A DNA stretch of 64,000 nucleotides from Promethearchaeia archaeon (GCA_029856045.1 JAHQWG010000012.1:96001-160000); one strand, 5' to 3'; shown: positions 1-64,000, numbered from the stretch's first letter. Notes: generated by a model not told the origin, from the sequence alone. Made by a program: numbers and translations.

Positions 1-2
1 AT

Positions 3-341
3 GATGTTTTTAATTTTCCAAATCAACACCAAACACCGATCCCCGGTGTACCTTACCCAAAAATCGGGTATTGGGAAGGAACCAGTTTTGATTTAGTCGA
101 ATCTATAGAAGATCTTCTTGAAGGAAAGGAGCCATCAAGTGAGAAAAATTTATTAAATAATTCATGTCCAGTCGATATGAGAAAGACAGAAAGTATGATG
201 TGGCAGAGAAAAAGTTATGGAATAAATAACGTTAATTATATTCGAGGTGATCAGAGATATGGCTGGACCCAACTTGTTCCCGATATCCTCGTTGTATATT
301 GGATTGCCAGATATTTAAATATAATACCTAAAGGAAATTAA
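3..341 (+). CDS. 3' end of a hypothetical protein (partial, runs off the window start)
   Basis: Open frame 3 from the edge to TAA at 339-341: ...CPVDMRKTESMMWQRKSYG...PDILVVYWIARYLNIIPKGN*; ends 16 nt before the next gene. Confidence 0.75.
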   Translation, partial: DVFNFPNQHQTPIPGVPYPKIGYWEGTSFDLVESIEDLLEGKEPSSEKNLLNNSCPVDMRKTESMMWQRKSYGINNVNYIRGDQRYGWTQLVPDILVVYWIARYLNIIPKGN

Positions 342-357
342 TGGAGGGTGGTAAGCA

Positions 358-1875
358 ATGCAAGAAGATAAAATGGCAAATATTTCATTTAAGAGATTAA
401 ATATAATCCCAATTATAAGTGGGCTAATTCTAATCGGGCTAGCATTTATAAATATTCCATTTTTAATAGATGAGGAGGGAAACTTCTACTTTGAACTTTT
501 AGAGCAACCAGGAATAACGTTTATTATTGAAATGAATATTTACATTTTTATTGGCATAATTCCAATTATTTTTGGACTAATTTTTATAATATTTTCTTTA
601 ATGACCTCCCGGACTATTACACTCAATTTTCTAAAAAAAAATGATACGAGCTCATTGGAAATAGAATATATTAAAATTCCAGTTTTTAAAAATCTCCTTG
701 AGACTAACGAGAGATTATCTTTACCAACTAAAATCCAACAAATTATTATTGGAAAACGGCATCAGAGATTTGTAGCTTGGGCCTCATTTGCATTAATATT
801 CTTTCTTGTATATTTACTTACTGATTACATAAATTTCTTAAATTTATCTTTTAATATGTTTTTTATTTCTGGAGGAATTCCTATATCAACACGATGGATG
901 TTAACGATAAACATTTTATTATTGCTAATAGCAGCATTTCTGATTGTTCTATTTCCAAGAAGATTTTTTCAATTGGATACGCCTGATGATTTTATTAAAT
1001 TTGATTATAAATCATTCCAATTAGAGAGAATATCAGAAGAGAGTAAGAAGATACAAATATTGGATGTATTTGAATTGGTACAAGAAGAAAAAGGAAAAAG
1101 TATAAAGAAAGAAGATACAATAAATGTTGATAATCTGAAAGTACCTCTCGAAGAAGTCCCTAATTCTCATACTCCATTATTTAATTTAATTTTAAGTTAT
1201 GCTTTTATAATATTAACAATAATTATTCAACTAATTCCGGATTTCTTTTTACTCGATTTTACGGCGGACATTAAATATTTTATTACTTTTAATTCGGTTT
1301 ATTTCTTTATACGCTTACATCACAGTTATTGGATTACAGAACAATCAGTGGAAGTAAAAGAAGATTCATTAACATGTGTTAGAAAAAATCCAATTGCTGG
1401 TACATGGGCAAATTATAATAATTTTAATTCAATAAATAAGGAATATAAGCCATATAAACCTCACTATTTGGAATATTTTGTTGTATTTTTCCTGTTAGTG
1501 GAAGTGATTTGGGTGATTTATAATCTTTTATATTTCCCAAGTTATTTTTTGACAAATCCATACACTTTTGGTTATATTTTAACAGTGATCGGAATAATTG
1601 TGTTTATTTTCTTTGAATTTAATACGCCATCTTCCACAGTTTCATTGACGCCAGAATTTCAATCTAGAGAAAGTAAAACAGAAAAATTCTACTTATTTTT
1701 TCCAGTAAATTTTATTGAAAAAATTCCAAGATTTAAAGATGCGTATAAATCGAAAAATATTTATGATATTTTAAGGATTAATTTGATATTATTAATTCCA
1801 ATTATTTTTGGGGTTATTTGGGTAATTTTAAGCGCCCTCGGATTACTCCCGCCATTAGAATCCACAATATTTTAG
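358..1875 (+). CDS. Multi-pass membrane protein, unknown function
   Basis: 505 aa, about 9 hydrophobic segments alternating with soluble beta-rich loops; GGTGG SD-like motif 6 nt before ATG. Confidence 0.8.
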   Translation: MQEDKMANISFKRLNIIPIISGLILIGLAFINIPFLIDEEGNFYFELLEQPGITFIIEMNIYIFIGIIPIIFGLIFIIFSLMTSRTITLNFLKKNDTSSLEIEYIKIPVFKNLLETNERLSLPTKIQQIIIGKRHQRFVAWASFALIFFLVYLLTDYINFLNLSFNMFFISGGIPISTRWMLTINILLLLIAAFLIVLFPRRFFQLDTPDDFIKFDYKSFQLERISEESKKIQILDVFELVQEEKGKSIKKEDTINVDNLKVPLEEVPNSHTPLFNLILSYAFIILTIIIQLIPDFFLLDFTADIKYFITFNSVYFFIRLHHSYWITEQSVEVKEDSLTCVRKNPIAGTWANYNNFNSINKEYKPYKPHYLEYFVVFFLLVEVIWVIYNLLYFPSYFLTNPYTFGYILTVIGIIVFIFFEFNTPSSTVSLTPEFQSRESKTEKFYLFFPVNFIEKIPRFKDAYKSKNIYDILRINLILLIPIIFGVIWVILSALGLLPPLESTIF

Positions 1876-1882
1876 ATGGGCT

Positions 1883-3259
1883 TTATTCAAATAAAATTTC
1901 TTCTAATTCTTTTATTGCTTTATCAATATTCTTTTCTTCGTCATATTCGGCTGAAATTATAACAGCATCTCTAGATAACGAGAGTTTTACTGTAATATTA
2001 ACACCGTCTTTTATTATTTTAACCTCGTTGATAATATCGATGTATTCTAAATTGTGTTTTTCTATTTTTTGAGTTATAAATTCATGAAAATTATCAATAA
2101 ATTTTGAATCTACAGAAATTTTTTTACTGATTTTATTAGTTTTAGGAAAATTTCGAGTTAAATCGCTTAATAAACTTTCTTTTGAAGCCACAATATCTAA
2201 AATCTTAATTAGAGTAAGATTACCGTCTGAAATCGGCCCAAAATATGGAAAATAAAATTCAAAAGAATCTGAGGCGGCAAAACAAGCTCTAGCCTCCCTT
2301 ATACTCCTTGAAATTATACCAGGTTTGGATTTTTTCTTTATAAGATCAAAACCTTGACCATTTACATAATCGTCCAATACTTTTGATGAGGTTTCTGACA
2401 CAATTACACTATTTGGTTTTGATTCTTGAATTTTTTCATCGAAAGTAATAAAGAGCATGAAAAGATCCTCAAAATTAATCTCAATTCCAGACTCATCAAC
2501 TATTATAAATCTCTGACCATCGCTCGAGAAACATATTCCCAAATCACTATGACTAGCTCTGACGATATCTGCGCAATTTCTTATTGTATTAATACTAGGA
2601 ACTGATGCTTTTACTTTTTTTTCTTGGTGGAATGTATTCAAGGCAACTACATCTACATCCAAACTGCTGAGTAAATTTGGTGTTATTTGGCCAGTCGGAC
2701 CAAAGGAACAATCAACAACAACTTTTAAGTTAGTATCAGAAATTTTAGCTTTATTTACAAATTGAGGGAGCGCTTTCATATAAATATCTACTGTATGTGG
2801 GATACTAGATATTTTTCCTATATTTATTGGTTCTGCTCTTCTTATATTTTTAGGAAACTTTTTAGATGCTCGAACTAATTCTTCTAATTGAGATTGAGTA
2901 TATATGAAGCCACCGGCATCCAGAAATGTAATCTCTACATCGTTATTGTATAGATGGCCCGTTGAGAAATACGCTCCACCGCTGGCTCCAAATCTCCTTA
3001 TTGAAAATTGTAAAAGCGGAAATGTTGTATCATGAAGATTTAATAGGTCCACACCAGTCGATAAAACACCTGCAGCGTAAGCTCTTTTTAACATACGAGA
3101 ATCTTTATGAAAATCTCTAGCCATAACGAGTATATCATTTGGTTTTAAAGTAGATCCGTGAAGAATTCCAAGGACAGTTGACATCTCTGGGGGTAAACTT
3201 TCATTAACTCTTCCAGCGATAATACCCCGCTTTAAGATATTCCCTAGTTCGAAAGTCAT
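1883..3259 (-). CDS. Phosphomannomutase/phosphoglucomutase-fold protein with degenerate active site
   Basis: ARDFHKDSRMLKRA, VVVDCSFG and overall alpha-phosphohexomutase layout; catalytic loop reads STGHL instead of TASHN and metal loop SSDGQR instead of DxDxDR. Confidence 0.85.
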   Translation of the reverse strand: MTFELGNILKRGIIAGRVNESLPPEMSTVLGILHGSTLKPNDILVMARDFHKDSRMLKRAYAAGVLSTGVDLLNLHDTTFPLLQFSIRRFGASGGAYFSTGHLYNNDVEITFLDAGGFIYTQSQLEELVRASKKFPKNIRRAEPINIGKISSIPHTVDIYMKALPQFVNKAKISDTNLKVVVDCSFGPTGQITPNLLSSLDVDVVALNTFHQEKKVKASVPSINTIRNCADIVRASHSDLGICFSSDGQRFIIVDESGIEINFEDLFMLFITFDEKIQESKPNSVIVSETSSKVLDDYVNGQGFDLIKKKSKPGIISRSIREARACFAASDSFEFYFPYFGPISDGNLTLIKILDIVASKESLLSDLTRNFPKTNKISKKISVDSKFIDNFHEFITQKIEKHNLEYIDIINEVKIIKDGVNITVKLSLSRDAVIISAEYDEEKNIDKAIKELEEILFE

Positions 3260-3393
3260 CGTAGATCAACTTTTACAAAAATAAATTAATTTATAATTTT
3301 TAATTAATTTTATGGAAAGAATAAAATTAAGGAATTTAATTTTATAGATAAAATAATAAATTTTCTTTCATAGAATATTGATAAAATGAAAAA

Positions 3394-5136
3394 TTGGATT
3401 TGATAAATAAAATGACTGTAAAAAATGTTATTGGGAGTTTTTCTTTTGTCCTTCATGCTCACTTACCATGGGTTATTAACCATGGAAATTGGCCTCATGG
3501 GACATCATGGTTAAACGAGGCAGCAAGTGAGACCTATATACCAATTTTGAATATTTTAAATGAACTTATAAGTGAGGGCTATACTCCAAAAATAACAATT
3601 AGTCTGAGTCCTCCATTAGTTGCAATGTTAAAGCACAGTTCATTCAAGGCTGATTTTAATGCGTATTTAGATACAAAAATTGATGCATCTATCCATGATA
3701 TTGAGGAATTCACCAAATATAAGTTTGAAAATCTAATAAAAACTGCCCATGAATGGGAAAAATTCTACACAGGAATAAAAGATAATTTCAATCATAATTA
3801 CAATCAAGATATAGTGAATGAATATAAGAAACTTCAAGATAAAAATGTAATAGAATTAATGACATGTTTTGCTACACACGGCTATTTTCCTTTACTAGGA
3901 AAGGATAGTTCAGTAAATGCTCAAATTAAAATTGCAAAGGATTATTATAAGCGAATTTTCGATCGTGAGCCGATTGGAATCTGGCTTCCGGAATGCGGTT
4001 ATAGACCGGCATATAAATGGAAAAATCCTTTAACTGAAGAGGAATATTATAGGGAAGGTGTGGAATATTTTCTTGCAAAGCACGGTTTTCGTTACTTTAT
4101 CGTAGATACACATTCAACAATGGGGGGCGAAACTAAAGGTGTTTATCTTGAAAGGTTTCCTATATTGCTAGAGTTATGGGAGCATTTCAAAGTAAAATAT
4201 CAACCTTTAGAAATAAAATTTGACAGAACACCCTATGAACCTTATTTATTGGAACCAAGACCAAATTTACCACCAGTTGCTATTTTTACAAGAGATGAAA
4301 AAACGGGTCTCCTCGTTTGGTCGGGTGAGCATGGATTTCCTGGAGATGGAAACTATTTAGACTTTCATAAAAAGCATTATCCCGGAGGAAATCGATATTG
4401 GAAAGTTACTGGAGCAAAAATAGATATTGGGCAAAAAATGGAGTATTATCCAGGAGATATAGAAAAACGTCTGGAAGAGAATGCATCTCATTTTAAAAAT
4501 CAAGTAAAAGATATATTAAATGAATATAAAAGTAAGAATAATGGATCTGGTGTGGTTGTAGCTCCGTATGATTGCGAGCTTTTTGGTCATTGGTGGTTTG
4601 AGGGACCTCGATGGTTGAAAAAGATATTAAAATGGATGGAAGATGACCCGGAGGTTGATCTTACAACATGTTCAAGGTATTTGAATCAACATCCTCCAAA
4701 TAAAATAATCTCTTTGCCTGAAGGGTCGTGGGGGCTTTCTGGATGGCATAATACATGGTTAAATGATTGGACTTCTTGGTCATATCACTATATTTACGAA
4801 TGTGAGGAAAAAATGGAAGAAGTAGTTGAAAAATATTATGCTTCAGCTGATAAAAATTTGAAAGATATTATTGAACAGTTAGGGAGGGAACTTTTACTTC
4901 TTGAATCCAGCGATTGGCAATTTTTAATAAGCACATGGACAGCTAGAGATTATTCAGAAAATAGAATTGCAGAACATTATGAAAAATTTATTCGTTTGTA
5001 TGATATGGTGATGAAATATGGAAATAAGGAATATGTGGATGAAGGAGAATGGGAATATCTTGGAATGGTTAAGGACAGCGACTCCATATTCGAAAAATTA
5101 GATGCCAATGCATTTAAGCCATTCAAATATGATTAA
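3394..5136 (+). CDS. GH57 1,4-alpha-glucan branching enzyme (DUF1957 type); likely start ATG 3412
   Basis: FVLHAHLPWV, ETYIP, THGYFPLL, GIWLPECGY, APYDCELFGHWWFEGP, RELLLLESSDWQF motifs. Confidence 0.92.
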   Translation: MDLINKMTVKNVIGSFSFVLHAHLPWVINHGNWPHGTSWLNEAASETYIPILNILNELISEGYTPKITISLSPPLVAMLKHSSFKADFNAYLDTKIDASIHDIEEFTKYKFENLIKTAHEWEKFYTGIKDNFNHNYNQDIVNEYKKLQDKNVIELMTCFATHGYFPLLGKDSSVNAQIKIAKDYYKRIFDREPIGIWLPECGYRPAYKWKNPLTEEEYYREGVEYFLAKHGFRYFIVDTHSTMGGETKGVYLERFPILLELWEHFKVKYQPLEIKFDRTPYEPYLLEPRPNLPPVAIFTRDEKTGLLVWSGEHGFPGDGNYLDFHKKHYPGGNRYWKVTGAKIDIGQKMEYYPGDIEKRLEENASHFKNQVKDILNEYKSKNNGSGVVVAPYDCELFGHWWFEGPRWLKKILKWMEDDPEVDLTTCSRYLNQHPPNKIISLPEGSWGLSGWHNTWLNDWTSWSYHYIYECEEKMEEVVEKYYASADKNLKDIIEQLGRELLLLESSDWQFLISTWTARDYSENRIAEHYEKFIRLYDMVMKYGNKEYVDEGEWEYLGMVKDSDSIFEKLDANAFKPFKYD

Positions 5137-5184
5137 TAAAGGACAATTTTTTTCCCTTTCTATAAAAAAATAAATAAGAAAAAG

Positions 5185-6336
5185 TTAGATTTCGGAGCCC
5201 ATTTCAATGGATTTATCGGAAATGACCTTATCATCGCTGATTCTACAGTTTGGACCAATAATTACGTTATTTAAAACAGCATTGTTCCCAATGGTGCAAT
5301 CATTACATATTATTGAAGAGTTAATTTTACATCCAGCACCAATAGATACATTATCCCAAATAACAGTTTTATCTATAATTGAATCTTCTTTAATTTCCAC
5401 ATTTGACCCAATTGATGATAATTCTTTTATTTGAACATTATTTTTTAAACACACATTATCCCCAAAACAAGTCATTTTCTTAATATTAACAGAACCTTCT
5501 GTATCGATTATTTTGGTCGTCCAAATATTATCATCTTCATTTCCATTGGGAGTTATAGGCCAGCCATATTTTCTTAGAAGATCCCAGTTTGCCCAAAGAT
5601 ATGTTTGTGGATTACCAACATCAAGCCAGTAATAATTTTCAACAAAACCATATAGATCATAATTATTTGCAAGAAGATATGGAAATACATCACTTCCAAA
5701 ATCTACAAGTGGTTGACTTTCTAAAATGTCTAGAATTTTTACATCAAATGCATAAATTCCCGTATTTATAATGTTTGTGTGAAGAAATAGGTCAGCACGT
5801 TGTGCCATACCACTTACGTACAGTTCCATGGGTTGAGGCTTTTCTAAAAAAAGATAAATTTTCCTATTTTTATCTAATAAAACTACTCCATACTGGGATG
5901 TATGACTCTGCACCATTTTCATGGAAATTGTAGATATTCCATTTTTTTCACTGTGAAATTGCATAAAATTTTTCATTGGAAGGTTAGTTACAATATCTCC
6001 CATACCAACAATAAATTTTTTACTGTCAATATTCTCACGGCATTTTTTTACAGCATCCGCAGTTCCGCTAGAATCTTGAATTAAATATTCTAATCTTACA
6101 TCTCCTAATTTATCCTTTGTCCATTCTTTTTCCAAATGTTCTTTTAAAAGATTACCCCTATGAGCTAATGCAATAATAATATGTTTAATTCCTGCGTATT
6201 TTACGTGATTTATGGCATAGTCGATCATTGGTTTGTTTGTGACCTTAACAAGAGGCTTGGGAATTATAGATGTAAGTGGCTGTAGCCTTTTCCCAATTCC
6301 ACCTGCTAAAATAACTGCACAAAATTCAATAGTCAT
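5185..6336 (-). CDS. NDP-sugar pyrophosphorylase (mannose-1-P guanylyltransferase/GlgC-like) with C-terminal left-handed beta-helix
   Basis: ILAGGIGKRLQPLT..PKPL, GTADAV, FLEKP, DFGSDVFP, YWLDVG; hexapeptide repeats. Confidence 0.9.
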   Translation of the reverse strand: MTIEFCAVILAGGIGKRLQPLTSIIPKPLVKVTNKPMIDYAINHVKYAGIKHIIIALAHRGNLLKEHLEKEWTKDKLGDVRLEYLIQDSSGTADAVKKCRENIDSKKFIVGMGDIVTNLPMKNFMQFHSEKNGISTISMKMVQSHTSQYGVVLLDKNRKIYLFLEKPQPMELYVSGMAQRADLFLHTNIINTGIYAFDVKILDILESQPLVDFGSDVFPYLLANNYDLYGFVENYYWLDVGNPQTYLWANWDLLRKYGWPITPNGNEDDNIWTTKIIDTEGSVNIKKMTCFGDNVCLKNNVQIKELSSIGSNVEIKEDSIIDKTVIWDNVSIGAGCKINSSIICNDCTIGNNAVLNNVIIGPNCRISDDKVISDKSIEMGSEI

Positions 6337-6466
6337 AAATCTTCAGATATAAATCTTTAATTTTTCTTAATTCGAACACAATTGGAAATTTAATTTAAGC
6401 CGTATAGAATAAGAGATTAAAACTCATTATAATTTAAATATTTTAATCAAATTTTTTTTAATTTTT

Positions 6467-7708
6467 TTAAGATTTTGATACAATTTCTTTTTTTTGAATG
6501 ATTTTTCTTAGTTCCTTAGCTACATTTTCTGGAAGTAATCGAGCTACTCGCATATCATCTGCCATTTCTGCCCCCCCTATAAACTCATATGGTAAAACAT
6601 CGCCAAATAGATGGAAATGGGATTTTTCATACCCATAGGGTTTCATATTTAGAATAATATTCCTATTTGGATTAACAAAGATGTCATTTAGAGCTTTCCA
6701 GATTATTTTTAGATTTTGTGCGAGTTCGTCAAAATAATTTTTATCAAGTTCATCTAATCGCTCAAAATGCTCATTTGGATAAAATCTGAGATGATAATTT
6801 CTTAAAGGACTGCCAGTTGCAAAAAATGTCCATAAATTTGTTTTTAAAACTATCCTAGAGCCACCACCATGATCTGACTTGCATAGACGACATTCACGTT
6901 CTCTCATCTCTTCAAACGCTTTAAGATGCATTTCTAATCGCGCCCCATGGCCATCCTCGTTTAGATCAATATAAACTTGCGAATGAAATCTTCTCTGACT
7001 GCCCCCTACGGGCTTCCCAATATTAAAAAACGGTGATACCGGAATATTCTTTATTCCTTTTTTATTAGCCTCATCAATAACATAATTTATTCCTGCAGTT
7101 GTTGATTGAAATACTTCAGATATTACATCATCCGGAATTTCTTCAAACTTTAAAGAATCATAATAATCCTGCGAAATAGTAACCAGATTTACACCATACG
7201 CCAGTCTAGAGTTTGAAGGTAAATTATTAATTATATAATCATGGATCGAATCTTCAATCCATCGAGCCATAGCAGGATATCTATTGATTAATGTTATTGT
7301 TTTTCCTTGAATATTCATGTTTCTTTTTGGTATGATACTAAAAGGCGAATCTAATCTTTTATTTCCATTACAAATAATTATTCCAAAACCATCACCAATT
7401 AGATTGCCTTCATTATCCTTTATTGGTTTTCCATTTAAAATTGCTTTAAAAGCATCATTATCTCCATTGTCATTATCCATATTGAATTTTCTTTTTCTTC
7501 TAACGGGAGAGATATAACTATAATGTCCGTAAATTTTTGATAAAACAATACTCTGTCCATTATCCTGTAGAATAATGGGTACGTTTGAAAGTGGATCCCA
7601 TCGTTTGATCGGGATTTTGGTTAGACTTGAAAAACTATGGCTGGAAATGATGCCGAATTGCATAAAGGGAATTTCCCACAATTCTAAAGTCCTTTTAGAT
7701 TCACTCAA
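6467..7708 (-). CDS. GalT/HIT-family nucleotidyltransferase (galactose-1-P uridylyltransferase or ADP-glucose phosphorylase-like)
   Basis: INRYPAM, FNIGKPVGGSQRRFHSQ (HPHxQ variant keeping the nucleophilic His), CRLC, HFHL, GAEMADDM..LPENVAKELR; extra N-terminal region of about 130 aa. Confidence 0.75.
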   Translation of the reverse strand: MSESKRTLELWEIPFMQFGIISSHSFSSLTKIPIKRWDPLSNVPIILQDNGQSIVLSKIYGHYSYISPVRRKRKFNMDNDNGDNDAFKAILNGKPIKDNEGNLIGDGFGIIICNGNKRLDSPFSIIPKRNMNIQGKTITLINRYPAMARWIEDSIHDYIINNLPSNSRLAYGVNLVTISQDYYDSLKFEEIPDDVISEVFQSTTAGINYVIDEANKKGIKNIPVSPFFNIGKPVGGSQRRFHSQVYIDLNEDGHGARLEMHLKAFEEMRERECRLCKSDHGGGSRIVLKTNLWTFFATGSPLRNYHLRFYPNEHFERLDELDKNYFDELAQNLKIIWKALNDIFVNPNRNIILNMKPYGYEKSHFHLFGDVLPYEFIGGAEMADDMRVARLLPENVAKELRKIIQKKEIVSKS

Positions 7709-7890
7709 AATGTCTAAATCAGTAATGATTATTTACTCCAAAAAAAATTTGTCATTAAATATGTTTCCTAATTTGGATTACTTATTATAAAACTTCATCT
7801 AATATAGAAATTAAGAAACAACTTTTATTAATTATTAATATTTTTTGATATCTATTATTATTTTTTTAAAAAAAATAAAAAAAATATTCG

Positions 7891-10620
7891 GTGATGATAA
7901 TTACTGAGTCTTTAATATTAAATCTAAGAGATATTACTGAAAAGGATATAAATAAAATAGGGAGTAAGGCTGTAAATCTCGGAATGTTAATTCAGAAAAA
8001 TTTTTCTGTTCCAGAAGGGTTTGTTATTACTATTGCTGCATATTCTTTATTTCGAGACGACAATGATCTCGAGACGACAATTCAAAATTTTCTTAAAGAT
8101 ATTGATTATTCTAATTATGAAACAATTGAGACTTGTTCAAGAAAAATCAAAGAAGAAATTGAACGAGCATCTCTCCCTCATAAATTGATAAAAGAGATGA
8201 AAAAAAGATTTGAATATTTGGATATAAATAATTTTGTCGTTCGCTCATCCGGTTTATCAGAAGATTTACCAACAGCTTCTTTTGCAGGACAATATGAATC
8301 TTTTCTAAATATTAAAAGTCTTGATGAGATACTTAAACATATTAAGCGATGTTACTCATCGGTTTGGACTAGTCGAGCAATTGTATATCGGAATGAGAAC
8401 AAAATTCCTCATGATAATGCTGAATTAGCAGTAATTATTCAAAAGATGATTCCAGCTAAGAGTTCAGGGGTCTTATTTACAGCAGACCCAATATCATTAG
8501 ACCGTTCAAATTTGCTTATCGAATCTAATTTTGGATTAGGTGAATCTGTTATGTCAGGAGTGATTAGTCCAGATCAATACACAGTTCATAGAGGTGGTTC
8601 AGTTAAAAAAGAATTATTTGAGATTCTTAAAAAGCGAATTGGCTTAAAAAATGTTGCTGCACACCCAAAATCTTCAGAAAATGAGAATGGAATTGAATAT
8701 ATCAAATTAACCGATGATATGAATAGAAAGTCTTCCCTTTCTGATGAACAAATCATACAGCTCGCCCAAATAGGGAGAGAAATAGAACATCAATTTGGAT
8801 CTCCACAAGACATTGAATGGGCAATAGATCGATCAAATCAAATCCATCTTCTCCAAACGCGACCAATAACCTCAATGAAGTCTGCTCAACCCGTTAAAAA
8901 AATTATTTGGAGTCGAGGATATTCTGATGATTATTGGAATGATTCTGTTACTCCTTTATTTTTTGATCTTTTAGGAGATCAATTAACGCTAACTGTAAAC
9001 ATGGAATTAAATAGTATTATGGGTTACCAACGCATGGAGAAAAAGTTAATGAAACCCTTTAAAGCGCATGTATATTTCAATCTTGATGTTTTGAAGCGAA
9101 AAGTAGAACATGAAATACCGGGGTTTATTAGGAATGAAGATCTTCTGAATTATTTTCCAGAAGGTTCTGGACCATTTGGTCAAAAAACTATAAAAAAACT
9201 ACCTTTTCGTCTTTTAAAGCGAATAGTTGCAGAATTAAGGGTAATGCTACATGATTCTGACGGTTCAATGACAAAAACTGATAAAAAGTATGAGACGTGG
9301 ACCCAAGAAGAATTTTTTCCATATTGCGATGAATTTGATTTACGTTTAGGAAATCTAATAGGAAGTGGAAATATTAAAGCTCTTATTGATTTAGCTGAAG
9401 AATTAGACCAAAAAATAATGGTTACTCATTTTCGTCTTGTTCGCTACGGAATACCTGTTCACAACATTGGGATGAATTTAATGGCTCAGTACCTACTAAC
9501 TCGATTTCTTGGAAAGAAAGAGATGCAGCGGTTATATCCGATATTAATTTCAAATCTAAAGCATAAATTGACCGAAACAAATGAACAAATACATGATCTT
9601 GCTGCATTTATTCGAAAAACCCCAGAATTAAGAGATATAATTCTCGAAAAGGATTCAAAAGAACTTTATATTTATCTATCATCCGAAAAAAATCCTGTTT
9701 TTAAAAGCTTTTTTGATATATTTGAAAGATTTTTACAGGAACATGGTGACCGCGGATTTACGAGAGAACCCTACTATCCACGTTGGAGGGACGCCCCTGA
9801 ATATGTATTTGATATCTTAAAATCTCTAGTCGCAGATGAAATTAAAGAAATAGAAAAAGAAAGTTCAAAAAGAACAATTGCTCAAGAAAATATTGATAGT
9901 TTTGTTCAGCAAAAAATCAGATCAACGAGATTGGGCTTTTTAAAATGGAAAATATTTTCAATAATTTTAAAGTTTGCTCGCAAATATATCATATTTCGCG
10001 AAAATCAAAGATTTAATCTGGATCGGTGGATTACAAGGAATCGACATGTTTTCTTAGAAATTGGAGAACAATTCACACGTCAGGGAAAATTACAAGATCC
10101 AATAGAGATTTTCTTTTTACACAAAAAAGAAATAAAAAAATTAGCTTTTCAGGATTTAAGCAACAAAGAAGTTAGTAAAATCTCAACTTTAGTCAAAAAA
10201 CGATATGAAGAATTTTTAAAATATGAGAATATTATACCACCAAAATTCATCGAAGGTTCGCAGGAATTCAGAGATCCAACTCAATTTACAAAAGAAAGTC
10301 ATTCATTTCGAGGAATTCCCGCAAGTCAAGGAATTAATACCGCTCCAATACGTGTATTAACTAAGATTGAGGATATACCAAGTGTTGAAGCAGGTGAAAT
10401 TCTCGTAGTTCCTCGAACAGACCCTGGTTGGACCCCCATTTTTTCGAAAATTGCAGGCTTAATCACAGAAACAGGCGGTATTCTTTCCCACGGAGCAGTT
10501 ATATCGAGGGAATACGGCGTTCCAGCTGTAACAAATATTCCAAATGCATGTCAACTTTTCCAAACAGGTCAAGTTGTCACAATTAATGGTAATAATGGCT
10601 GGATTACACTTCAAAAATAA
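7891..10620 (+). CDS. PEP-utilising dikinase, rifampin phosphotransferase/PigC-like architecture
   Basis: N-terminal ATP-grasp (GSKAVNL, VRSS..EDLPTASFAGQYES, QDIEWA, LLQTRPIT), helical middle domain, C-terminal swivel domain TDPGWTP...GGILSHGAVISREYG. Confidence 0.9.
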   Translation: MMIITESLILNLRDITEKDINKIGSKAVNLGMLIQKNFSVPEGFVITIAAYSLFRDDNDLETTIQNFLKDIDYSNYETIETCSRKIKEEIERASLPHKLIKEMKKRFEYLDINNFVVRSSGLSEDLPTASFAGQYESFLNIKSLDEILKHIKRCYSSVWTSRAIVYRNENKIPHDNAELAVIIQKMIPAKSSGVLFTADPISLDRSNLLIESNFGLGESVMSGVISPDQYTVHRGGSVKKELFEILKKRIGLKNVAAHPKSSENENGIEYIKLTDDMNRKSSLSDEQIIQLAQIGREIEHQFGSPQDIEWAIDRSNQIHLLQTRPITSMKSAQPVKKIIWSRGYSDDYWNDSVTPLFFDLLGDQLTLTVNMELNSIMGYQRMEKKLMKPFKAHVYFNLDVLKRKVEHEIPGFIRNEDLLNYFPEGSGPFGQKTIKKLPFRLLKRIVAELRVMLHDSDGSMTKTDKKYETWTQEEFFPYCDEFDLRLGNLIGSGNIKALIDLAEELDQKIMVTHFRLVRYGIPVHNIGMNLMAQYLLTRFLGKKEMQRLYPILISNLKHKLTETNEQIHDLAAFIRKTPELRDIILEKDSKELYIYLSSEKNPVFKSFFDIFERFLQEHGDRGFTREPYYPRWRDAPEYVFDILKSLVADEIKEIEKESSKRTIAQENIDSFVQQKIRSTRLGFLKWKIFSIILKFARKYIIFRENQRFNLDRWITRNRHVFLEIGEQFTRQGKLQDPIEIFFLHKKEIKKLAFQDLSNKEVSKISTLVKKRYEEFLKYENIIPPKFIEGSQEFRDPTQFTKESHSFRGIPASQGINTAPIRVLTKIEDIPSVEAGEILVVPRTDPGWTPIFSKIAGLITETGGILSHGAVISREYGVPAVTNIPNACQLFQTGQVVTINGNNGWITLQK

Positions 10621-10704
10621 CCTTAAAAAAAGGAATTAAATTATTAGAAAAAAAATATTTATTAAATAAGTTTCTTTAGTTAATAATCAAAACTGTGAAT
10701 TTCA

Positions 10705-11577
10705 TTGTCTCGAGAATTAATAAAAAACCATCCCCTCACTTTTTATTTTATAATAAGCTATGCTATAATGATCATTACAGTTTCTATTCAATTAATTTTT
10801 AGTATTCCTAGTTTTGGGGTCTTGAGTTTTAATGTCCCGGGATTTATATTGTGGATTTTGATGATTTTTAGTCCCACCATTTCAAGTATAACCGTAACTG
10901 GTATCATTAATGGAAGGACGGGAATTAAGACCTTATTAAAAGGTTTTTCTATTTGGAAAGTTGGACTAATTTGGTATTTTGCAGCCTCTTTATTTCTCAT
11001 CGCGCCACTTATTGCTGGGATTTTTTATTTTATTTTTGGAGGAGAGGCACCGGGAATTGACCCAAGTTTAACCTTTCAAGTTATCATTTCCTATGTGGTA
11101 TTTGGGTTTTTCTCTGGCCCCTTAAGTGAAGAAGCAGGTTGGCGAGGCTTTGCTCTACCAAGGCTTGAATCAAAATATAATGCACTTGTAGCTAGTCTTA
11201 TTTTAGGAATAATTTGGACGTTTTGGCATTTACCATTGTATTTTTTACCTGATTCTTCGCAAATTGGAATCCCATTTCCAATATATATGGTTCTAGTTGT
11301 TTCTATAACTATTATAATGACTTGGGCATATAATAATACTAATGGTAGTTTAATCATTACAGTACTGATTCATTTCTGTTTTAATTTTGGTAGCGTATTA
11401 GTTGTTTCGATATTAGGATTAATATCTATGATGGTATTTTTCATTGTTGGTGCAGTATTGATCGTAATTTATCTGATATTCGTTATAGTTCATGGTGGTT
11501 CGAAAAAACTTTCCAGAAAACCAGATGAAGAAATGCCTTTTAATAAAATCATTACAAAAGAGGCGGCACTAAAATAA
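10705..11577 (+). CDS. CPBP/CAAX-family intramembrane metalloprotease
   Basis: EEAGWRGF, FWHLP, HFCFN motifs in an 8-TM protein. Confidence 0.92.
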   Translation: MSRELIKNHPLTFYFIISYAIMIITVSIQLIFSIPSFGVLSFNVPGFILWILMIFSPTISSITVTGIINGRTGIKTLLKGFSIWKVGLIWYFAASLFLIAPLIAGIFYFIFGGEAPGIDPSLTFQVIISYVVFGFFSGPLSEEAGWRGFALPRLESKYNALVASLILGIIWTFWHLPLYFLPDSSQIGIPFPIYMVLVVSITIIMTWAYNNTNGSLIITVLIHFCFNFGSVLVVSILGLISMMVFFIVGAVLIVIYLIFVIVHGGSKKLSRKPDEEMPFNKIITKEAALK

Positions 11578-11590
11578 AGATGGTATATAT

Positions 11591-11670
11591 CAATAGTTGC
11601 CGGGGGTTTAGACGTAATATCAAAATAGATATTCTTAACTTCGGGAATTGTTTTTAACTTATTTTTTTCC
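11591..11670 (+). terminator. Imperfect hairpin plus T-tract downstream of the CPBP gene
   Basis: CAAT..CCGGGGGTT..AATATC-AAAATA-GATATT..AACTTCGG..ATTG followed by TTTTTAACTTATTTTTTT. Confidence 0.35.
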
Positions 11671-11709
11671 TAAAAAAAATAAAATTATGGTTAAATAAGG
11701 TGTAGAAAA

Positions 11710-12675
11710 ATAGAACCAAAAACTCATGAATGTAAGACTGCTGATTCCGAATGGAATGAATCCTATTATTTTGTATTTTATGATAAAGAAATAAATTTGG
11801 GTGGAATGAGTCGAATTGGATTCAAGCCAAATAAACCAGAGGGAATGACATTTTTATTTCTCTTTTTGCCGGATGGTTCAGCTGCTGGATATCATCATAT
11901 TGAGAGCATTAAAGAATATTCAACTCCATTTAAAGTGGGTGGTATGGCTCATATATGTCAACCAGATGGAAAATGGAAATATGAATTTAATGGAAATATG
12001 ATTATGGTCAAGAATCCAGAAGATTTGCCGAAAGTTAGGGAACAACCAAAATTAATAGCGGGAGCTCATAAAGTAAAGATAAATCTCAATTTTGATCCAA
12101 TTAATGATGTGTATGAATATAGTGAAAATATGACTCCCGAGTCTTTAGAGCTTGGAAAAAAGGCGGGAGATAAACACTGGGAGCAAATTGCCAAGATCTC
12201 TGGGGATATTCAGGTCGGTGAAAAAAAATATCCTATTCGAAATACTCTTGGGCAACGAGATCACACTTATGGTATTCGAGATTGGACTGGTATAGGTAAT
12301 TGGTTGTATTATGTGGTTTGGTTTAATGAAAATTTAGCGATAAACCCAGCAGTTGTCATAGCTGATGATGGCAGATTATCTACAGGTGGTTTTCTTTTTA
12401 AAAATGGTCAAAATATTCCATTAAAAACGATTCGAATTATTGATCAACAATTTCGTGATGATAATATATTTCCAATTAGTTCAGAGCTTGAATTAATTGA
12501 CGCTTTAGATGATAAGCATATTCTGAAAGCACGTGTGAGATCAATTATTCCAGTTCCCTTTCAAGATAATGAGGGTAACCAATCTATCCTTATTCAATCA
12601 TTTGCAGATTACCAATTAGATGATAATAAAAATGGCTACGGATCATTAGAAACTTTAAGAAAAGTAAAAAAGTAA
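11710..12675 (+). CDS. Tocopherol-cyclase/AttH-like double beta-barrel protein (DUF7064-like); probable ATA start upstream of the track's TTG 11797
   Basis: In-frame upstream extension IEPKTHECKTADSEWNESYYFVFYD; HWEQ and GQRDHTYGIRDW motifs; AGGTGT 6 nt before ATA 11710; in-frame TAA at 11692. Confidence 0.75.
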   Translation: MEPKTHECKTADSEWNESYYFVFYDKEINLGGMSRIGFKPNKPEGMTFLFLFLPDGSAAGYHHIESIKEYSTPFKVGGMAHICQPDGKWKYEFNGNMIMVKNPEDLPKVREQPKLIAGAHKVKINLNFDPINDVYEYSENMTPESLELGKKAGDKHWEQIAKISGDIQVGEKKYPIRNTLGQRDHTYGIRDWTGIGNWLYYVVWFNENLAINPAVVIADDGRLSTGGFLFKNGQNIPLKTIRIIDQQFRDDNIFPISSELELIDALDDKHILKARVRSIIPVPFQDNEGNQSILIQSFADYQLDDNKNGYGSLETLRKVKK

Positions 12676-12698
12676 AAAATAAGGAATAAGATAAATTT

Positions 12699-12827
12699 TT
12701 AATTTCTTTTTTTATTACGTCTTTTTTTTTGAGATTTAGAGCCAAAACCCCAATCTGGAGTATGAGAATTTTTATTATTGTGTTTAATTTTATATTTTCC
12801 ATTTGTTTCTTCGAGGGGCGGGTTCAT
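12699..12827 (-). CDS. Putative 42-aa basic small protein
   Basis: MNPPLEETNGKYKIKHNNKNSHTPDWGFGSKSQKKRRNKKRN*; AAGGT upstream; CGACGAAAATTTATATA BRE/TATA-like element on the minus strand at about 12901-12917. Confidence 0.4.
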   Translation of the reverse strand: MNPPLEETNGKYKIKHNNKNSHTPDWGFGSKSQKKRRNKKRN

Positions 12828-12947
12828 TATTAAATAAACCTTCTAATATAAATGAACTATATTATTATTTAATTCTTAACATTACTTTCTATTTAAAAGA
12901 TATATAAATTTTCGTCGGTCTTTAAGACAAAAATGTAATATAATTGA

Positions 12948-15149
12948 TCAATTTAGTGAAAATTCCAACTCAAAATCGACTATACTATTAGTCATTACGA
13001 TATTTAAGCCTTGAAATATTTTTTGATATCCAGTATTCGTTCTTGAAAATGTTTTTATAGAATATTTTCCCATGTTAGCATTTTGTGCATTTCTCAAAAC
13101 TTTTAACGTAAATATTAAGTTATATGTTTGATCATAGGCACTAAAGAAATCACATTTTTGGAAGGTCCTTACTTGAGAGAAATCAGTTTTTGAATCATTT
13201 TTTAAGATTTTTAACTTATCTTCATTAAAAGTGTATTTAAATTGCTTTGGATCTCCATTAAAGAAAAATGGAACCTCAATACCTATTCTTAAATCATTTA
13301 AAATTTTTTCCAATATCTCGGGATTTTTTTTTTCAATAGATGGTTGTATTTTAAATGAAACATTGAATTTATTAGACCCAGATTGAAGTTTAATTATTTT
13401 AATTAGATCAAATCCAAAGGTTTGACCGGATTCTGGTTCAGTGATGCTTCCCGAATATTTCAATTTAACTATTGCAATATCATCATTAATTGTTGTTTCA
13501 AGAATTTCATAATCTCCTGAAATAAAATCACCTAATTCTTTATAAGTATTCCGACCAAGCTCTTTTACTGTGGTATCTTTATGAAATATCATAGTCCTAA
13601 GCATTCCTTTTCTAAAAAAATCAATAATAACTTCTTCCTTTTCATGATAAGCTTCATGCCATCTAGTCATAACATTAAGTAAATTGTATGATTTTGGCTT
13701 AAAATCTAACTCAAAAAGGATACCACCTAACCTTGGTTTTACATATAAATTGAGAATATCCGATTCTATTATTATATCTTCAAAACTGTCAAAATCAAAA
13801 TCTAATACATGAATTCTTGGACTTTTACTGAGTGGAATGATCGTATAATCGCTATATTTATTAATTAAGAGATTTTCGATCTTAGTTATTATTTTTTCTG
13901 CGTTTATAATATGAGTAAATATGGAAAAACGTAAAAATGCAAGGTAGATTCCTCCAAATTGGCCATGCCAATAACAGTCGTTGCACTGACTTTTATAAAC
14001 CTCGTCCCAAGCATTCGATAATAATTCTTGAAGTTTTTGATCTTGATTCCCTAATTTTATTATTTTATTTTCGATCATTTTTAATTTCTTACGAACGTAA
14101 AGCATCTTTTTATGCATTGTATTCGATTCAGGATATTTTACTAGGAAATATCGCCAGAATCCACCCTTAATAAACCTATCAATTTTTGAATCGATAATAT
14201 GATTTTCAATTTTTTCTTTAATTTTTTTAAATTGAATCCTCTGCTTAGTAGGAAGCACCCATTCCTCCATTTTATCGTAAGATGATGTGGGAATATATAT
14301 TAAACCTTTAGAGTTGTAATTTTCAATATATTCTGATAAAGTAAGGCTTTTTATCCAATCATTATCTAAGATTGTTTCAAACAAAGCTGGAATAAATGGC
14401 TTTTTGTCGTCCCCATCATAATGCCCTTTAATATAACAAATCTCATGTGTGGTCCCCCATACGCCCATCTTTTCGGCATCACTTAAAAGGACAACGATTC
14501 GGTCCCCATTTTCATCAGCGGATTTTTTTAAATAATCAATTGTCATAAAAGTAGGTTTCCAAGGAGTTAAATATCTAATTTTTTCGTTAATAGGAAAAAT
14601 CGTTAGAATGTTGCCTCCGTCTTCGACCGTATAAGAATAAAATGTATCTCTTTCTTCAAGACCACAGGCTTTGAGATGATTATCATCAACCAAAATATAT
14701 TTTAATCCTGCCTGATTTAAAAATGAAGGATAATTAGGTTCCCATACTCTTTCACTTAACCATGCTCCATTGACCTTTAATCCAAATTCATCCATTATGC
14801 GTTCGCTTAATTTATTCATTTGAGCGATTTTATCCTCATCAGGAATCATTGCATAAATCGGTTCATAATAACCGCCACCAATTATTTCAATTTGGTCTCT
14901 TTTTGACATTTTCTTCAATTTATCCACAATCTCTGGCTCATAATCACAGAACCAATCTAGAAGATTTCCTGAAAAATGGAGTGTAAACTTTATTTCTGGA
15001 AAATCGAACATTTGATCAATTAATGGTTCATATGCTTTTTTATAGCAGTCTTCAATAACCCAATGAAAATTATCTACGGGTTGATGGAAATGAAATACGA
15101 GAGGAAAATTGATTGATTTCCCTTTTATATCAGAGTTTTGTTCAGTCAT
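12948..15149 (-). CDS. GH57 alpha-amylase/4-alpha-glucanotransferase
   Basis: FHFHQP, GGGYYEPI, GAWLSERVWEP, SDAEKMGVWG, SYDKMEEW, KYPESNTMH, SQCNDCYWHGQFGGIY. Confidence 0.92.
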   Translation of the reverse strand: MTEQNSDIKGKSINFPLVFHFHQPVDNFHWVIEDCYKKAYEPLIDQMFDFPEIKFTLHFSGNLLDWFCDYEPEIVDKLKKMSKRDQIEIIGGGYYEPIYAMIPDEDKIAQMNKLSERIMDEFGLKVNGAWLSERVWEPNYPSFLNQAGLKYILVDDNHLKACGLEERDTFYSYTVEDGGNILTIFPINEKIRYLTPWKPTFMTIDYLKKSADENGDRIVVLLSDAEKMGVWGTTHEICYIKGHYDGDDKKPFIPALFETILDNDWIKSLTLSEYIENYNSKGLIYIPTSSYDKMEEWVLPTKQRIQFKKIKEKIENHIIDSKIDRFIKGGFWRYFLVKYPESNTMHKKMLYVRKKLKMIENKIIKLGNQDQKLQELLSNAWDEVYKSQCNDCYWHGQFGGIYLAFLRFSIFTHIINAEKIITKIENLLINKYSDYTIIPLSKSPRIHVLDFDFDSFEDIIIESDILNLYVKPRLGGILFELDFKPKSYNLLNVMTRWHEAYHEKEEVIIDFFRKGMLRTMIFHKDTTVKELGRNTYKELGDFISGDYEILETTINDDIAIVKLKYSGSITEPESGQTFGFDLIKIIKLQSGSNKFNVSFKIQPSIEKKNPEILEKILNDLRIGIEVPFFFNGDPKQFKYTFNEDKLKILKNDSKTDFSQVRTFQKCDFFSAYDQTYNLIFTLKVLRNAQNANMGKYSIKTFSRTNTGYQKIFQGLNIVMTNSIVDFELEFSLN

Positions 15150-15303
15150 ATTCTAGGTTCCTTCATTTTTATACAAATTAAAAAATCGAGTATAATTATT
15201 CATCTAATTTAAATATAGAATATAAATTTTAAAAAATGAAGTAAAATTCTAAAATATAAATTATCAATTCCTTTTAGATTAGAGAAAAAAATACATTAAG
15301 AGC

Positions 15304-16986
15304 ATGTCATTAAATATTAGTAGAGAAATTGCTTTAGAAATTATCAATACAAATGAATTTAAACATTGGTTGAAAAACAGAAGATGGTTTGGAGAAAAAA
15401 ATTTACCGGATTTTGATATAAAATTAAATTCTATTTATATTGTTCCAAATGAATTTATAACTCCACATGACTGTGCAATTATATTCACTGTTATTAATAT
15501 AAATTCCAATAAAGAAAGCAATTATTTTCTTCCATTATATATTTTAAAATCTTTCGATTCACTCAATGAGGAGATTAATACCTTAAAATTAATTGAGCAG
15601 AAATGTTTAATATTAGATTTGAGTGAAAAAACAAAAAAGATAATACTTTTTGAAGCTGAATTTTTTCCAGATTTTTGGAAGATTTTGTTTTCAAATTTTA
15701 ATAAATTAGGAGAGATAAATTGCGAAATATTTTCTGAAAAATTTAAAAATCTCTTATTAGATGATTTTCAAGTTAAAATAAAAGAATTAGGTGATGCAAA
15801 GACTACAAATATTGTTTTAAATTTGGAGATTGATAAACCAAATGATAAAAATGACACTGGAAGTTTAAATCAGTTGGTAGTAAAATCATACAGAAAATAT
15901 GCTCCACATATTGAAGTAGAAATGCTTAAAACTCTTAATAATAACAGCTTTAATGCGGCTCCTAATATGCTGGGTTTAATTAGTTTTAAAGAATATAATG
16001 TTCTTAATTTTATGAATTTTATAGAGAATGACGGAGATGTTGGTCTTATTTATTGGAATGAATTGAATGACCTTTTTGATTTTTACTTAAATAATCCTGA
16101 CGAATTAAATGAATATAATTTCAAGAAAAATATAAACCAAATAGAGTTAAAATTAAAAGAATATTGTAGAAATTCAATACAATTTAGTGGAAAACTTGGA
16201 GATTTTCTTAAATATTTGCATCAATGTCTTATCAATAACGAATCAAATGAATTTAGGTTAGAAAAAATAGATCAGGAAACAGTAACTTTAATATTAAATC
16301 AATTTAAGAGTCTTTTATCTGATATAATAAACGGTTTAAATCTTAGTAAAGAATTAGAAATTATAAAGAGTGAAGAAATTATTGCGATTTTAGTAAACAT
16401 ATCCTCAATAATGGACAATAAAGATTATTTTTTAAAAATAAAAGATGTTAAAACACAAAGAATTCATCAAGATTTACACATGGCCCAAATTTTAATTAGC
16501 AAGTTGGAAGGAAACTCGGAACTTATTATTACTGATTTTGAGGGAGATCCTCAATTATCTATTATGGAACAAAAAAGAAAATATCCAATTGAAAAAGATC
16601 TCGCCTCCCTTCTCAGATCACTTGATTATATTAAACTTCTCTCCCTAATTGGTGTAATAAAATATTATATAAAAGAAACCTCTGACCAGATATCTAAAAA
16701 AATTTTATTATCTTTATACAAAGAACAGAAGCCGACAGCATTATCGGAAAAAGATTATATTTTTCTTAAAAATCTTGTGAATATTGGAGATTTCTGGCAA
16801 TCTCATATATCCAATTTAATCTCTATTGCATATTATAAATCTGAAGAATTATACCAAATGAAAAAATTCCTTATAAATTTCTTTTCAATTCAAAGATGTT
16901 TGATGGAACTTCTCTACGAAATCAAATTTAGACCTGAAAATATCATGATCCCATTCTTAGGGTTAAAAAAAATCTTGCTAAAGTAA
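15304..16986 (-). other. No minus-strand feature supported here; placeholder noting that the maltokinase is on the plus strand
   Basis: See the plus-strand CDS at the same coordinates. Confidence 0.01.
15304..16986 (+). CDS. Maltokinase (Mak/Pep2-like)
   Basis: WLKNRRWFG N-cap, VKSYRK, EVEML, RIHQDLHMAQIL, DFEGDP, KDLASLLRSLDY, ELLYEIKFRP. Confidence 0.85.
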   Translation: MSLNISREIALEIINTNEFKHWLKNRRWFGEKNLPDFDIKLNSIYIVPNEFITPHDCAIIFTVININSNKESNYFLPLYILKSFDSLNEEINTLKLIEQKCLILDLSEKTKKIILFEAEFFPDFWKILFSNFNKLGEINCEIFSEKFKNLLLDDFQVKIKELGDAKTTNIVLNLEIDKPNDKNDTGSLNQLVVKSYRKYAPHIEVEMLKTLNNNSFNAAPNMLGLISFKEYNVLNFMNFIENDGDVGLIYWNELNDLFDFYLNNPDELNEYNFKKNINQIELKLKEYCRNSIQFSGKLGDFLKYLHQCLINNESNEFRLEKIDQETVTLILNQFKSLLSDIINGLNLSKELEIIKSEEIIAILVNISSIMDNKDYFLKIKDVKTQRIHQDLHMAQILISKLEGNSELIITDFEGDPQLSIMEQKRKYPIEKDLASLLRSLDYIKLLSLIGVIKYYIKETSDQISKKILLSLYKEQKPTALSEKDYIFLKNLVNIGDFWQSHISNLISIAYYKSEELYQMKKFLINFFSIQRCLMELLYEIKFRPENIMIPFLGLKKILLK

Positions 16987-17024
16987 TTCTGATAATTTTA
17001 ATAAATAAATTATATATAATTTAT

Positions 17025-18413
17025 TTAATCTAATTTTTCTGCTATATATGGTTTCAAAGATTTTATTGCGATTGCGTAAAGAGGAATTACGGATAATTCA
17101 ATAAATATTGAAATTATGAAAGGAGCTTTTGGACCTAAACTATCCCAGGCTAATCCCCCTAAAATCGGGCCCAAAATAGCACCTAATAAACTTAACCACT
17201 GAGCTGCTCCAAAAATTTTTCCACGATGGATTTTTGATATTCGACTGAGAACCTTTTGTAAAACTAAATTACCACCCCAGGCAAAAGTTGAATCAAATAG
17301 TAATATTATACCAAACATTAATCCAGATGTAGAATTAATTATTAACCACGTCACAAATGCACCTAATCCACTCACAACAGCAATTCCTAATATTGGATTT
17401 ACTTTATCAGCAATTTTTCCTATTTTAGAAGCAAATAATTGAGATAATACTTGACTAGGAAAATAAATTAACATTACAAGTGTAGGGTTCTCAATTTTTA
17501 ACTCTTGTATCAAATAGACTTGAAAAAATGGATATGCTAATTCTGAATTCATATTACTTGTCATAAAAGCAATACTCAATACAAAAAAACCGATAAAAAA
17601 TCCAATTGCTAAATTATTCCTTGATTTAAAAAGAGAATCTTGTTTCACAGGCTCTTGAGAAATAATGGTTGGTTCGACTGAAGATGGAAATAAATTAAAA
17701 ATATGCTTTTCATATGTGAGTTCCTCATTAACTTTACGATGAAAAATTATCCCTCCAAAAATATTAGATATAGCAAATAATAATAGTGGGCTGTAAACTA
17801 AAAAAAGATTTTCAGGAATAAAGAAATTTGCTAAACCAAAGATAGTAAAACTAATAATTGATCCAATGAGGTTTCCTTTTCCTATCATTGCAACCCTTTT
17901 ACCGAATGCAAAAGAACGATTATCTTTATTTGATTTTTCGGAAATTAATGTATCTAATGGTGTCCAAAAAAATCCAACAAAAAATCCCAAAACAAACATT
18001 CCAATAGTAAAGATCAATAAAGAAGAAAATAAAATACCCACATACATTAATATATAGCATGCGGCACGCCCAATACTCCCTATTAGGACCAAAACCTTTT
18101 TTGAGACACGATCAGTTAAATAACCAATAATCGGAGCACTAATTAACCCACCCATTATTTGTATTGAAAATGTAAAACCTAATTGCAAACCTGAAGCTCC
18201 AAGTAATTGCACTGTTATATATGGTATTAAAAATGAAAAAAAGAAAAATCCCATACTATTCCAAAAGATAATTCGAATCATAGGAACAAAATCTGGAGTA
18301 ATCTTTACCTGGATTTTATCTTCTTGAGGATTCCCTCCAGAATTAATTCGTTTTGTCTCTTTTGATATATGTTTAGAATTAGAATGATTCTTAGTATCAA
18401 TATTATTAAACAA
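17025..18413 (-). CDS. MFS transporter
   Basis: 12 TM pattern, GYLTDRVSKK and GKIADKV motif-A loops. Confidence 0.9.
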   Translation of the reverse strand: MFNNIDTKNHSNSKHISKETKRINSGGNPQEDKIQVKITPDFVPMIRIIFWNSMGFFFFSFLIPYITVQLLGASGLQLGFTFSIQIMGGLISAPIIGYLTDRVSKKVLVLIGSIGRAACYILMYVGILFSSLLIFTIGMFVLGFFVGFFWTPLDTLISEKSNKDNRSFAFGKRVAMIGKGNLIGSIISFTIFGLANFFIPENLFLVYSPLLLFAISNIFGGIIFHRKVNEELTYEKHIFNLFPSSVEPTIISQEPVKQDSLFKSRNNLAIGFFIGFFVLSIAFMTSNMNSELAYPFFQVYLIQELKIENPTLVMLIYFPSQVLSQLFASKIGKIADKVNPILGIAVVSGLGAFVTWLIINSTSGLMFGIILLFDSTFAWGGNLVLQKVLSRISKIHRGKIFGAAQWLSLLGAILGPILGGLAWDSLGPKAPFIISIFIELSVIPLYAIAIKSLKPYIAEKLD

Positions 18414-18614
18414 TTAAAAAAGCTCCCTTAAGACTATTATATTTAACAAAGAGCCTTTTCCTAAAAAGTTCATTATTTAACTCATAACTAAAATTTATAG
18501 AATAAATCGAAACAACATAATTTAGAGCAAATAATGATACTAATCAAAAACGCCACTTGTTAAATAAAATTTAGATGGAAATTGGAATAAAAACAAAGAT
18601 TTCTCAAAAGAATA

Positions 18615-19205
18615 CTATTCCTCTCTCAAATGCATAAATGTAAAGGTATAATAACCACTTGGAGCGTTTTCAAATTTGCCAAAAACTCTCTCATATTCTT
18701 TTTTTATCTTATCAGACGAAACATTTTCGCTTAAAAATCGCATCGGCATTTTTTTTTCATTCACTAAACGATAACAAAATGACTTTACAAAATTTTCAGG
18801 TCCAAATTCATGAGGTATCTGAATATTTCTGTTACTGTCAAGAATTAGTAAAAACCAACCTAATCTATTGCATAATTTTAATTTGTATTCTAAACTGAAA
18901 TCTCCCTTAATTCTGCATATATCATTCACATATAAAGCCATATCATCACCGAGATCCATTTGAGATATTTCATCCAATTTTGATAATATATTATGAATAG
19001 TCTCCTGCTTTAAGACCATTAAAGATCGATTATTATATCCCCGTATTGTTCCATCATTATGTATTGCTAAGATTTCAGCTAAATTCAGGAAATTTCTTAT
19101 TACACTACCTTTCTTATCATTTAGTATTTTTTCAGAAATAAATTTCAGTTGTTTTATCAAATCAGAACTAATTCTTACTGTTATAGGCTTTTTTTCTGTA
19201 CTCAT
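18615..19205 (-). CDS. Putative regulator with N-terminal ribbon-helix-helix domain
   Basis: KKPITVRISSDLIKQL...KGSVIRNFL; C-terminal domain unassigned (possibly V4R-like). Confidence 0.6.
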   Translation of the reverse strand: MSTEKKPITVRISSDLIKQLKFISEKILNDKKGSVIRNFLNLAEILAIHNDGTIRGYNNRSLMVLKQETIHNILSKLDEISQMDLGDDMALYVNDICRIKGDFSLEYKLKLCNRLGWFLLILDSNRNIQIPHEFGPENFVKSFCYRLVNEKKMPMRFLSENVSSDKIKKEYERVFGKFENAPSGYYTFTFMHLREE

Positions 19206-19485
19206 AATTTTTTAATATGAATTTATACATATATACTTTTGTAGAGATCATACACATAAAATTACAAAGTCTTCAAAAAGAATTTTAAGATATAGCCAAA
19301 AATGATAATTTAAAATATAAGTTGTATTATATTTATTCCTTATAATTTCCCATTTTTGTGGAAAATAATTAACATTAATTTAAATATTAGAATTTGTATA
19401 TAATTTTTTCCCAAAAAAGTATTTATTTGAATAAGAAATTATTTATAAAAATATGTAGTCTTTTAGCATATTTTTTATTAAAATG

Positions 19486-19535
19486 ATGACAATCGTGACA
19501 TTTGTTACATTTGATGCGACGAAAAACCTTTAAAT
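19486..19535 (+). promoter_or_regulatory. Three 9-bp direct repeats abutting a BRE/TATA element
   Basis: ATGACAATC-GTGACATTT-GTTACATTT then GATGCGACGAAAAACC-TTTAAAT, upstream of the ArsR gene. Confidence 0.5.
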
Positions 19536-19601
19536 CTTAAGAGAATATTAATTTGATTGTAATATAAATAGTAAATCTTGATTAAGGGTTAAAATTATAA
19601 A

Positions 19602-19940
19602 ATGGAATTTACAGAAACGGTTTCTTTTAAAGAAGTCTTGGATAGTATTGAGCAAGATCTTAAAATAGATGATGATGAAAAAATTGAATTAATTTCAAAA
19701 GCTCTATCGAGTCAAACAAGACGAGATATTATACGCCTTATTAGAAATCAATCAAGAAATGGTGAGTTAATTGATGTTTCATCAATTGCGGGCATATTAA
19801 ATATGACAGAAGCAAACATTTCCGCACAGATTAAACGACTTGAGAAGGCAGGATTGATTCGATGTTATTATATGCCTGGGCATCATGGTGTAAAGAAAAT
19901 TTCTCAAATGACATATAAAAAAATCATTTTTAGTATCTAG
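19602..19940 (+). CDS. ArsR-family winged-helix regulator
   Basis: KALSSQTRRDII...IAGILNMTEANISAQIKRLEKAGLI. Confidence 0.88.
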   Translation: MEFTETVSFKEVLDSIEQDLKIDDDEKIELISKALSSQTRRDIIRLIRNQSRNGELIDVSSIAGILNMTEANISAQIKRLEKAGLIRCYYMPGHHGVKKISQMTYKKIIFSI

Positions 19941-20064
19941 TCCTATTAATCTTTCAATTCAGGGGGAAATTCCGATTCTTTCTCCATTTTAATATTATTT
20001 TTAAATTCGATTTGATTTTTTATTTTACGGTAGAGATTATTAATGTAATTAAGATATTATCAAT

Positions 20065-20757
20065 TTAATTTACGTTCTCTTTTGTTTTAGAGTATCTAGT
20101 CTTTATATCTTTGAGTACAATTCGTCTCGTTCCTGGTTTCATTAATCTTAAACCATATACTAATTCAATGAAATTTACAATCATATGGGAGGTTGCTCCA
20201 AATATTACATACTTTTTATTATTTGCTTTATAATTATATTTTCCTACGGCAATGGTGTCACCTCTAAGCTTATATGTTCTCTCAAGATAATTTTTTTTAT
20301 TTACCAAAAATGAAATTGGGACCTTTATAATTTCTTGTACCTCATCGTCATTTTTAACCATATTTTGTAATTTATCAATAAATCCAACAAAAGGAGTTAT
20401 CGTATGTCCTTTCGGTGTAATAACATCGTCAATACATCCCATTATATGAACTTTATCTCTTGGGATACCTAATTCTTCTTCAGTCTCTCTTAACGCTGTT
20501 TCTTCATATGTGTCATCTATTTGAGGTTCATATAATCCTCCGGGAAAGGCCATTTCTCCAGCATATCTATCGGTAGGTCTATGTGTACGTCTAATTAAAA
20601 CTAAATTATAAGGTTTATAGTTATAAGGAATAATCAATAATAATACAACTGAATCTATAAGATAATTCTCTTTAAGAGAGAGTCTAAAAGGTGAATTAAA
20701 TTTTTTTAACCTATTTTTAACTAAATCTTCATTAAATACTAAATTCATGAATATCAA
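20065..20757 (-). CDS. Nudix hydrolase, CoA pyrophosphatase type
   Basis: LIRR..RYAGEMAFPGG, TALRETEEELG, IFGAT. Confidence 0.9.
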   Translation of the reverse strand: MIFMNLVFNEDLVKNRLKKFNSPFRLSLKENYLIDSVVLLLIIPYNYKPYNLVLIRRTHRPTDRYAGEMAFPGGLYEPQIDDTYEETALRETEEELGIPRDKVHIMGCIDDVITPKGHTITPFVGFIDKLQNMVKNDDEVQEIIKVPISFLVNKKNYLERTYKLRGDTIAVGKYNYKANNKKYVIFGATSHMIVNFIELVYGLRLMKPGTRRIVLKDIKTRYSKTKENVN

Positions 20758-20829
20758 TATTATTCTTTAAAATAATTGCGTTTATTAACATAATTTAGAT
20801 TGAAGAGTTATGTGTATATGTACATTAAA

Positions 20830-22038
20830 TTAAAATTCTACTTTTTCCTCAAATTTCAACTCTTTTCCGCAGCTTTTACACCTTGAATCTATCAATTTTT
20901 CAAAGCATTTTGTATGGTATAATGCATTACATTTGTAATTGCCACATTTAATTATATCTTGTTCTTCCTCAAATATCATATTACATACAGGGCAGGAGCT
21001 ATATAATGCCTCATCACCTAACTGTGAAGAAGTTGTCCTTTTTGCATAAAAAACATCACTTGTTTCAGATTTAGAAATCAGACTTGGTTTTCTTAATGCT
21101 TGCAGTTTTGTAATTTGCTGAACCTCTACTGGAATTTTTAGAAGATAAAAACAATGAGGACAACGAAAAGCTCCTGAAGCTTTTAATTTATCATCAGATA
21201 AACTTGCCGCGTAAGCCGTGGCACAGTGGAGGTGCATAGGGATTTGGCAGTCAGGACAATATCTTCCCTCTGTAAAGAATGTTCCTCCACAATATGGACA
21301 TATATCAGAAAAACAAATAGAACATTTTTTATAATCCACTTCTCCGCGAATTTGTTTTATCCGTTCTTGTTGGTCTTTGGTTAAATCCTGTGTTCTCAAG
21401 AGAGAGGCAGCAATTTTACGTAAGAATGCTGGATTTTCAATAGTGGACTTGATATCTATTGTACCACTTACTACATTTGATGTTGCCATCACTTTAGCTG
21501 AATTAAGCATACTATCTGAATCATTATTATAAAAGTATTGACCTTTAGTGACCTCTGATAATCTTTTTAATATATTAAAATGGGTTAATTCACCCAATAT
21601 TATTGTATCTATCTTTATATTTAACTTACTTGCTAAATTAGCCATCTTTAAAGGATCAATTGACGTCTTTGTATAATTACCATCAGAAATTATTAAAATT
21701 CGAGGCACCTTAGCACTAATTTTTCTTAGCTCTCCTATTTGTTTTTGGATTCCGAGAGCGAGAGTATCCCCCAGAGTGGATTTTCCCTCAAATTTTATAT
21801 TGTTTAAATTTTTAATTATTACTTCTTCATTGCTATTGAAATCCAAAACAAGTTTAGGATTATCAGATATCGTTATGATAGCAAAAGATGTTGATGGATC
21901 TTTTTGAAGTCTTGTAGAAACTAGGACTTGTAGAGCCTTTTTACAAGATTCTAATCTATTTGGTACGTAATCTTTTCTATACATTGAACGACTAACATCA
22001 AAACATATGATAATATTTTCAGAGACTAGTTGGCTCAT
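20830..22038 (-). CDS. vWA domain (Ssl1/p44-Rpn10-like) fused to two RING/PHD-like zinc fingers
   Basis: IICFDVSRSMYRKDYVPNRL, ILIISDG; CSIC..CPYC..CPDC..MHLHC..CPHC and CPVC..C..C..YHTKC..CKSC. Confidence 0.8.
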   Translation of the reverse strand: MSQLVSENIIICFDVSRSMYRKDYVPNRLESCKKALQVLVSTRLQKDPSTSFAIITISDNPKLVLDFNSNEEVIIKNLNNIKFEGKSTLGDTLALGIQKQIGELRKISAKVPRILIISDGNYTKTSIDPLKMANLASKLNIKIDTIILGELTHFNILKRLSEVTKGQYFYNNDSDSMLNSAKVMATSNVVSGTIDIKSTIENPAFLRKIAASLLRTQDLTKDQQERIKQIRGEVDYKKCSICFSDICPYCGGTFFTEGRYCPDCQIPMHLHCATAYAASLSDDKLKASGAFRCPHCFYLLKIPVEVQQITKLQALRKPSLISKSETSDVFYAKRTTSSQLGDEALYSSCPVCNMIFEEEQDIIKCGNYKCNALYHTKCFEKLIDSRCKSCGKELKFEEKVEF

Positions 22039-22412
22039 TTCAATTTTAGAAGAAATCTTTTCAGTTGATTATAAGATATTTTAATGAACTTAGAGGAAAT
22101 TAATCCTTTCAAGTTGTATTTATGAATATAATAGAAATTAAGTTTTATAAAAACTTTTATAAAAAGGGACAAATAAAACGCAGATTGTAAGAAAATACTT
22201 AAGGTTCAATTCTACTCAATATGTTCATTTTTTCTATAAATTTGAATTGAAATAAATTTTACAATTGGAGATAATAAATAGATAAAAATAAAAGGGCTTT
22301 TGATGATTTTTTTTATGATATATTTGCAAATAATTAATATAATTTGTGAATAAATAATATTATTAATATATAATTTAATTTTAAAATAAAACAAATAAAA
22401 TGAATTTAGAAT

Positions 22413-23624
22413 ATGCAAATATCAGGAAATAAGGACATTGAAAAAATAAAGGGTTTTTTCAAATCAAGCATTCTCATTGATGATATTATGGAAATCCTAA
22501 AATATAAAGTGGACTCTCTAATTGGAATTGATACGATTAGTGCAAATATTCTCAAGAAATCGGCAGTGAATACTATTAAAGATCTAGCAGAATTACCTGA
22601 TGAGAAAATTCTTGAAAATAAAGAAATTCCCGCAGATATTTTAGAAAAATGGATAAGCATTGCAAAATTAATCCAGGAATTTATTAGTTCAAGCAGATTT
22701 GCGCAGAAAAAAGTTTTATTGATCGGATTGGATAATGGTGGAAAGACTTCGATCTTAAATGTAATTCAAGATAAATATTCTATGGTTAAAAATATCTTGC
22801 CTACCAGAGGAGTTCAGCGAGAACAGCTAGACTTCTTTGGGTATGGGGTTATTAGCTGGGATTTAGGTGGTCAAATTCAATATCGTGAAAATTTATATTT
22901 TAAAAGACCAGAATTATATTTTTCTGATGCGGATTTACTTTTATACGTTGTTGATGTTCAAGATCCTAAGAGATTCGTAGAGTCCGCAAATTATCTAAAA
23001 ATTGTCCTTCAAACACTCCAGGATTTAACAGAGAATCCTGAGATATTAATTATTCTAAATAAATTTGATCCTGATTTGAAAAATGATAAAACAACTTTAG
23101 CTAATGTTGTATCTGCAAAAACCAAATTTAATACTATGGTAAAAGAATATGGTTTTGAATCTCTTGATTTTGTGAATACTACAATTTTCGAAAGTTTTAC
23201 CATTAAACAAATGTTTTCAGTTGCACTTAAAAAGATCTCCGAGACATCAGAGATTATTGAAAAGATTTTATCTCGATTTTCAGATTCGGTTGAAGGAAGA
23301 GCTATTTCTATTATTTCTACGGATGGACTTATTTTTGGTAGTTTCGCTAAAAATGAAGCAGATGAGATGTTAATTAACAATACTGCTTTGTTGATGCAGA
23401 CTTTATTGAGTTTTCATTCAACTGTTGGATTATTAAGAGAAAATTCGATGGTGCTCGAATATAGGTTAAATAAGTTCTCTATTCGGGGCGAAAAATTATT
23501 TGAGTATAGTGATAAAAAAATTCCAGTTTATCTTTGGTTGTTGAGTGAAAATGTATCACTTTTAGATGAAAAATTAAATTACTTTACCACAGAAATAATG
23601 CCCTTAATAAACTTATTTGTTTAA
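22413..23624 (+). CDS. Arf/Rag-like small GTPase with N-terminal HhH-like and C-terminal roadblock-like domains
   Basis: GLDNGGKT, PTRG, WDLGGQ, NKFD; N-term LIGIDTISANILKKSAVNTIKDLA; C-term AISIISTDGLIFGS. Confidence 0.85.
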   Translation: MQISGNKDIEKIKGFFKSSILIDDIMEILKYKVDSLIGIDTISANILKKSAVNTIKDLAELPDEKILENKEIPADILEKWISIAKLIQEFISSSRFAQKKVLLIGLDNGGKTSILNVIQDKYSMVKNILPTRGVQREQLDFFGYGVISWDLGGQIQYRENLYFKRPELYFSDADLLLYVVDVQDPKRFVESANYLKIVLQTLQDLTENPEILIILNKFDPDLKNDKTTLANVVSAKTKFNTMVKEYGFESLDFVNTTIFESFTIKQMFSVALKKISETSEIIEKILSRFSDSVEGRAISIISTDGLIFGSFAKNEADEMLINNTALLMQTLLSFHSTVGLLRENSMVLEYRLNKFSIRGEKLFEYSDKKIPVYLWLLSENVSLLDEKLNYFTTEIMPLINLFV

Positions 23625-23751
23625 TTCGCAAAATTTCTTTTATTTCTTTATTTATTTTTCTAATACCTGAAAATCAAGGATAAAATTTAGTTCAAATTTT
23701 CTAATACTATACAAATCTTAAAAAAAAAAAGTTTAGTAATAGTTAAAATAT

Positions 23752-24261
23752 TTATTTTTTTCTTCCCACTAAAAACGAGCCAACTAATGCAATTACAGCT
23801 CCCGCACACGCAATGAAGAAACCATTACCTAATCGCCAAGTCCATGTTCCTAAAAAATCCACAGTACCAAAAAAAACGTTGTAATCAGCTCCAAACAGCC
23901 ATTCTAAACCAGCGAGGATAGATTCAAAGTGTTCTTCAACATAGAGTGCATAACAGAATAGCGCTAATCCTAAAATCATTAAAAATGAGCACAAAAGTGA
24001 TCCTGCTTTTGATCCCTTTGCTGCAGCTAAAATAACTAAAACAGAACTGGCAACAAACAGTAGTCCCCCGATTAAAAACAATTCTCCTGCAAAATCTCCA
24101 ACTACATTATATCCATATGGATTTAGATAACCTGCATTTGTTCCCCAACCCACATAAGTGACTTCCCACCACCCTAGCGATGGTTCAATAAAGGTTAAGA
24201 TGGCAGCTAAGATACCAATAATTCCACCTATTATTGCTAAAATTTTAGACAAATTTCTCAC
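23752..24261 (-). CDS. Small four-TM membrane protein
   Basis: Four hydrophobic helices, beta-rich loop after TM1, basic C-terminus. Confidence 0.8.
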   Translation of the reverse strand: MRNLSKILAIIGGIIGILAAILTFIEPSLGWWEVTYVGWGTNAGYLNPYGYNVVGDFAGELFLIGGLLFVASSVLVILAAAKGSKAGSLLCSFLMILGLALFCYALYVEEHFESILAGLEWLFGADYNVFFGTVDFLGTWTWRLGNGFFIACAGAVIALVGSFLVGRKK

Positions 24262-24485
24262 TCATTAATTAAATAATTTATTTCAGTATCACATTAGAAG
24301 TTTTAATTACTTTTTATTATTACTTAAAAAATTTAACCATAAGTTATAAATTAAAATAATGTATGATCGATTTTTTAATAATTATTCATAAATTTTATCT
24401 TTTATCTTTTTTTTATTATAAATAACCATAATAGGATGCTTAGCATATCTTACTTAAAATAAGTTTTTTATAAATATCGCAAAAA

Positions 24486-25340
24486 GTGCAAGAGAAAATG
24501 GAACAAAAAAGTGAAGAAAAAAAAGGACTTACTAATGAAGAAAGAATGGAATTAATAAAATCAAACATGGAGAAGATAAGATACAAAATAGCGATAATTT
24601 CAGGGAAGGGAGGGGTTGGTAAGAGTACGGTTGCAGTGAATTTAGCAATGAAATTGGCAAGCACAGGTTCTGCTGTGGGATTACTTGATATCGACATCAC
24701 AGGTCCCAATGTAGCGAAAATGATTGGATTGAGTCCTGAATTGAAGCCACAGGTAGATCCTAATAAAATGCAATTTTTTCCAATCAATGGACCTCTCAAC
24801 ATTAAAGTCATGAGCATGGCATTCTTAATTGATGATAGTGATAGTCCGGTAATTTGGCGAGGACCAATGAAAATGAGCGCAACACGGCAATTTCTTGGGG
24901 ATGCACAATGGGGTTATTTGGATTATTTAGTAATCGATTTGCCACCAGGTACCGGGGATGAGACTTTAGATATATTACAATTGATACCAGATGTTCATAT
25001 TATTATTGTTACAACACCTCAAGAAGTAGCACTGATGGATTCTAGAAAAACCATTAAGATGTCTCTTATCATGAATAGAGATGTAATAGGAATTATAGAG
25101 AATATGTCAGGTTATATTTGCTCCGAGTGTGGCCATAAAGTCGATTTATTTGGGAAAGGAGGTGGAGAAAAAGCGGCAAAAGATTTTAATGTGCCTCTTT
25201 TGGGTCAAATTCCTCTAGATCCAAATATTAGAGTAACTGGTGACTCAGGATTACCATTCATAGTTCAATATCCAGATTCTCCAGCCTCAAAAGCTTTTAC
25301 AGAATCAGTAAATAAAATTAAGGATATCTTAGAGAAATAA
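24486..25340 (+). CDS. mrp: Mrp/ApbC/NBP35 iron-sulfur cluster carrier ATPase; likely start ATG 24498
   Basis: SGKGGVGKST, DIDITGP, VIWRGP, DLPPGTGD, ENMS..CSEC. Confidence 0.93.
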   Translation: MQEKMEQKSEEKKGLTNEERMELIKSNMEKIRYKIAIISGKGGVGKSTVAVNLAMKLASTGSAVGLLDIDITGPNVAKMIGLSPELKPQVDPNKMQFFPINGPLNIKVMSMAFLIDDSDSPVIWRGPMKMSATRQFLGDAQWGYLDYLVIDLPPGTGDETLDILQLIPDVHIIIVTTPQEVALMDSRKTIKMSLIMNRDVIGIIENMSGYICSECGHKVDLFGKGGGEKAAKDFNVPLLGQIPLDPNIRVTGDSGLPFIVQYPDSPASKAFTESVNKIKDILEK

Positions 25341-25414
25341 TTTCTTCTTTTTTTTTTATTACTCTTTTGAAAATAATCTAATTATAATAAAAAAAAAGAA
25401 TAAAAAATGTAAAT

Positions 25415-27772
25415 TTATTTTATATATTTTTTTGATAACCTTTCTACGATAGTAGGATCTAGGACTTCTCTTGGTTCCCAATTCTTCGATTTTAAGTATT
25501 CCAAAATTTCTGTTTTCATATTAATTGGAATATCAGCCTCAACTCGAATATATTTCTCCAATTCGTCTGGTATATTTACGCCAAGATATTTTCGAGATAA
25601 ATCCATCCAGTGTGTTATTTTAATCATTCTTCCTTTAGTATTATCAGCTGGTCGAATACAAAGTTTAGCACAGAGGACAATTGCTTGCTCTATTGATTCT
25701 GCGGTTGTTAGAAGATGTTCTGGGGCGGGGGCGACTGGATGACCTGAAGTTCCATCTCTCGCATTATAAGCTGTCCAAACTTCATCATTATCAGTACGAC
25801 CAAGATACATTCTTCTATATTCTGCAGAATGAGGACCACATACTGCTGGTATACCCAAACCATTAGCACTACTGGCTATGCTTGCCGCCTTCTGGCTCAT
25901 AGCCCCCCAAGCAACACCTACTGCTCCAACGCGGTTTAATATATAATCAGCAATTTCTTCATAGTTTCCACGTAATGGACGCCTTGCAAATATATTTGCA
26001 ACTTTGCAGGCAGCACCACAGATATGCGGATTACTGACACAACTTCCAACATTGACTAAACCACCTCTATCGAAATCACCTGGAAATCTATCATATAAAG
26101 TTTCACCTTCTTCGTTTTTCACAAGTGCAATATCCATTGCAGCACATCCAGATACACACACAATATAACCTCTAATTAAAAACTCTTCCACTAAAATATA
26201 TAGTTCTTGAATTTCTTTCGCGTAGTTTGCACAACCTATAGGTGCAATAATACCAGGAATTTCTCCAAAAACTATAGGAGCGCCAACATTTCTAATTTCT
26301 GTATCTTGAATTGGTCCTCTGCCAGCTCTCATATTAAACTTTTCATTTCTAATATATTCCTGTCCCGCAAATATGATTAAATCTAAGGGAGAGACACCAT
26401 GCATACATTCCCCTTCACATCGACCGCAATCTAAACACCATTCTGAAATATCGGCTAATAATTTGAAATCACCGTCCTTTGCAGCTTCTATTGCATCTAT
26501 TAAAGGTAAATCATTTGGGCAATTGCGCTGACAATTTCCACATGAAATACATTTTTTAGCCATCTCTATTGCTTCTTCTCTGTCAGGAATAGATTTTTTT
26601 CCTTTTCTTATTGGTTTTACTTTAATCGCAACTTCAACTGCTACTTTTCCTGCTTTTTCAGGATTAAGAATGAGCACACCTTTTACTTTTCCTGAAACTA
26701 GATCATCAATAATTTCTTGGGTAGGATCTGCAGTTCTATCCGGAAGTCCTTCCATTCTCTTTTCATTAGTTGCAATATAAGGTGCATTTACCTTTTTTGC
26801 TTCTTCAAAAGTACGTAAATGAACGCATTGTTCATCTACCATCACCACATCTGCCAACCCAGAACGAATATATTTCAATTGTCTTGATAAGGAACCAACA
26901 ACTTTAGCCCCTTCATAATAACGTGTAAGGTCTATTGCAGTACAACATATAGCTCCCACATCTACTTTATCCTCTAATTCTTTTTCTCTCATATAATCAG
27001 CTAATTCAATTCCCGGAGCTACATTATGACCGATCATTAAAATTGTGGCTTTATTTTCTGTATCAAGTGTTCCCATTCCCAATTCTACTATTGGAACGTC
27101 AGCTTCTCCTTTGGGGAATCCAAATGCAGCAATTTGCACAGCATCTGCAATCTCCATTCCTACATTATCACAAAGACCCGCCAAAAAACTTTTAGATTCA
27201 AAATCTAAATAACTAGATTCTTGTCCAGTATGACCCGCAGATAAGAGATGGGTAATGGTATTTTGAACCCATTTCATTGCCTCTAGACAATCAGAAAGGT
27301 TTTCTGGTTTCATTCCAACGATTAATCGAGTCATTGGCATCTCAACTTCAATCTTATCCCCAAAATTTATCGGAACATCCCCAAATTTGTGCATTAAATG
27401 ATGGATTAAATGATCTCCATGAGCACTATGGCAGCTTGCTCCAATGCAACATGCAATCTCTACTATTCTTCCTTGCTGTCCTTTCATATCAATCCCGCAT
27501 GCGCCAGTCTTTCCCTTTGATAAATTGCATTTTCCGAAGGTACAAAGACAGCACATATCACAAATAGGCATATAGAAAGGAGGATATCGTTCCATTAATT
27601 TAAAGAACCAAGGTCTTAAAGTAGGGATTATTGGTTTTGGTGTAGGACCCATAGGTTCCCATTCTTCATAATCACTAGAAACTACTTTGCCAACAGTGAA
27701 CTCAAAACCCTTGATCTTTCCAAGAGGACCTTTATATTCGTCTATCTTTATTCTTGCGCCTTTTTCCGTCAA
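25415..27772 (-). CDS. cdhA: CO dehydrogenase/acetyl-CoA synthase complex alpha subunit
   Basis: WEPMGPTPKP, CDMCCLCTFGKC, GHNV, ICCT, DEQC, two ferredoxin CxxCxxC motifs, VGSCVSNPH, WGAMSQKA. Confidence 0.96.
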   Translation of the reverse strand: MTEKGARIKIDEYKGPLGKIKGFEFTVGKVVSSDYEEWEPMGPTPKPIIPTLRPWFFKLMERYPPFYMPICDMCCLCTFGKCNLSKGKTGACGIDMKGQQGRIVEIACCIGASCHSAHGDHLIHHLMHKFGDVPINFGDKIEVEMPMTRLIVGMKPENLSDCLEAMKWVQNTITHLLSAGHTGQESSYLDFESKSFLAGLCDNVGMEIADAVQIAAFGFPKGEADVPIVELGMGTLDTENKATILMIGHNVAPGIELADYMREKELEDKVDVGAICCTAIDLTRYYEGAKVVGSLSRQLKYIRSGLADVVMVDEQCVHLRTFEEAKKVNAPYIATNEKRMEGLPDRTADPTQEIIDDLVSGKVKGVLILNPEKAGKVAVEVAIKVKPIRKGKKSIPDREEAIEMAKKCISCGNCQRNCPNDLPLIDAIEAAKDGDFKLLADISEWCLDCGRCEGECMHGVSPLDLIIFAGQEYIRNEKFNMRAGRGPIQDTEIRNVGAPIVFGEIPGIIAPIGCANYAKEIQELYILVEEFLIRGYIVCVSGCAAMDIALVKNEEGETLYDRFPGDFDRGGLVNVGSCVSNPHICGAACKVANIFARRPLRGNYEEIADYILNRVGAVGVAWGAMSQKAASIASSANGLGIPAVCGPHSAEYRRMYLGRTDNDEVWTAYNARDGTSGHPVAPAPEHLLTTAESIEQAIVLCAKLCIRPADNTKGRMIKITHWMDLSRKYLGVNIPDELEKYIRVEADIPINMKTEILEYLKSKNWEPREVLDPTIVERLSKKYIK

Positions 27773-27959
27773 TATTTTTCACGAGATATTAATAGTTTAT
27801 ATTTATCTTAAATTAATTAAGATAAAAGAATTCGATTTTAAATTTTAACTTTTATAATTTAATCAATATTTTTGAGTTTTTACTATATTCAATAACTTCC
27901 ACTTTAATTGGAAATGATTGAATTAAAGAATAATATAACTAAATAATTTTTAAAATAAT

Positions 27960-28481
27960 TTATTCTTGCTCAAACTCAAATTTAAATGAGCACATATCTG
28001 CTCCTTTCAAAATACAATTAATCTCTCTCCCTTCACTATCTATTCCTATCTCTTCAATAAGACCTGTGAAAATTCCATTGTAAATTATACAAATATTTTT
28101 TGCCATAATATTATCAATATAATCTTTTGAAAGAGGATTTCCCACATCGATAGTAATATTTCCCTTTCCATAATTTAAAACAAGAATTCCATATCCTAAA
28201 CTCTGTAATATTTCAAGTATAGAATTAATTATTTTCATTTTCTCTCGAAATTTTAATGATGCTACATCGCTAGTTTTAATAAAATCTTTAGCTATGGATT
28301 TTCCAATAGATTTTCCAACCCAGATTAGGATATCCTTAGATTCTGAGCCAGCTAATTCTCCGAACTCAATTAGTTCTTCTGGTCTAATCATTAAAAGAGG
28401 TAAATTTGAATCTTTTAAATAAATATGGGATTTTTCTTCATCTAAGAAAACATTTTCGACTTTTTTTACCCGTTTAAACAA
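27960..28481 (-). CDS. V4R-domain protein (Bet3/TRAPP-related fold)
   Basis: VGKSIG, LGYG, C..YNGIFTG, EINCILKGADMCSF; GAGGTG SD before TTG. Confidence 0.85.
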   Translation of the reverse strand: MFKRVKKVENVFLDEEKSHIYLKDSNLPLLMIRPEELIEFGELAGSESKDILIWVGKSIGKSIAKDFIKTSDVASLKFREKMKIINSILEILQSLGYGILVLNYGKGNITIDVGNPLSKDYIDNIMAKNICIIYNGIFTGLIEEIGIDSEGREINCILKGADMCSFKFEFEQE

Positions 28482-28656
28482 TATTCCGCACCTCTGTTTT
28501 AATTTAAATTTTTTTTTTTTTTTTTAATTGTTTATTATTTTAGTGTTTATTATTATTATATTCTATCTAATTATAATTCAGTTTTTCAATTTTATTTAAT
28601 TTTTTGTAGAATATAAGATTAAAAAAAAACATAAAAAAGATAGTCCAAGATAAATT

Positions 28657-29661
28657 TTAGACATCTGGTAAAATTGTGGATGCTTTCTCACTTAACCAAT
28701 CTAAAGATTTTATAATATTAACATTATCTGCTACACTAATAGTCATAATATCCCAAGTTCGATTAGTAATTTCATTTAAATTAAAATGCTTGATTAATTC
28801 CTTTTCTGATATTAGAGCAAAGGGTAAATCAATTTTATTAGCCAAAATTAGAAGTGGGACACCTTCAAGCTCGTATCGAATTAAAATATTCCATAGCTCC
28901 TTTTTAGATTCATCAAATCTTACCTCATCGGCTGCATCTACCATATATATTAACATATTAGAATCTTGCATTCCTAAAAGCCACTTAGATCTAAGTCTTA
29001 CTTGACCAGGAACATCCCAAAAAATAAAATTATAATCGTTATGTGTATAATGTTCAATATTGAATTGTCTTGTTGGTTCATAATAATTTTGATTATATTC
29101 TCCCGTAGTTATTCTTCGTACATATGAAGTTTTACCAGCTTCATCAAGTCCAAAAATAAAAACTTTTAATATTGATCCATGATCTCTAAATGCTAAAAAT
29201 GGAGAATATCCTAAAACTTCATCATAATATCGTCTTATGTCTATAAAAATTGAGATTATTAATGTCTCTAATTCTAGATAATTACTAATTATATTTTGCT
29301 TTTCAGGTAAAAAATATTTGTTAATTTGTTCTTCAAAAACTTCTTTTAAATCATAGGGATTATCATCTTTTTCCAATACTAAACCAATAATTGCATCGGG
29401 ATAAATTAAACAGCTATAAATATTAATTCCTTCAGTAATTAATGGAGAATACAAAACTGGAGTCTTGTTCTTTCCCACTTCGAGATTGGATACTTTTTCT
29501 CTAAAATTCAATATTAGATCTGAGATAGACTTGTTTTTAACAATGTTAGATAATTTTTTTGGATAGCTTATTGTGTTCATATTTGAAAAATTATCTTGGG
29601 TTAAATCAACATTTAATATACTAATATCTCTACTGCTTATAAAAAATATATCTTTTAGCAT
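28657..29661 (-). CDS. Arf-family small GTPase with N-terminal longin-like domain
   Basis: GLDEAGKT, PT, WDVPGQ..RSKW, YMVDAAD, ANKID; N-terminal 160 aa alpha/beta region with IIGLVLEKDDNP. Confidence 0.85.
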   Translation of the reverse strand: MLKDIFFISSRDISILNVDLTQDNFSNMNTISYPKKLSNIVKNKSISDLILNFREKVSNLEVGKNKTPVLYSPLITEGINIYSCLIYPDAIIGLVLEKDDNPYDLKEVFEEQINKYFLPEKQNIISNYLELETLIISIFIDIRRYYDEVLGYSPFLAFRDHGSILKVFIFGLDEAGKTSYVRRITTGEYNQNYYEPTRQFNIEHYTHNDYNFIFWDVPGQVRLRSKWLLGMQDSNMLIYMVDAADEVRFDESKKELWNILIRYELEGVPLLILANKIDLPFALISEKELIKHFNLNEITNRTWDIMTISVADNVNIIKSLDWLSEKASTILPDV

Positions 29662-29799
29662 AGCAACTCGGTTTCAAATATTGTATTTTTAAACCTAATT
29701 ATTTTTTGGTTTTGTAAATTAAGAATAATTCAAATTATTAACTATTTAAAAATTGGATGATTAAAAAAATTTTTTAAAAAATAGTAAAATTTAATTGTC

Positions 29800-31218
29800 T
29801 TAATCAGAACCATTTTTTTCTTCATTTTGATTTTGCTCTGTATCATTTTGAATATTTTCTTTTTTTTTTGTTTCTTCAGAACTTACTGAAATCAGTTTTG
29901 AACCACAAACAGGACACTCAGACCAACCATTACGGCATCCGTAGGAACATTGCGGGCAAGGAATAATATCCTTAGTATCCTTCCATTCAGGAATATTTAG
30001 GGTTCCTTGACGAGATTTTGCAAGGTTTTCAAGTTCTTCTTCAGACCATTCAGGTAAGTTAACTCCTAAATCAGTACGAGATTTTGCTATATCTAATAAT
30101 TGCTCTTCAGTCCATAGTTCCATGTTTGGTGGAAGTCCAGTTCCAAGCCCACGCTCAGCTGCATCTTTTACAAGGTCTTCTCGAGTCCAAACCTCTAATC
30201 TCTGTCCGCCGGGTCCAATAGCCTGTCCTGCTTGAGTTGGAGGTGTTGGACCAGTACTCACTTCTGAAGGTTTTTTTGTAGAAGGTGCTTCATAACATAG
30301 TGCAGAGAAGCGTAATAATGCTTCAAAACAAGTAGCAAATGCGTTGACCGATTTACTTTCATCTTGAACAACAACAATCGTTGATCCATCTTGCATACTT
30401 GGCACTGCTATAGCGCAAATTGACACAGGAGAACTGGTTCTTTTTGACTCTGTTGCTGAGGAGAGTTTTTCCATTGCATCTATTAATTCTTTATCCTTTA
30501 GTAGAAAATCACAAATTGGTTCTCCATGCCTTTGATACTGTTCATGATAGCGAGTTAAATTATTCTTGGTTGTATCTTTATCCATTGAGGAAATTAGTTC
30601 AGTTATATATGAATAATTCTCGATCATTGATCCTTTATGTTCTGATTTTTCAGGATTAAAGTCGCCTAAATCAAGATCTCCTATCAAGGGTGCAAATAAC
30701 GGGTCCGCATCTTTTATTTTTCCAAATAAGGTAATCCGTGGAATAATACATTTAATTTCTGCATAATATGAAATTGAATTATCATTAATTGAAATTTTTT
30801 CTGGTTTTTCATTATCAACCATAATTCTTGGAATTGTCCGAAAATACACTTCAACAAAAGGTAATTGCTTAACAGGGATAATCGCTCCGCAACCCATTGG
30901 AATCAATAATTGAAAATTTTTAACATAAGAATTTATTAATTTTTCAAGATCATTTTTCACTTCATTATATTCTTCCTTTTCTAATTCTTTCTTAATATTA
31001 TCTTTTAATTTTTCCAACTTTTCTTCATTCTTCTCAATATTGCCCCCAAATACCTTCACTTCGTCTATTGTATTTTCCTTAAGAATAGAAATAGCATTAT
31101 CAATGATCTTTTGCTGTTCTTTGTTTAGTTCATTAAAAACTAAATAATTATTAACATCAAAATCACTACTTTTAATTAAAACTCTTAATTTTTGAAATAA
31201 TTCTGAAATAATTCTCAA
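29800..31218 (-). CDS. Hypothetical protein with C-terminal W[ST]xExL repeats and zinc ribbon
   Basis: EVWTREDL, ELWTEEQL, PEWSEEEL, PEWKD, then CPQC..CPVC. Confidence 0.8.
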   Translation of the reverse strand: MRIISELFQKLRVLIKSSDFDVNNYLVFNELNKEQQKIIDNAISILKENTIDEVKVFGGNIEKNEEKLEKLKDNIKKELEKEEYNEVKNDLEKLINSYVKNFQLLIPMGCGAIIPVKQLPFVEVYFRTIPRIMVDNEKPEKISINDNSISYYAEIKCIIPRITLFGKIKDADPLFAPLIGDLDLGDFNPEKSEHKGSMIENYSYITELISSMDKDTTKNNLTRYHEQYQRHGEPICDFLLKDKELIDAMEKLSSATESKRTSSPVSICAIAVPSMQDGSTIVVVQDESKSVNAFATCFEALLRFSALCYEAPSTKKPSEVSTGPTPPTQAGQAIGPGGQRLEVWTREDLVKDAAERGLGTGLPPNMELWTEEQLLDIAKSRTDLGVNLPEWSEEELENLAKSRQGTLNIPEWKDTKDIIPCPQCSYGCRNGWSECPVCGSKLISVSSEETKKKENIQNDTEQNQNEEKNGSD

Positions 31219-31931
31219 CTCAAAGAATTAATTATAAAATAATAGTTTCTTTACTGCTATAAGGACTCTACTGCTATAAAAATTTAACTCTAAAAATAGA
31301 ATAAAAATAAAATCAAAATCAGAGTTATATAAATTGCTAGCTATTTTTTGAAAAAGTAAGAGTGTTTAAGAGCACAAAATACATTAATAACTTTCAAAAA
31401 TATAGTTCATAATTGAATACTCATGTATATCATATTTTTATATATTAACTATTGTTAATTAATACACTAATATTTCTCAAAACACTCTTTTTCCTTAAAA
31501 AAAAATTTTAATTACGAAAATCTTTAATCTAATCCAAAAAAACAAAATTTACACCATTGAGATTAAAAATTTATAGAAATTGAATAATGATTATGAAATC
31601 TTATATCAATAGTTAAAAAAATATTAAACATTTTTCACCAACAATTAAAATATTTTTAAAATAATTTTCAATAGTAATTAATAAAAATTGAAAAAATTAT
31701 AATTAAAAATTCTGAAGAAAAATGGAATTAGACTAAAAAAAGAGATTTTTTTAAATTATATCTTTTTGATAATTTATTATTGCATTAATTATTTAAATAC
31801 ATTTTACAAAAAAGGCTGTATCCTTTATAAAATAACACTTCAGAGGAAAATTTTAAATACTAGAATATCATAATAGATCATTATATCAGATAAAATAAAA
31901 TGTGTTGAAATTCAAGGAGCTTAACCTTACT

Positions 31932-32012
31932 ATGAAAATTGTTACAGTAAATATACCAGAACCATATATAAACGCCATTGATAAATTAACAGGACATGAG
32001 GGTGGTGATTAG
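31932..32012 (+). CDS. 26-aa uORF: truncated copy of the downstream RHH N-terminus
   Basis: MKIVTVNIPEPYINAIDKLTGHEGGD*; GGAG upstream of ATG; TTTTAAATA TATA-like box at about 31851. Confidence 0.55.
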   Translation: MKIVTVNIPEPYINAIDKLTGHEGGD

Positions 32013-32086
32013 AAATTAAAATAGTCACAGTAAATATACCAGAACCGTATATAAACGCCATTGATAAATTAACAGGGCATGAAGGT
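31932..32086 (+). repeat. Direct repeat of 72 bp, period 83 bp
   Basis: 31932-32003 vs 32015-32086, 66/72 identical, all 6 differences at third codon positions. Confidence 0.95.
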
Positions 32087-32293
32087 TTATATCCATCAAG
32101 GTCCGAACTTATCCGGGTCGCTGTACGGGATTTTTTGCTTAAGGAACTCAGAATGGCAAGCAATCTTTCTCTTTATCAAAAAAGAACGCCTGAAGAAAAA
32201 TTTGATCATGAAAATTTTGTTAGAGTTCCAGCTACCGATGTTGACTATGGGGGAGATAGAAATTTTAAAACCTTTAGGATTGTGAGAAAATAA
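32015..32293 (+). CDS. CopG/Arc/MetJ ribbon-helix-helix regulator, 92 aa, ATT start (absent from the ORF track)
   Basis: (I/M)KIVTVNIPEPYINAIDKLTGHEGLYPSRSELIRVAVRDFL...; GGTGA 6 nt before ATT; in-frame TGA at 32006. Confidence 0.85.
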   Translation: MKIVTVNIPEPYINAIDKLTGHEGLYPSRSELIRVAVRDFLLKELRMASNLSLYQKRTPEEKFDHENFVRVPATDVDYGGDRNFKTFRIVRK

Positions 32294-32446
32294 AATAATT
32301 AGTTTTAAACTTCATAAATATAAGATAAATAGAACAATATCCTGATTATCTTCCACCCTTTCTTTTTTTTTATAAAGAAAAAATTTAAAAATTTATAAGT
32401 TTTGCATAAAAGCTTTAAGTAAATTGAAAAATTTTTGCTTTAGAAA

Positions 32447-33316
32447 ATGTTAATAGTTGTATATTTTGATAAAATTATTGGACCTAAAGCAATCGCTAGT
32501 AAGCCCGAAGATTTGATTAAAAACTTAAAAAAAGAGACCTTAAATCAAATTGTTTCTCTCTTAGATACTGGTGATGAAGGTTTTTTCACCCATGATTTTT
32601 CTTCTGAACTTCGAACAGCAAATTGGATTTTTCGGGTACCATCTAGTTGGGCACGGGGAAGCATTGAACTAATTATGTTATCGGTAATTATTCAAAAAGA
32701 AATTGAAATTAAAGAATATCAATTAGAAATGAAAAAATTTATTGATCAAATCATAAAAATAGATGATTTATATAAAGCGTTTTACATACACAATCCGAGT
32801 TTAATGCATAAAACAGAGATTCAAAAAAAATTTAAAACTCTAAATGGTAAATTAGACAAATTATATAAAATCCTGTCGCTTAAGAGTGTGGAAACTGCAG
32901 GAAGGTTAATTAAATTAGAAGATTTTCAAAAAAACAAAATCATTTCTGTTCCAAAAATGATGTTAATAAATTTAAAAAAATTAATTAAAAATAAAAAAAA
33001 TTTATTTATTGTGCATAGAATACGGGGCGATTCTCTAAAAATTGATGTAATTCCAGTTACTTCGAAAGAAATAAATAAGTTGGAAATTATTTTTGGTGTT
33101 GATATGACGCCAGCTATTATAAAAAGAATAAGTGATATCTTTTCAAAATATGAAATTTCATTAGTTTTTACGTCGGGAATCTGTCAAGAGGCAGAAAAAT
33201 GTATTTATGAAGTCTATGTTGAGCTTTTAAATATAAATGATCTTGAGGATTTAAAAAATGAAATCTATGAAATCGAAGGAATTATCGATATTCAGACTGA
33301 AAAATTATCCACTTAG
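32447..33316 (+). CDS. Longin/uDENN-like N-terminal domain fused to a C-terminal ACT-like domain
   Basis: LIVVYFDKIIGP...ANWIFRVPSSWARGSIELIMLSV; C-term PAIIKRISDIFSKYEISLVFTSG...LEDLKNEIYEIEGIIDI (beta-alpha-beta-beta-alpha-beta). Confidence 0.7.
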   Translation: MLIVVYFDKIIGPKAIASKPEDLIKNLKKETLNQIVSLLDTGDEGFFTHDFSSELRTANWIFRVPSSWARGSIELIMLSVIIQKEIEIKEYQLEMKKFIDQIIKIDDLYKAFYIHNPSLMHKTEIQKKFKTLNGKLDKLYKILSLKSVETAGRLIKLEDFQKNKIISVPKMMLINLKKLIKNKKNLFIVHRIRGDSLKIDVIPVTSKEINKLEIIFGVDMTPAIIKRISDIFSKYEISLVFTSGICQEAEKCIYEVYVELLNINDLEDLKNEIYEIEGIIDIQTEKLST

Positions 33317-33583
33317 TGAAATTTATTGCGTAAAAATACTAAAATTAATAGTGGAGATATTAAAAATAAGAAAAAATTCCTTTTTTTTAAAAAAACAATC
33401 AAATTTTTACCCATATTATGTTATCATAAAGATCCTTCTAAAATAGCCTTGAAACCGTTATAAATAAAAATTAAAAATAAATTATATTAATTTTGAAATA
33501 CTAAATATTTATTAAAGGAAATCATTAGAATTAATTTAATAATCAATTAAGCCAATTTAAAAATAGGTATTTCTTTTACAAAT

Positions 33584-34129
33584 ATGTCAACAAAAAGAAC
33601 ACTTATCTATAAAGTTTGTGTTATAGGCGATGGAGGAGTAGGAAAAACTTCCTTGGTTCTACAATATACAGAGAAAAAATTTACCGAGCAATATGTGATG
33701 ACGATTGGAAGCAATTTCGGGATTAAGAAAGTTGAGATTCCAGAATATCCTGATTTAGAAGTACGATTACAACTCTGGGATTTGGCTGGACAACGTCATT
33801 TTTCATTTGTTCGCCCTCCCTTTTATCGTGGAGCTACAGCATTAATGTATGTTTTTGATGTTACACGCCGGAGTTCGTTCACAAACCTCCCGAATTGGAA
33901 AGAAGAGGCAGAAAAAGTAATTGGGCAGAAAACATCAGTGATATTAGGAAATAAGATTGATTTAGCCCAAGATTATAGGGAGGTAGGGTCAGAAGAAGGG
34001 CGGGCAATTAGTGAAGAATATGATTCAGGAGGCTATTTTGAAACTTCTGCAAAAGAGGAAGTCAATATTAAGGAGGCTTTTAATACGCTTGTATCAACAA
34101 TTCTAAATAAATTAAATTTTGAGTTATGA
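33584..34129 (+). CDS. Rab-like small GTPase
   Basis: GDGGVGKT, TIGSNF, LQLWDLAGQ, FYRGA, GNKID, ETSAK; no C-terminal prenylation cysteines. Confidence 0.93.
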   Translation: MSTKRTLIYKVCVIGDGGVGKTSLVLQYTEKKFTEQYVMTIGSNFGIKKVEIPEYPDLEVRLQLWDLAGQRHFSFVRPPFYRGATALMYVFDVTRRSSFTNLPNWKEEAEKVIGQKTSVILGNKIDLAQDYREVGSEEGRAISEEYDSGGYFETSAKEEVNIKEAFNTLVSTILNKLNFEL

Positions 34130-34325
34130 AGAATAATTTACGAGAAAAAAGTAAATTTTATTATTTAATTGAGATTTCTCCTTGATTATATTTTAATAAC
34201 CATTTATTTCTGCAATAATTATATTTTGATAAATCTAATTTTATATAAGATTATTCTTTATTATTGTACCTAGAAGTAGTGATTTTTTTAATATTTCATA
34301 AAAAGTATAAATATCAAAAAATTGG

Positions 34326-35054
34326 TTGAAAACTGAGATGTTTGGAGGCGGAAAAATTCAATATGATCGAGCTCTGACTATTTTTTCTCCAGAGGGAAGA
34401 TTATATCAAGTAGAGTATGCATTAGAGGCAGTTAGAAGAGGAACCTTAATTGTAGGAATAAAAACAGAAAATGATGTGTGTTTAGCTGCACAAATAAAAG
34501 TTGCATCTACTTTAATGGAAATTGATTCAATCGATAAGTTATTTAAAGTTGATGAACATATAGGGTGTGCAATTTCAGGTTTACATGCAGATTCTAGGGT
34601 ATTAATAAACTATGCAAGGGTACAAGCTCAATCTTATAGGCTAGTATATGATGAACCAGTAAGATTAAATATGTTAGTAAAATCTATTGCGGATTTAAAA
34701 CAAATGTATACACAATACGGTGGAATAAGACCCTTCGGTTGTAGTTTATTTTTTATTGGTTATGATTCAGATGGACCTCAGATTTATACTACATCTCCAA
34801 GCGGGATTTATCGTAGTTTTAAAGCTTTTGCGTTAGGTTCAGGAGAGACTACTGCACGGGAATTTATTGAGAAGGAATATAACCCAACATTTTCATTGAA
34901 AGAAATTCAATTGCTTGCAATAAGAACTATAAAGGAAAGTGTTGAAGATGACATAACAGCAGAAACTATTAAAATTTCTCAAATCTCTAGTGAAGATAAA
35001 AGATATAAATTGCTTTCTAAATCTGAAGTTGAAAGTTTAATAGCAGAATTATAA
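34326..35054 (+). CDS. psmA: Proteasome subunit alpha; likely start ATG 34338
   Basis: YDRALTIFSPEGRLYQVEYA, SGLHADSR, TQYGGIRPFG. Confidence 0.96.
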   Translation: MKTEMFGGGKIQYDRALTIFSPEGRLYQVEYALEAVRRGTLIVGIKTENDVCLAAQIKVASTLMEIDSIDKLFKVDEHIGCAISGLHADSRVLINYARVQAQSYRLVYDEPVRLNMLVKSIADLKQMYTQYGGIRPFGCSLFFIGYDSDGPQIYTTSPSGIYRSFKAFALGSGETTAREFIEKEYNPTFSLKEIQLLAIRTIKESVEDDITAETIKISQISSEDKRYKLLSKSEVESLIAEL

Positions 35055-35122
35055 TAATAGGCTCTTTTTTAAAAAAATTAAGTGAAAAATAGAAAAAAAT
35101 TGATTTTTTGTTTTTCGGAAAT

Positions 35123-38100
35123 TTAAATGTTTTTAGTAAATAATATCGAATTCATTTCACTTGTGTAAATAACCACGCCATCCACAATTAATGTGTATTC
35201 AAACATAACTAAAAGTCCAGAGACACTCACTGAACTCGCATAGAATTGTGTAGTAAAAATTTTTCCTTCACCTGGATAAAGAATTTCATTCATTAACGTA
35301 TAATTATAACCAATATTGCCTTCACCCCAAGTGAATGTACTATTAATTAAACTACCTTGAGTAGGAATAGTAGCATTAACAAGATCAGAATAGATCGATA
35401 CATTAAGTACCACATTCCTCGCTGGGTGTGAGATATTAAAATTGACTTCTATTTCAATTCTTGAATTGGCTGGATTCGGATACTCTACTGTAGAATCATA
35501 GATATAACTTAATGTGACATTTCCTTCACTTGGTTCTTCTTCGGCTGTTATATTCAAAGCTTTATATGCCTCAATTGCGGACACACCATAACCGGGATCT
35601 ACACCTGAAAATCCATCGATTAATCCTGTTAATTTTAACTCTTGAATACCACTTACCGTTGCATAACTGGGTATAAAGTAATAGAGAGAACCGGCTAATG
35701 GATATATTAGGGTATTGCCATACCTATGCCCCGTTATTAATTCAATCTCTTGAGTAGCTGCAGTCCCATAGTAATCTCGAGCTGTCGCAGGTCCAACCAA
35801 ATTAATGTTAGTTAGACTTCTTGTATGATATAATATTGCCTGTCCGAAATTATCTCCATGTCTTATTACGTATAAACCAGAAAGAATTTTTGCCTCTCTA
35901 CCAACATACTCAACTAAATCAATTCCAACATACTCAATGCCATCCCCTAAATCAGTTTCTATATAGAAAAGATCTCCACCATCTGGTCGCTCATGAAAAT
36001 CATCACCTCTTCGGAATGTCGTAGGATCTTGAACATGATAAATATATTCCCATTCTAATTGTTTTTCAAAAAGTGTTTCAGGGTATCTTAATTGATCTTT
36101 TAACCAACTCGGTATATTCTTCCATGGATATTTTTCAAGATAGATTTTCCAAAATGGATAAGTCAAATCATCGTTAATACTTTCTTTTAAAGCAGGATTC
36201 TTATAAAATGTCATGCTGCCATCCAAAATATCTACTAAACAAATTCCCAAAAATCTATAAATTGGACTTTTGGAGTAAGACCCTATTGCAATATTAGTGC
36301 ATATAGAAACCCCATAATACACTTTACCAGAATTTCTATCAAAAATAAGATATGGATCATTATCTATCCAAAGCCCGGGTAAAAGTGCCCTTGAGACTCT
36401 GGTTTTTATATTTCTATTAATTAAATAACTACTTTCTGTCAAATTTAAAGCGTATGGAAATAACCCTAGGTTAGAAGTAAAATAAAATTGCTCAAGTCCC
36501 TCTAATTCTCCATCTGGTGCTCCTTTATATGAATATTTTAAGTTTTCAATTCCTGCTGACCAAGTTGTATTTAAAAGAATATCTGTCTCATATGCTCCAA
36601 GACCCCCTTCAGAAGAATCAAAAAAGCCATCTTCATCTGCTAAATTATCGAAATATGATGCAGTAAAGACAGAACTCTCGCGTTCACCAAAGAATATTGG
36701 ATAATCCTGAGATACATTAAAGATATTTTGATATTGACTTTCTGTTGCTAATAAATTACCAGTGAACGTATCCATGGCAAGAAATCCTTCCACATGATCA
36801 AAAAGGGCTGTGTGCAACTCTACGCCACCAGCAGTTATCCCGGACATTCTTAAGGTTTTTGGTGAAACCCAATATTCATTCCCTCCAATATAGATAATAT
36901 CACTATCTGCTATAGATTCATATTTTGAAGCAATCTGGGCAGACATTTTCTGAACTGCTGCACTTTGATCATATTGTCGGATGAGAGGTATAATTTCCGA
37001 ATCGGGAGTAATAGTAGACTCCGTATAATTCTCTATAGTGCGTTCTTCAAACATGTCTAATCCTGCACAAATTCGAGTCCACTCGACTTCACGAGCTGTT
37101 TTTTTATTCCATCTTTCTAAATTCCATGTAGAAGTACTTGATTCAATATTAACTGCCACTGGTATGCTAATGATGAGTGGAATTATTATAATAATTATTA
37201 GCCCAATAGCTAATATGCCCATTTTTTTCTGGTGGGAACTTAACATTATAAAACCTTTTCCTCGTTTCTTACCATAAAAAAATGTATATCCATTAATTAG
37301 GATCCCTAATACTATAAATCCAACAAAACCAAAAATCAAGGACGCCGATTGCAGAAGATTCAAACCGTCTAACGCAAGTAATGGTAAATTAAAAAAAGCT
37401 AATCCGAAAACAATACCAATAATTAAAAAGAGATCTGCAAGAGCATAAAAATCGTTCCTTCTAAGGTATGTATTTTTTAATATGTTTAAGATAATCCGAA
37501 AAATAATAACTCCTAAAATAAAATTTATTATGGGTAAATAAAGCGCTGAATAGAGAAAAATACTTGTTAAGTCCGTGCTATTTTGATCAAATAGCACATT
37601 AAATGCATTACTCATTAAATTTGGAGATAAATTAAAAATTCCATTATCTAAAAGATAAATTGCCCAGCTAAAATTTGATGATGCATCAATCAATTGACCA
37701 ATTAAATAAAAAACTCCAAAACCTATCGTCCACCAATAAATCATCGCTTTAAACTTAGATGTCCGACCCCATCCCAAATAAGTGCCGAGGAGAGTAAAAA
37801 GATTTCTTTCTGGGGGGATACTCATAATAATAGCCCCCAATAAGGCCCCAATTAAAGCAGTTTTATTAAATATAAAATTTGCGCTCCAAAAATTTAGTGT
37901 GAAAATTTCTACATAATTTACTCCTCCAGCTTTATTAGAATAGAGTTGAATTTGTAAATTCATTCCTGCTGTCCAACTAGGGATAAACCAAAATATTGAT
38001 AAAAAGAAGATAATTACAAATACCGGAATCAATAGTAAAAGATATTTTTTAAATTCTTTTCTCCTTTTAATTGGAGTATATTTATATCGAGGTTCTCTTG

Positions 38101-38335
38101 TGTATGCTCTATTATCTTTTTTATAAGGACCACGTTCAGATGGAGTTGTAGTTTTTTCTCTGACTTCAAATTTTTCCTCCTTAATCTCTCCTTTTTCTAT
38201 TGCATCTGGATAGAGTAGTTTTTCTTTTTCTCTTTCTTTTTGCTCTTCATTTGCTGCCCTACAATCTTTGCAGTAATAGTTAAATTTGTCATGTTTCTTA
38301 CAGGATTTCTTCTTTTCTTTAGTCATATTTATCAT
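35123..38335 (-). CDS. UPF0182-family membrane protein
   Basis: About 9 TM N-terminal half; IFFGE, RNIKTRV, DNDPY, QLRYPETLF in the large extracellular half; N-terminal CxxH-x6-CxxC. Confidence 0.85.
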   Translation of the reverse strand: MINMTKEKKKSCKKHDKFNYYCKDCRAANEEQKEREKEKLLYPDAIEKGEIKEEKFEVREKTTTPSERGPYKKDNRAYTREPRYKYTPIKRRKEFKKYLLLLIPVFVIIFFLSIFWFIPSWTAGMNLQIQLYSNKAGGVNYVEIFTLNFWSANFIFNKTALIGALLGAIIMSIPPERNLFTLLGTYLGWGRTSKFKAMIYWWTIGFGVFYLIGQLIDASSNFSWAIYLLDNGIFNLSPNLMSNAFNVLFDQNSTDLTSIFLYSALYLPIINFILGVIIFRIILNILKNTYLRRNDFYALADLFLIIGIVFGLAFFNLPLLALDGLNLLQSASLIFGFVGFIVLGILINGYTFFYGKKRGKGFIMLSSHQKKMGILAIGLIIIIIIPLIISIPVAVNIESSTSTWNLERWNKKTAREVEWTRICAGLDMFEERTIENYTESTITPDSEIIPLIRQYDQSAAVQKMSAQIASKYESIADSDIIYIGGNEYWVSPKTLRMSGITAGGVELHTALFDHVEGFLAMDTFTGNLLATESQYQNIFNVSQDYPIFFGERESSVFTASYFDNLADEDGFFDSSEGGLGAYETDILLNTTWSAGIENLKYSYKGAPDGELEGLEQFYFTSNLGLFPYALNLTESSYLINRNIKTRVSRALLPGLWIDNDPYLIFDRNSGKVYYGVSICTNIAIGSYSKSPIYRFLGICLVDILDGSMTFYKNPALKESINDDLTYPFWKIYLEKYPWKNIPSWLKDQLRYPETLFEKQLEWEYIYHVQDPTTFRRGDDFHERPDGGDLFYIETDLGDGIEYVGIDLVEYVGREAKILSGLYVIRHGDNFGQAILYHTRSLTNINLVGPATARDYYGTAATQEIELITGHRYGNTLIYPLAGSLYYFIPSYATVSGIQELKLTGLIDGFSGVDPGYGVSAIEAYKALNITAEEEPSEGNVTLSYIYDSTVEYPNPANSRIEIEVNFNISHPARNVVLNVSIYSDLVNATIPTQGSLINSTFTWGEGNIGYNYTLMNEILYPGEGKIFTTQFYASSVSVSGLLVMFEYTLIVDGVVIYTSEMNSILFTKNI

Positions 38336-38437
38336 TAAATTTTTTTAATTATTTTTAATACGATTTAAATAGATGTATTTTATTTATTTATTATTTTAGA
38401 TTATATTATATTAAATTGCAATAGATAAATAGTTTAA

Positions 38438-38836
38438 GTGCATTCAAGAATGGCAAAAAAGAAAAAAATACGGGATGATTTTGAATTTTATTTTAAAAGA
38501 GGAGACGAAAAAAAAATTAAACAAATGTTAGTAGATTATCCTTGGTTATTAGATGAGCAAGAAAGACGTATGGATAGTGATATTGGGCAACAAAATGAAA
38601 TTCTAGCAGCACTCGGAGTCATGGAAGATGAACTTAATTCACCAGTGCCAATTGATGAAATAATATTCTCACTACGCGTGGATTTTAATATTCAAAAAAA
38701 AAATGATGAGATACTCGAAGTTCTAAATAATATTAAATCACTAGGTTATGTAAAAAAAGAGGAGGATGGATGGGTTTTAACTTCTGAAGGAGGCCGAATG
38801 TGCGATCAATTCTTGAATTCAAAATTAGAATTATAG
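38438..38836 (+). CDS. Hypothetical winged-helix-like protein; likely start ATG 38450
   Basis: LNNIKSLGYVKKEEDGWVLTSEG wing signature. Confidence 0.7.
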   Translation: MHSRMAKKKKIRDDFEFYFKRGDEKKIKQMLVDYPWLLDEQERRMDSDIGQQNEILAALGVMEDELNSPVPIDEIIFSLRVDFNIQKKNDEILEVLNNIKSLGYVKKEEDGWVLTSEGGRMCDQFLNSKLEL

Positions 38837-39054
38837 AAAAATCATATAAATCTTAAACTAAGAGGTTAATAAGTTGCTTTTCTTCAAATTTTATAAATTT
38901 CTGAAGGAATTTTGACATAAAAAATTAAAATTATAGTCTTCTTAATATCAAATATCCATTTATGCAATTAAAAATCAATGAAATTTATAATACAAGTGTT
39001 TTATTGTTATTTGTAGTATTAGATATTAAAACTATAAAAAAGTCGTGAAATATA

Positions 39055-42000
39055 TTGAGAAATCCCGCTAATTCAGATAATGTTGATGATGATCTTGTAA
39101 AGCAAATTTTTAAGATAATCAATATGGGGAAGGAACTTATTGAATTGGATAAATTCAATGATGGTATTGACTGTTATAATAAAGCCATAGGTATATTGAA
39201 ACAGATGCCTGGTTATGAAAATGAAGTTCAAAAAACTGAAAAATTAATTGAAGAAGCATATACTAAATATGATCAGGTTTTTCCGAAAAGTGAACAAGAG
39301 GGTGAAGAAATAGATAGAACTCAGTTAAAAAAAGAAAAGTTAGCAGATTTTACAAAGAAGAAAGAAGAAATAGAAGAAAAAAGTAAATTAGCTTATGATT
39401 ATTTGGGAAAAGGGTCAGATTTTGCCCAATCCAATCAATTTGATAAAGCTCTTGAGAAATATACACAAGCAAAAAATATTTTTCAGGAGATAGGTTGGAC
39501 CTCGGAAGTTCCTAAGGTTGAGCTGCTAATAAAGGAATTGAATGAAAAGAAAAATAAATTTCTAAAAATACAGGAAGAAAAACAAAAAATAATTGAAAAA
39601 AAGAAAAAAATAACAAAAAAAGAACAAGAAATTATTTCACAACATGGAGAATTTCTCCAGAAATCTGAAAATGCAAAAGAAACTAAATTAAAGACTTACC
39701 AACAAAAAAAGCAAAAAGAAAAAGACCTAAGTGCAGAAGCTTATGATCTGTTGGGTGAAGCTTCAGAGCTAATCCAATCCAATGAATTTGAGAAAGCGCT
39801 TGAAAATTATAATCAAGCAAAAAAATTATTTAATGAGATCAATTGGCAAAGTGAAATTTCTAAGATTCAACAATTTATAAAGGATTTGGAGGAAAAACAG
39901 AAGAAATTCATGATATTACAGCAAGAACTATTGAAAAAACAAGATATAAGTAAAGAAATAACTGAAAAAGATCAAGAATTTTTATTAAAACAACAAGAAT
40001 TAAAAAAGTATATCGAAGATATAAAAGAAACTAAAGTAAAAGCATATCAACAAAAAAAGCAAAAAGAAAAAGACCTAAGTATAGAAGCATATGATATGTT
40101 GGGAGAAGCTTCAGAACTTGAAGAAGAAAATCAATTCGATGAAGCTCTGGAGAATTATTTACTTGCAACCGAAATTTTTAAAGAAATAGGATGGCATTCA
40201 GAAGTTCCTAAGATTCAAGAATTGATGAAAAACTTAAAAATTAAGAAGAATAAATATTTAGAATTGCTTCAAAAAGAGAAGGAAATGCAAACACAGTTGC
40301 AAATTGAACAAAGTAAATTAAAAGAATTTGAATTAATCAAACAAGAATCTCTTCAAAAAGAGTCTATTCAAAAGGAAGAAAAAATAAAAAGAATGGAGCA
40401 ACAAAAGAAAGAACAGAGAAGAATTGAAAAAGAAATTCAAGATAAAGTAAATTATGTAGGTAAATTAGTAAGAGATTATGAGAAATCTTTAAAAAAAGGA
40501 AAGTTTGATCAACAAAATCCATACGAGGAGATTATTTCTATTTATGAAGGAATAATAGAAATCCTTAAGGAAACCGGTTGGACTGATCAAATTAATCCAT
40601 ATAAAGAAACTATTAAACATTACGAGGAAAAACTAGCTCGTGACGGAAAATTAAGAGAGATTGAACGCCAAAAGCAAGAAGAAGAATTGATATCTACAAT
40701 ACCTGTTGAAGATCAAATTGAAACTCAAGTTTTAACTGATAAAAGAAAGAAATTAGAGCAAAAAAAGAAAGAACAGAAAAGAATTGAAAAAGAAATTCAA
40801 GATAGAATAAATTATGCAGAACAATTAGAGAGAGAGTATGATTTAGTATTAAAAAAGAAAGATTTTTCTCAAAAAGCTCCATATAATGAAATAATTATGA
40901 TTTATGAAGATATAATAAAGATTCTTAAGGAAGTAGAATGGATGGATCAAATTAAACCTTACAGGGGAACAATTAAGCATTATGAGGAAAAATCAGCTCA
41001 TGATTTAAAATTAAGAGAGTTAGAACGCCAAAAACAAGAAATAGATGAGTTCGTAATTACTCCTTTGGTGGATGACTCAAAAAGTCAAAAGATTACAGAT
41101 AAAAGAGTTGAATTGGAACAAAAGAAGCTTAAACAACAACAGATTGAAAATGAAATCCAAGATAGAGTAAATTATGCAGAATCGTTAGAGAGAGAATATG
41201 AGTTGGTATTGAAAAAAAAAGATTTCTCTTTAGAATCTCCATTTGATGAAATAATTATAATTTATGAAGAACTAATTGAAATTCTTAAAAATGCAGGATG
41301 GACTGATCAAATCAAACCATATTCAGAAACAATAAAACATTATGAGGAAAAATCCGTTCGTGACACCAGATTAAGAGAGTTTGAACGCCAAAAGCAAGAG
41401 AAAGAAATGATCCCAATAGCAGTTGATGAAGATGGAGCTAAAACTCAAGAACTGTTAGATAAACAAATGGAATTAGAGATAAAAAAGAAAAAACAAGAAC
41501 GTATTGAGGAGGAAATACAAAAAAAAGTCAATTATGCAGAATCTTTAGCAAGAGAATATGAATTAGCACTTAGAAAAAAAGATTTTTCAAAGGTTTGTCC
41601 CTATGAAAATATAATTGAGATTTATAAAGAAATAATTGAGATTCTCAAGGAAACTGGATGGACAGATCAAATTAAACTTTATACAGAAACCATTAAACAT
41701 TATGAACAAAAATTAGAACACGATAAAAAATTTAGAGAATTTGAACGGCAAAAACTTGAGAAGGTTGAAATCGAATATTTTCCCCCTCAAGAATCTTTAA
41801 AAGATTCGGTTGCAACAGATCTAAGGATGATTAAACATGAAAAAAAGAAAAAGGAAGAAATTCAAGTTCAAAAAGAGATAGATGATATGATTAATATTGC
41901 AGAAAATATGGCAAGAGAATATGAAAAGAAATTGAGGTATAAAGATTTTTCAAAACCTTGTCCCTATGAAGAAATAATTAAAATTTATAGAAAGGCTAAA

Positions 42001-43743
42001 AACAAATTACAATCTGTCGAATGGAATGATCAAGCAGAATCTCTAATAGCGACAATTACCCATTATAAAAATAAATTAGAGAAAGATATTAAATTTCGTG
42101 AGTTAGAAAAAATTAAAGAATTAAAAAAGGAAAAAGAAAAATTAGAATTTCAAAAATTAACAGAGGAGCAAAGAGATCTAAAAGAAAGAGAATTGGATTT
42201 AAAGAGGAAAACTCTCTATGAAACTGAAGAAAGGGAAAAATTAATCGAACAATTACAAGAAAAAGCATTTCAATTAATGGATCAAGCAAAATCTAAATTA
42301 AGGAATAAGAAGTTTGATGAATCTATTGAATTATATGGGAAGAGTAAAGATATTTTCGAAGAAATTGAATATAAAGAAGGAATAATTTTAACAACAAATA
42401 CTATTCTTTCACTTAAAAAGGAAAGAGACACTTATTTTCAAAGATTGGAGAAAGCTGAAGAAATTGAAGCAATCAAACTTGTTGAAGAAAGAGAAATGGA
42501 ACAAAAATATAGAGAGACACTTGAAAAAGAAAAAGAAAAACGTAAAGAGAGATTATCAGAACTTGCTGTTAAAAAGAAGGAAGAAAAAAGAAAGGCTGAA
42601 AAGGCGTTTAGTTTAATCGATAAAGCTTCCAATTCAATTTTAAAAGAAAAATTTGATAAGGGATATGAACAGTATATGGAAGCACGTCAAATTTTTATGG
42701 AATTGGGGTGGAAACAAGAAGTTACAAAGATTGATCAAGACAATTTATTTTACCTAAAAAAGAAAATGAGAGAAGTTGAAGAGAGAAAAGAAAGACTTAA
42801 ACAGATAAGTGGAGAAAAGAAAAAAATGGAAGAATTAATGTCTGAATCTGAAAAAATACAATCTGAATTAGAGAAAAGTTCTGCAGCAAAGTTACGAAGC
42901 AAATATTTAGAAAAAGAGAAGGAAAAAATAAAACTTATAAGTAAAGAAGCAAAATCTTATCAAGCTTTGGATGAAGCAAATGAATTAATTGATAAGAAAA
43001 AGTTCAACTCTGCTGTAAGAATACTCAAAAAAGTTTATTCTGAATTTATTAATTCAGGTTGGAAAAAAGAAGCTCAAAAAATTAAACTTAAAATTGATAA
43101 AATCACAAATCAAAGCTTAATTCCGATAATTCAAGAGGAAAAAACTGAAAAAAAAGAATATTTTAAAGAAATAGATAGGGCTTATAATTTATTAGATGAA
43201 GCTGAAAGAGCAAGCCAACGAAAAAAATTTATGCGTGTTGTTTCAGTATTAGTAGAAGTAGAAGAAATTTTTGAAGACATCCAATGGGTTAATGCTTTAA
43301 AAATTATTAAGGAACAAATTGAAATAAATAAGATTAATGTTAAAGAAAAAAGAAAAAAAAGAGAAATTGAAGAAACTGGAGATATTATTGAAGGAAAAGT
43401 AGATTCTGAAACAGCATTTAATTATATGAATAAATGTAAAATGGCAGAGAGAAGAAATAATTTTTCAAGAGCGATCCAATTTGCTGAAAAGGCTCATCTT
43501 ATTTTTAAAGAATTAGGAAAGGATTGGGAAAGAGAAGCAAACAGAATAGAGCAATATATAGGTCAATTACAAACAGCACAGAAAGAGAGAAAAATAAAGA
43601 TTGATAGAGTAAAGACAGAAAAAACAAAAAAATTAGAAACGGAAAAAATAAAAGAACAAGATATTAAAGAGAGATTAGAAGAAAGAAGAAAACGGAGAGA
43701 TGATTTAAGAAAAAGACTTCAGGAAAGAAAAAATAAAAAATAA
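39055..43743 (+). CDS. Giant TPR/MIT-like helical repeat and charged coiled-coil protein
   Basis: 1562 aa, E/K/Q-rich, recurring A..L...A......FD.A...Y..A..IF.EIGW units. Confidence 0.85.
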   Translation: MRNPANSDNVDDDLVKQIFKIINMGKELIELDKFNDGIDCYNKAIGILKQMPGYENEVQKTEKLIEEAYTKYDQVFPKSEQEGEEIDRTQLKKEKLADFTKKKEEIEEKSKLAYDYLGKGSDFAQSNQFDKALEKYTQAKNIFQEIGWTSEVPKVELLIKELNEKKNKFLKIQEEKQKIIEKKKKITKKEQEIISQHGEFLQKSENAKETKLKTYQQKKQKEKDLSAEAYDLLGEASELIQSNEFEKALENYNQAKKLFNEINWQSEISKIQQFIKDLEEKQKKFMILQQELLKKQDISKEITEKDQEFLLKQQELKKYIEDIKETKVKAYQQKKQKEKDLSIEAYDMLGEASELEEENQFDEALENYLLATEIFKEIGWHSEVPKIQELMKNLKIKKNKYLELLQKEKEMQTQLQIEQSKLKEFELIKQESLQKESIQKEEKIKRMEQQKKEQRRIEKEIQDKVNYVGKLVRDYEKSLKKGKFDQQNPYEEIISIYEGIIEILKETGWTDQINPYKETIKHYEEKLARDGKLREIERQKQEEELISTIPVEDQIETQVLTDKRKKLEQKKKEQKRIEKEIQDRINYAEQLEREYDLVLKKKDFSQKAPYNEIIMIYEDIIKILKEVEWMDQIKPYRGTIKHYEEKSAHDLKLRELERQKQEIDEFVITPLVDDSKSQKITDKRVELEQKKLKQQQIENEIQDRVNYAESLEREYELVLKKKDFSLESPFDEIIIIYEELIEILKNAGWTDQIKPYSETIKHYEEKSVRDTRLREFERQKQEKEMIPIAVDEDGAKTQELLDKQMELEIKKKKQERIEEEIQKKVNYAESLAREYELALRKKDFSKVCPYENIIEIYKEIIEILKETGWTDQIKLYTETIKHYEQKLEHDKKFREFERQKLEKVEIEYFPPQESLKDSVATDLRMIKHEKKKKEEIQVQKEIDDMINIAENMAREYEKKLRYKDFSKPCPYEEIIKIYRKAKNKLQSVEWNDQAESLIATITHYKNKLEKDIKFRELEKIKELKKEKEKLEFQKLTEEQRDLKERELDLKRKTLYETEEREKLIEQLQEKAFQLMDQAKSKLRNKKFDESIELYGKSKDIFEEIEYKEGIILTTNTILSLKKERDTYFQRLEKAEEIEAIKLVEEREMEQKYRETLEKEKEKRKERLSELAVKKKEEKRKAEKAFSLIDKASNSILKEKFDKGYEQYMEARQIFMELGWKQEVTKIDQDNLFYLKKKMREVEERKERLKQISGEKKKMEELMSESEKIQSELEKSSAAKLRSKYLEKEKEKIKLISKEAKSYQALDEANELIDKKKFNSAVRILKKVYSEFINSGWKKEAQKIKLKIDKITNQSLIPIIQEEKTEKKEYFKEIDRAYNLLDEAERASQRKKFMRVVSVLVEVEEIFEDIQWVNALKIIKEQIEINKINVKEKRKKREIEETGDIIEGKVDSETAFNYMNKCKMAERRNNFSRAIQFAEKAHLIFKELGKDWEREANRIEQYIGQLQTAQKERKIKIDRVKTEKTKKLETEKIKEQDIKERLEERRKRRDDLRKRLQERKNKK
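39340..42150 (+). repeat. Intragenic tandem repeats: 3 x 348 bp, then 5 x 360 bp
   Basis: AYD codons at 39391/39739/40087; homologous unit positions at 40441/40801/41161/41521/41881. Confidence 0.85.
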
Positions 43744-43948
43744 AAGAGTGAAACATAGATAAAATGATTTTAACTTTTTTGCAGTAATTAATTTCAAAAA
43801 AATGAAATAAAAACGAGACAAAATTTCATAAATTTTTGTCGGCAATAAAAACTCATTAATTTTGGGGATATTTTTGGACTGTGGTCAATTTCCACTGCAA
43901 AATTAAAATAAGAGAAAAATATAATAAAAAATAAAAAGGTGAAAAATA

Positions 43949-44140
43949 ATTCAACTCTCTTCTGTTTGCTTACCTGAAAAATATTTAGAAATATTGGAAG
44001 TTTTTGTCACTGAAGGTCGATTTCCAAATAGATCAGAAGCTATTCGTGTGGCAATTCGAGATTTAATTAAAAAAGAATATTTATTAGAAGAAATATATAA
44101 AAAATCCCAGCTCCAATACCAGAATAGCCAGAAAAATTAA
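43949..44140 (+). CDS. CdrS-like ribbon-helix-helix regulator, 63 aa, ATT (or ATA 43946) start (absent from the ORF track)
   Basis: (I/M)QLSSVCLPEKYLEILEVFVTEGRFPNRSEAIRVAIRDLI; AGGTGA 6 nt before ATT; in-frame TGA at 43940. Confidence 0.8.
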   Translation: MQLSSVCLPEKYLEILEVFVTEGRFPNRSEAIRVAIRDLIKKEYLLEEIYKKSQLQYQNSQKN

Positions 44141-44282
44141 AATCTTTTTTATTTCTTAATTAAATTGTTCATTTCTTAGAATTTTAGATCTCTAGAAAAA
44201 TAGTAAATTTGAAATTTTTCAGAAAACTTATATGTTACATATTATATGTATAGTACACATAACAAATAAAATGATACTAAAT

Positions 44283-44603
44283 ATGGCGGATATTAAAATG
44301 CAACTCAAAGATCATCTAAAAAGCGCCGAAGATTGGGGGAAAATGGAGACTCCAATTCCAGGAGTTTATGTAGTGAAAGTGCCTGCTACAAAAACACGCC
44401 CTGCTCTTCTATTTTTAGAGATAAATCCAATAAAAGACGATGGCAAACCAATAAAACGTAAGGGGCTTTTTATTGGAAATTTTGAAAATCTTTTACTCTT
44501 CTCAGAAGCACTTGCAGATGATAAAGTTGTTCAGCTTATAAGAACTCTTGAAGACATAAACCCGAAAGCTCAAACACAAATGAAAAAGTTAAAAATGGAT
44601 TAA
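44283..44603 (+). CDS. Hypothetical protein
   Basis: MADIKMQLKDHL...VVKVPATKTRPALLFLEINP...KRKGLFI; poly-T tract downstream. Confidence 0.75.
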   Translation: MADIKMQLKDHLKSAEDWGKMETPIPGVYVVKVPATKTRPALLFLEINPIKDDGKPIKRKGLFIGNFENLLLFSEALADDKVVQLIRTLEDINPKAQTQMKKLKMD

Positions 44604-44770
44604 TTTTTTTTTTTTATTTTTATTTTTATATTAAATTCTAAGAAAAAAAAATATTGGGATGCAATTAATTGGAAATAATTAAAAATCTTATATTTTTTTT
44701 ATATCTTAAGACTCATTTATTTATATTATTATAAAATTTTCAAACTAAAATAAAAAAAATATGATTTAGA

Positions 44771-45037
44771 ATGGAAGATAAATGTGATGAGTGTGATGGT
44801 GCTATCTTTAGAATCGTAAATGATAGTATTCTAAAGCGAAGGTACAACTTTGTAACCGATACTAATTTGAAGATGTGTGAAGATTGTGGCGCGAAATATA
44901 TTACATGTAAAAATTGTGGTGCGCTATTAACTCGAGTACATCTTTCATTAGATGTATATGGTGTTAGGAGTAAATGCCGATCATGTGGTACTGAAGATCC
45001 AGAAGTTGCAGCATGGATTAAAAGGGGGGGCGGGTAA
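44771..45037 (+). CDS. Double zinc-ribbon protein
   Basis: Four CxxC pairs in 88 aa. Confidence 0.8.
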   Translation: MEDKCDECDGAIFRIVNDSILKRRYNFVTDTNLKMCEDCGAKYITCKNCGALLTRVHLSLDVYGVRSKCRSCGTEDPEVAAWIKRGGG

Positions 45038-45163
45038 AAAAAGTTTTTCACTTTTTTATTCTTATTTTTTTAAAAATAGAATAATCTTGATAATTAAAAA
45101 TTAATAAATGATTAAAGAGATATTTTCTATATATCTTTATAAATATTATTTAGGTATCATATT

Positions 45164-45613
45164 ATGGACGTTCGTATTCGAGTCGGAACTCCTGATGATA
45201 GAGCGACATTAAAAAAGTTTGTTAATCAACTGGTTGCTGATTTAGGAGAAGATTTTGATGAAAAGAGATTTGATTGGGGCATATTACGTAGATTATATGA
45301 TCCATTGCAAAGGCATGGCATCTTCATAGCAGAAAATGAAGAAAATGGTGAACCAGCCGGAATGATCGTTGCTGAATTGAGAGTTGATCCCTATGGTTTA
45401 AGTGAAGGATATATAAAGTTAGTTTTTGTAAGTCCAGAGTATAGAGAAAAAGGAGTTGGAGAAAATTTGCTACAAGAGGCTCTAAATCATCTAAAGAAAA
45501 TCAAAGTTCAAAGAGTTAAGATAAATCTTAAAGAAGAAGCGATAAAAGCAGCTAAACTATATGAAAAATATAAATTTAAAAAGAAATACGAAGTACTGGA
45601 ATTAAAATTCTGA
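45164..45613 (+). CDS. GNAT N-acetyltransferase
   Basis: VFVSPEYREKGVG, AAKLYEKYKF. Confidence 0.9.
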   Translation: MDVRIRVGTPDDRATLKKFVNQLVADLGEDFDEKRFDWGILRRLYDPLQRHGIFIAENEENGEPAGMIVAELRVDPYGLSEGYIKLVFVSPEYREKGVGENLLQEALNHLKKIKVQRVKINLKEEAIKAAKLYEKYKFKKKYEVLELKF

Positions 45614-45637
45614 TAAGTTGATGGAGAATTAAATTTA

Positions 45638-46636
45638 ATGGCATTGGATAATGAATCCTTATTAGATGTTCCTTGGATTGAGAAATATAGACCACAGGAA
45701 TTCGAGGATATTATTAGCCAGAATCTCGCAATTAATAATTTAAAAAGATTTATTAATAGTAAAACAGTTCCTCATCTTATTTTTACTGGTCCTGCGGGAA
45801 ATGGTAAAACAAGTTCGGCTTTAATTTTAACACATAAATTATTAGGTAATGATTGTAAAAAGAAAGGGCTTCTTCTAGAATTAAATGCCTCTGATAATGT
45901 CAGGATGGAATATGTTAGGAATATTTTGAAAAAATTTGTTAATCAATCATTAATTTCACAAGATTCGGAAGAGAATCATGGTAAAATCGTGATTCTTGAT
46001 GAGGCAGATAATATTCCTGGAACTGTTCAGCAGGCATTAAGAAGAATCATTGAAAAATCTTCAGGAAATGTAATTTTTATATTCTTGTGTAATAATATAA
46101 ACCGAATTATAGATCCACTTATTTCAAGATGTGCAGTTTTAAGATTTACACCATTAAATAAAGAGAAAATAATTTCTCGTTTAAAATTTATAATAAAGAA
46201 AGAAAACATCACTATAAAGAATCAAGATAAATTGTTAGATATATTATTTTTCATCAGTGAAGGAGATCTTAGAAAAGCAATAAATACATTACAAATGACT
46301 GTTGCTTTAGAAATTATTGATGATCTAAAACTTGATGAAATTTATTCGATCTCCGGCTATTTCAAACCAGAAATCTTGGAAAAATTATTTAATGCTTTAA
46401 AACTAAGAAAAATTGATGATTTAAAAGATATAGGTAAAAGTCTTAGGGGATACTCAAGTAGAAATTTAATAAGACAAGTGCTATTAAAAATATCTCAAGA
46501 GAAGGATTTAAATAATATAAATTTAGCAAAAATTTATAATTTCCTTGGAGAATACGAATTTAGAATAACTCAAGGTTCTAATTCAGAAATTCAATTAAAT
46601 GCATTATTTAATATGATCAGTAGGGAGTTGAGATAA
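45638..46636 (+). CDS. rfcS: Replication factor C small subunit
   Basis: PWIEKYRP, GPAGNGKT, ELNASD, ILDEAD, SRC, GDLRKAIN. Confidence 0.95.
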   Translation: MALDNESLLDVPWIEKYRPQEFEDIISQNLAINNLKRFINSKTVPHLIFTGPAGNGKTSSALILTHKLLGNDCKKKGLLLELNASDNVRMEYVRNILKKFVNQSLISQDSEENHGKIVILDEADNIPGTVQQALRRIIEKSSGNVIFIFLCNNINRIIDPLISRCAVLRFTPLNKEKIISRLKFIIKKENITIKNQDKLLDILFFISEGDLRKAINTLQMTVALEIIDDLKLDEIYSISGYFKPEILEKLFNALKLRKIDDLKDIGKSLRGYSSRNLIRQVLLKISQEKDLNNINLAKIYNFLGEYEFRITQGSNSEIQLNALFNMISRELR

Positions 46637-46642
46637 ATAACA

Positions 46643-47689
46643 ATGACTATTAATTCTCCCGTTTGGTCGGTTAAATACAAACCAAAAACTTTAAGTGAAA
46701 TTTGTGGTAGAGAACAAATTAAATTTCAATTAAAAGAGTATATTTCAAAAAAAAATTTCCCTCATTTACTTTTGACTGGCTATTACGGAGTTGGAAAAAC
46801 TACAATTGCAAAATGTTTTGCTAAAGAATTTTTAGGAGGATCTTATGAATCTAATTTGAAAACTCTTTTTGCAGACGTACCCATATCCAAAGAAGAAAGA
46901 AAGCAAGCTGGAATTAGATCAACCTTTTCTACAGGGATGATTGGAAGTCGAGCAGGGAAGAGAAGATATATCCATCCCTTTCTGGATATAAAAGTAAAAC
47001 CTTTTATTCAAATAAGAGTGCTTGGAGAAGCTCCCTTTAAAATATTAGTTGTTAAAAATTTTGAAGCTTTAGGACAATTTCAACAAGGCTTTAGAAGGCT
47101 TATGGAAACTTATGGATCTAATTGTAGAATGATTCTAATTACTTCTAAAATCTCAACAATTATTGATCCGATCATTTCTCGTTGTCAAATTTTATTTATC
47201 CCTCCTGTAGAATTTAAAGACTATAGTGATTTTATTAAGGGAGTATCAAAAAAAGAAGATATTAACATAAATGAGCCTGCACTTAAAATTCTTTATAAAT
47301 ATTCAGAGGGTCAATTAAATAAAGCAATTAATATCTTGCAATTATCTGCAATGTTATCAACTAATATCAATTCAGAAGTATTATACGAAGTAATCAATAG
47401 TACTAAGGATAAGAAAATAAAAGAATTGTTAAAACTGATTTTAAAAAGCGATTTTTCTGCCGTAAGAGCACAATTGAGAGCAATTCGAAGAGAATTTAAC
47501 TATTCTGCGCAAGAAGTATATAAAAAATTATTAGATGAGATATTTATATTGCCTTTAAGTAAATCTATCAAAATTCAATATATTAATTATATTGCCGAGG
47601 CTGATTTTAAAAGTATAGATGGCTTGGATCCTGATATTCAATTATCGAATTTAGTATCTAAATTGTGTTTTTTATTTGAAAAAATCTAA
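46643..47689 (+). CDS. rfcS2: Second RFC small subunit with degenerate Walker B
   Basis: WSVKYKP, GYYGVGKT, VVKNFE in place of DEAD, QQGFRRLME, SRC. Confidence 0.85.
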   Translation: MTINSPVWSVKYKPKTLSEICGREQIKFQLKEYISKKNFPHLLLTGYYGVGKTTIAKCFAKEFLGGSYESNLKTLFADVPISKEERKQAGIRSTFSTGMIGSRAGKRRYIHPFLDIKVKPFIQIRVLGEAPFKILVVKNFEALGQFQQGFRRLMETYGSNCRMILITSKISTIIDPIISRCQILFIPPVEFKDYSDFIKGVSKKEDININEPALKILYKYSEGQLNKAINILQLSAMLSTNINSEVLYEVINSTKDKKIKELLKLILKSDFSAVRAQLRAIRREFNYSAQEVYKKLLDEIFILPLSKSIKIQYINYIAEADFKSIDGLDPDIQLSNLVSKLCFLFEKI

Positions 47690-47716
47690 TGGAAATTTAA
47701 TAAAAAGGAATCAATA

Positions 47717-48982
47717 TTGAAACAGAGAGAAAAAAAAACAGAATTACCCTGGGTGGAAAAGTATAGACCTAAATCAATTAGGGATATGGCAAAGCCCGTC
47801 GCAAAAGTAAATAGACAAAAAATCGATTTAATTGATGAGTTAATTAAATTCATCAAAAATTTTAAAAAAGATAGTAAAGAAAAGGCAATATTACTTGAAG
47901 GATCACCAGGCATTGGAAAAACTTCGGTTGTTTATGCTATAGCCAATGATCTAAACATGCAAGTAATAGAAACAAATGCATCTGATACTCGAACACAACG
48001 ATCTCTAAAAAGTAAATTAGATGAAGCTTCCAAAGCAAGAGATATGATGGATTTTATATCTAAATCTAAAAATAAAATTATCCTTATTGATGAAATAGAT
48101 GGAATTTATGGAGTTAGTGATAAAGGAGCTATTCCAACTGTTTTAGAAATTATGAATAATAGTGAATTTCCAATTATCATAATCGCTAATGAATATAAAA
48201 GAAGTTTAACTCCAATTTATAAAAAAGTAAAAAAATTTGAAGTTCAACCCTTATCTGAGGAAGCTGTTATTAAAATACTAGAAAAAATCCTTAAAAAAGA
48301 AAATATTCATGATTTTAAACCTAAAGATTTAATTTCTATTGCCCAGAAAAACAAAGGTGATCTACGTGCTTCTATTAATGATCTCCAAGGATTAATGCAA
48401 GGTGGAAGAAGCGCTGAATCTCTTAGAAATATTGATGAACTTCAAAGAGATACATCTGAAGTTATTTTTTCTCTAATACGGTCTCTATTTACAGAAGTAA
48501 AAACATTAATCGATGCAAAAAGATTACTTGATAAATCAGATGTGGATTATAGTTTATTATATAGATGGGTAAATGAAAATTTGCCGAAATATATTAATTT
48601 AAATGATGAGCTGGTCGATGCGTTTGAAAATATTTCCACTGCAGACCAGATATTTGGTCGAATAAGAAAATATCAAAATTGGGCTTTACTGCCTTATTTC
48701 TTTGATTTATTTGGTGGAGGTGTTTCTCTTGCTAAAAAGAGGAGTTATACCCCAAAATTTGTAAGAACTACTTTTCCTGAAATTATTTCAAATATAATTG
48801 GTAGAGATAAACTTTCTTTAGCAAAAAAAATAGAGGATGTATATGAAATTTCCGCTATCGAAGCAACAAGAACTGTAATTCCATTCCTGAGACTATTATC
48901 CTCGAAATCAATAAAAATGAAAAAGGAGATAAGCGATTGGCTGCAACTCGATTCAAAAGAGAAACAAGTTTTGAAAAAATAG
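47717..48982 (+). CDS. rfcL: Replication factor C large subunit
   Basis: PWVEKYRP, GSPGIGKT, ETNASD, IDEIDG, GDLRASINDLQ, WVNEN. Confidence 0.93.
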   Translation: MKQREKKTELPWVEKYRPKSIRDMAKPVAKVNRQKIDLIDELIKFIKNFKKDSKEKAILLEGSPGIGKTSVVYAIANDLNMQVIETNASDTRTQRSLKSKLDEASKARDMMDFISKSKNKIILIDEIDGIYGVSDKGAIPTVLEIMNNSEFPIIIIANEYKRSLTPIYKKVKKFEVQPLSEEAVIKILEKILKKENIHDFKPKDLISIAQKNKGDLRASINDLQGLMQGGRSAESLRNIDELQRDTSEVIFSLIRSLFTEVKTLIDAKRLLDKSDVDYSLLYRWVNENLPKYINLNDELVDAFENISTADQIFGRIRKYQNWALLPYFFDLFGGGVSLAKKRSYTPKFVRTTFPEIISNIIGRDKLSLAKKIEDVYEISAIEATRTVIPFLRLLSSKSIKMKKEISDWLQLDSKEKQVLKK

Positions 48983-49009
48983 AGATAATGATGCCTTTAA
49001 GATAGTTTT

Positions 49010-49621
49010 TTATAATTTCTTATAAAACATATATATTGCATTAACAAGGATCCAAGATGTAATTATAAATGTTACAGCCCATTCTGTTATCGGCCACCAT
49101 GTAAATAAGTTAAACAAGATTACACCAATACCAATAAAACCATGAAAAGCTTGTAATTTTGAAAATTTTGAATTTTTTAAAATTAAAATGCTAAAAAGAG
49201 TTAAGTAAAGAATCTCGCATATCCAATTTATCAAAGCAAAAATGACATGAAAAAATAAAATAACATTATTCTGTATTGCTGGAAAGCATCCGATAAGTGA
49301 AAAAGAAATGCAAGAAATAATGGAAATAATCACTGCACTTTTTTCAAGACTGTCATAATTATTATCACTTCTAAAAACTCGACCAAAATAAATAAAAAAT
49401 GGTATTGCCAATATTCCAGCTAAAACTAATCCCAAATTAAAAAAAAATCCACCTGGGCCTACACCCAATTCGCTTATCATATCGAGAAGAAAATTATAGT
49501 TTGGAGATAATAATAATGCGATAGTATTAAATAAAAGTCCAATTGCAACCGATAATATACCATAGACACTGCCACGTGCAAATCTATAAAGTTTTTCAAT
49601 AAAACTATTGTATTTTTCCAT
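49010..49621 (-). CDS. DUF998-like membrane protein
   Basis: YNFLLDMISELG, FNLGL, GCFP, HVIFA, TEW. Confidence 0.75.
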   Translation of the reverse strand: MEKYNSFIEKLYRFARGSVYGILSVAIGLLFNTIALLLSPNYNFLLDMISELGVGPGGFFFNLGLVLAGILAIPFFIYFGRVFRSDNNYDSLEKSAVIISIISCISFSLIGCFPAIQNNVILFFHVIFALINWICEILYLTLFSILILKNSKFSKLQAFHGFIGIGVILFNLFTWWPITEWAVTFIITSWILVNAIYMFYKKL

Positions 49622-49819
49622 AATTATTCAATTCTATAAATATTTTAAATTGTTTTGCGAAATTAAAAAAAATTCTTCATTTTAGAATTAAATTAAATAT
49701 ATTTAGACTACTCTAAAATGAGTAAATACTAGGGATTATTTGAGTAATCCTTTTTATAGAATGGGATATTTTTATATATAATAACTTTTTTAAAATCATT
49801 TCTTTAAGTTGGATTAAAA

Positions 49820-50632
49820 ATGGAGCCAGAATCAAAGATAATTCTTCCTAAAAGCTATTTTAACTCAAAATCTATTGCATTTCTAAGCGTAATGAGTGCA
49901 TTGGGCGTGGTTTTAGCATTTTTATCAGTATATACGTTACCTATAGGTCCCGGTGTCGCAATTGATTTGTCACATATAGGTACATATATTGTAGCTTTAA
50001 GTGGGGGACCTTTGTTAGGTTCAATAGCAGGAGCTATAGTAGGGCTTATTCCTGCTTTTCGTTTTGCAAATCCAGCGTTGATACCAGGAAAAGTTTTAAC
50101 TGGATTCTCTGTTGGATTTATTTATTATATTCTAAATGCAAAAATAACATTCTTTAAACAATATAAATATAAGAAAATATTTGCAATTTTAATTTCAGGA
50201 ATTTTAGGTTATATTCCTGAAATGATTTTCACGATATGGGATTTAAATATAATTATAGGAATGCCAGAAGCAGTAGTTTTTGAAATCTTAATTAAAGCAT
50301 GGATAGAAATTATCGTAATTTCAATTCTAATGAGTATAATATTTAAAAATAAACATATTTCAGACCTGATTAGTAATTTAATTGGAGAACGAGAACAAAT
50401 CAGAACGTCTGAAATCTTAGTTTTTACTAGTATAATCGATGCATCAATGCTGTTTTTAATGTTAATTTTCCTTCCATTCGACTTTTATTCACATGCATGG
50501 GGTTGGACTTTTACCAGTCAAACGGAATTTGAATATTTTATGTGGATAGTCGGACTAACAATTATTTTAGCCGGAATTATATTATATATTGCATACGATC
50601 TGAAGATTAAAAAGAAAAGAGAAATAAATTAA
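49820..50632 (+). CDS. ECF transporter S-component-like membrane protein
   Basis: IAFLSVMSALGVVL, IDLSHI, GGPLLG; two extra C-terminal TMs. Confidence 0.75.
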   Translation: MEPESKIILPKSYFNSKSIAFLSVMSALGVVLAFLSVYTLPIGPGVAIDLSHIGTYIVALSGGPLLGSIAGAIVGLIPAFRFANPALIPGKVLTGFSVGFIYYILNAKITFFKQYKYKKIFAILISGILGYIPEMIFTIWDLNIIIGMPEAVVFEILIKAWIEIIVISILMSIIFKNKHISDLISNLIGEREQIRTSEILVFTSIIDASMLFLMLIFLPFDFYSHAWGWTFTSQTEFEYFMWIVGLTIILAGIILYIAYDLKIKKKREIN

Positions 50633-50659
50633 AAAAAAAATACCAAAAAATATTATTTC

Positions 50660-52111
50660 TTATTTTTTTTCGATTATTTCTTTTACATAATAAAATCCGA
50701 CTAGATTTCCAAAATCTGGATATTTTCTTGAAGCTAATAAAATAATTACATGATTATTTAACTCAAAATGCCCATGATCAACAGCATATTGAACTGCTTG
50801 ACTTATAATATCCTCTACGGATTGATTAAAAAAATTTTCATCTGTAATATGGATTGGCATGACACCCCATAAAAGTTTCAATTCTCTTGCAGTTCTTTTA
50901 AACGGAGTAATTGCATATATCGGTAGTGGTGGTCTATATTTAGAAATCATCCGGCAACCAAATCCTTTTCTGGTAATAACTAAAATCTTACCTTGATAAT
51001 TTAAATTTACTAATTGATGTGAAAGATCTAAAATACCTCTACCTAATAATTGTGTATGTTGTAGTTTTTCAGAGTCAAATTCAGCAGGATCTCGTGCAGG
51101 TATAATCTCAGAAGCAGTATTTGCAATTCTGTTCATGTAGCTTACACTTTGTATTGGGAATTTTCCCATAGCTGTTTCGGCTGAAAGCATTACAGCATCC
51201 GTGCCATCGAATACAGCATTGAATACATCACTTGCTTCTGCTCTAGTAGGGATTGGATTTATTGTCATCGATTCCAGCATCTGTGTAGCTGTTATTACAG
51301 GCTTTCCTAAGATATTACATTGTTTTATTATTTCCTTCTGTTTGACAGGAACTAGGTCTGGGGATATCTCAACGCCCAAGTCTCCTCTTGCAACCATTAT
51401 TCCATCAGAAACATCCAAAATCTGCGCAAAATTTTTTAAAGCTATCGGTCTTTCAATTTTAGAAATTAATTTGATTTCTGAATTACTAAAATTTTGCATC
51501 AATTTTTTAACGTTCAATACATCGGCTGCTGTTCCAACAAAAGAAATAGCTAAAAATTCAGGATCAAGCTTTGCAATTAATTTCATATCTTCTACATCTT
51601 TTTTAGTTGGAACTTTCTGTTTAAGTTCACCAGAAGGGATATTAACTCCTTTATTAGAGGAAATTGGTCCGCCCGAAATTACTTGTCCTATTATATGATC
51701 CTTTTCTTTACTTTTAATTTCAATTCGAATGATACCATCATTAATAAATATAAAATCTCCAACATTTATATCCGAAAGAAAACCATCATAGGGGATGCTG
51801 AATTGTTCTTCATTTCCTTCAATGTTTTCTTCATAAATCTTTATTTTTTGATTCACATTCATAATAAATGGTTCTTTTATTGTTCCAACCCTAATTTTAG
51901 GGCCTTGTATATCGCACATTATGCCAATATATTCATTTACTTCTCGAATCATTTTAAAAGTTTCAGTTTTTTGTTCATGCGTTCCATGAGAAAAATTTAA
52001 TCGAAAAACGTCAACACCCGTATCAATTAATCTTTTAAGTGTGGCTTTATTATTAGAAGCAGGACCAAGTGTAGCTACAATTTTTGTTTTAACCAATTTT
52101 TCATAAGACAT
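50660..52111 (-). CDS. pyk: Pyruvate kinase
   Basis: KTKIVATLGPAS, RLNFSHG, KIE, MVARGDLGVE, ATQMLESM, DAVMLSAETA. Confidence 0.97.
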   Translation of the reverse strand: MSYEKLVKTKIVATLGPASNNKATLKRLIDTGVDVFRLNFSHGTHEQKTETFKMIREVNEYIGIMCDIQGPKIRVGTIKEPFIMNVNQKIKIYEENIEGNEEQFSIPYDGFLSDINVGDFIFINDGIIRIEIKSKEKDHIIGQVISGGPISSNKGVNIPSGELKQKVPTKKDVEDMKLIAKLDPEFLAISFVGTAADVLNVKKLMQNFSNSEIKLISKIERPIALKNFAQILDVSDGIMVARGDLGVEISPDLVPVKQKEIIKQCNILGKPVITATQMLESMTINPIPTRAEASDVFNAVFDGTDAVMLSAETAMGKFPIQSVSYMNRIANTASEIIPARDPAEFDSEKLQHTQLLGRGILDLSHQLVNLNYQGKILVITRKGFGCRMISKYRPPLPIYAITPFKRTARELKLLWGVMPIHITDENFFNQSVEDIISQAVQYAVDHGHFELNNHVIILLASRKYPDFGNLVGFYYVKEIIEKK

Positions 52112-52145
52112 AAAAAATCAACTAGAAATAATTTTATTAATCAAA

Positions 52146-52595
52146 TTAATTGGTCATTTCTGATATCTTAATTAATTTATATCTTAGCTCTTTATATACT
52201 ATTTTCATTATCGTTTTGGTTTTGAAAAAATCATCCTTATTTTTTATCTCTTTTAAACACATTAAACTCAATCTAAATTGTTTAGCTTTTAGTGGATATT
52301 GTGTCAAAAGTAAGTTAGCTCTTTTTACTAAATCTCTAGCAATAAAAACAAGTAAATCAGAACTTTGATATGCTAAAATAAAAGATATGAAATAAAGATA
52401 TTTTGGTTTGTTTTCAGGATTAATAAATTTTATTAGATAAAAACGGTCTTTTAATTCATCTTTTAAAGAATAAATCGCTTTAACTTTATAGTTATGTCGT
52501 TTTTTTCTTAAATTTTCTGAAATAGGGAGAAATTTTCCTTTTAATCTGTTATTTCTTAACTCGAATGTTTTTATAAATACACTAAAAGAACTCAT
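52146..52595 (-). CDS. Hypothetical basic protein
   Basis: 149-aa ORF filling the gap, co-oriented with pyk. Confidence 0.6.
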   Translation of the reverse strand: MSSFSVFIKTFELRNNRLKGKFLPISENLRKKRHNYKVKAIYSLKDELKDRFYLIKFINPENKPKYLYFISFILAYQSSDLLVFIARDLVKRANLLLTQYPLKAKQFRLSLMCLKEIKNKDDFFKTKTIMKIVYKELRYKLIKISEMTN

Positions 52596-52725
52596 ATTGA
52601 TTAAAGAAGAATATGAAATAATAATAATAATTTTTACAATTAACTATTAAATTTAATCTAAATAACTTTAATAATAGAGATTTAAGATTGAAAAAAAATA
52701 AAAAAAATTGAGTTATTTAATTTTT

Positions 52726-53229
52726 TTAAAAACCTTCACTTGCCGAAAGTGCTGCTATTGCTCCATAAAATAATCCGTTTATAACCCCACTCAATATATA
52801 AACTAGAATAGTTACGACTTCAACCGAGAGGGAACCTCCGATAATGCCTAAGATTAAAGGAACAACAGCACAAATAATGGCGATTAAGAACCAAGCTCCG
52901 AATGCTGCTCCTTTACCCTCTCCAGTTCGTCCAGCAATAATTGCGGCTAATATTGGTGGAACAATTAATCCTATCATTACAATTAAAGCTACAATCATTG
53001 CATCAGGAGTTGCGGCTAATATTGCTAATATTCCTAGAGTTAACCATGCAGTTCCAGGGAGAATTAATATTGGAGCGAACAGACCACTGATAAATGCCAT
53101 TGGATCTGTTGTTATTAAACCAAAATATGTATCTATTTGATTTAATAAAAGGGCAACAATTAGTGCAAAAACAAAATTCAAAGCTACATAAATTAGTAAA
53201 CCTAAGCCAAATGCTTTACCAAAGCCCAT
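52726..53229 (-). CDS. Small hydrophobic Gly/Ala-rich membrane protein
   Basis: 167 aa, 4-5 TM segments. Confidence 0.75.
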   Translation of the reverse strand: MGFGKAFGLGLLIYVALNFVFALIVALLLNQIDTYFGLITTDPMAFISGLFAPILILPGTAWLTLGILAILAATPDAMIVALIVMIGLIVPPILAAIIAGRTGEGKGAAFGAWFLIAIICAVVPLILGIIGGSLSVEVVTILVYILSGVINGLFYGAIAALSASEGF

Positions 53230-53360
53230 TTAAAAATCGAACTCTTATTTTTTTTTTTTATTTTAATATAAATTATTTTAATATAGTATAACTAAGGATT
53301 ATATAAATATATAAATCTTTAAGAGTCCATTCTTTTAAATTGATTTTTTCTTAGTGGAAA

Positions 53361-54443
53361 TTATTGCCTTTCAGAAGTTGAAATACAAGAAGAGTCCCCA
53401 ATTATTATGTTTTCTTTGATAAGATCTTCCAGAGTAGAGAAATCTCCAATTAGACTACTTGAAGTAATAATTTGATTTAGAGATGTATTATCTCCAATTA
53501 TTGTATCCGAACAAATACATTTATTTAGAACGACATTATCTCCCAGAGAAACATATGGGCCTATTATCGAATTGGTGATTTTTGCATTTTCACCAATTAT
53601 TACTGGAGGTATTATTTTAGAAGATATAGAATTTCCTTTAATTCTTAAAGATTCATAAAGTGGATCAATTTGTTTTATCTCACTTAACAAATAGCGATTT
53701 CCCTCAATAAGACTCTCTGGACGACCAAAATCTAATATGATATCATGCATTTTATTTATTTTAACTTTTTTTCCCATTTCAATTAATTTTTGTATTATTG
53801 ATGTTAATTGGTGTTCTCTTCCATTATCAAGTGGAATTTCGTATTGTTTTTGGATTAATTCAAAAAAAATGGAAGAAACTGAATTATTGATTAAATATGC
53901 TCCTGAAACAGCAAGGTTTGAAATAAATTGCTCGGGTTTTTCTATAATCTTTTTTATATTACCACCCTCATCACATTGTACTACCCCATAATATTCTGGT
54001 TGTTTAACTTCTTGCACATTAATTAAAATATCAAATTGATCTTGATGAAAAGAGATTAACATTGATGAGTAGTCTCGAGTTGGTAATCTATCACCTAAAA
54101 TGATGAAAAAATCCTTATTTCTTACATAATCTTTAGCCAATAAAATGGCATCAGCTAAACCAGAGAAATAGGGTGCATCATCTTCAAAACCTAAAGGTTT
54201 TTGTTCTACAAAAAAAAGTTTATAATAATCTGAGTAATTTTCTTTTAAATAATCAGAAATCTGTCTTCCTTTATATCCAATAATAAATAGAAGATTTGTA
54301 CCTCGTGGAAAATTGTTTTTCAATTTAATCAATAAATGATCAATAAGTTTATTCCCTGCAATTTTTAAAAACGCCTTAGGCTTTGTATAAGTGAATGGTT
54401 GGAGTCTTTTTCCAACACCAGCTATCGGAATAACAATCCACAT
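53361..54443 (-). CDS. Sugar-phosphate nucleotidyltransferase (glucose-1-P thymidylyltransferase long form-like)
   Basis: PIAGVGKRLQPFTYTKPK, GLADA, LGD, YGVV, IEKP, DFGRPE; hexapeptide tail. Confidence 0.9.
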   Translation of the reverse strand: MWIVIPIAGVGKRLQPFTYTKPKAFLKIAGNKLIDHLLIKLKNNFPRGTNLLFIIGYKGRQISDYLKENYSDYYKLFFVEQKPLGFEDDAPYFSGLADAILLAKDYVRNKDFFIILGDRLPTRDYSSMLISFHQDQFDILINVQEVKQPEYYGVVQCDEGGNIKKIIEKPEQFISNLAVSGAYLINNSVSSIFFELIQKQYEIPLDNGREHQLTSIIQKLIEMGKKVKINKMHDIILDFGRPESLIEGNRYLLSEIKQIDPLYESLRIKGNSISSKIIPPVIIGENAKITNSIIGPYVSLGDNVVLNKCICSDTIIGDNTSLNQIITSSSLIGDFSTLEDLIKENIIIGDSSCISTSERQ

Positions 54444-54574
54444 ATTTTGAGGAGCTTGTTTTTATTTTTAATATATTAATGCGCTTATTTAATAGTTATA
54501 TTAAATCATGTAGGATATTATTTAGAATTATACTATAAAATAAGAGTAAATAATAATTAATTTTCGGTTTAAAA

Positions 54575-55093
54575 TTATTGGTTTAAAATTTTATCCACGA
54601 TTTGGTATATTCTTGCTCTTTTTAACTGATCTTTAACGAGAGATTTCAACTTACGTAAATAATATCTATCAGAATTGTTCAATTTATCAATATATGCATA
54701 TTTTTTTAAGGTTAAGGTTAATTTTTCATCAAAAAAAGTAGGAGGTATCTCTTTTAATAACTCTATATTGCTCTCTTTATCATTTGTGTCAAGATTTTCA
54801 TTAGAATTAATCAATTCTTTATATTTATAGTTTAAATTTGTAATCCATGTTATTAAATTATCAAGGTCTCCACGTAGATAAGTTCTCGAATTTAAAAATT
54901 CTTTAAATTCCAATACATAAGAGATAAAAGCATTTATTGGGTCTTTCAATTCTGATTCTTGCTTTTGACTCTTCTTAATTGATTCTTTTATTTTTTTTAG
55001 CTTCTGTTCTTTAAAAGGGGATATAATTTTCGTTTTTGATTTTGCTTTATTATTTTTTGAGTTATCCTCATCCAACCATTTATTTAAAGACAT
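54575..55093 (-). CDS. Hypothetical protein
   Basis: 172 aa, N-terminal MSLNKWL motif, charged linker, helical domain. Confidence 0.7.
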   Translation of the reverse strand: MSLNKWLDEDNSKNNKAKSKTKIISPFKEQKLKKIKESIKKSQKQESELKDPINAFISYVLEFKEFLNSRTYLRGDLDNLITWITNLNYKYKELINSNENLDTNDKESNIELLKEIPPTFFDEKLTLTLKKYAYIDKLNNSDRYYLRKLKSLVKDQLKRARIYQIVDKILNQ

Positions 55094-55156
55094 TTAATTT
55101 CGTTATACTCAATAAATTTTTATAATCTTCTTATTAAATGTTTAATGTGATTAATA

Positions 55157-55957
55157 ATGGATAATTTATTTAAGAATAAAATCAAACCTAAAGGTATTAT
55201 TTTTGATTTTGGTTTCACACTATTCTATTTTAAAAATCCATCGCTTGAAAGATATATAGAAATTGAATATCAAGGTCTAAATTTAGTTGCAGAATTTTTA
55301 AAAAACGAAGGGCTCTTTAATAAGAATCAAATTGATACATTTGTTGAAAATGTTAAGAAACAGAACAGAAAATTTTGGCAATTGAGCATAAAGACCAAAT
55401 TAGAATATCCTACTGCGAAAATTCTAGAATTTGTCTTAAAGAATATGAAGAATTTGGAACCTTCTATGTTAGAAAAATTTCTCACTACTGAAAATTTAAA
55501 AAAAATATCTGATAAATATCATTCGTTTTCTGATGATGCATGGATTCCTTTTGCAGATACTAAACAAACCTTAATAACGTTATTAGATGCAAAGATTAAA
55601 ACAGCTGTTTTATCTAATGCTAAACATCATGATAGTATAATTAAAATGCTTAAGAAACATAATCTTTTAAATTATTTTAATACAATTGTAACATCTGCAG
55701 GTTTCGGTAAGAGAAAACCAAATATAGAAATATTTCATTTTACTCTTGAAGAATTAGGTTTATCTCATTGCCCAGAGAGTTGCCTTATGATAGGAGACGA
55801 AGCAGCGGATATGATTGGTGGAAAAAAAACCAAATTAAATACATTTTTAATAAAAAGATCTTTTAAATTCCCCTTCGAACAAGATATCCTGCCTAAATAT
55901 AAACCAGATTATACAATCAATAAAATTTCTGATATCTTAAATTATATTCAGATTTAA
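55157..55957 (+). CDS. HAD-superfamily hydrolase
   Basis: IIFDFGFTL, LSN, RKP, MIGDEAAD. Confidence 0.88.
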   Translation: MDNLFKNKIKPKGIIFDFGFTLFYFKNPSLERYIEIEYQGLNLVAEFLKNEGLFNKNQIDTFVENVKKQNRKFWQLSIKTKLEYPTAKILEFVLKNMKNLEPSMLEKFLTTENLKKISDKYHSFSDDAWIPFADTKQTLITLLDAKIKTAVLSNAKHHDSIIKMLKKHNLLNYFNTIVTSAGFGKRKPNIEIFHFTLEELGLSHCPESCLMIGDEAADMIGGKKTKLNTFLIKRSFKFPFEQDILPKYKPDYTINKISDILNYIQI

Positions 55958-57504
55958 TTCTCTCCTTCATGCTTAGATTCGATTTCTACCTCATATACAT
56001 CTAAAAATTCAATCATATTCTTAATTAAATTATCAAGAAATGTTATTCTATTTTTTTCATATATTATTTTTACAAAAGAATCTTCCAATCTATTTTTTGA
56101 TTCTTTTAAATGTTTAATATTTAATTCTTGCAATTCAATATAGGAATCTCTATATAAATTCAAAATTTCTCTTAAGGATAAATTTTTACTAGGGCGAACA
56201 CAAGTTAAACCATAATCTAATTGTTCCTTATATTTCCACCAATCAAGAAAATAAAATTCACTTCCATATGTCTCTCGATAATAATCCAAATTGCAATATA
56301 GTGGCGTTCCTGGAAAATTTCGAAATAAATTATAATTCAAATTAACTAAATCAACTTTCTCAGAAATCTTTTTCGCAAAATCAAATGTTTCCTTAAAAGA
56401 TTGTCTTGTTTCGCCAGGATGATTGATAATAATATTTAAAACGCAGAACATCTCCAACTTTTCTGAAATTTTCATAATTTCATTAAATTTTTCTATATAT
56501 TGAGCGGGATTTTTGGTTTTATTCATGATTGAAAGCATTTGTTTCGAATAAGTCTCTAATCCATACATCAATGAGACTTTTCGGGCTGCCAGTTTAGTTA
56601 AAACATCTTCATTTAAAACATCCAACCGACATTCGGCCCACACGTGAAAATCAGGCTCTATAGGGTATAAATCCAAAAATTTTAATAGCCATTGCCGATT
56701 AAAGCCGAAAATGGGGTCATAAAAAGCATATGATTTAATATTATTAATTTCACCAAATTTAAGCATAGATTCAAATTCTATTTTTGCACGTTTTGGAGTA
56801 TAACTTCTCCATTTTTTATGTATGTTTCCAGTTCCTTCAATCAATTTTTTTTCCATACAAAATGAGCAATTAAAAGGACAACCCCTACTAAGAGAAATGC
56901 TTAATGTGGTGAATTCTTTTAAATATTTTTCATATAAAGAGAAATCTATTACCGGAAGATCATCTAATTGTTCAATGGGATTGTTTAAATATTTTTTAGG
57001 TGTTTTTCTCTTTTTAAATCCATCATTAATAATATCTAGGAAGGATCTTTCACCCTCTCCAATAATAATATAATCTATAGGTGTCTGGTTAAATATAAAA
57101 TCCTGAGGGACAGAGCTAACATGAGCTCCACCTAAAACAATGGGAATTTGCGGATAATTCTTCTGGAAATATTTCGCAATCATCATAGTAGGAATAAAAT
57201 GCTTTGATGTGGGAACGGTTATTGCAATAATTGAATTTGTATCTAACTCAAAATTTATTGTGTCTATTAATTTATCCATTTGAGAGTGAAATTTTTCTAT
57301 TGGTTCAAATTGATTTGGATTAAAATTACCTAACTTCTCTTCTTTAATTAGGTCAATTATATCAGTTTTCACATTTCCTATCTTACTCTTTATGAGATTC
57401 TCTATATAAACGGGTCCTATTAAGATTTCTTCGAGCATATACTCTTTCTTCCCTAAAATATTTGGATTCACAAATAAGATATTTAATTTTTCTTCTTTAA
57501 TCAT
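55954..57504 (-). CDS. B12-binding domain radical SAM protein
   Basis: IVLGGAH, GEGE, SRGCPFNCSFC, YGLET, HPGET, PGTPLY. Confidence 0.92.
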   Translation of the reverse strand: MIKEEKLNILFVNPNILGKKEYMLEEILIGPVYIENLIKSKIGNVKTDIIDLIKEEKLGNFNPNQFEPIEKFHSQMDKLIDTINFELDTNSIIAITVPTSKHFIPTMMIAKYFQKNYPQIPIVLGGAHVSSVPQDFIFNQTPIDYIIIGEGERSFLDIINDGFKKRKTPKKYLNNPIEQLDDLPVIDFSLYEKYLKEFTTLSISLSRGCPFNCSFCMEKKLIEGTGNIHKKWRSYTPKRAKIEFESMLKFGEINNIKSYAFYDPIFGFNRQWLLKFLDLYPIEPDFHVWAECRLDVLNEDVLTKLAARKVSLMYGLETYSKQMLSIMNKTKNPAQYIEKFNEIMKISEKLEMFCVLNIIINHPGETRQSFKETFDFAKKISEKVDLVNLNYNLFRNFPGTPLYCNLDYYRETYGSEFYFLDWWKYKEQLDYGLTCVRPSKNLSLREILNLYRDSYIELQELNIKHLKESKNRLEDSFVKIIYEKNRITFLDNLIKNMIEFLDVYEVEIESKHEGEN

Positions 57505-57695
57505 ATCAATAATATTTAAAATTATTTAGAGTTTAAAATCTCCGATAAATTTACTTAAAATTATACATTTTAAATTTAATAGGATTTTCAATTTTCTTCA
57601 TAATATTTTAAGGAATTATGGAAATTTAACAAAATTTTCATTTATTTCTTAATTTAAAGTTATTTTTAAATAGATTCTATTAGAATTTAATATTA

Positions 57696-59066
57696 ATGTT
57701 AAAAGCGGAAATTAAAAAAAGTATTATCAATGATATATCTTCTCATAGGTTAGGCGCAGTCTTATATATTGAGATTTATAATTTTATTTGTAGCTCGAAA
57801 AGTCCTAATCCAATTTCTGAGAATAAATTACATGAAATACTTTTTAAAATGATTAAATCTAAAGAACTCGATTTGATAATTCCGGATCCTTTTTTAATCA
57901 AATGGGAAAAAAAAACTTTAAAAAATTTAAACTATCTGCAAGATAACGACCATTACGTAAGAAATTTTTATTACATCAATGATAAGCTTATCAATAACTC
58001 AAATAAAAATCAACCCTTAATTGATACAAGGCCTTTAAATAAAGATGAAGGTGGAAAATTAGAATTAACTGCAGAGAGATTTATTAATATTATTTCAAAA
58101 TTTCCCAGAATCAAAGAAAAGATTATTTTTTCATTACCAAATAAATTTCCTTCAATAAAATTACATTTTATTGATAATATATTTGAAAGGGAAAAATTAG
58201 TAGAGAAATCTTTTGATACTCAAATTAAAAAGATTGATAAAAAACAAGATAAAATTGTAATAAAATTAAAGGAACAGGAAGATGCAATTGAACTTATCAA
58301 AAAATATCGAGAGAAATATATGTGTGTTTATATTACTCTTATAGAAACAATTCAAAAAGAATTATCCTATCTGGAAAAATATAAATCTAAGATTGATAAT
58401 TATGAGGAAATATATAGTGATGTTATGGAAGCTTTTAAAAAATATTCTATAATGTTCGCCGAAGAGGCATGGACTGAAGATTCAATAACAGTTCGGAAGG
58501 GAATAATTATAAAAACTGGAAAACTATATTATTCTTCTGTAATTTTTAAAGAAGAGTTCTTTTTAATCAAAGGAAATCAAGAGTATTGGGTACTTTTTGA
58601 TATGAAAAAATTTCCAGGTTTATTAAATTTTTTATTAAAATTAGGATACGAGGAAATGGGGATTGATAAAAAAAATGATTTAAACAGAGTTGGATCAAAA
58701 TTAACTTTTGAATTTCCATTTTCGAACGTAGAGCAATTATTTTTTTTATGTAAATATATTTTTATGGCAAACTTATTTCATTTACTATTTTTAATAAATT
58801 TATTTTTTAAGATAAATGGAGATCTTACAAAATTAGACGAAAAAAGAGATAACTTATCTGAAATATTTTTACCCATTTTAAAACCACTATTTAACATTAA
58901 TCAAGTAAAACCTGCAAAAAAGATCACTTTTGCATTCCCTGATGCAAACAAGGACGAAATGAATATAATATTTCATCGATTCCTTTTTTTCAATTCTCGT
59001 ATAGTTGAACAAAAGTTACGATTTTTTCAATCATTATACAAACGAAAATTAGAAAAAACTGGTTAG
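57696..59066 (+). CDS. Hypothetical protein
   Basis: 456-aa ORF, no motif recognised. Confidence 0.7.
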   Translation: MLKAEIKKSIINDISSHRLGAVLYIEIYNFICSSKSPNPISENKLHEILFKMIKSKELDLIIPDPFLIKWEKKTLKNLNYLQDNDHYVRNFYYINDKLINNSNKNQPLIDTRPLNKDEGGKLELTAERFINIISKFPRIKEKIIFSLPNKFPSIKLHFIDNIFEREKLVEKSFDTQIKKIDKKQDKIVIKLKEQEDAIELIKKYREKYMCVYITLIETIQKELSYLEKYKSKIDNYEEIYSDVMEAFKKYSIMFAEEAWTEDSITVRKGIIIKTGKLYYSSVIFKEEFFLIKGNQEYWVLFDMKKFPGLLNFLLKLGYEEMGIDKKNDLNRVGSKLTFEFPFSNVEQLFFLCKYIFMANLFHLLFLINLFFKINGDLTKLDEKRDNLSEIFLPILKPLFNINQVKPAKKITFAFPDANKDEMNIIFHRFLFFNSRIVEQKLRFFQSLYKRKLEKTG

Positions 59067-59069
59067 AAA

Positions 59070-59191
59070 TGGGGGTAGGGGGATTTATTCACAAAAAGCG
59101 AAATGCTTTTTCTTTTGAACCCTCGGCCTTTAGCTCCGCAAGCTAACGCCCTTTCTGGAACAAAAAGTTATCCATACTAGGCTATACCCCC
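59070..59191 (-). tRNA. tRNA-Arg(GCG) with two introns (D-loop about 17 nt, T-loop 30 nt)
   Basis: GGGGGTA/TACCCCC acceptor stem, GCCT/GGGC D stem, TTAGC-TTGCGGA-GCTAA anticodon arm, GAGGG-TTCAA^AT-CCCCC T arm; removing 59153-59169 and 59085-59114 gives a 75-nt cloverleaf; CCA not encoded. Confidence 0.9.
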
Positions 59192-59686
59192 ATATTTCTT
59201 ATATATTTTCTTTTCAATCTATATATATTCTAAATCTTTCCTACATTATAATTTTATTAATTATCATTTTTCTATGTTTTAGAGATTCTTTAACTTCTGG
59301 CTTTCCCAGTTGATCCCCAATTTACGAGATCTTATCCAAATATGAAATCTCAATACTTATTCTGGTTAAATGAATTATGTCAAAGATATATTCAAATATA
59401 GAAAATATTTAAATTTTATAAGTTCTTCATTATCAAATTTTTTAATTTTATATGTACTTGATTAAATGCTCTGCTTTACATTAAGAAGTTGTTTAAGTAG
59501 TTCCGATTTACTAAAGAGGACTTTATCAATTATAATTATATTTAATTTTAATCTTTTCAAAAAAGGAAGATTAATAAATCCTATTTTTTATTCACGTAAT
59601 ATAAGGGTTATTAATAAAAAGATAGACCCTTTAAAAAATAACTCAAAAGACTGGAATTTAGTTTAAACAAACTAATTTGAGGAAAT

Positions 59687-62020
59687 ATGACTTTTAGTTT
59701 AGAGTTAGCAAAAGAAAAATTTAAGGACCTTTTTAAATATTCTTTAGACCTAATTTATGTTCATGATTTTAGAGGAAAATTTCTTGATGCAAATGAAATC
59801 ACGTTAGAAAAACTAGGTTATAAAAGGGAAGAAATTAACAATTTAAGTTTCAAGGATTTGATTAGTAAAGATCAATTAACAGTAGCATTTAAGGCATTAA
59901 CAGAAATTAGAGATTTTGGAAAGCAAATAACACCTAGAGAATATAGACTTAAAACGAAAAATGGAGATTTTATTTATGTCGAAACATATGGCATTCCGCT
60001 AAAAGAGGATGGAAAAATTTTTGGAATTTTTGGGATTGCTAGAGATATTACAGAACGGATGATAGCAGAACAAAAATTAAAAGAATCCGAAGAGAAATAT
60101 CGAAGACTTGTTAATAACATAACAGATATAATAATAGAGGAGGACCTCAATAGCAAAATTTTATATCTAAGTCCCAAAATTTTTGAGATTTTGGGTTATC
60201 AACCTCAAGAACTAATTGGATCAAAATTGTATAAATATATTCATCCCAAGGATTTTCCAATGGCTGTGGAAAGAGCAAAAGAATTAGTAAATACTGGGAA
60301 GATTGAAGCACTGCGTTATAGATTACGCCATAAAGATGGACATTATGTTGAAACATCTGCAAAAGGTACTATATATAAAATTAATGGAAAAAACAGATAT
60401 ATTGGTGTAATAAGGGACATCACCGAACAAATAAAAGCAACACAAAAACTAAAAGAATCAGTAGAAAAATATAGAGCAGTAGTCGAACAGGCAAATGACG
60501 GTATCGTGATAATTCAAAATGAGTTATTCAAATATGTAAATCCCAATATTTGTGAAATGTCGGGTTATACTCGTGAAGAGTTAATAGATAATTCATTTAA
60601 AATTATAGTGAATCCCGAAGTAGTTGATGAGGTAGCAGATAGACATACACGTAGAATGGTGGGAGAAGATGTTCTTAAAAAATACGACACTCTACTTATT
60701 AGTAAAGATGGAAAGAGAATTGACGTGTCAGTTAATGTAAGTATTATTATGTATAATGGAAAACCTGCAAATTTAACCATTTTTCATAATATCACTGAAC
60801 GCAAGAAAATGGAGGAGAGATTAAAAGAATCGGAAGAAAAATATCGAGATATACTTGATAATATTGAAGAAGGATATTTTGAACTTGATCTGAATGGTAA
60901 TTTTACTTTTGTAAATGAATATCATAGTAATTTCTTAGGTATTCCAAAAGATGAAATAATAGGAAAAAATTATGCAGATTTTGTAGATCAGAAATATAAA
61001 AAAATGTTATTTAAAATCTTCACTCAAGTTTATAGAGAAGAGGTTCCTAGTGCAACATTTGATGTTGAGGTTACTAGATATGACGGAGTGAAACGAGTAT
61101 ATGAAGGTACTTGTAATTTAAAATTAGATTCTAACGGTAAAAAAATTGGTTTTTACAGTCTAACCCGTGATATCACAGAAAGAAAAAAAATGGAGGCGTT
61201 AAGAGAAAAATTTACAGAGCAATTAAAAATTGAAGTAGGTATGAAAACCAAGGAATTGCAAGAGATAATATCCCAACAAAAATTGTACCTTGAACAAATC
61301 ATAAAAGCCTCACAGTTTAAGACAGAATTTATGGGTTCAATGTCTCATGAGTTAAGAACTCCTCTAAATGCAATTATTGGATTTACTGATTTACTTCTTG
61401 AGAGTTCTTATGGACCAGTAAATGAAGATCAATTCGATTTTCTTAAGGATATTAAATCTTCTGGAGAACACTTGTTATATATGATAGATCAGATTTTAAA
61501 TATTTCAAGAATTGAAGCGGGCGAATTAAATTTAAGATTCCAAGAAATTAACTTAAAAAGTCATATTGCTCAAATAAAGTCATCAATTCAGCCTATGTAT
61601 GAAAAGAAAAAATTAGAATTTGAAATTATTGGGTTAGATACGGATAAAAGTATTTATGCAGATCCAATAAGGTTAAAGGAAATATTTTATAACTTATTAA
61701 CTAATGCCATAAAATTCACTAATAAAGGAAAAATAACACTTAAAATTTTGGACAAAGAAGATCAGTGGGAATTTCAAGTGATTGATACAGGTATAGGGAT
61801 TATGAAGAAAAATTTTGATTTAATCTTTAAGGAATTTAAGAGGGTAGAATCTCCAGAGGTTATTGCTGTTTTGGGAAGTGGGTTAGGATTACCAATAACT
61901 AGAAAATTAGTATATATGCACGGAGGAACAATTTCTTTTACAAGCGAAATAGGTAAAGGTTCAACTTTTATTTTTACTATTCCAAGAAATATAGAGCAAA
62001 AAAATCAAGAATTAGAATAA
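59687..62020 (+). CDS. Cytoplasmic sensor histidine kinase with four PAS/PAC domains
   Basis: Four RDITE-type PAC ends; SHELRTPLNAI H-box, NLLTNAIKF, DTGIG, GSGLGL, GKGSTF. Confidence 0.95.
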   Translation: MTFSLELAKEKFKDLFKYSLDLIYVHDFRGKFLDANEITLEKLGYKREEINNLSFKDLISKDQLTVAFKALTEIRDFGKQITPREYRLKTKNGDFIYVETYGIPLKEDGKIFGIFGIARDITERMIAEQKLKESEEKYRRLVNNITDIIIEEDLNSKILYLSPKIFEILGYQPQELIGSKLYKYIHPKDFPMAVERAKELVNTGKIEALRYRLRHKDGHYVETSAKGTIYKINGKNRYIGVIRDITEQIKATQKLKESVEKYRAVVEQANDGIVIIQNELFKYVNPNICEMSGYTREELIDNSFKIIVNPEVVDEVADRHTRRMVGEDVLKKYDTLLISKDGKRIDVSVNVSIIMYNGKPANLTIFHNITERKKMEERLKESEEKYRDILDNIEEGYFELDLNGNFTFVNEYHSNFLGIPKDEIIGKNYADFVDQKYKKMLFKIFTQVYREEVPSATFDVEVTRYDGVKRVYEGTCNLKLDSNGKKIGFYSLTRDITERKKMEALREKFTEQLKIEVGMKTKELQEIISQQKLYLEQIIKASQFKTEFMGSMSHELRTPLNAIIGFTDLLLESSYGPVNEDQFDFLKDIKSSGEHLLYMIDQILNISRIEAGELNLRFQEINLKSHIAQIKSSIQPMYEKKKLEFEIIGLDTDKSIYADPIRLKEIFYNLLTNAIKFTNKGKITLKILDKEDQWEFQVIDTGIGIMKKNFDLIFKEFKRVESPEVIAVLGSGLGLPITRKLVYMHGGTISFTSEIGKGSTFIFTIPRNIEQKNQELE

Positions 62021-62088
62021 TAATCCTTATATTCTAAATCGGTTTAGTTATAAAAAATAGTTTATATTAGACATAACAGAAACTAAAA

Positions 62089-63189
62089 TTAGATAATATT
62101 AACAATATCCTTGCATTTGGTTTCGCATATTTGCTTACCAATTTTTGCAATTCTAGATACTAACTCTGAAATTTTCCAATGTTCATAATCTTTAACATAA
62201 GTATTAAAGGTATCTTTTAATGGCTCTCTCCACTTTGATTTTATCATTTCTACACCAATTTGAGCTCCAACAATCGCTCCTACATTGCCACAATTACAAT
62301 CTGTGTCCAAACCAAGCATTGCTGCAATACAAATTGAATGTCCAAGGGGATCTTCTTTTGCATTAGCGCCATACAATAATGATAAAATTATAAAACCTGC
62401 ATTAGGTAATACATGAACTCCTGATAATATCTCGTGATTTAAGAATTCCCTCTTTCTTCTAACGTTAGCTTTTTGTACTAATTCTGCTCTTATTATATTC
62501 CAATATTCCATTAATTTCTCTCTTGCTTTTCGAAAATTATTCGTATTTTCATCATATAATTCAATTGCTTTAAAAATCATATCTGTATATCTACTTTCTT
62601 CTCTTAAGGGAAGTAATTTTATTGAATTATGAATATTTTTTCTAATATCTTTTTCAAAAAAAGCATTAGATATTAATGTCGCTACATATACTTCCCCATC
62701 AATACCAATTCCGGTATGTGAAATAGATCCATCAATTTCTGCGTAATATTTAGCCATCCTTGGACAACCAGGACATATTTGCCCCCAAATATCTGCTCTC
62801 ATTTGTGCTCCAATAGCATCATACCAAATATTTTTTGTAATTCCTGATTTGGGTGGATCGATTCCTTTTCTTAAATTTTTTAAAGCTACTCTCTCTGCGG
62901 TGAAATTTTGTTTATAGAGGCGATTCACCCATTCCTTTGTAATATCTTTTGAAGAAATATCAAGTCCATGTTTTTCTAACGCAATAAGAGCACATATTTC
63001 ATACATTTCATCATCATTGACATAATTGACATCAATTGGTTTTAAATAAGAGTCTATTGTTCCATATTTTTGCTTAATGAAATCATAAGGTTTAAACTCA
63101 ATTGGAGCACCAACATGGTCTCCCGCAACTCTACCAATCCAACTGCCTAAAACTCTATTATAATAATTTTCAAATTTTATTTGTTTCAA
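62089..63189 (-). CDS. ADP-ribosylglycohydrolase family protein
   Basis: GDHVGAPIE, VNDD, IGAQMRAD, ISH, GLDTDCNCGNVGAIVG. Confidence 0.9.
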   Translation of the reverse strand: MKQIKFENYYNRVLGSWIGRVAGDHVGAPIEFKPYDFIKQKYGTIDSYLKPIDVNYVNDDEMYEICALIALEKHGLDISSKDITKEWVNRLYKQNFTAERVALKNLRKGIDPPKSGITKNIWYDAIGAQMRADIWGQICPGCPRMAKYYAEIDGSISHTGIGIDGEVYVATLISNAFFEKDIRKNIHNSIKLLPLREESRYTDMIFKAIELYDENTNNFRKAREKLMEYWNIIRAELVQKANVRRKREFLNHEILSGVHVLPNAGFIILSLLYGANAKEDPLGHSICIAAMLGLDTDCNCGNVGAIVGAQIGVEMIKSKWREPLKDTFNTYVKDYEHWKISELVSRIAKIGKQICETKCKDIVNII

Positions 63190-63354
63190 ATTAATAATCT
63201 CGGAAATCTTTAGCTTTTACTAGTTCTTTGTTTTTTTATTTTATATAGATTTCGTGTAAAAATCGCTTTTGAAAAGATTATTATGACCAAGGATGAATTG
63301 TAAGTAAGAACTTATATAAAAAATAGATATAAATTTAGACTTAGCAGTAAAAAT

Positions 63355-63999
63355 TTAAATATTTGTGAGTTCTTTCTCATACTTTTGAACATCAAACAGA
63401 GAAATATCTTTATCAATTATTATTTCTTTTTTAACTCCGAGATAAGCACATGCAAGCTTGGTTGCTGCGACAATTTCTGCCTTTTTCAGAGTAGTAGAAT
63501 ATTCCTCATCTCCATATTGATTTGCTCTCTCTCTTTTCATTCCATATAGAAGAGATGCAATCTTATCAGCTACTTTGAAAGATAATTGATTTTTTACAAC
63601 GATTCGGGTAATATTATTTATATCAAAATAGTTTAGGTTTTCATGTTTCGCTCGAATATAACCTTTTAAATTATCTGAATTTCTTTCACATTCTATACCA
63701 GTCCAATCGAACAATGATAATTGCCTTCTGAAATATATCATCTCCCAATTAATTCCAAGCTCTTGAAGGAATTGATATAATAACTCGTCATCAAATTTTT
63801 TTGCCTCAATTATAATATAAAGCTGTATGCCGTAGTATTTATGAACTTCCTGTAAATAATATCCTCTCTGTTGCATGCTCGATAATAATTTTAATTTAAT
63901 TGATGAAATATTAGGGGAAAGATTCTTTTTTTGGCAACTTAAATATATAACGTTTCCTTCCTCATTTATATACTCTCTATTTAAAAAGCCAATAATACT
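63355..63999 (-). CDS. Hypothetical protein, partial (frame stays open to the window end)
   Basis: Frame upstream of ATG 63876 has no stop: SIIGFLNREYINEEGNVIYLSCQKK...LSSMQQRG. Confidence 0.7.
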   Translation of the reverse strand, partial: SIIGFLNREYINEEGNVIYLSCQKKNLSPNISSIKLKLLSSMQQRGYYLQEVHKYYGIQLYIIIEAKKFDDELLYQFLQELGINWEMIYFRRQLSLFDWTGIECERNSDNLKGYIRAKHENLNYFDINNITRIVVKNQLSFKVADKIASLLYGMKRERANQYGDEEYSTTLKKAEIVAATKLACAYLGVKKEIIIDKDISLFDVQKYEKELTNI

Positions 64000-64000
64000 T

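Follow-up and report, generated by a model that had tools for sequence, protein, structure and literature searches.

Initiation at AUU or AUA behind a strong Shine-Dalgarno (SD) sequence is known from the Escherichia coli genes infC and pcnB. In genes of this type, a near-cognate isoleucine codon occupies the aligned start position behind a strong SD at optimal spacing, an in-frame stop stands just upstream, and orthologues carry ATG at the same place. The same features recur in the locus described here, the gene of a predicted ribbon-helix-helix (RHH) regulator in a Promethearchaeia archaeon; unlike in infC and pcnB, its AUU sits 2 nt behind a remnant open reading frame (ORF) that appears to stem from the gene's own former 5' end. 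We know of no autoregulatory logic for the RHH gene of the kind that IF3 exerts on infC.

The arrangement also recalls ORF pairs coupled by termination-reinitiation, which are co-directional, lie in different frames, are separated by a very short gap and have the second SD inside the end of the first ORF. In Haloferax and E. coli, termination-reinitiation works only where the ORFs overlap or lie very close together (PMC6728339, PMC10666635). The usual overlap in such pairs is 4 or 1 nt, and both members code for genuine proteins, which in many cases belong to the same complex. The present ORFs are instead separated by +2 nt, and a 26-codon remnant is followed by a gene that begins with AUU. 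A further likeness is found within the RHH family itself, in short-RHH/long-RHH operons of related Asgard genomes (contigs L040 and L077) in which an RHH-type ORF lies immediately 5', its last codons hold the SD and the following gene has a non-AUG start (ATA or TTG). There, however, a complete paralogue of 55-66 aa with only about 50% identity takes the upstream position, which is occupied here by a 24-codon copy of the same gene plus two additional codons.

Natural transformation of Acinetobacter and pneumococcus is known to produce scars by homology-facilitated illegitimate recombination. Like the proposed scar at this locus, they have one homologous and one non-homologous end, retain foreign sequence and leave the recipient partly duplicated. 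The likeness is incomplete in that the middle of the putatively imported copy resembles the resident one more closely than would be expected. Finally, eukaryotic microProteins, such as plant LITTLE ZIPPER, offer a parallel in which a short protein, encoded close to a larger regulator, corresponds to that regulator's interaction part; in contrast to them, the candidate peptide at this locus bears no sign of purifying selection and lacks half of the dimer core.

Architecture of the locus

The window, that is the whole stretch of 64,000 nt that was analysed (GCA_029856045.1 JAHQWG010000012.1:96001-160000), is part of a 3.34-Mb metagenome-assembled genome (MAG) of 55 contigs with 29.4% G+C. The allele that it carries, with an 83-nt insertion and a duplicated gene start, is termed D below, and the single-copy form S. 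Its features are as follows.

31862..31931, plus strand: ancestral sequence 5' of the RHH gene (promoter-proximal DNA and 5' UTR), almost unchanged in single-copy congeners and still discernible in outgroups with as little as 79% protein identity
31932..32012, plus strand: leader ORF (stub of the original 5' end); ATG, RHH codons 1-24, then Gly-Asp-TAG; 26 codons
32004..32014, plus strand: 11-nt filler; SD GGTGA(T) at 32004-32009, leader stop at 32010-32012, 2-nt gap, then ATT
32005..32028, plus strand: possible weak 7-bp hairpin; the SD (32005-32011) pairs with RHH codons 3-5 (32022-32028), with ATT in the loop
32015..32293, plus strand: RHH regulator gene, full length, 92 codons, ATT start; Pfam RHH_1; 95-96% identity to the ATG-start orthologues of congeners
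32015..32086, plus strand: repeat copy 2, RHH codons 1-24, from the direct-repeat comparison
32087..32128, plus strand: diverged synonymous block immediately 3' of the repeat; 12/42 differences from single-copy congeners
32360..32371, plus strand: T-run 3' of the RHH gene, likely archaeal terminator, read from sequence

The structure that an earlier note had read from this DNA stands in every detail. Codons 1-24 of the RHH gene are duplicated 83 bp upstream as a 72-nt direct repeat (31932-32003 and 32015-32086; 66/72 identical; start-to-start spacing 83). Copy 1 opens at ATG and ends, after Gly-Gly-Asp, with a TAG whose last base is 32012; in the window, its 26 codons reproduce RHH residues 1-24 exactly, comprising the extended N-terminal strand segment, helix A and the start of the loop. 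Copy 2 begins the 92-aa gene in a different frame, which opens only at 32009, after a TGA at 32006-32008, and which contains no canonical start before the RHH domain, the earliest ATG, GTG or TTG being a TTG at 32135 (codon 41). The two ORFs are co-directional; the leader stop ends 2 nt 5' of the ATT at 32015, and the SD GGTGA (32004-32008) lies inside leader codons 25-26, 6 nt 5' of that ATT. The leader has an AAGGAG of its own at 31914-31919, 12 nt 5' of its ATG, and GGAG at a spacing of 12-13 is employed by ATG genes of the same genome. All six differences between the copies, at repeat positions 3, 9, 12, 33, 63 and 69, fall on third codon positions, five of them being synonymous and the other ATG/ATT. 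They are concentrated at the ends (three in the first 12 nt, one in the middle 48 nt, two in the last 12 nt), and perfect agreement between the copies extends over 29 nt at most, with no shared 31-mer.

Several side observations concern the surroundings of the two ORFs. The junction carries a 7-nt near-tandem, ATTAGAA/ATTAAAA (32008-32021), which is perfect in the D contig L038; removal of one unit would bring a GTG (32006) into frame with the RHH gene. An element of 25 nt occurs, with 76% identity, just 5' of the leader ATG (31890-31914) and again at the RHH stop codon (32290-32314), and might be a promoter or operator element or else AT-rich chance. The 713 nt 5' of the RHH gene (31219-31931) are free of ORFs of at least 36 aa on both strands, which is unusually long for this genome, and a search of 31150-31931 for the remnant of an upstream short RHH gene returned none besides copy 1. 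Oligo-T tracts act as archaeal terminators, and apart from its leader the RHH gene is probably monocistronic.

The MAG origin of the genome, in 55 contigs, makes it conceivable that two strain alleles were fused during assembly, a concern that the earlier note had itself raised. Four runs, each from a different study, were examined as Logan contigs (one of marine sediment 2016, two of salt marsh 2019 and one of sediment 2019): 31600-32600 is spanned through both copies with 0-1 differences and no deletion joint, which refutes misassembly. No RNA run was among the sequencing runs listed for the locus. Since no exact run longer than 29 nt is common to both copies, the k=31 graph is unambiguous at this point. 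The same structure is furthermore present in at least seven JGI contigs or samples. In one run (X5) a linked SNP at 32114, also found in JGI contig L070, marks a haplotype that crosses both copies within one contig. In the contigs L038 and L093, 15-16 of the 422 nt compared are different from those of the window, yet junction, ATT and leader frame are all preserved; because the same architecture recurs in these diverged haplotypes, chance is excluded. Among the six D haplotypes, the RHH ORF, the leader frame and the leader ATG are intact in all. An artefact of independent assemblies that all produced one and the same junction is scarcely credible.

Gene calls nevertheless miss the gene: those of JGI split the locus into a 36-aa ORF and a 46- or 56-aa ORF, and the 46-aa fragment is present on nine contigs with the 36-aa ORF upstream. 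An exact look-up of the 26-aa and 36-aa leader peptides and of the 52-aa TTG fragment found them absent from the protein collection.

The RHH protein and its family

By its sequence profile and modelled fold, the product is an RHH regulator of the CopG/Arc/MetJ type with predicted DNA binding. Pfam RHH_1 (PF01402) scores 27 bits against a cut-off of 20.5, with residues 4-41 aligned to profile positions 2-37 of 39. In the AF2 monomer model (mean pLDDT 72), residues 1-9 are extended, the ribbon itself forming only in a dimer, and are followed by helix A (10-19), helix B (29-54) and a C-terminal beta-hairpin with strands at 68-72 and 84-88. This bears out the earlier statement that the leader peptide would comprise the strand and helix A only. 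The family, of about 96 residues, is represented by 601 proteins returned by phmmer, with source names among the best 120 that range over Lokiarchaeota, Thorarchaeota, Odinarchaeota and Hermodarchaeota, and is present in 40 of 41 related genomes. Residues K2-N7 are invariant across the family alignment. A C-terminal segment, FVRVP ... FKTFRIV (residues 68-88; 32216-32278), is likewise conserved; it coincides with the predicted beta-hairpin and is absent from CdrS, aCcr1 and RHH proteins of CopG size.

The cell-cycle regulators CdrS of haloarchaea and aCcr1 of Sulfolobales are, like the present protein, small archaeal RHH proteins, and they are its best NCBIfam matches. Their scores, however, are far below the cut-offs (CdrS, NF058555, 30.8 against 100; aCcr1, NF053762, 21.2 against 60), and the present protein has an extra tail of about 45 residues with the predicted beta-hairpin. 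The cdrS-ftsZ2 operon links CdrS to cell-division genes, whereas here a longin-like gene and a Ras-family GTPase take the place of ftsZ as neighbours. Downstream of the RHH gene lie a 289-aa protein without a Pfam family and the Ras-family GTPase, and relatives have the same neighbours. A sequence search of the PDB gave insignificant matches.

ATT as a start codon

The codon aligned to residue 1 was compared across 84 distinct 5' ends of the family. ATG holds this position in 57 of them, ATT in 14 and TTG in 10, and GTG, ATA and ATC each occur once. D alleles account for four of the 14 ATT starts; a strong SD, with no canonical start between the upstream stop and the ATT, characterises at least seven of the remainder. 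Two of the non-D cases are orthologues from two species of another genus, in which the nearby differences are synonymous only. The window itself holds a second, divergent RHH paralogue (43949-44140, 63 codons), whose start follows the pattern GGTGA-N6-ATT (element from 43938), with an in-frame TGA two codons upstream of the ATT. At this position ATT is present in four genomes (G000, G001, G002 and G004) and ATG in a fifth (G003); the best NCBIfam match of the paralogue is CdrS, at 41.5 bits and below the cut-off.

The same start type extends beyond the family. In a genome-wide survey of long open frames without a canonical start, codons close to the beginning of the frame were counted: ATA, ATT and ATC together make up 42% of those located 5-8 nt behind GGTGA (26/62), compared with a background of 12.8%; in controls with other motifs or with distant GGTGA, their share is mostly 8-20%, the SD-like GAGTG reaching 36%. 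These codons are also enriched behind AGGTG, and the GGTGA-led count (26/62) about equals that of ATG starts with GGTGA. For an ATT-start SDR and an ATA-start EtfA (L124:61-855 and L127:61-1074 are among the examples), the next canonical start would cut off the first conserved residues of the Pfam domain. The spacing optimum of GGTGA for ATG genes of this genome is 6-7 nt, and that of the RHH ATT is 6. Judged by these alignments and counts, ATT is a native start type in both the RHH family and the genome. According to a 2026 review, SDs are rare in Lokiarchaea, with which the minority of SD-led genes observed here fits well (PMC12993045). A literature search for AUU initiation in any Asgard archaeon found no experimental demonstration.

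Derived state and origin of the duplicated allele

A single ATG-start copy stands behind the upstream sequence of copy 1 in the congeneric genomes G001, G002 and G004 and in the metagenome contigs L037 and L067, and the outgroups L128-L131 and L039 (89-79% protein identity) have the same upstream region, an ATG and a single copy. Relative to all of these single-copy relatives, five close and five more distant, the window carries an 83-nt insertion, and on this comparison the D allele is the derived state. The block immediately 3' of the repeat (32087-32128) is equally distinctive: it differs from S congeners at 12/42 positions, all synonymous, and at only 1/42 between two D lineages, while the remainder of the gene differs by about 5%. 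The changes fall in eight codons and switch codon families (Ser TCC/AGT, Leu TTA/CTT). Because the outgroup L128/L129 has the S version of the block (3/42 differences), the D version is the derived one; L130 has AGG TCC as in D, yet shows 9/42 differences. That twelve changes fall in only eight codons and are all synonymous argues for a functional homologue as the source and against a mutational burst. The filler together with the ATT, in turn, resembles the native 5' ends of family homologues, in which GGTG- or GAGGTG-type SDs precede ATG, ATT, ATA or TTG by 5-8 nt. A simple 83-nt tandem duplication is excluded, since the filler is unrelated to either flank, matching the 11 nt 5' of copy 1 at 1/11 and the 11 nt 3' of copy 2 at 2/11 positions. 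The search for a donor, across 154 genomes of the order, gave a best match outside the genus of 80% over 108 nt.

The model that best accounts for these data is one in which the D allele is, with fair probability, a lineage-specific, fixed recombination scar on a working RHH gene, the regulator still being made from AUU and the leader most likely being a by-product. The ancestral gene had a single ATG start. In the ancestor of the D clade, a diverged homologue would have supplied a second complete 5' end by recombination, with a homology-based right-hand crossover near 32129 and an illegitimate left-hand join after codon 24. The import would reach from 32004 to about 32128 and comprise a strong SD, a spacer, the ATT start, the N-terminal codons and about 14 more codons, and what is left of the old 5' end would be the leader ORF of 26 codons, with its stop 2 nt short of the new start. 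Ribosomes would then initiate at AUU guided by GGTGA 6 nt upstream, as on many other genes of the same genome, and reinitiation by ribosomes that terminate on the leader may contribute to RHH synthesis. That the structure is real and derived, that the RHH domain is under selection and that ATT is a native start type is shown by the data, from which we infer the recombination mechanism, AUU initiation on the D mRNA and any coupling to the leader.

Several observations speak against this model, among them a donor search that found at most 80% identity outside the genus and the excess of non-synonymous changes in the RHH tail described below. Moreover, a single difference separates the two copies in their middle 48 nt, whereas the adjoining block differs at 12/42. 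Such near-identity needs an extra step, either gene conversion between the copies or a mosaic donor; alternatively, the allele would have arisen by local duplication followed by a separate short conversion. Patches that are as diverged as the block also occur in the neighbouring 289-aa gene. The 3' half of that gene (32861-33316) is about 19% different from congeners and from L038, and its 5' half about 6%; this mosaic suggests frequent recombination with diverged lineages in the region. The D allele has been found in two lineages that are 6-7% apart in flanking DNA. The flanking genes of L038 differ by 2.1% and 1.9% from the S contig L067 and by 6.4% and 6.8% from the window, while its block differs at 1/42 positions from the window and at 13/42 from L067. 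A D block shared by L038 and the window despite L038 flanks that are nearer to L067 means that the allele is either old or was moved by recombination, and that it was not purged.

This history also bears on the third-position pattern, which the earlier note had valued at about (1/3)^6 under random placement and had taken as evidence that both copies are selected as peptide. The arithmetic is right, but the step to selection on both copies fails: third-position-only differences are expected because two formerly separate functional genes would show them. Copy 2 runs into the derived block with its 12/42 synonymous differences, and the stub has two amino-acid changes (G21R and H22Y) against one synonymous change.

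Selection on the regulator and the fate of the stub

Synonymous and non-synonymous changes, counted across the six D-clade haplotypes, separate the two ORFs. RHH codons 1-47 have 6 synonymous and 0 non-synonymous changes, where about 23% synonymous would be expected under random mutation (P about 1.6e-4), and the tail (codons 48-92) has 1 synonymous and 7 non-synonymous changes, at positions that also vary among intact orthologues. The leader stub, albeit in a small sample, has 1 synonymous and 2 non-synonymous changes, G21R and H22Y, together with a stop that is either TAG or TAA, TAG being the commoner and probably the older of the two; within stub residues 1-20, the D clade shows one synonymous change only. 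Part of the D-clade differences could come from recombination with single-copy lineages. The counts support selection for the RHH protein and not for the leader peptide, the conservation proposed for the latter in the earlier note being unsupported by its ratio of 1 to 2 beside the 6 to 0 of RHH codons 1-47. The regulator is probably still functional and made from AUU, possibly aided by ribosomes that terminate 2 nt upstream, and the leader peptide is most likely a by-product.

Were the 92-codon frame instead a young pseudogene that has not yet decayed, its start codon having been taken by the insertion, then the lack of any ATG, GTG or TTG before codon 41, the mere fragments that gene callers report and the 7 non-synonymous changes against 1 synonymous in the tail would all find an explanation. 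Codons 1-47 argue otherwise with their 6 synonymous and 0 non-synonymous changes, as do the normality of ATT and ATA starts in the family and genome, the optimal SD spacing, the persistence of the allele in many samples and in two lineages 6-7% apart, and the variability of the changed tail positions among intact orthologues; a dead gene is accordingly rather unlikely. The proposal that the 26-aa peptide, strand plus helix A, was selected as a dominant-negative microProtein that pairs with the RHH protein and blocks its dimer draws on the identity of the peptide to RHH residues 1-24 in the window and on the single synonymous change within residues 1-20 in the D clade, where three changes in all are too few to exclude constraint. 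It does not sit well with the stub's 2 non-synonymous changes against 1 synonymous, since G21R alters a glycine that all 30 members of the family alignment share and H22Y is a change too, nor with the absence of helix B, half of the RHH core; the third-position pattern, moreover, is explained by the origin of the copies. Such a microProtein is highly improbable. A DNA switch, in which some members of the population would lose 83 nt by recombination between the 72-nt copies and so come to express an ATG-start gene, is suggested by direct repeats that are 92% identical and whose deletion would restore an in-frame ATG gene for the same protein. Yet the contigs of the four runs, which are blind to rare variants, contain no deletion joint, and the copies share at most 29 nt of perfect identity. 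An ATG-start protein with the D-allele sequence was sought among 5.8 billion proteins and none was found (best match 93%), and none with the D tail or block occurs among 30 metagenome loci. The switch that the earlier note had envisaged is thereby rendered highly improbable.

Possible coupling between leader and regulator

The gap of 2 nt between the leader stop and the ATT is compatible with termination-reinitiation, and coupling is possible because reinitiation tolerates very short gaps. A coupled second position would, furthermore, be familiar to the family: in the relatives L077 (1290-1800) and L040 (480-1100), a complete short RHH gene (55-66 aa) has its end natively overlapped by the orthologous long one, which in L077 starts at ATA within the overlap ATAA and in L040 at a TTG within the last codons of the upstream gene. 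AUU initiation does not in general depend on such a leader: other ATT-start members, such as the second genes of L029 and L031 and the paralogue at 43949, lack an ORF that ends at the start. The proposed reinitiation on a weak-start regulator is plausible in part: only ATT is available behind a well-placed SD, at a 2-nt gap, but ATT is a regular start in the family and genome, not a decayed or special one peculiar to this gene.

A stronger form of this idea makes the leader a selected regulatory element, on whose 26 codons RHH output depends through obligatory reinitiation at a weak AUU or through unmasking of the SD. The 2-nt gap with the SD within the last leader codons suits it, as do the requirement of archaeal termination-reinitiation for overlaps or very short gaps (PMC6728339, PMC10666635), the stop that stays a stop (TAG or TAA), the frame and ATG intact in 6/6 haplotypes, the native overlap of long and short RHH genes in L040 and L077, and an SD that the 7-bp hairpin could mask, if only as a possibility. 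Against this, the second genes of L029 and L031 and the 43949 paralogue start at ATT without a leader ORF; a back-up stop four codons on would serve if the stop were lost, so that its conservation says little; the leader ATG must stay because the promoter region is shared; and the hairpin does no better than shuffles. A selected leader is on balance unlikely. It is distinctly less probable that the scar was co-opted in such a way that translation of the stub sets RHH output by AUU reinitiation while the stub peptide enters non-productive pairs with the regulator; if true, this would amount to prokaryotic microProtein and uORF control that arose from a recombination accident and was kept in two lineages for that reason.

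Other devices were considered for the same stretch and rejected. The RNA at 31915-32060 folds no better than its shuffles (z +0.84), and a structured RNA was dismissed. A programmed frameshift from the leader into the RHH frame is unlikely, as the TGA at 32006-32008 confines the shift to the last two leader codons, which hold no slippery sequence. An 83-nt bulge-helix-bulge intron, scanned for as a 4-bp central helix with an outer helix of at least 3 bp, was not found at a spacing of 83, and elsewhere such motifs occurred at chance level (18 among about 16,800 tested).

Implications

A recombination scar on an AUU-start gene that probably still works, the reading preferred here, makes the locus a well-documented evolutionary scar and a variant of known phenomena. 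Specifically, the population data indicate that a recombination accident can replace a translation start and leave behind a leader ORF derived from the gene itself. Third-position-only differences between repeats can, furthermore, reflect separate histories, so that a reading in which both copies are selected is not required. The family provides a clean example of AUU and AUA starts in Asgard archaea, in which one aligned start is ATG, ATT, ATA or TTG depending on the lineage. Gene finders limited to ATG, GTG and TTG truncate or miss genes with ATA, ATT or ATC starts, and standard ones miss the AUU here, splitting a conserved regulator into fragments of 36 and 46 aa. If the leader does modulate RHH output, the natural alleles, a single ATG copy on the one hand and a stub with AUU on the other, would offer a ready comparison for studies of translational control in Asgard archaea.
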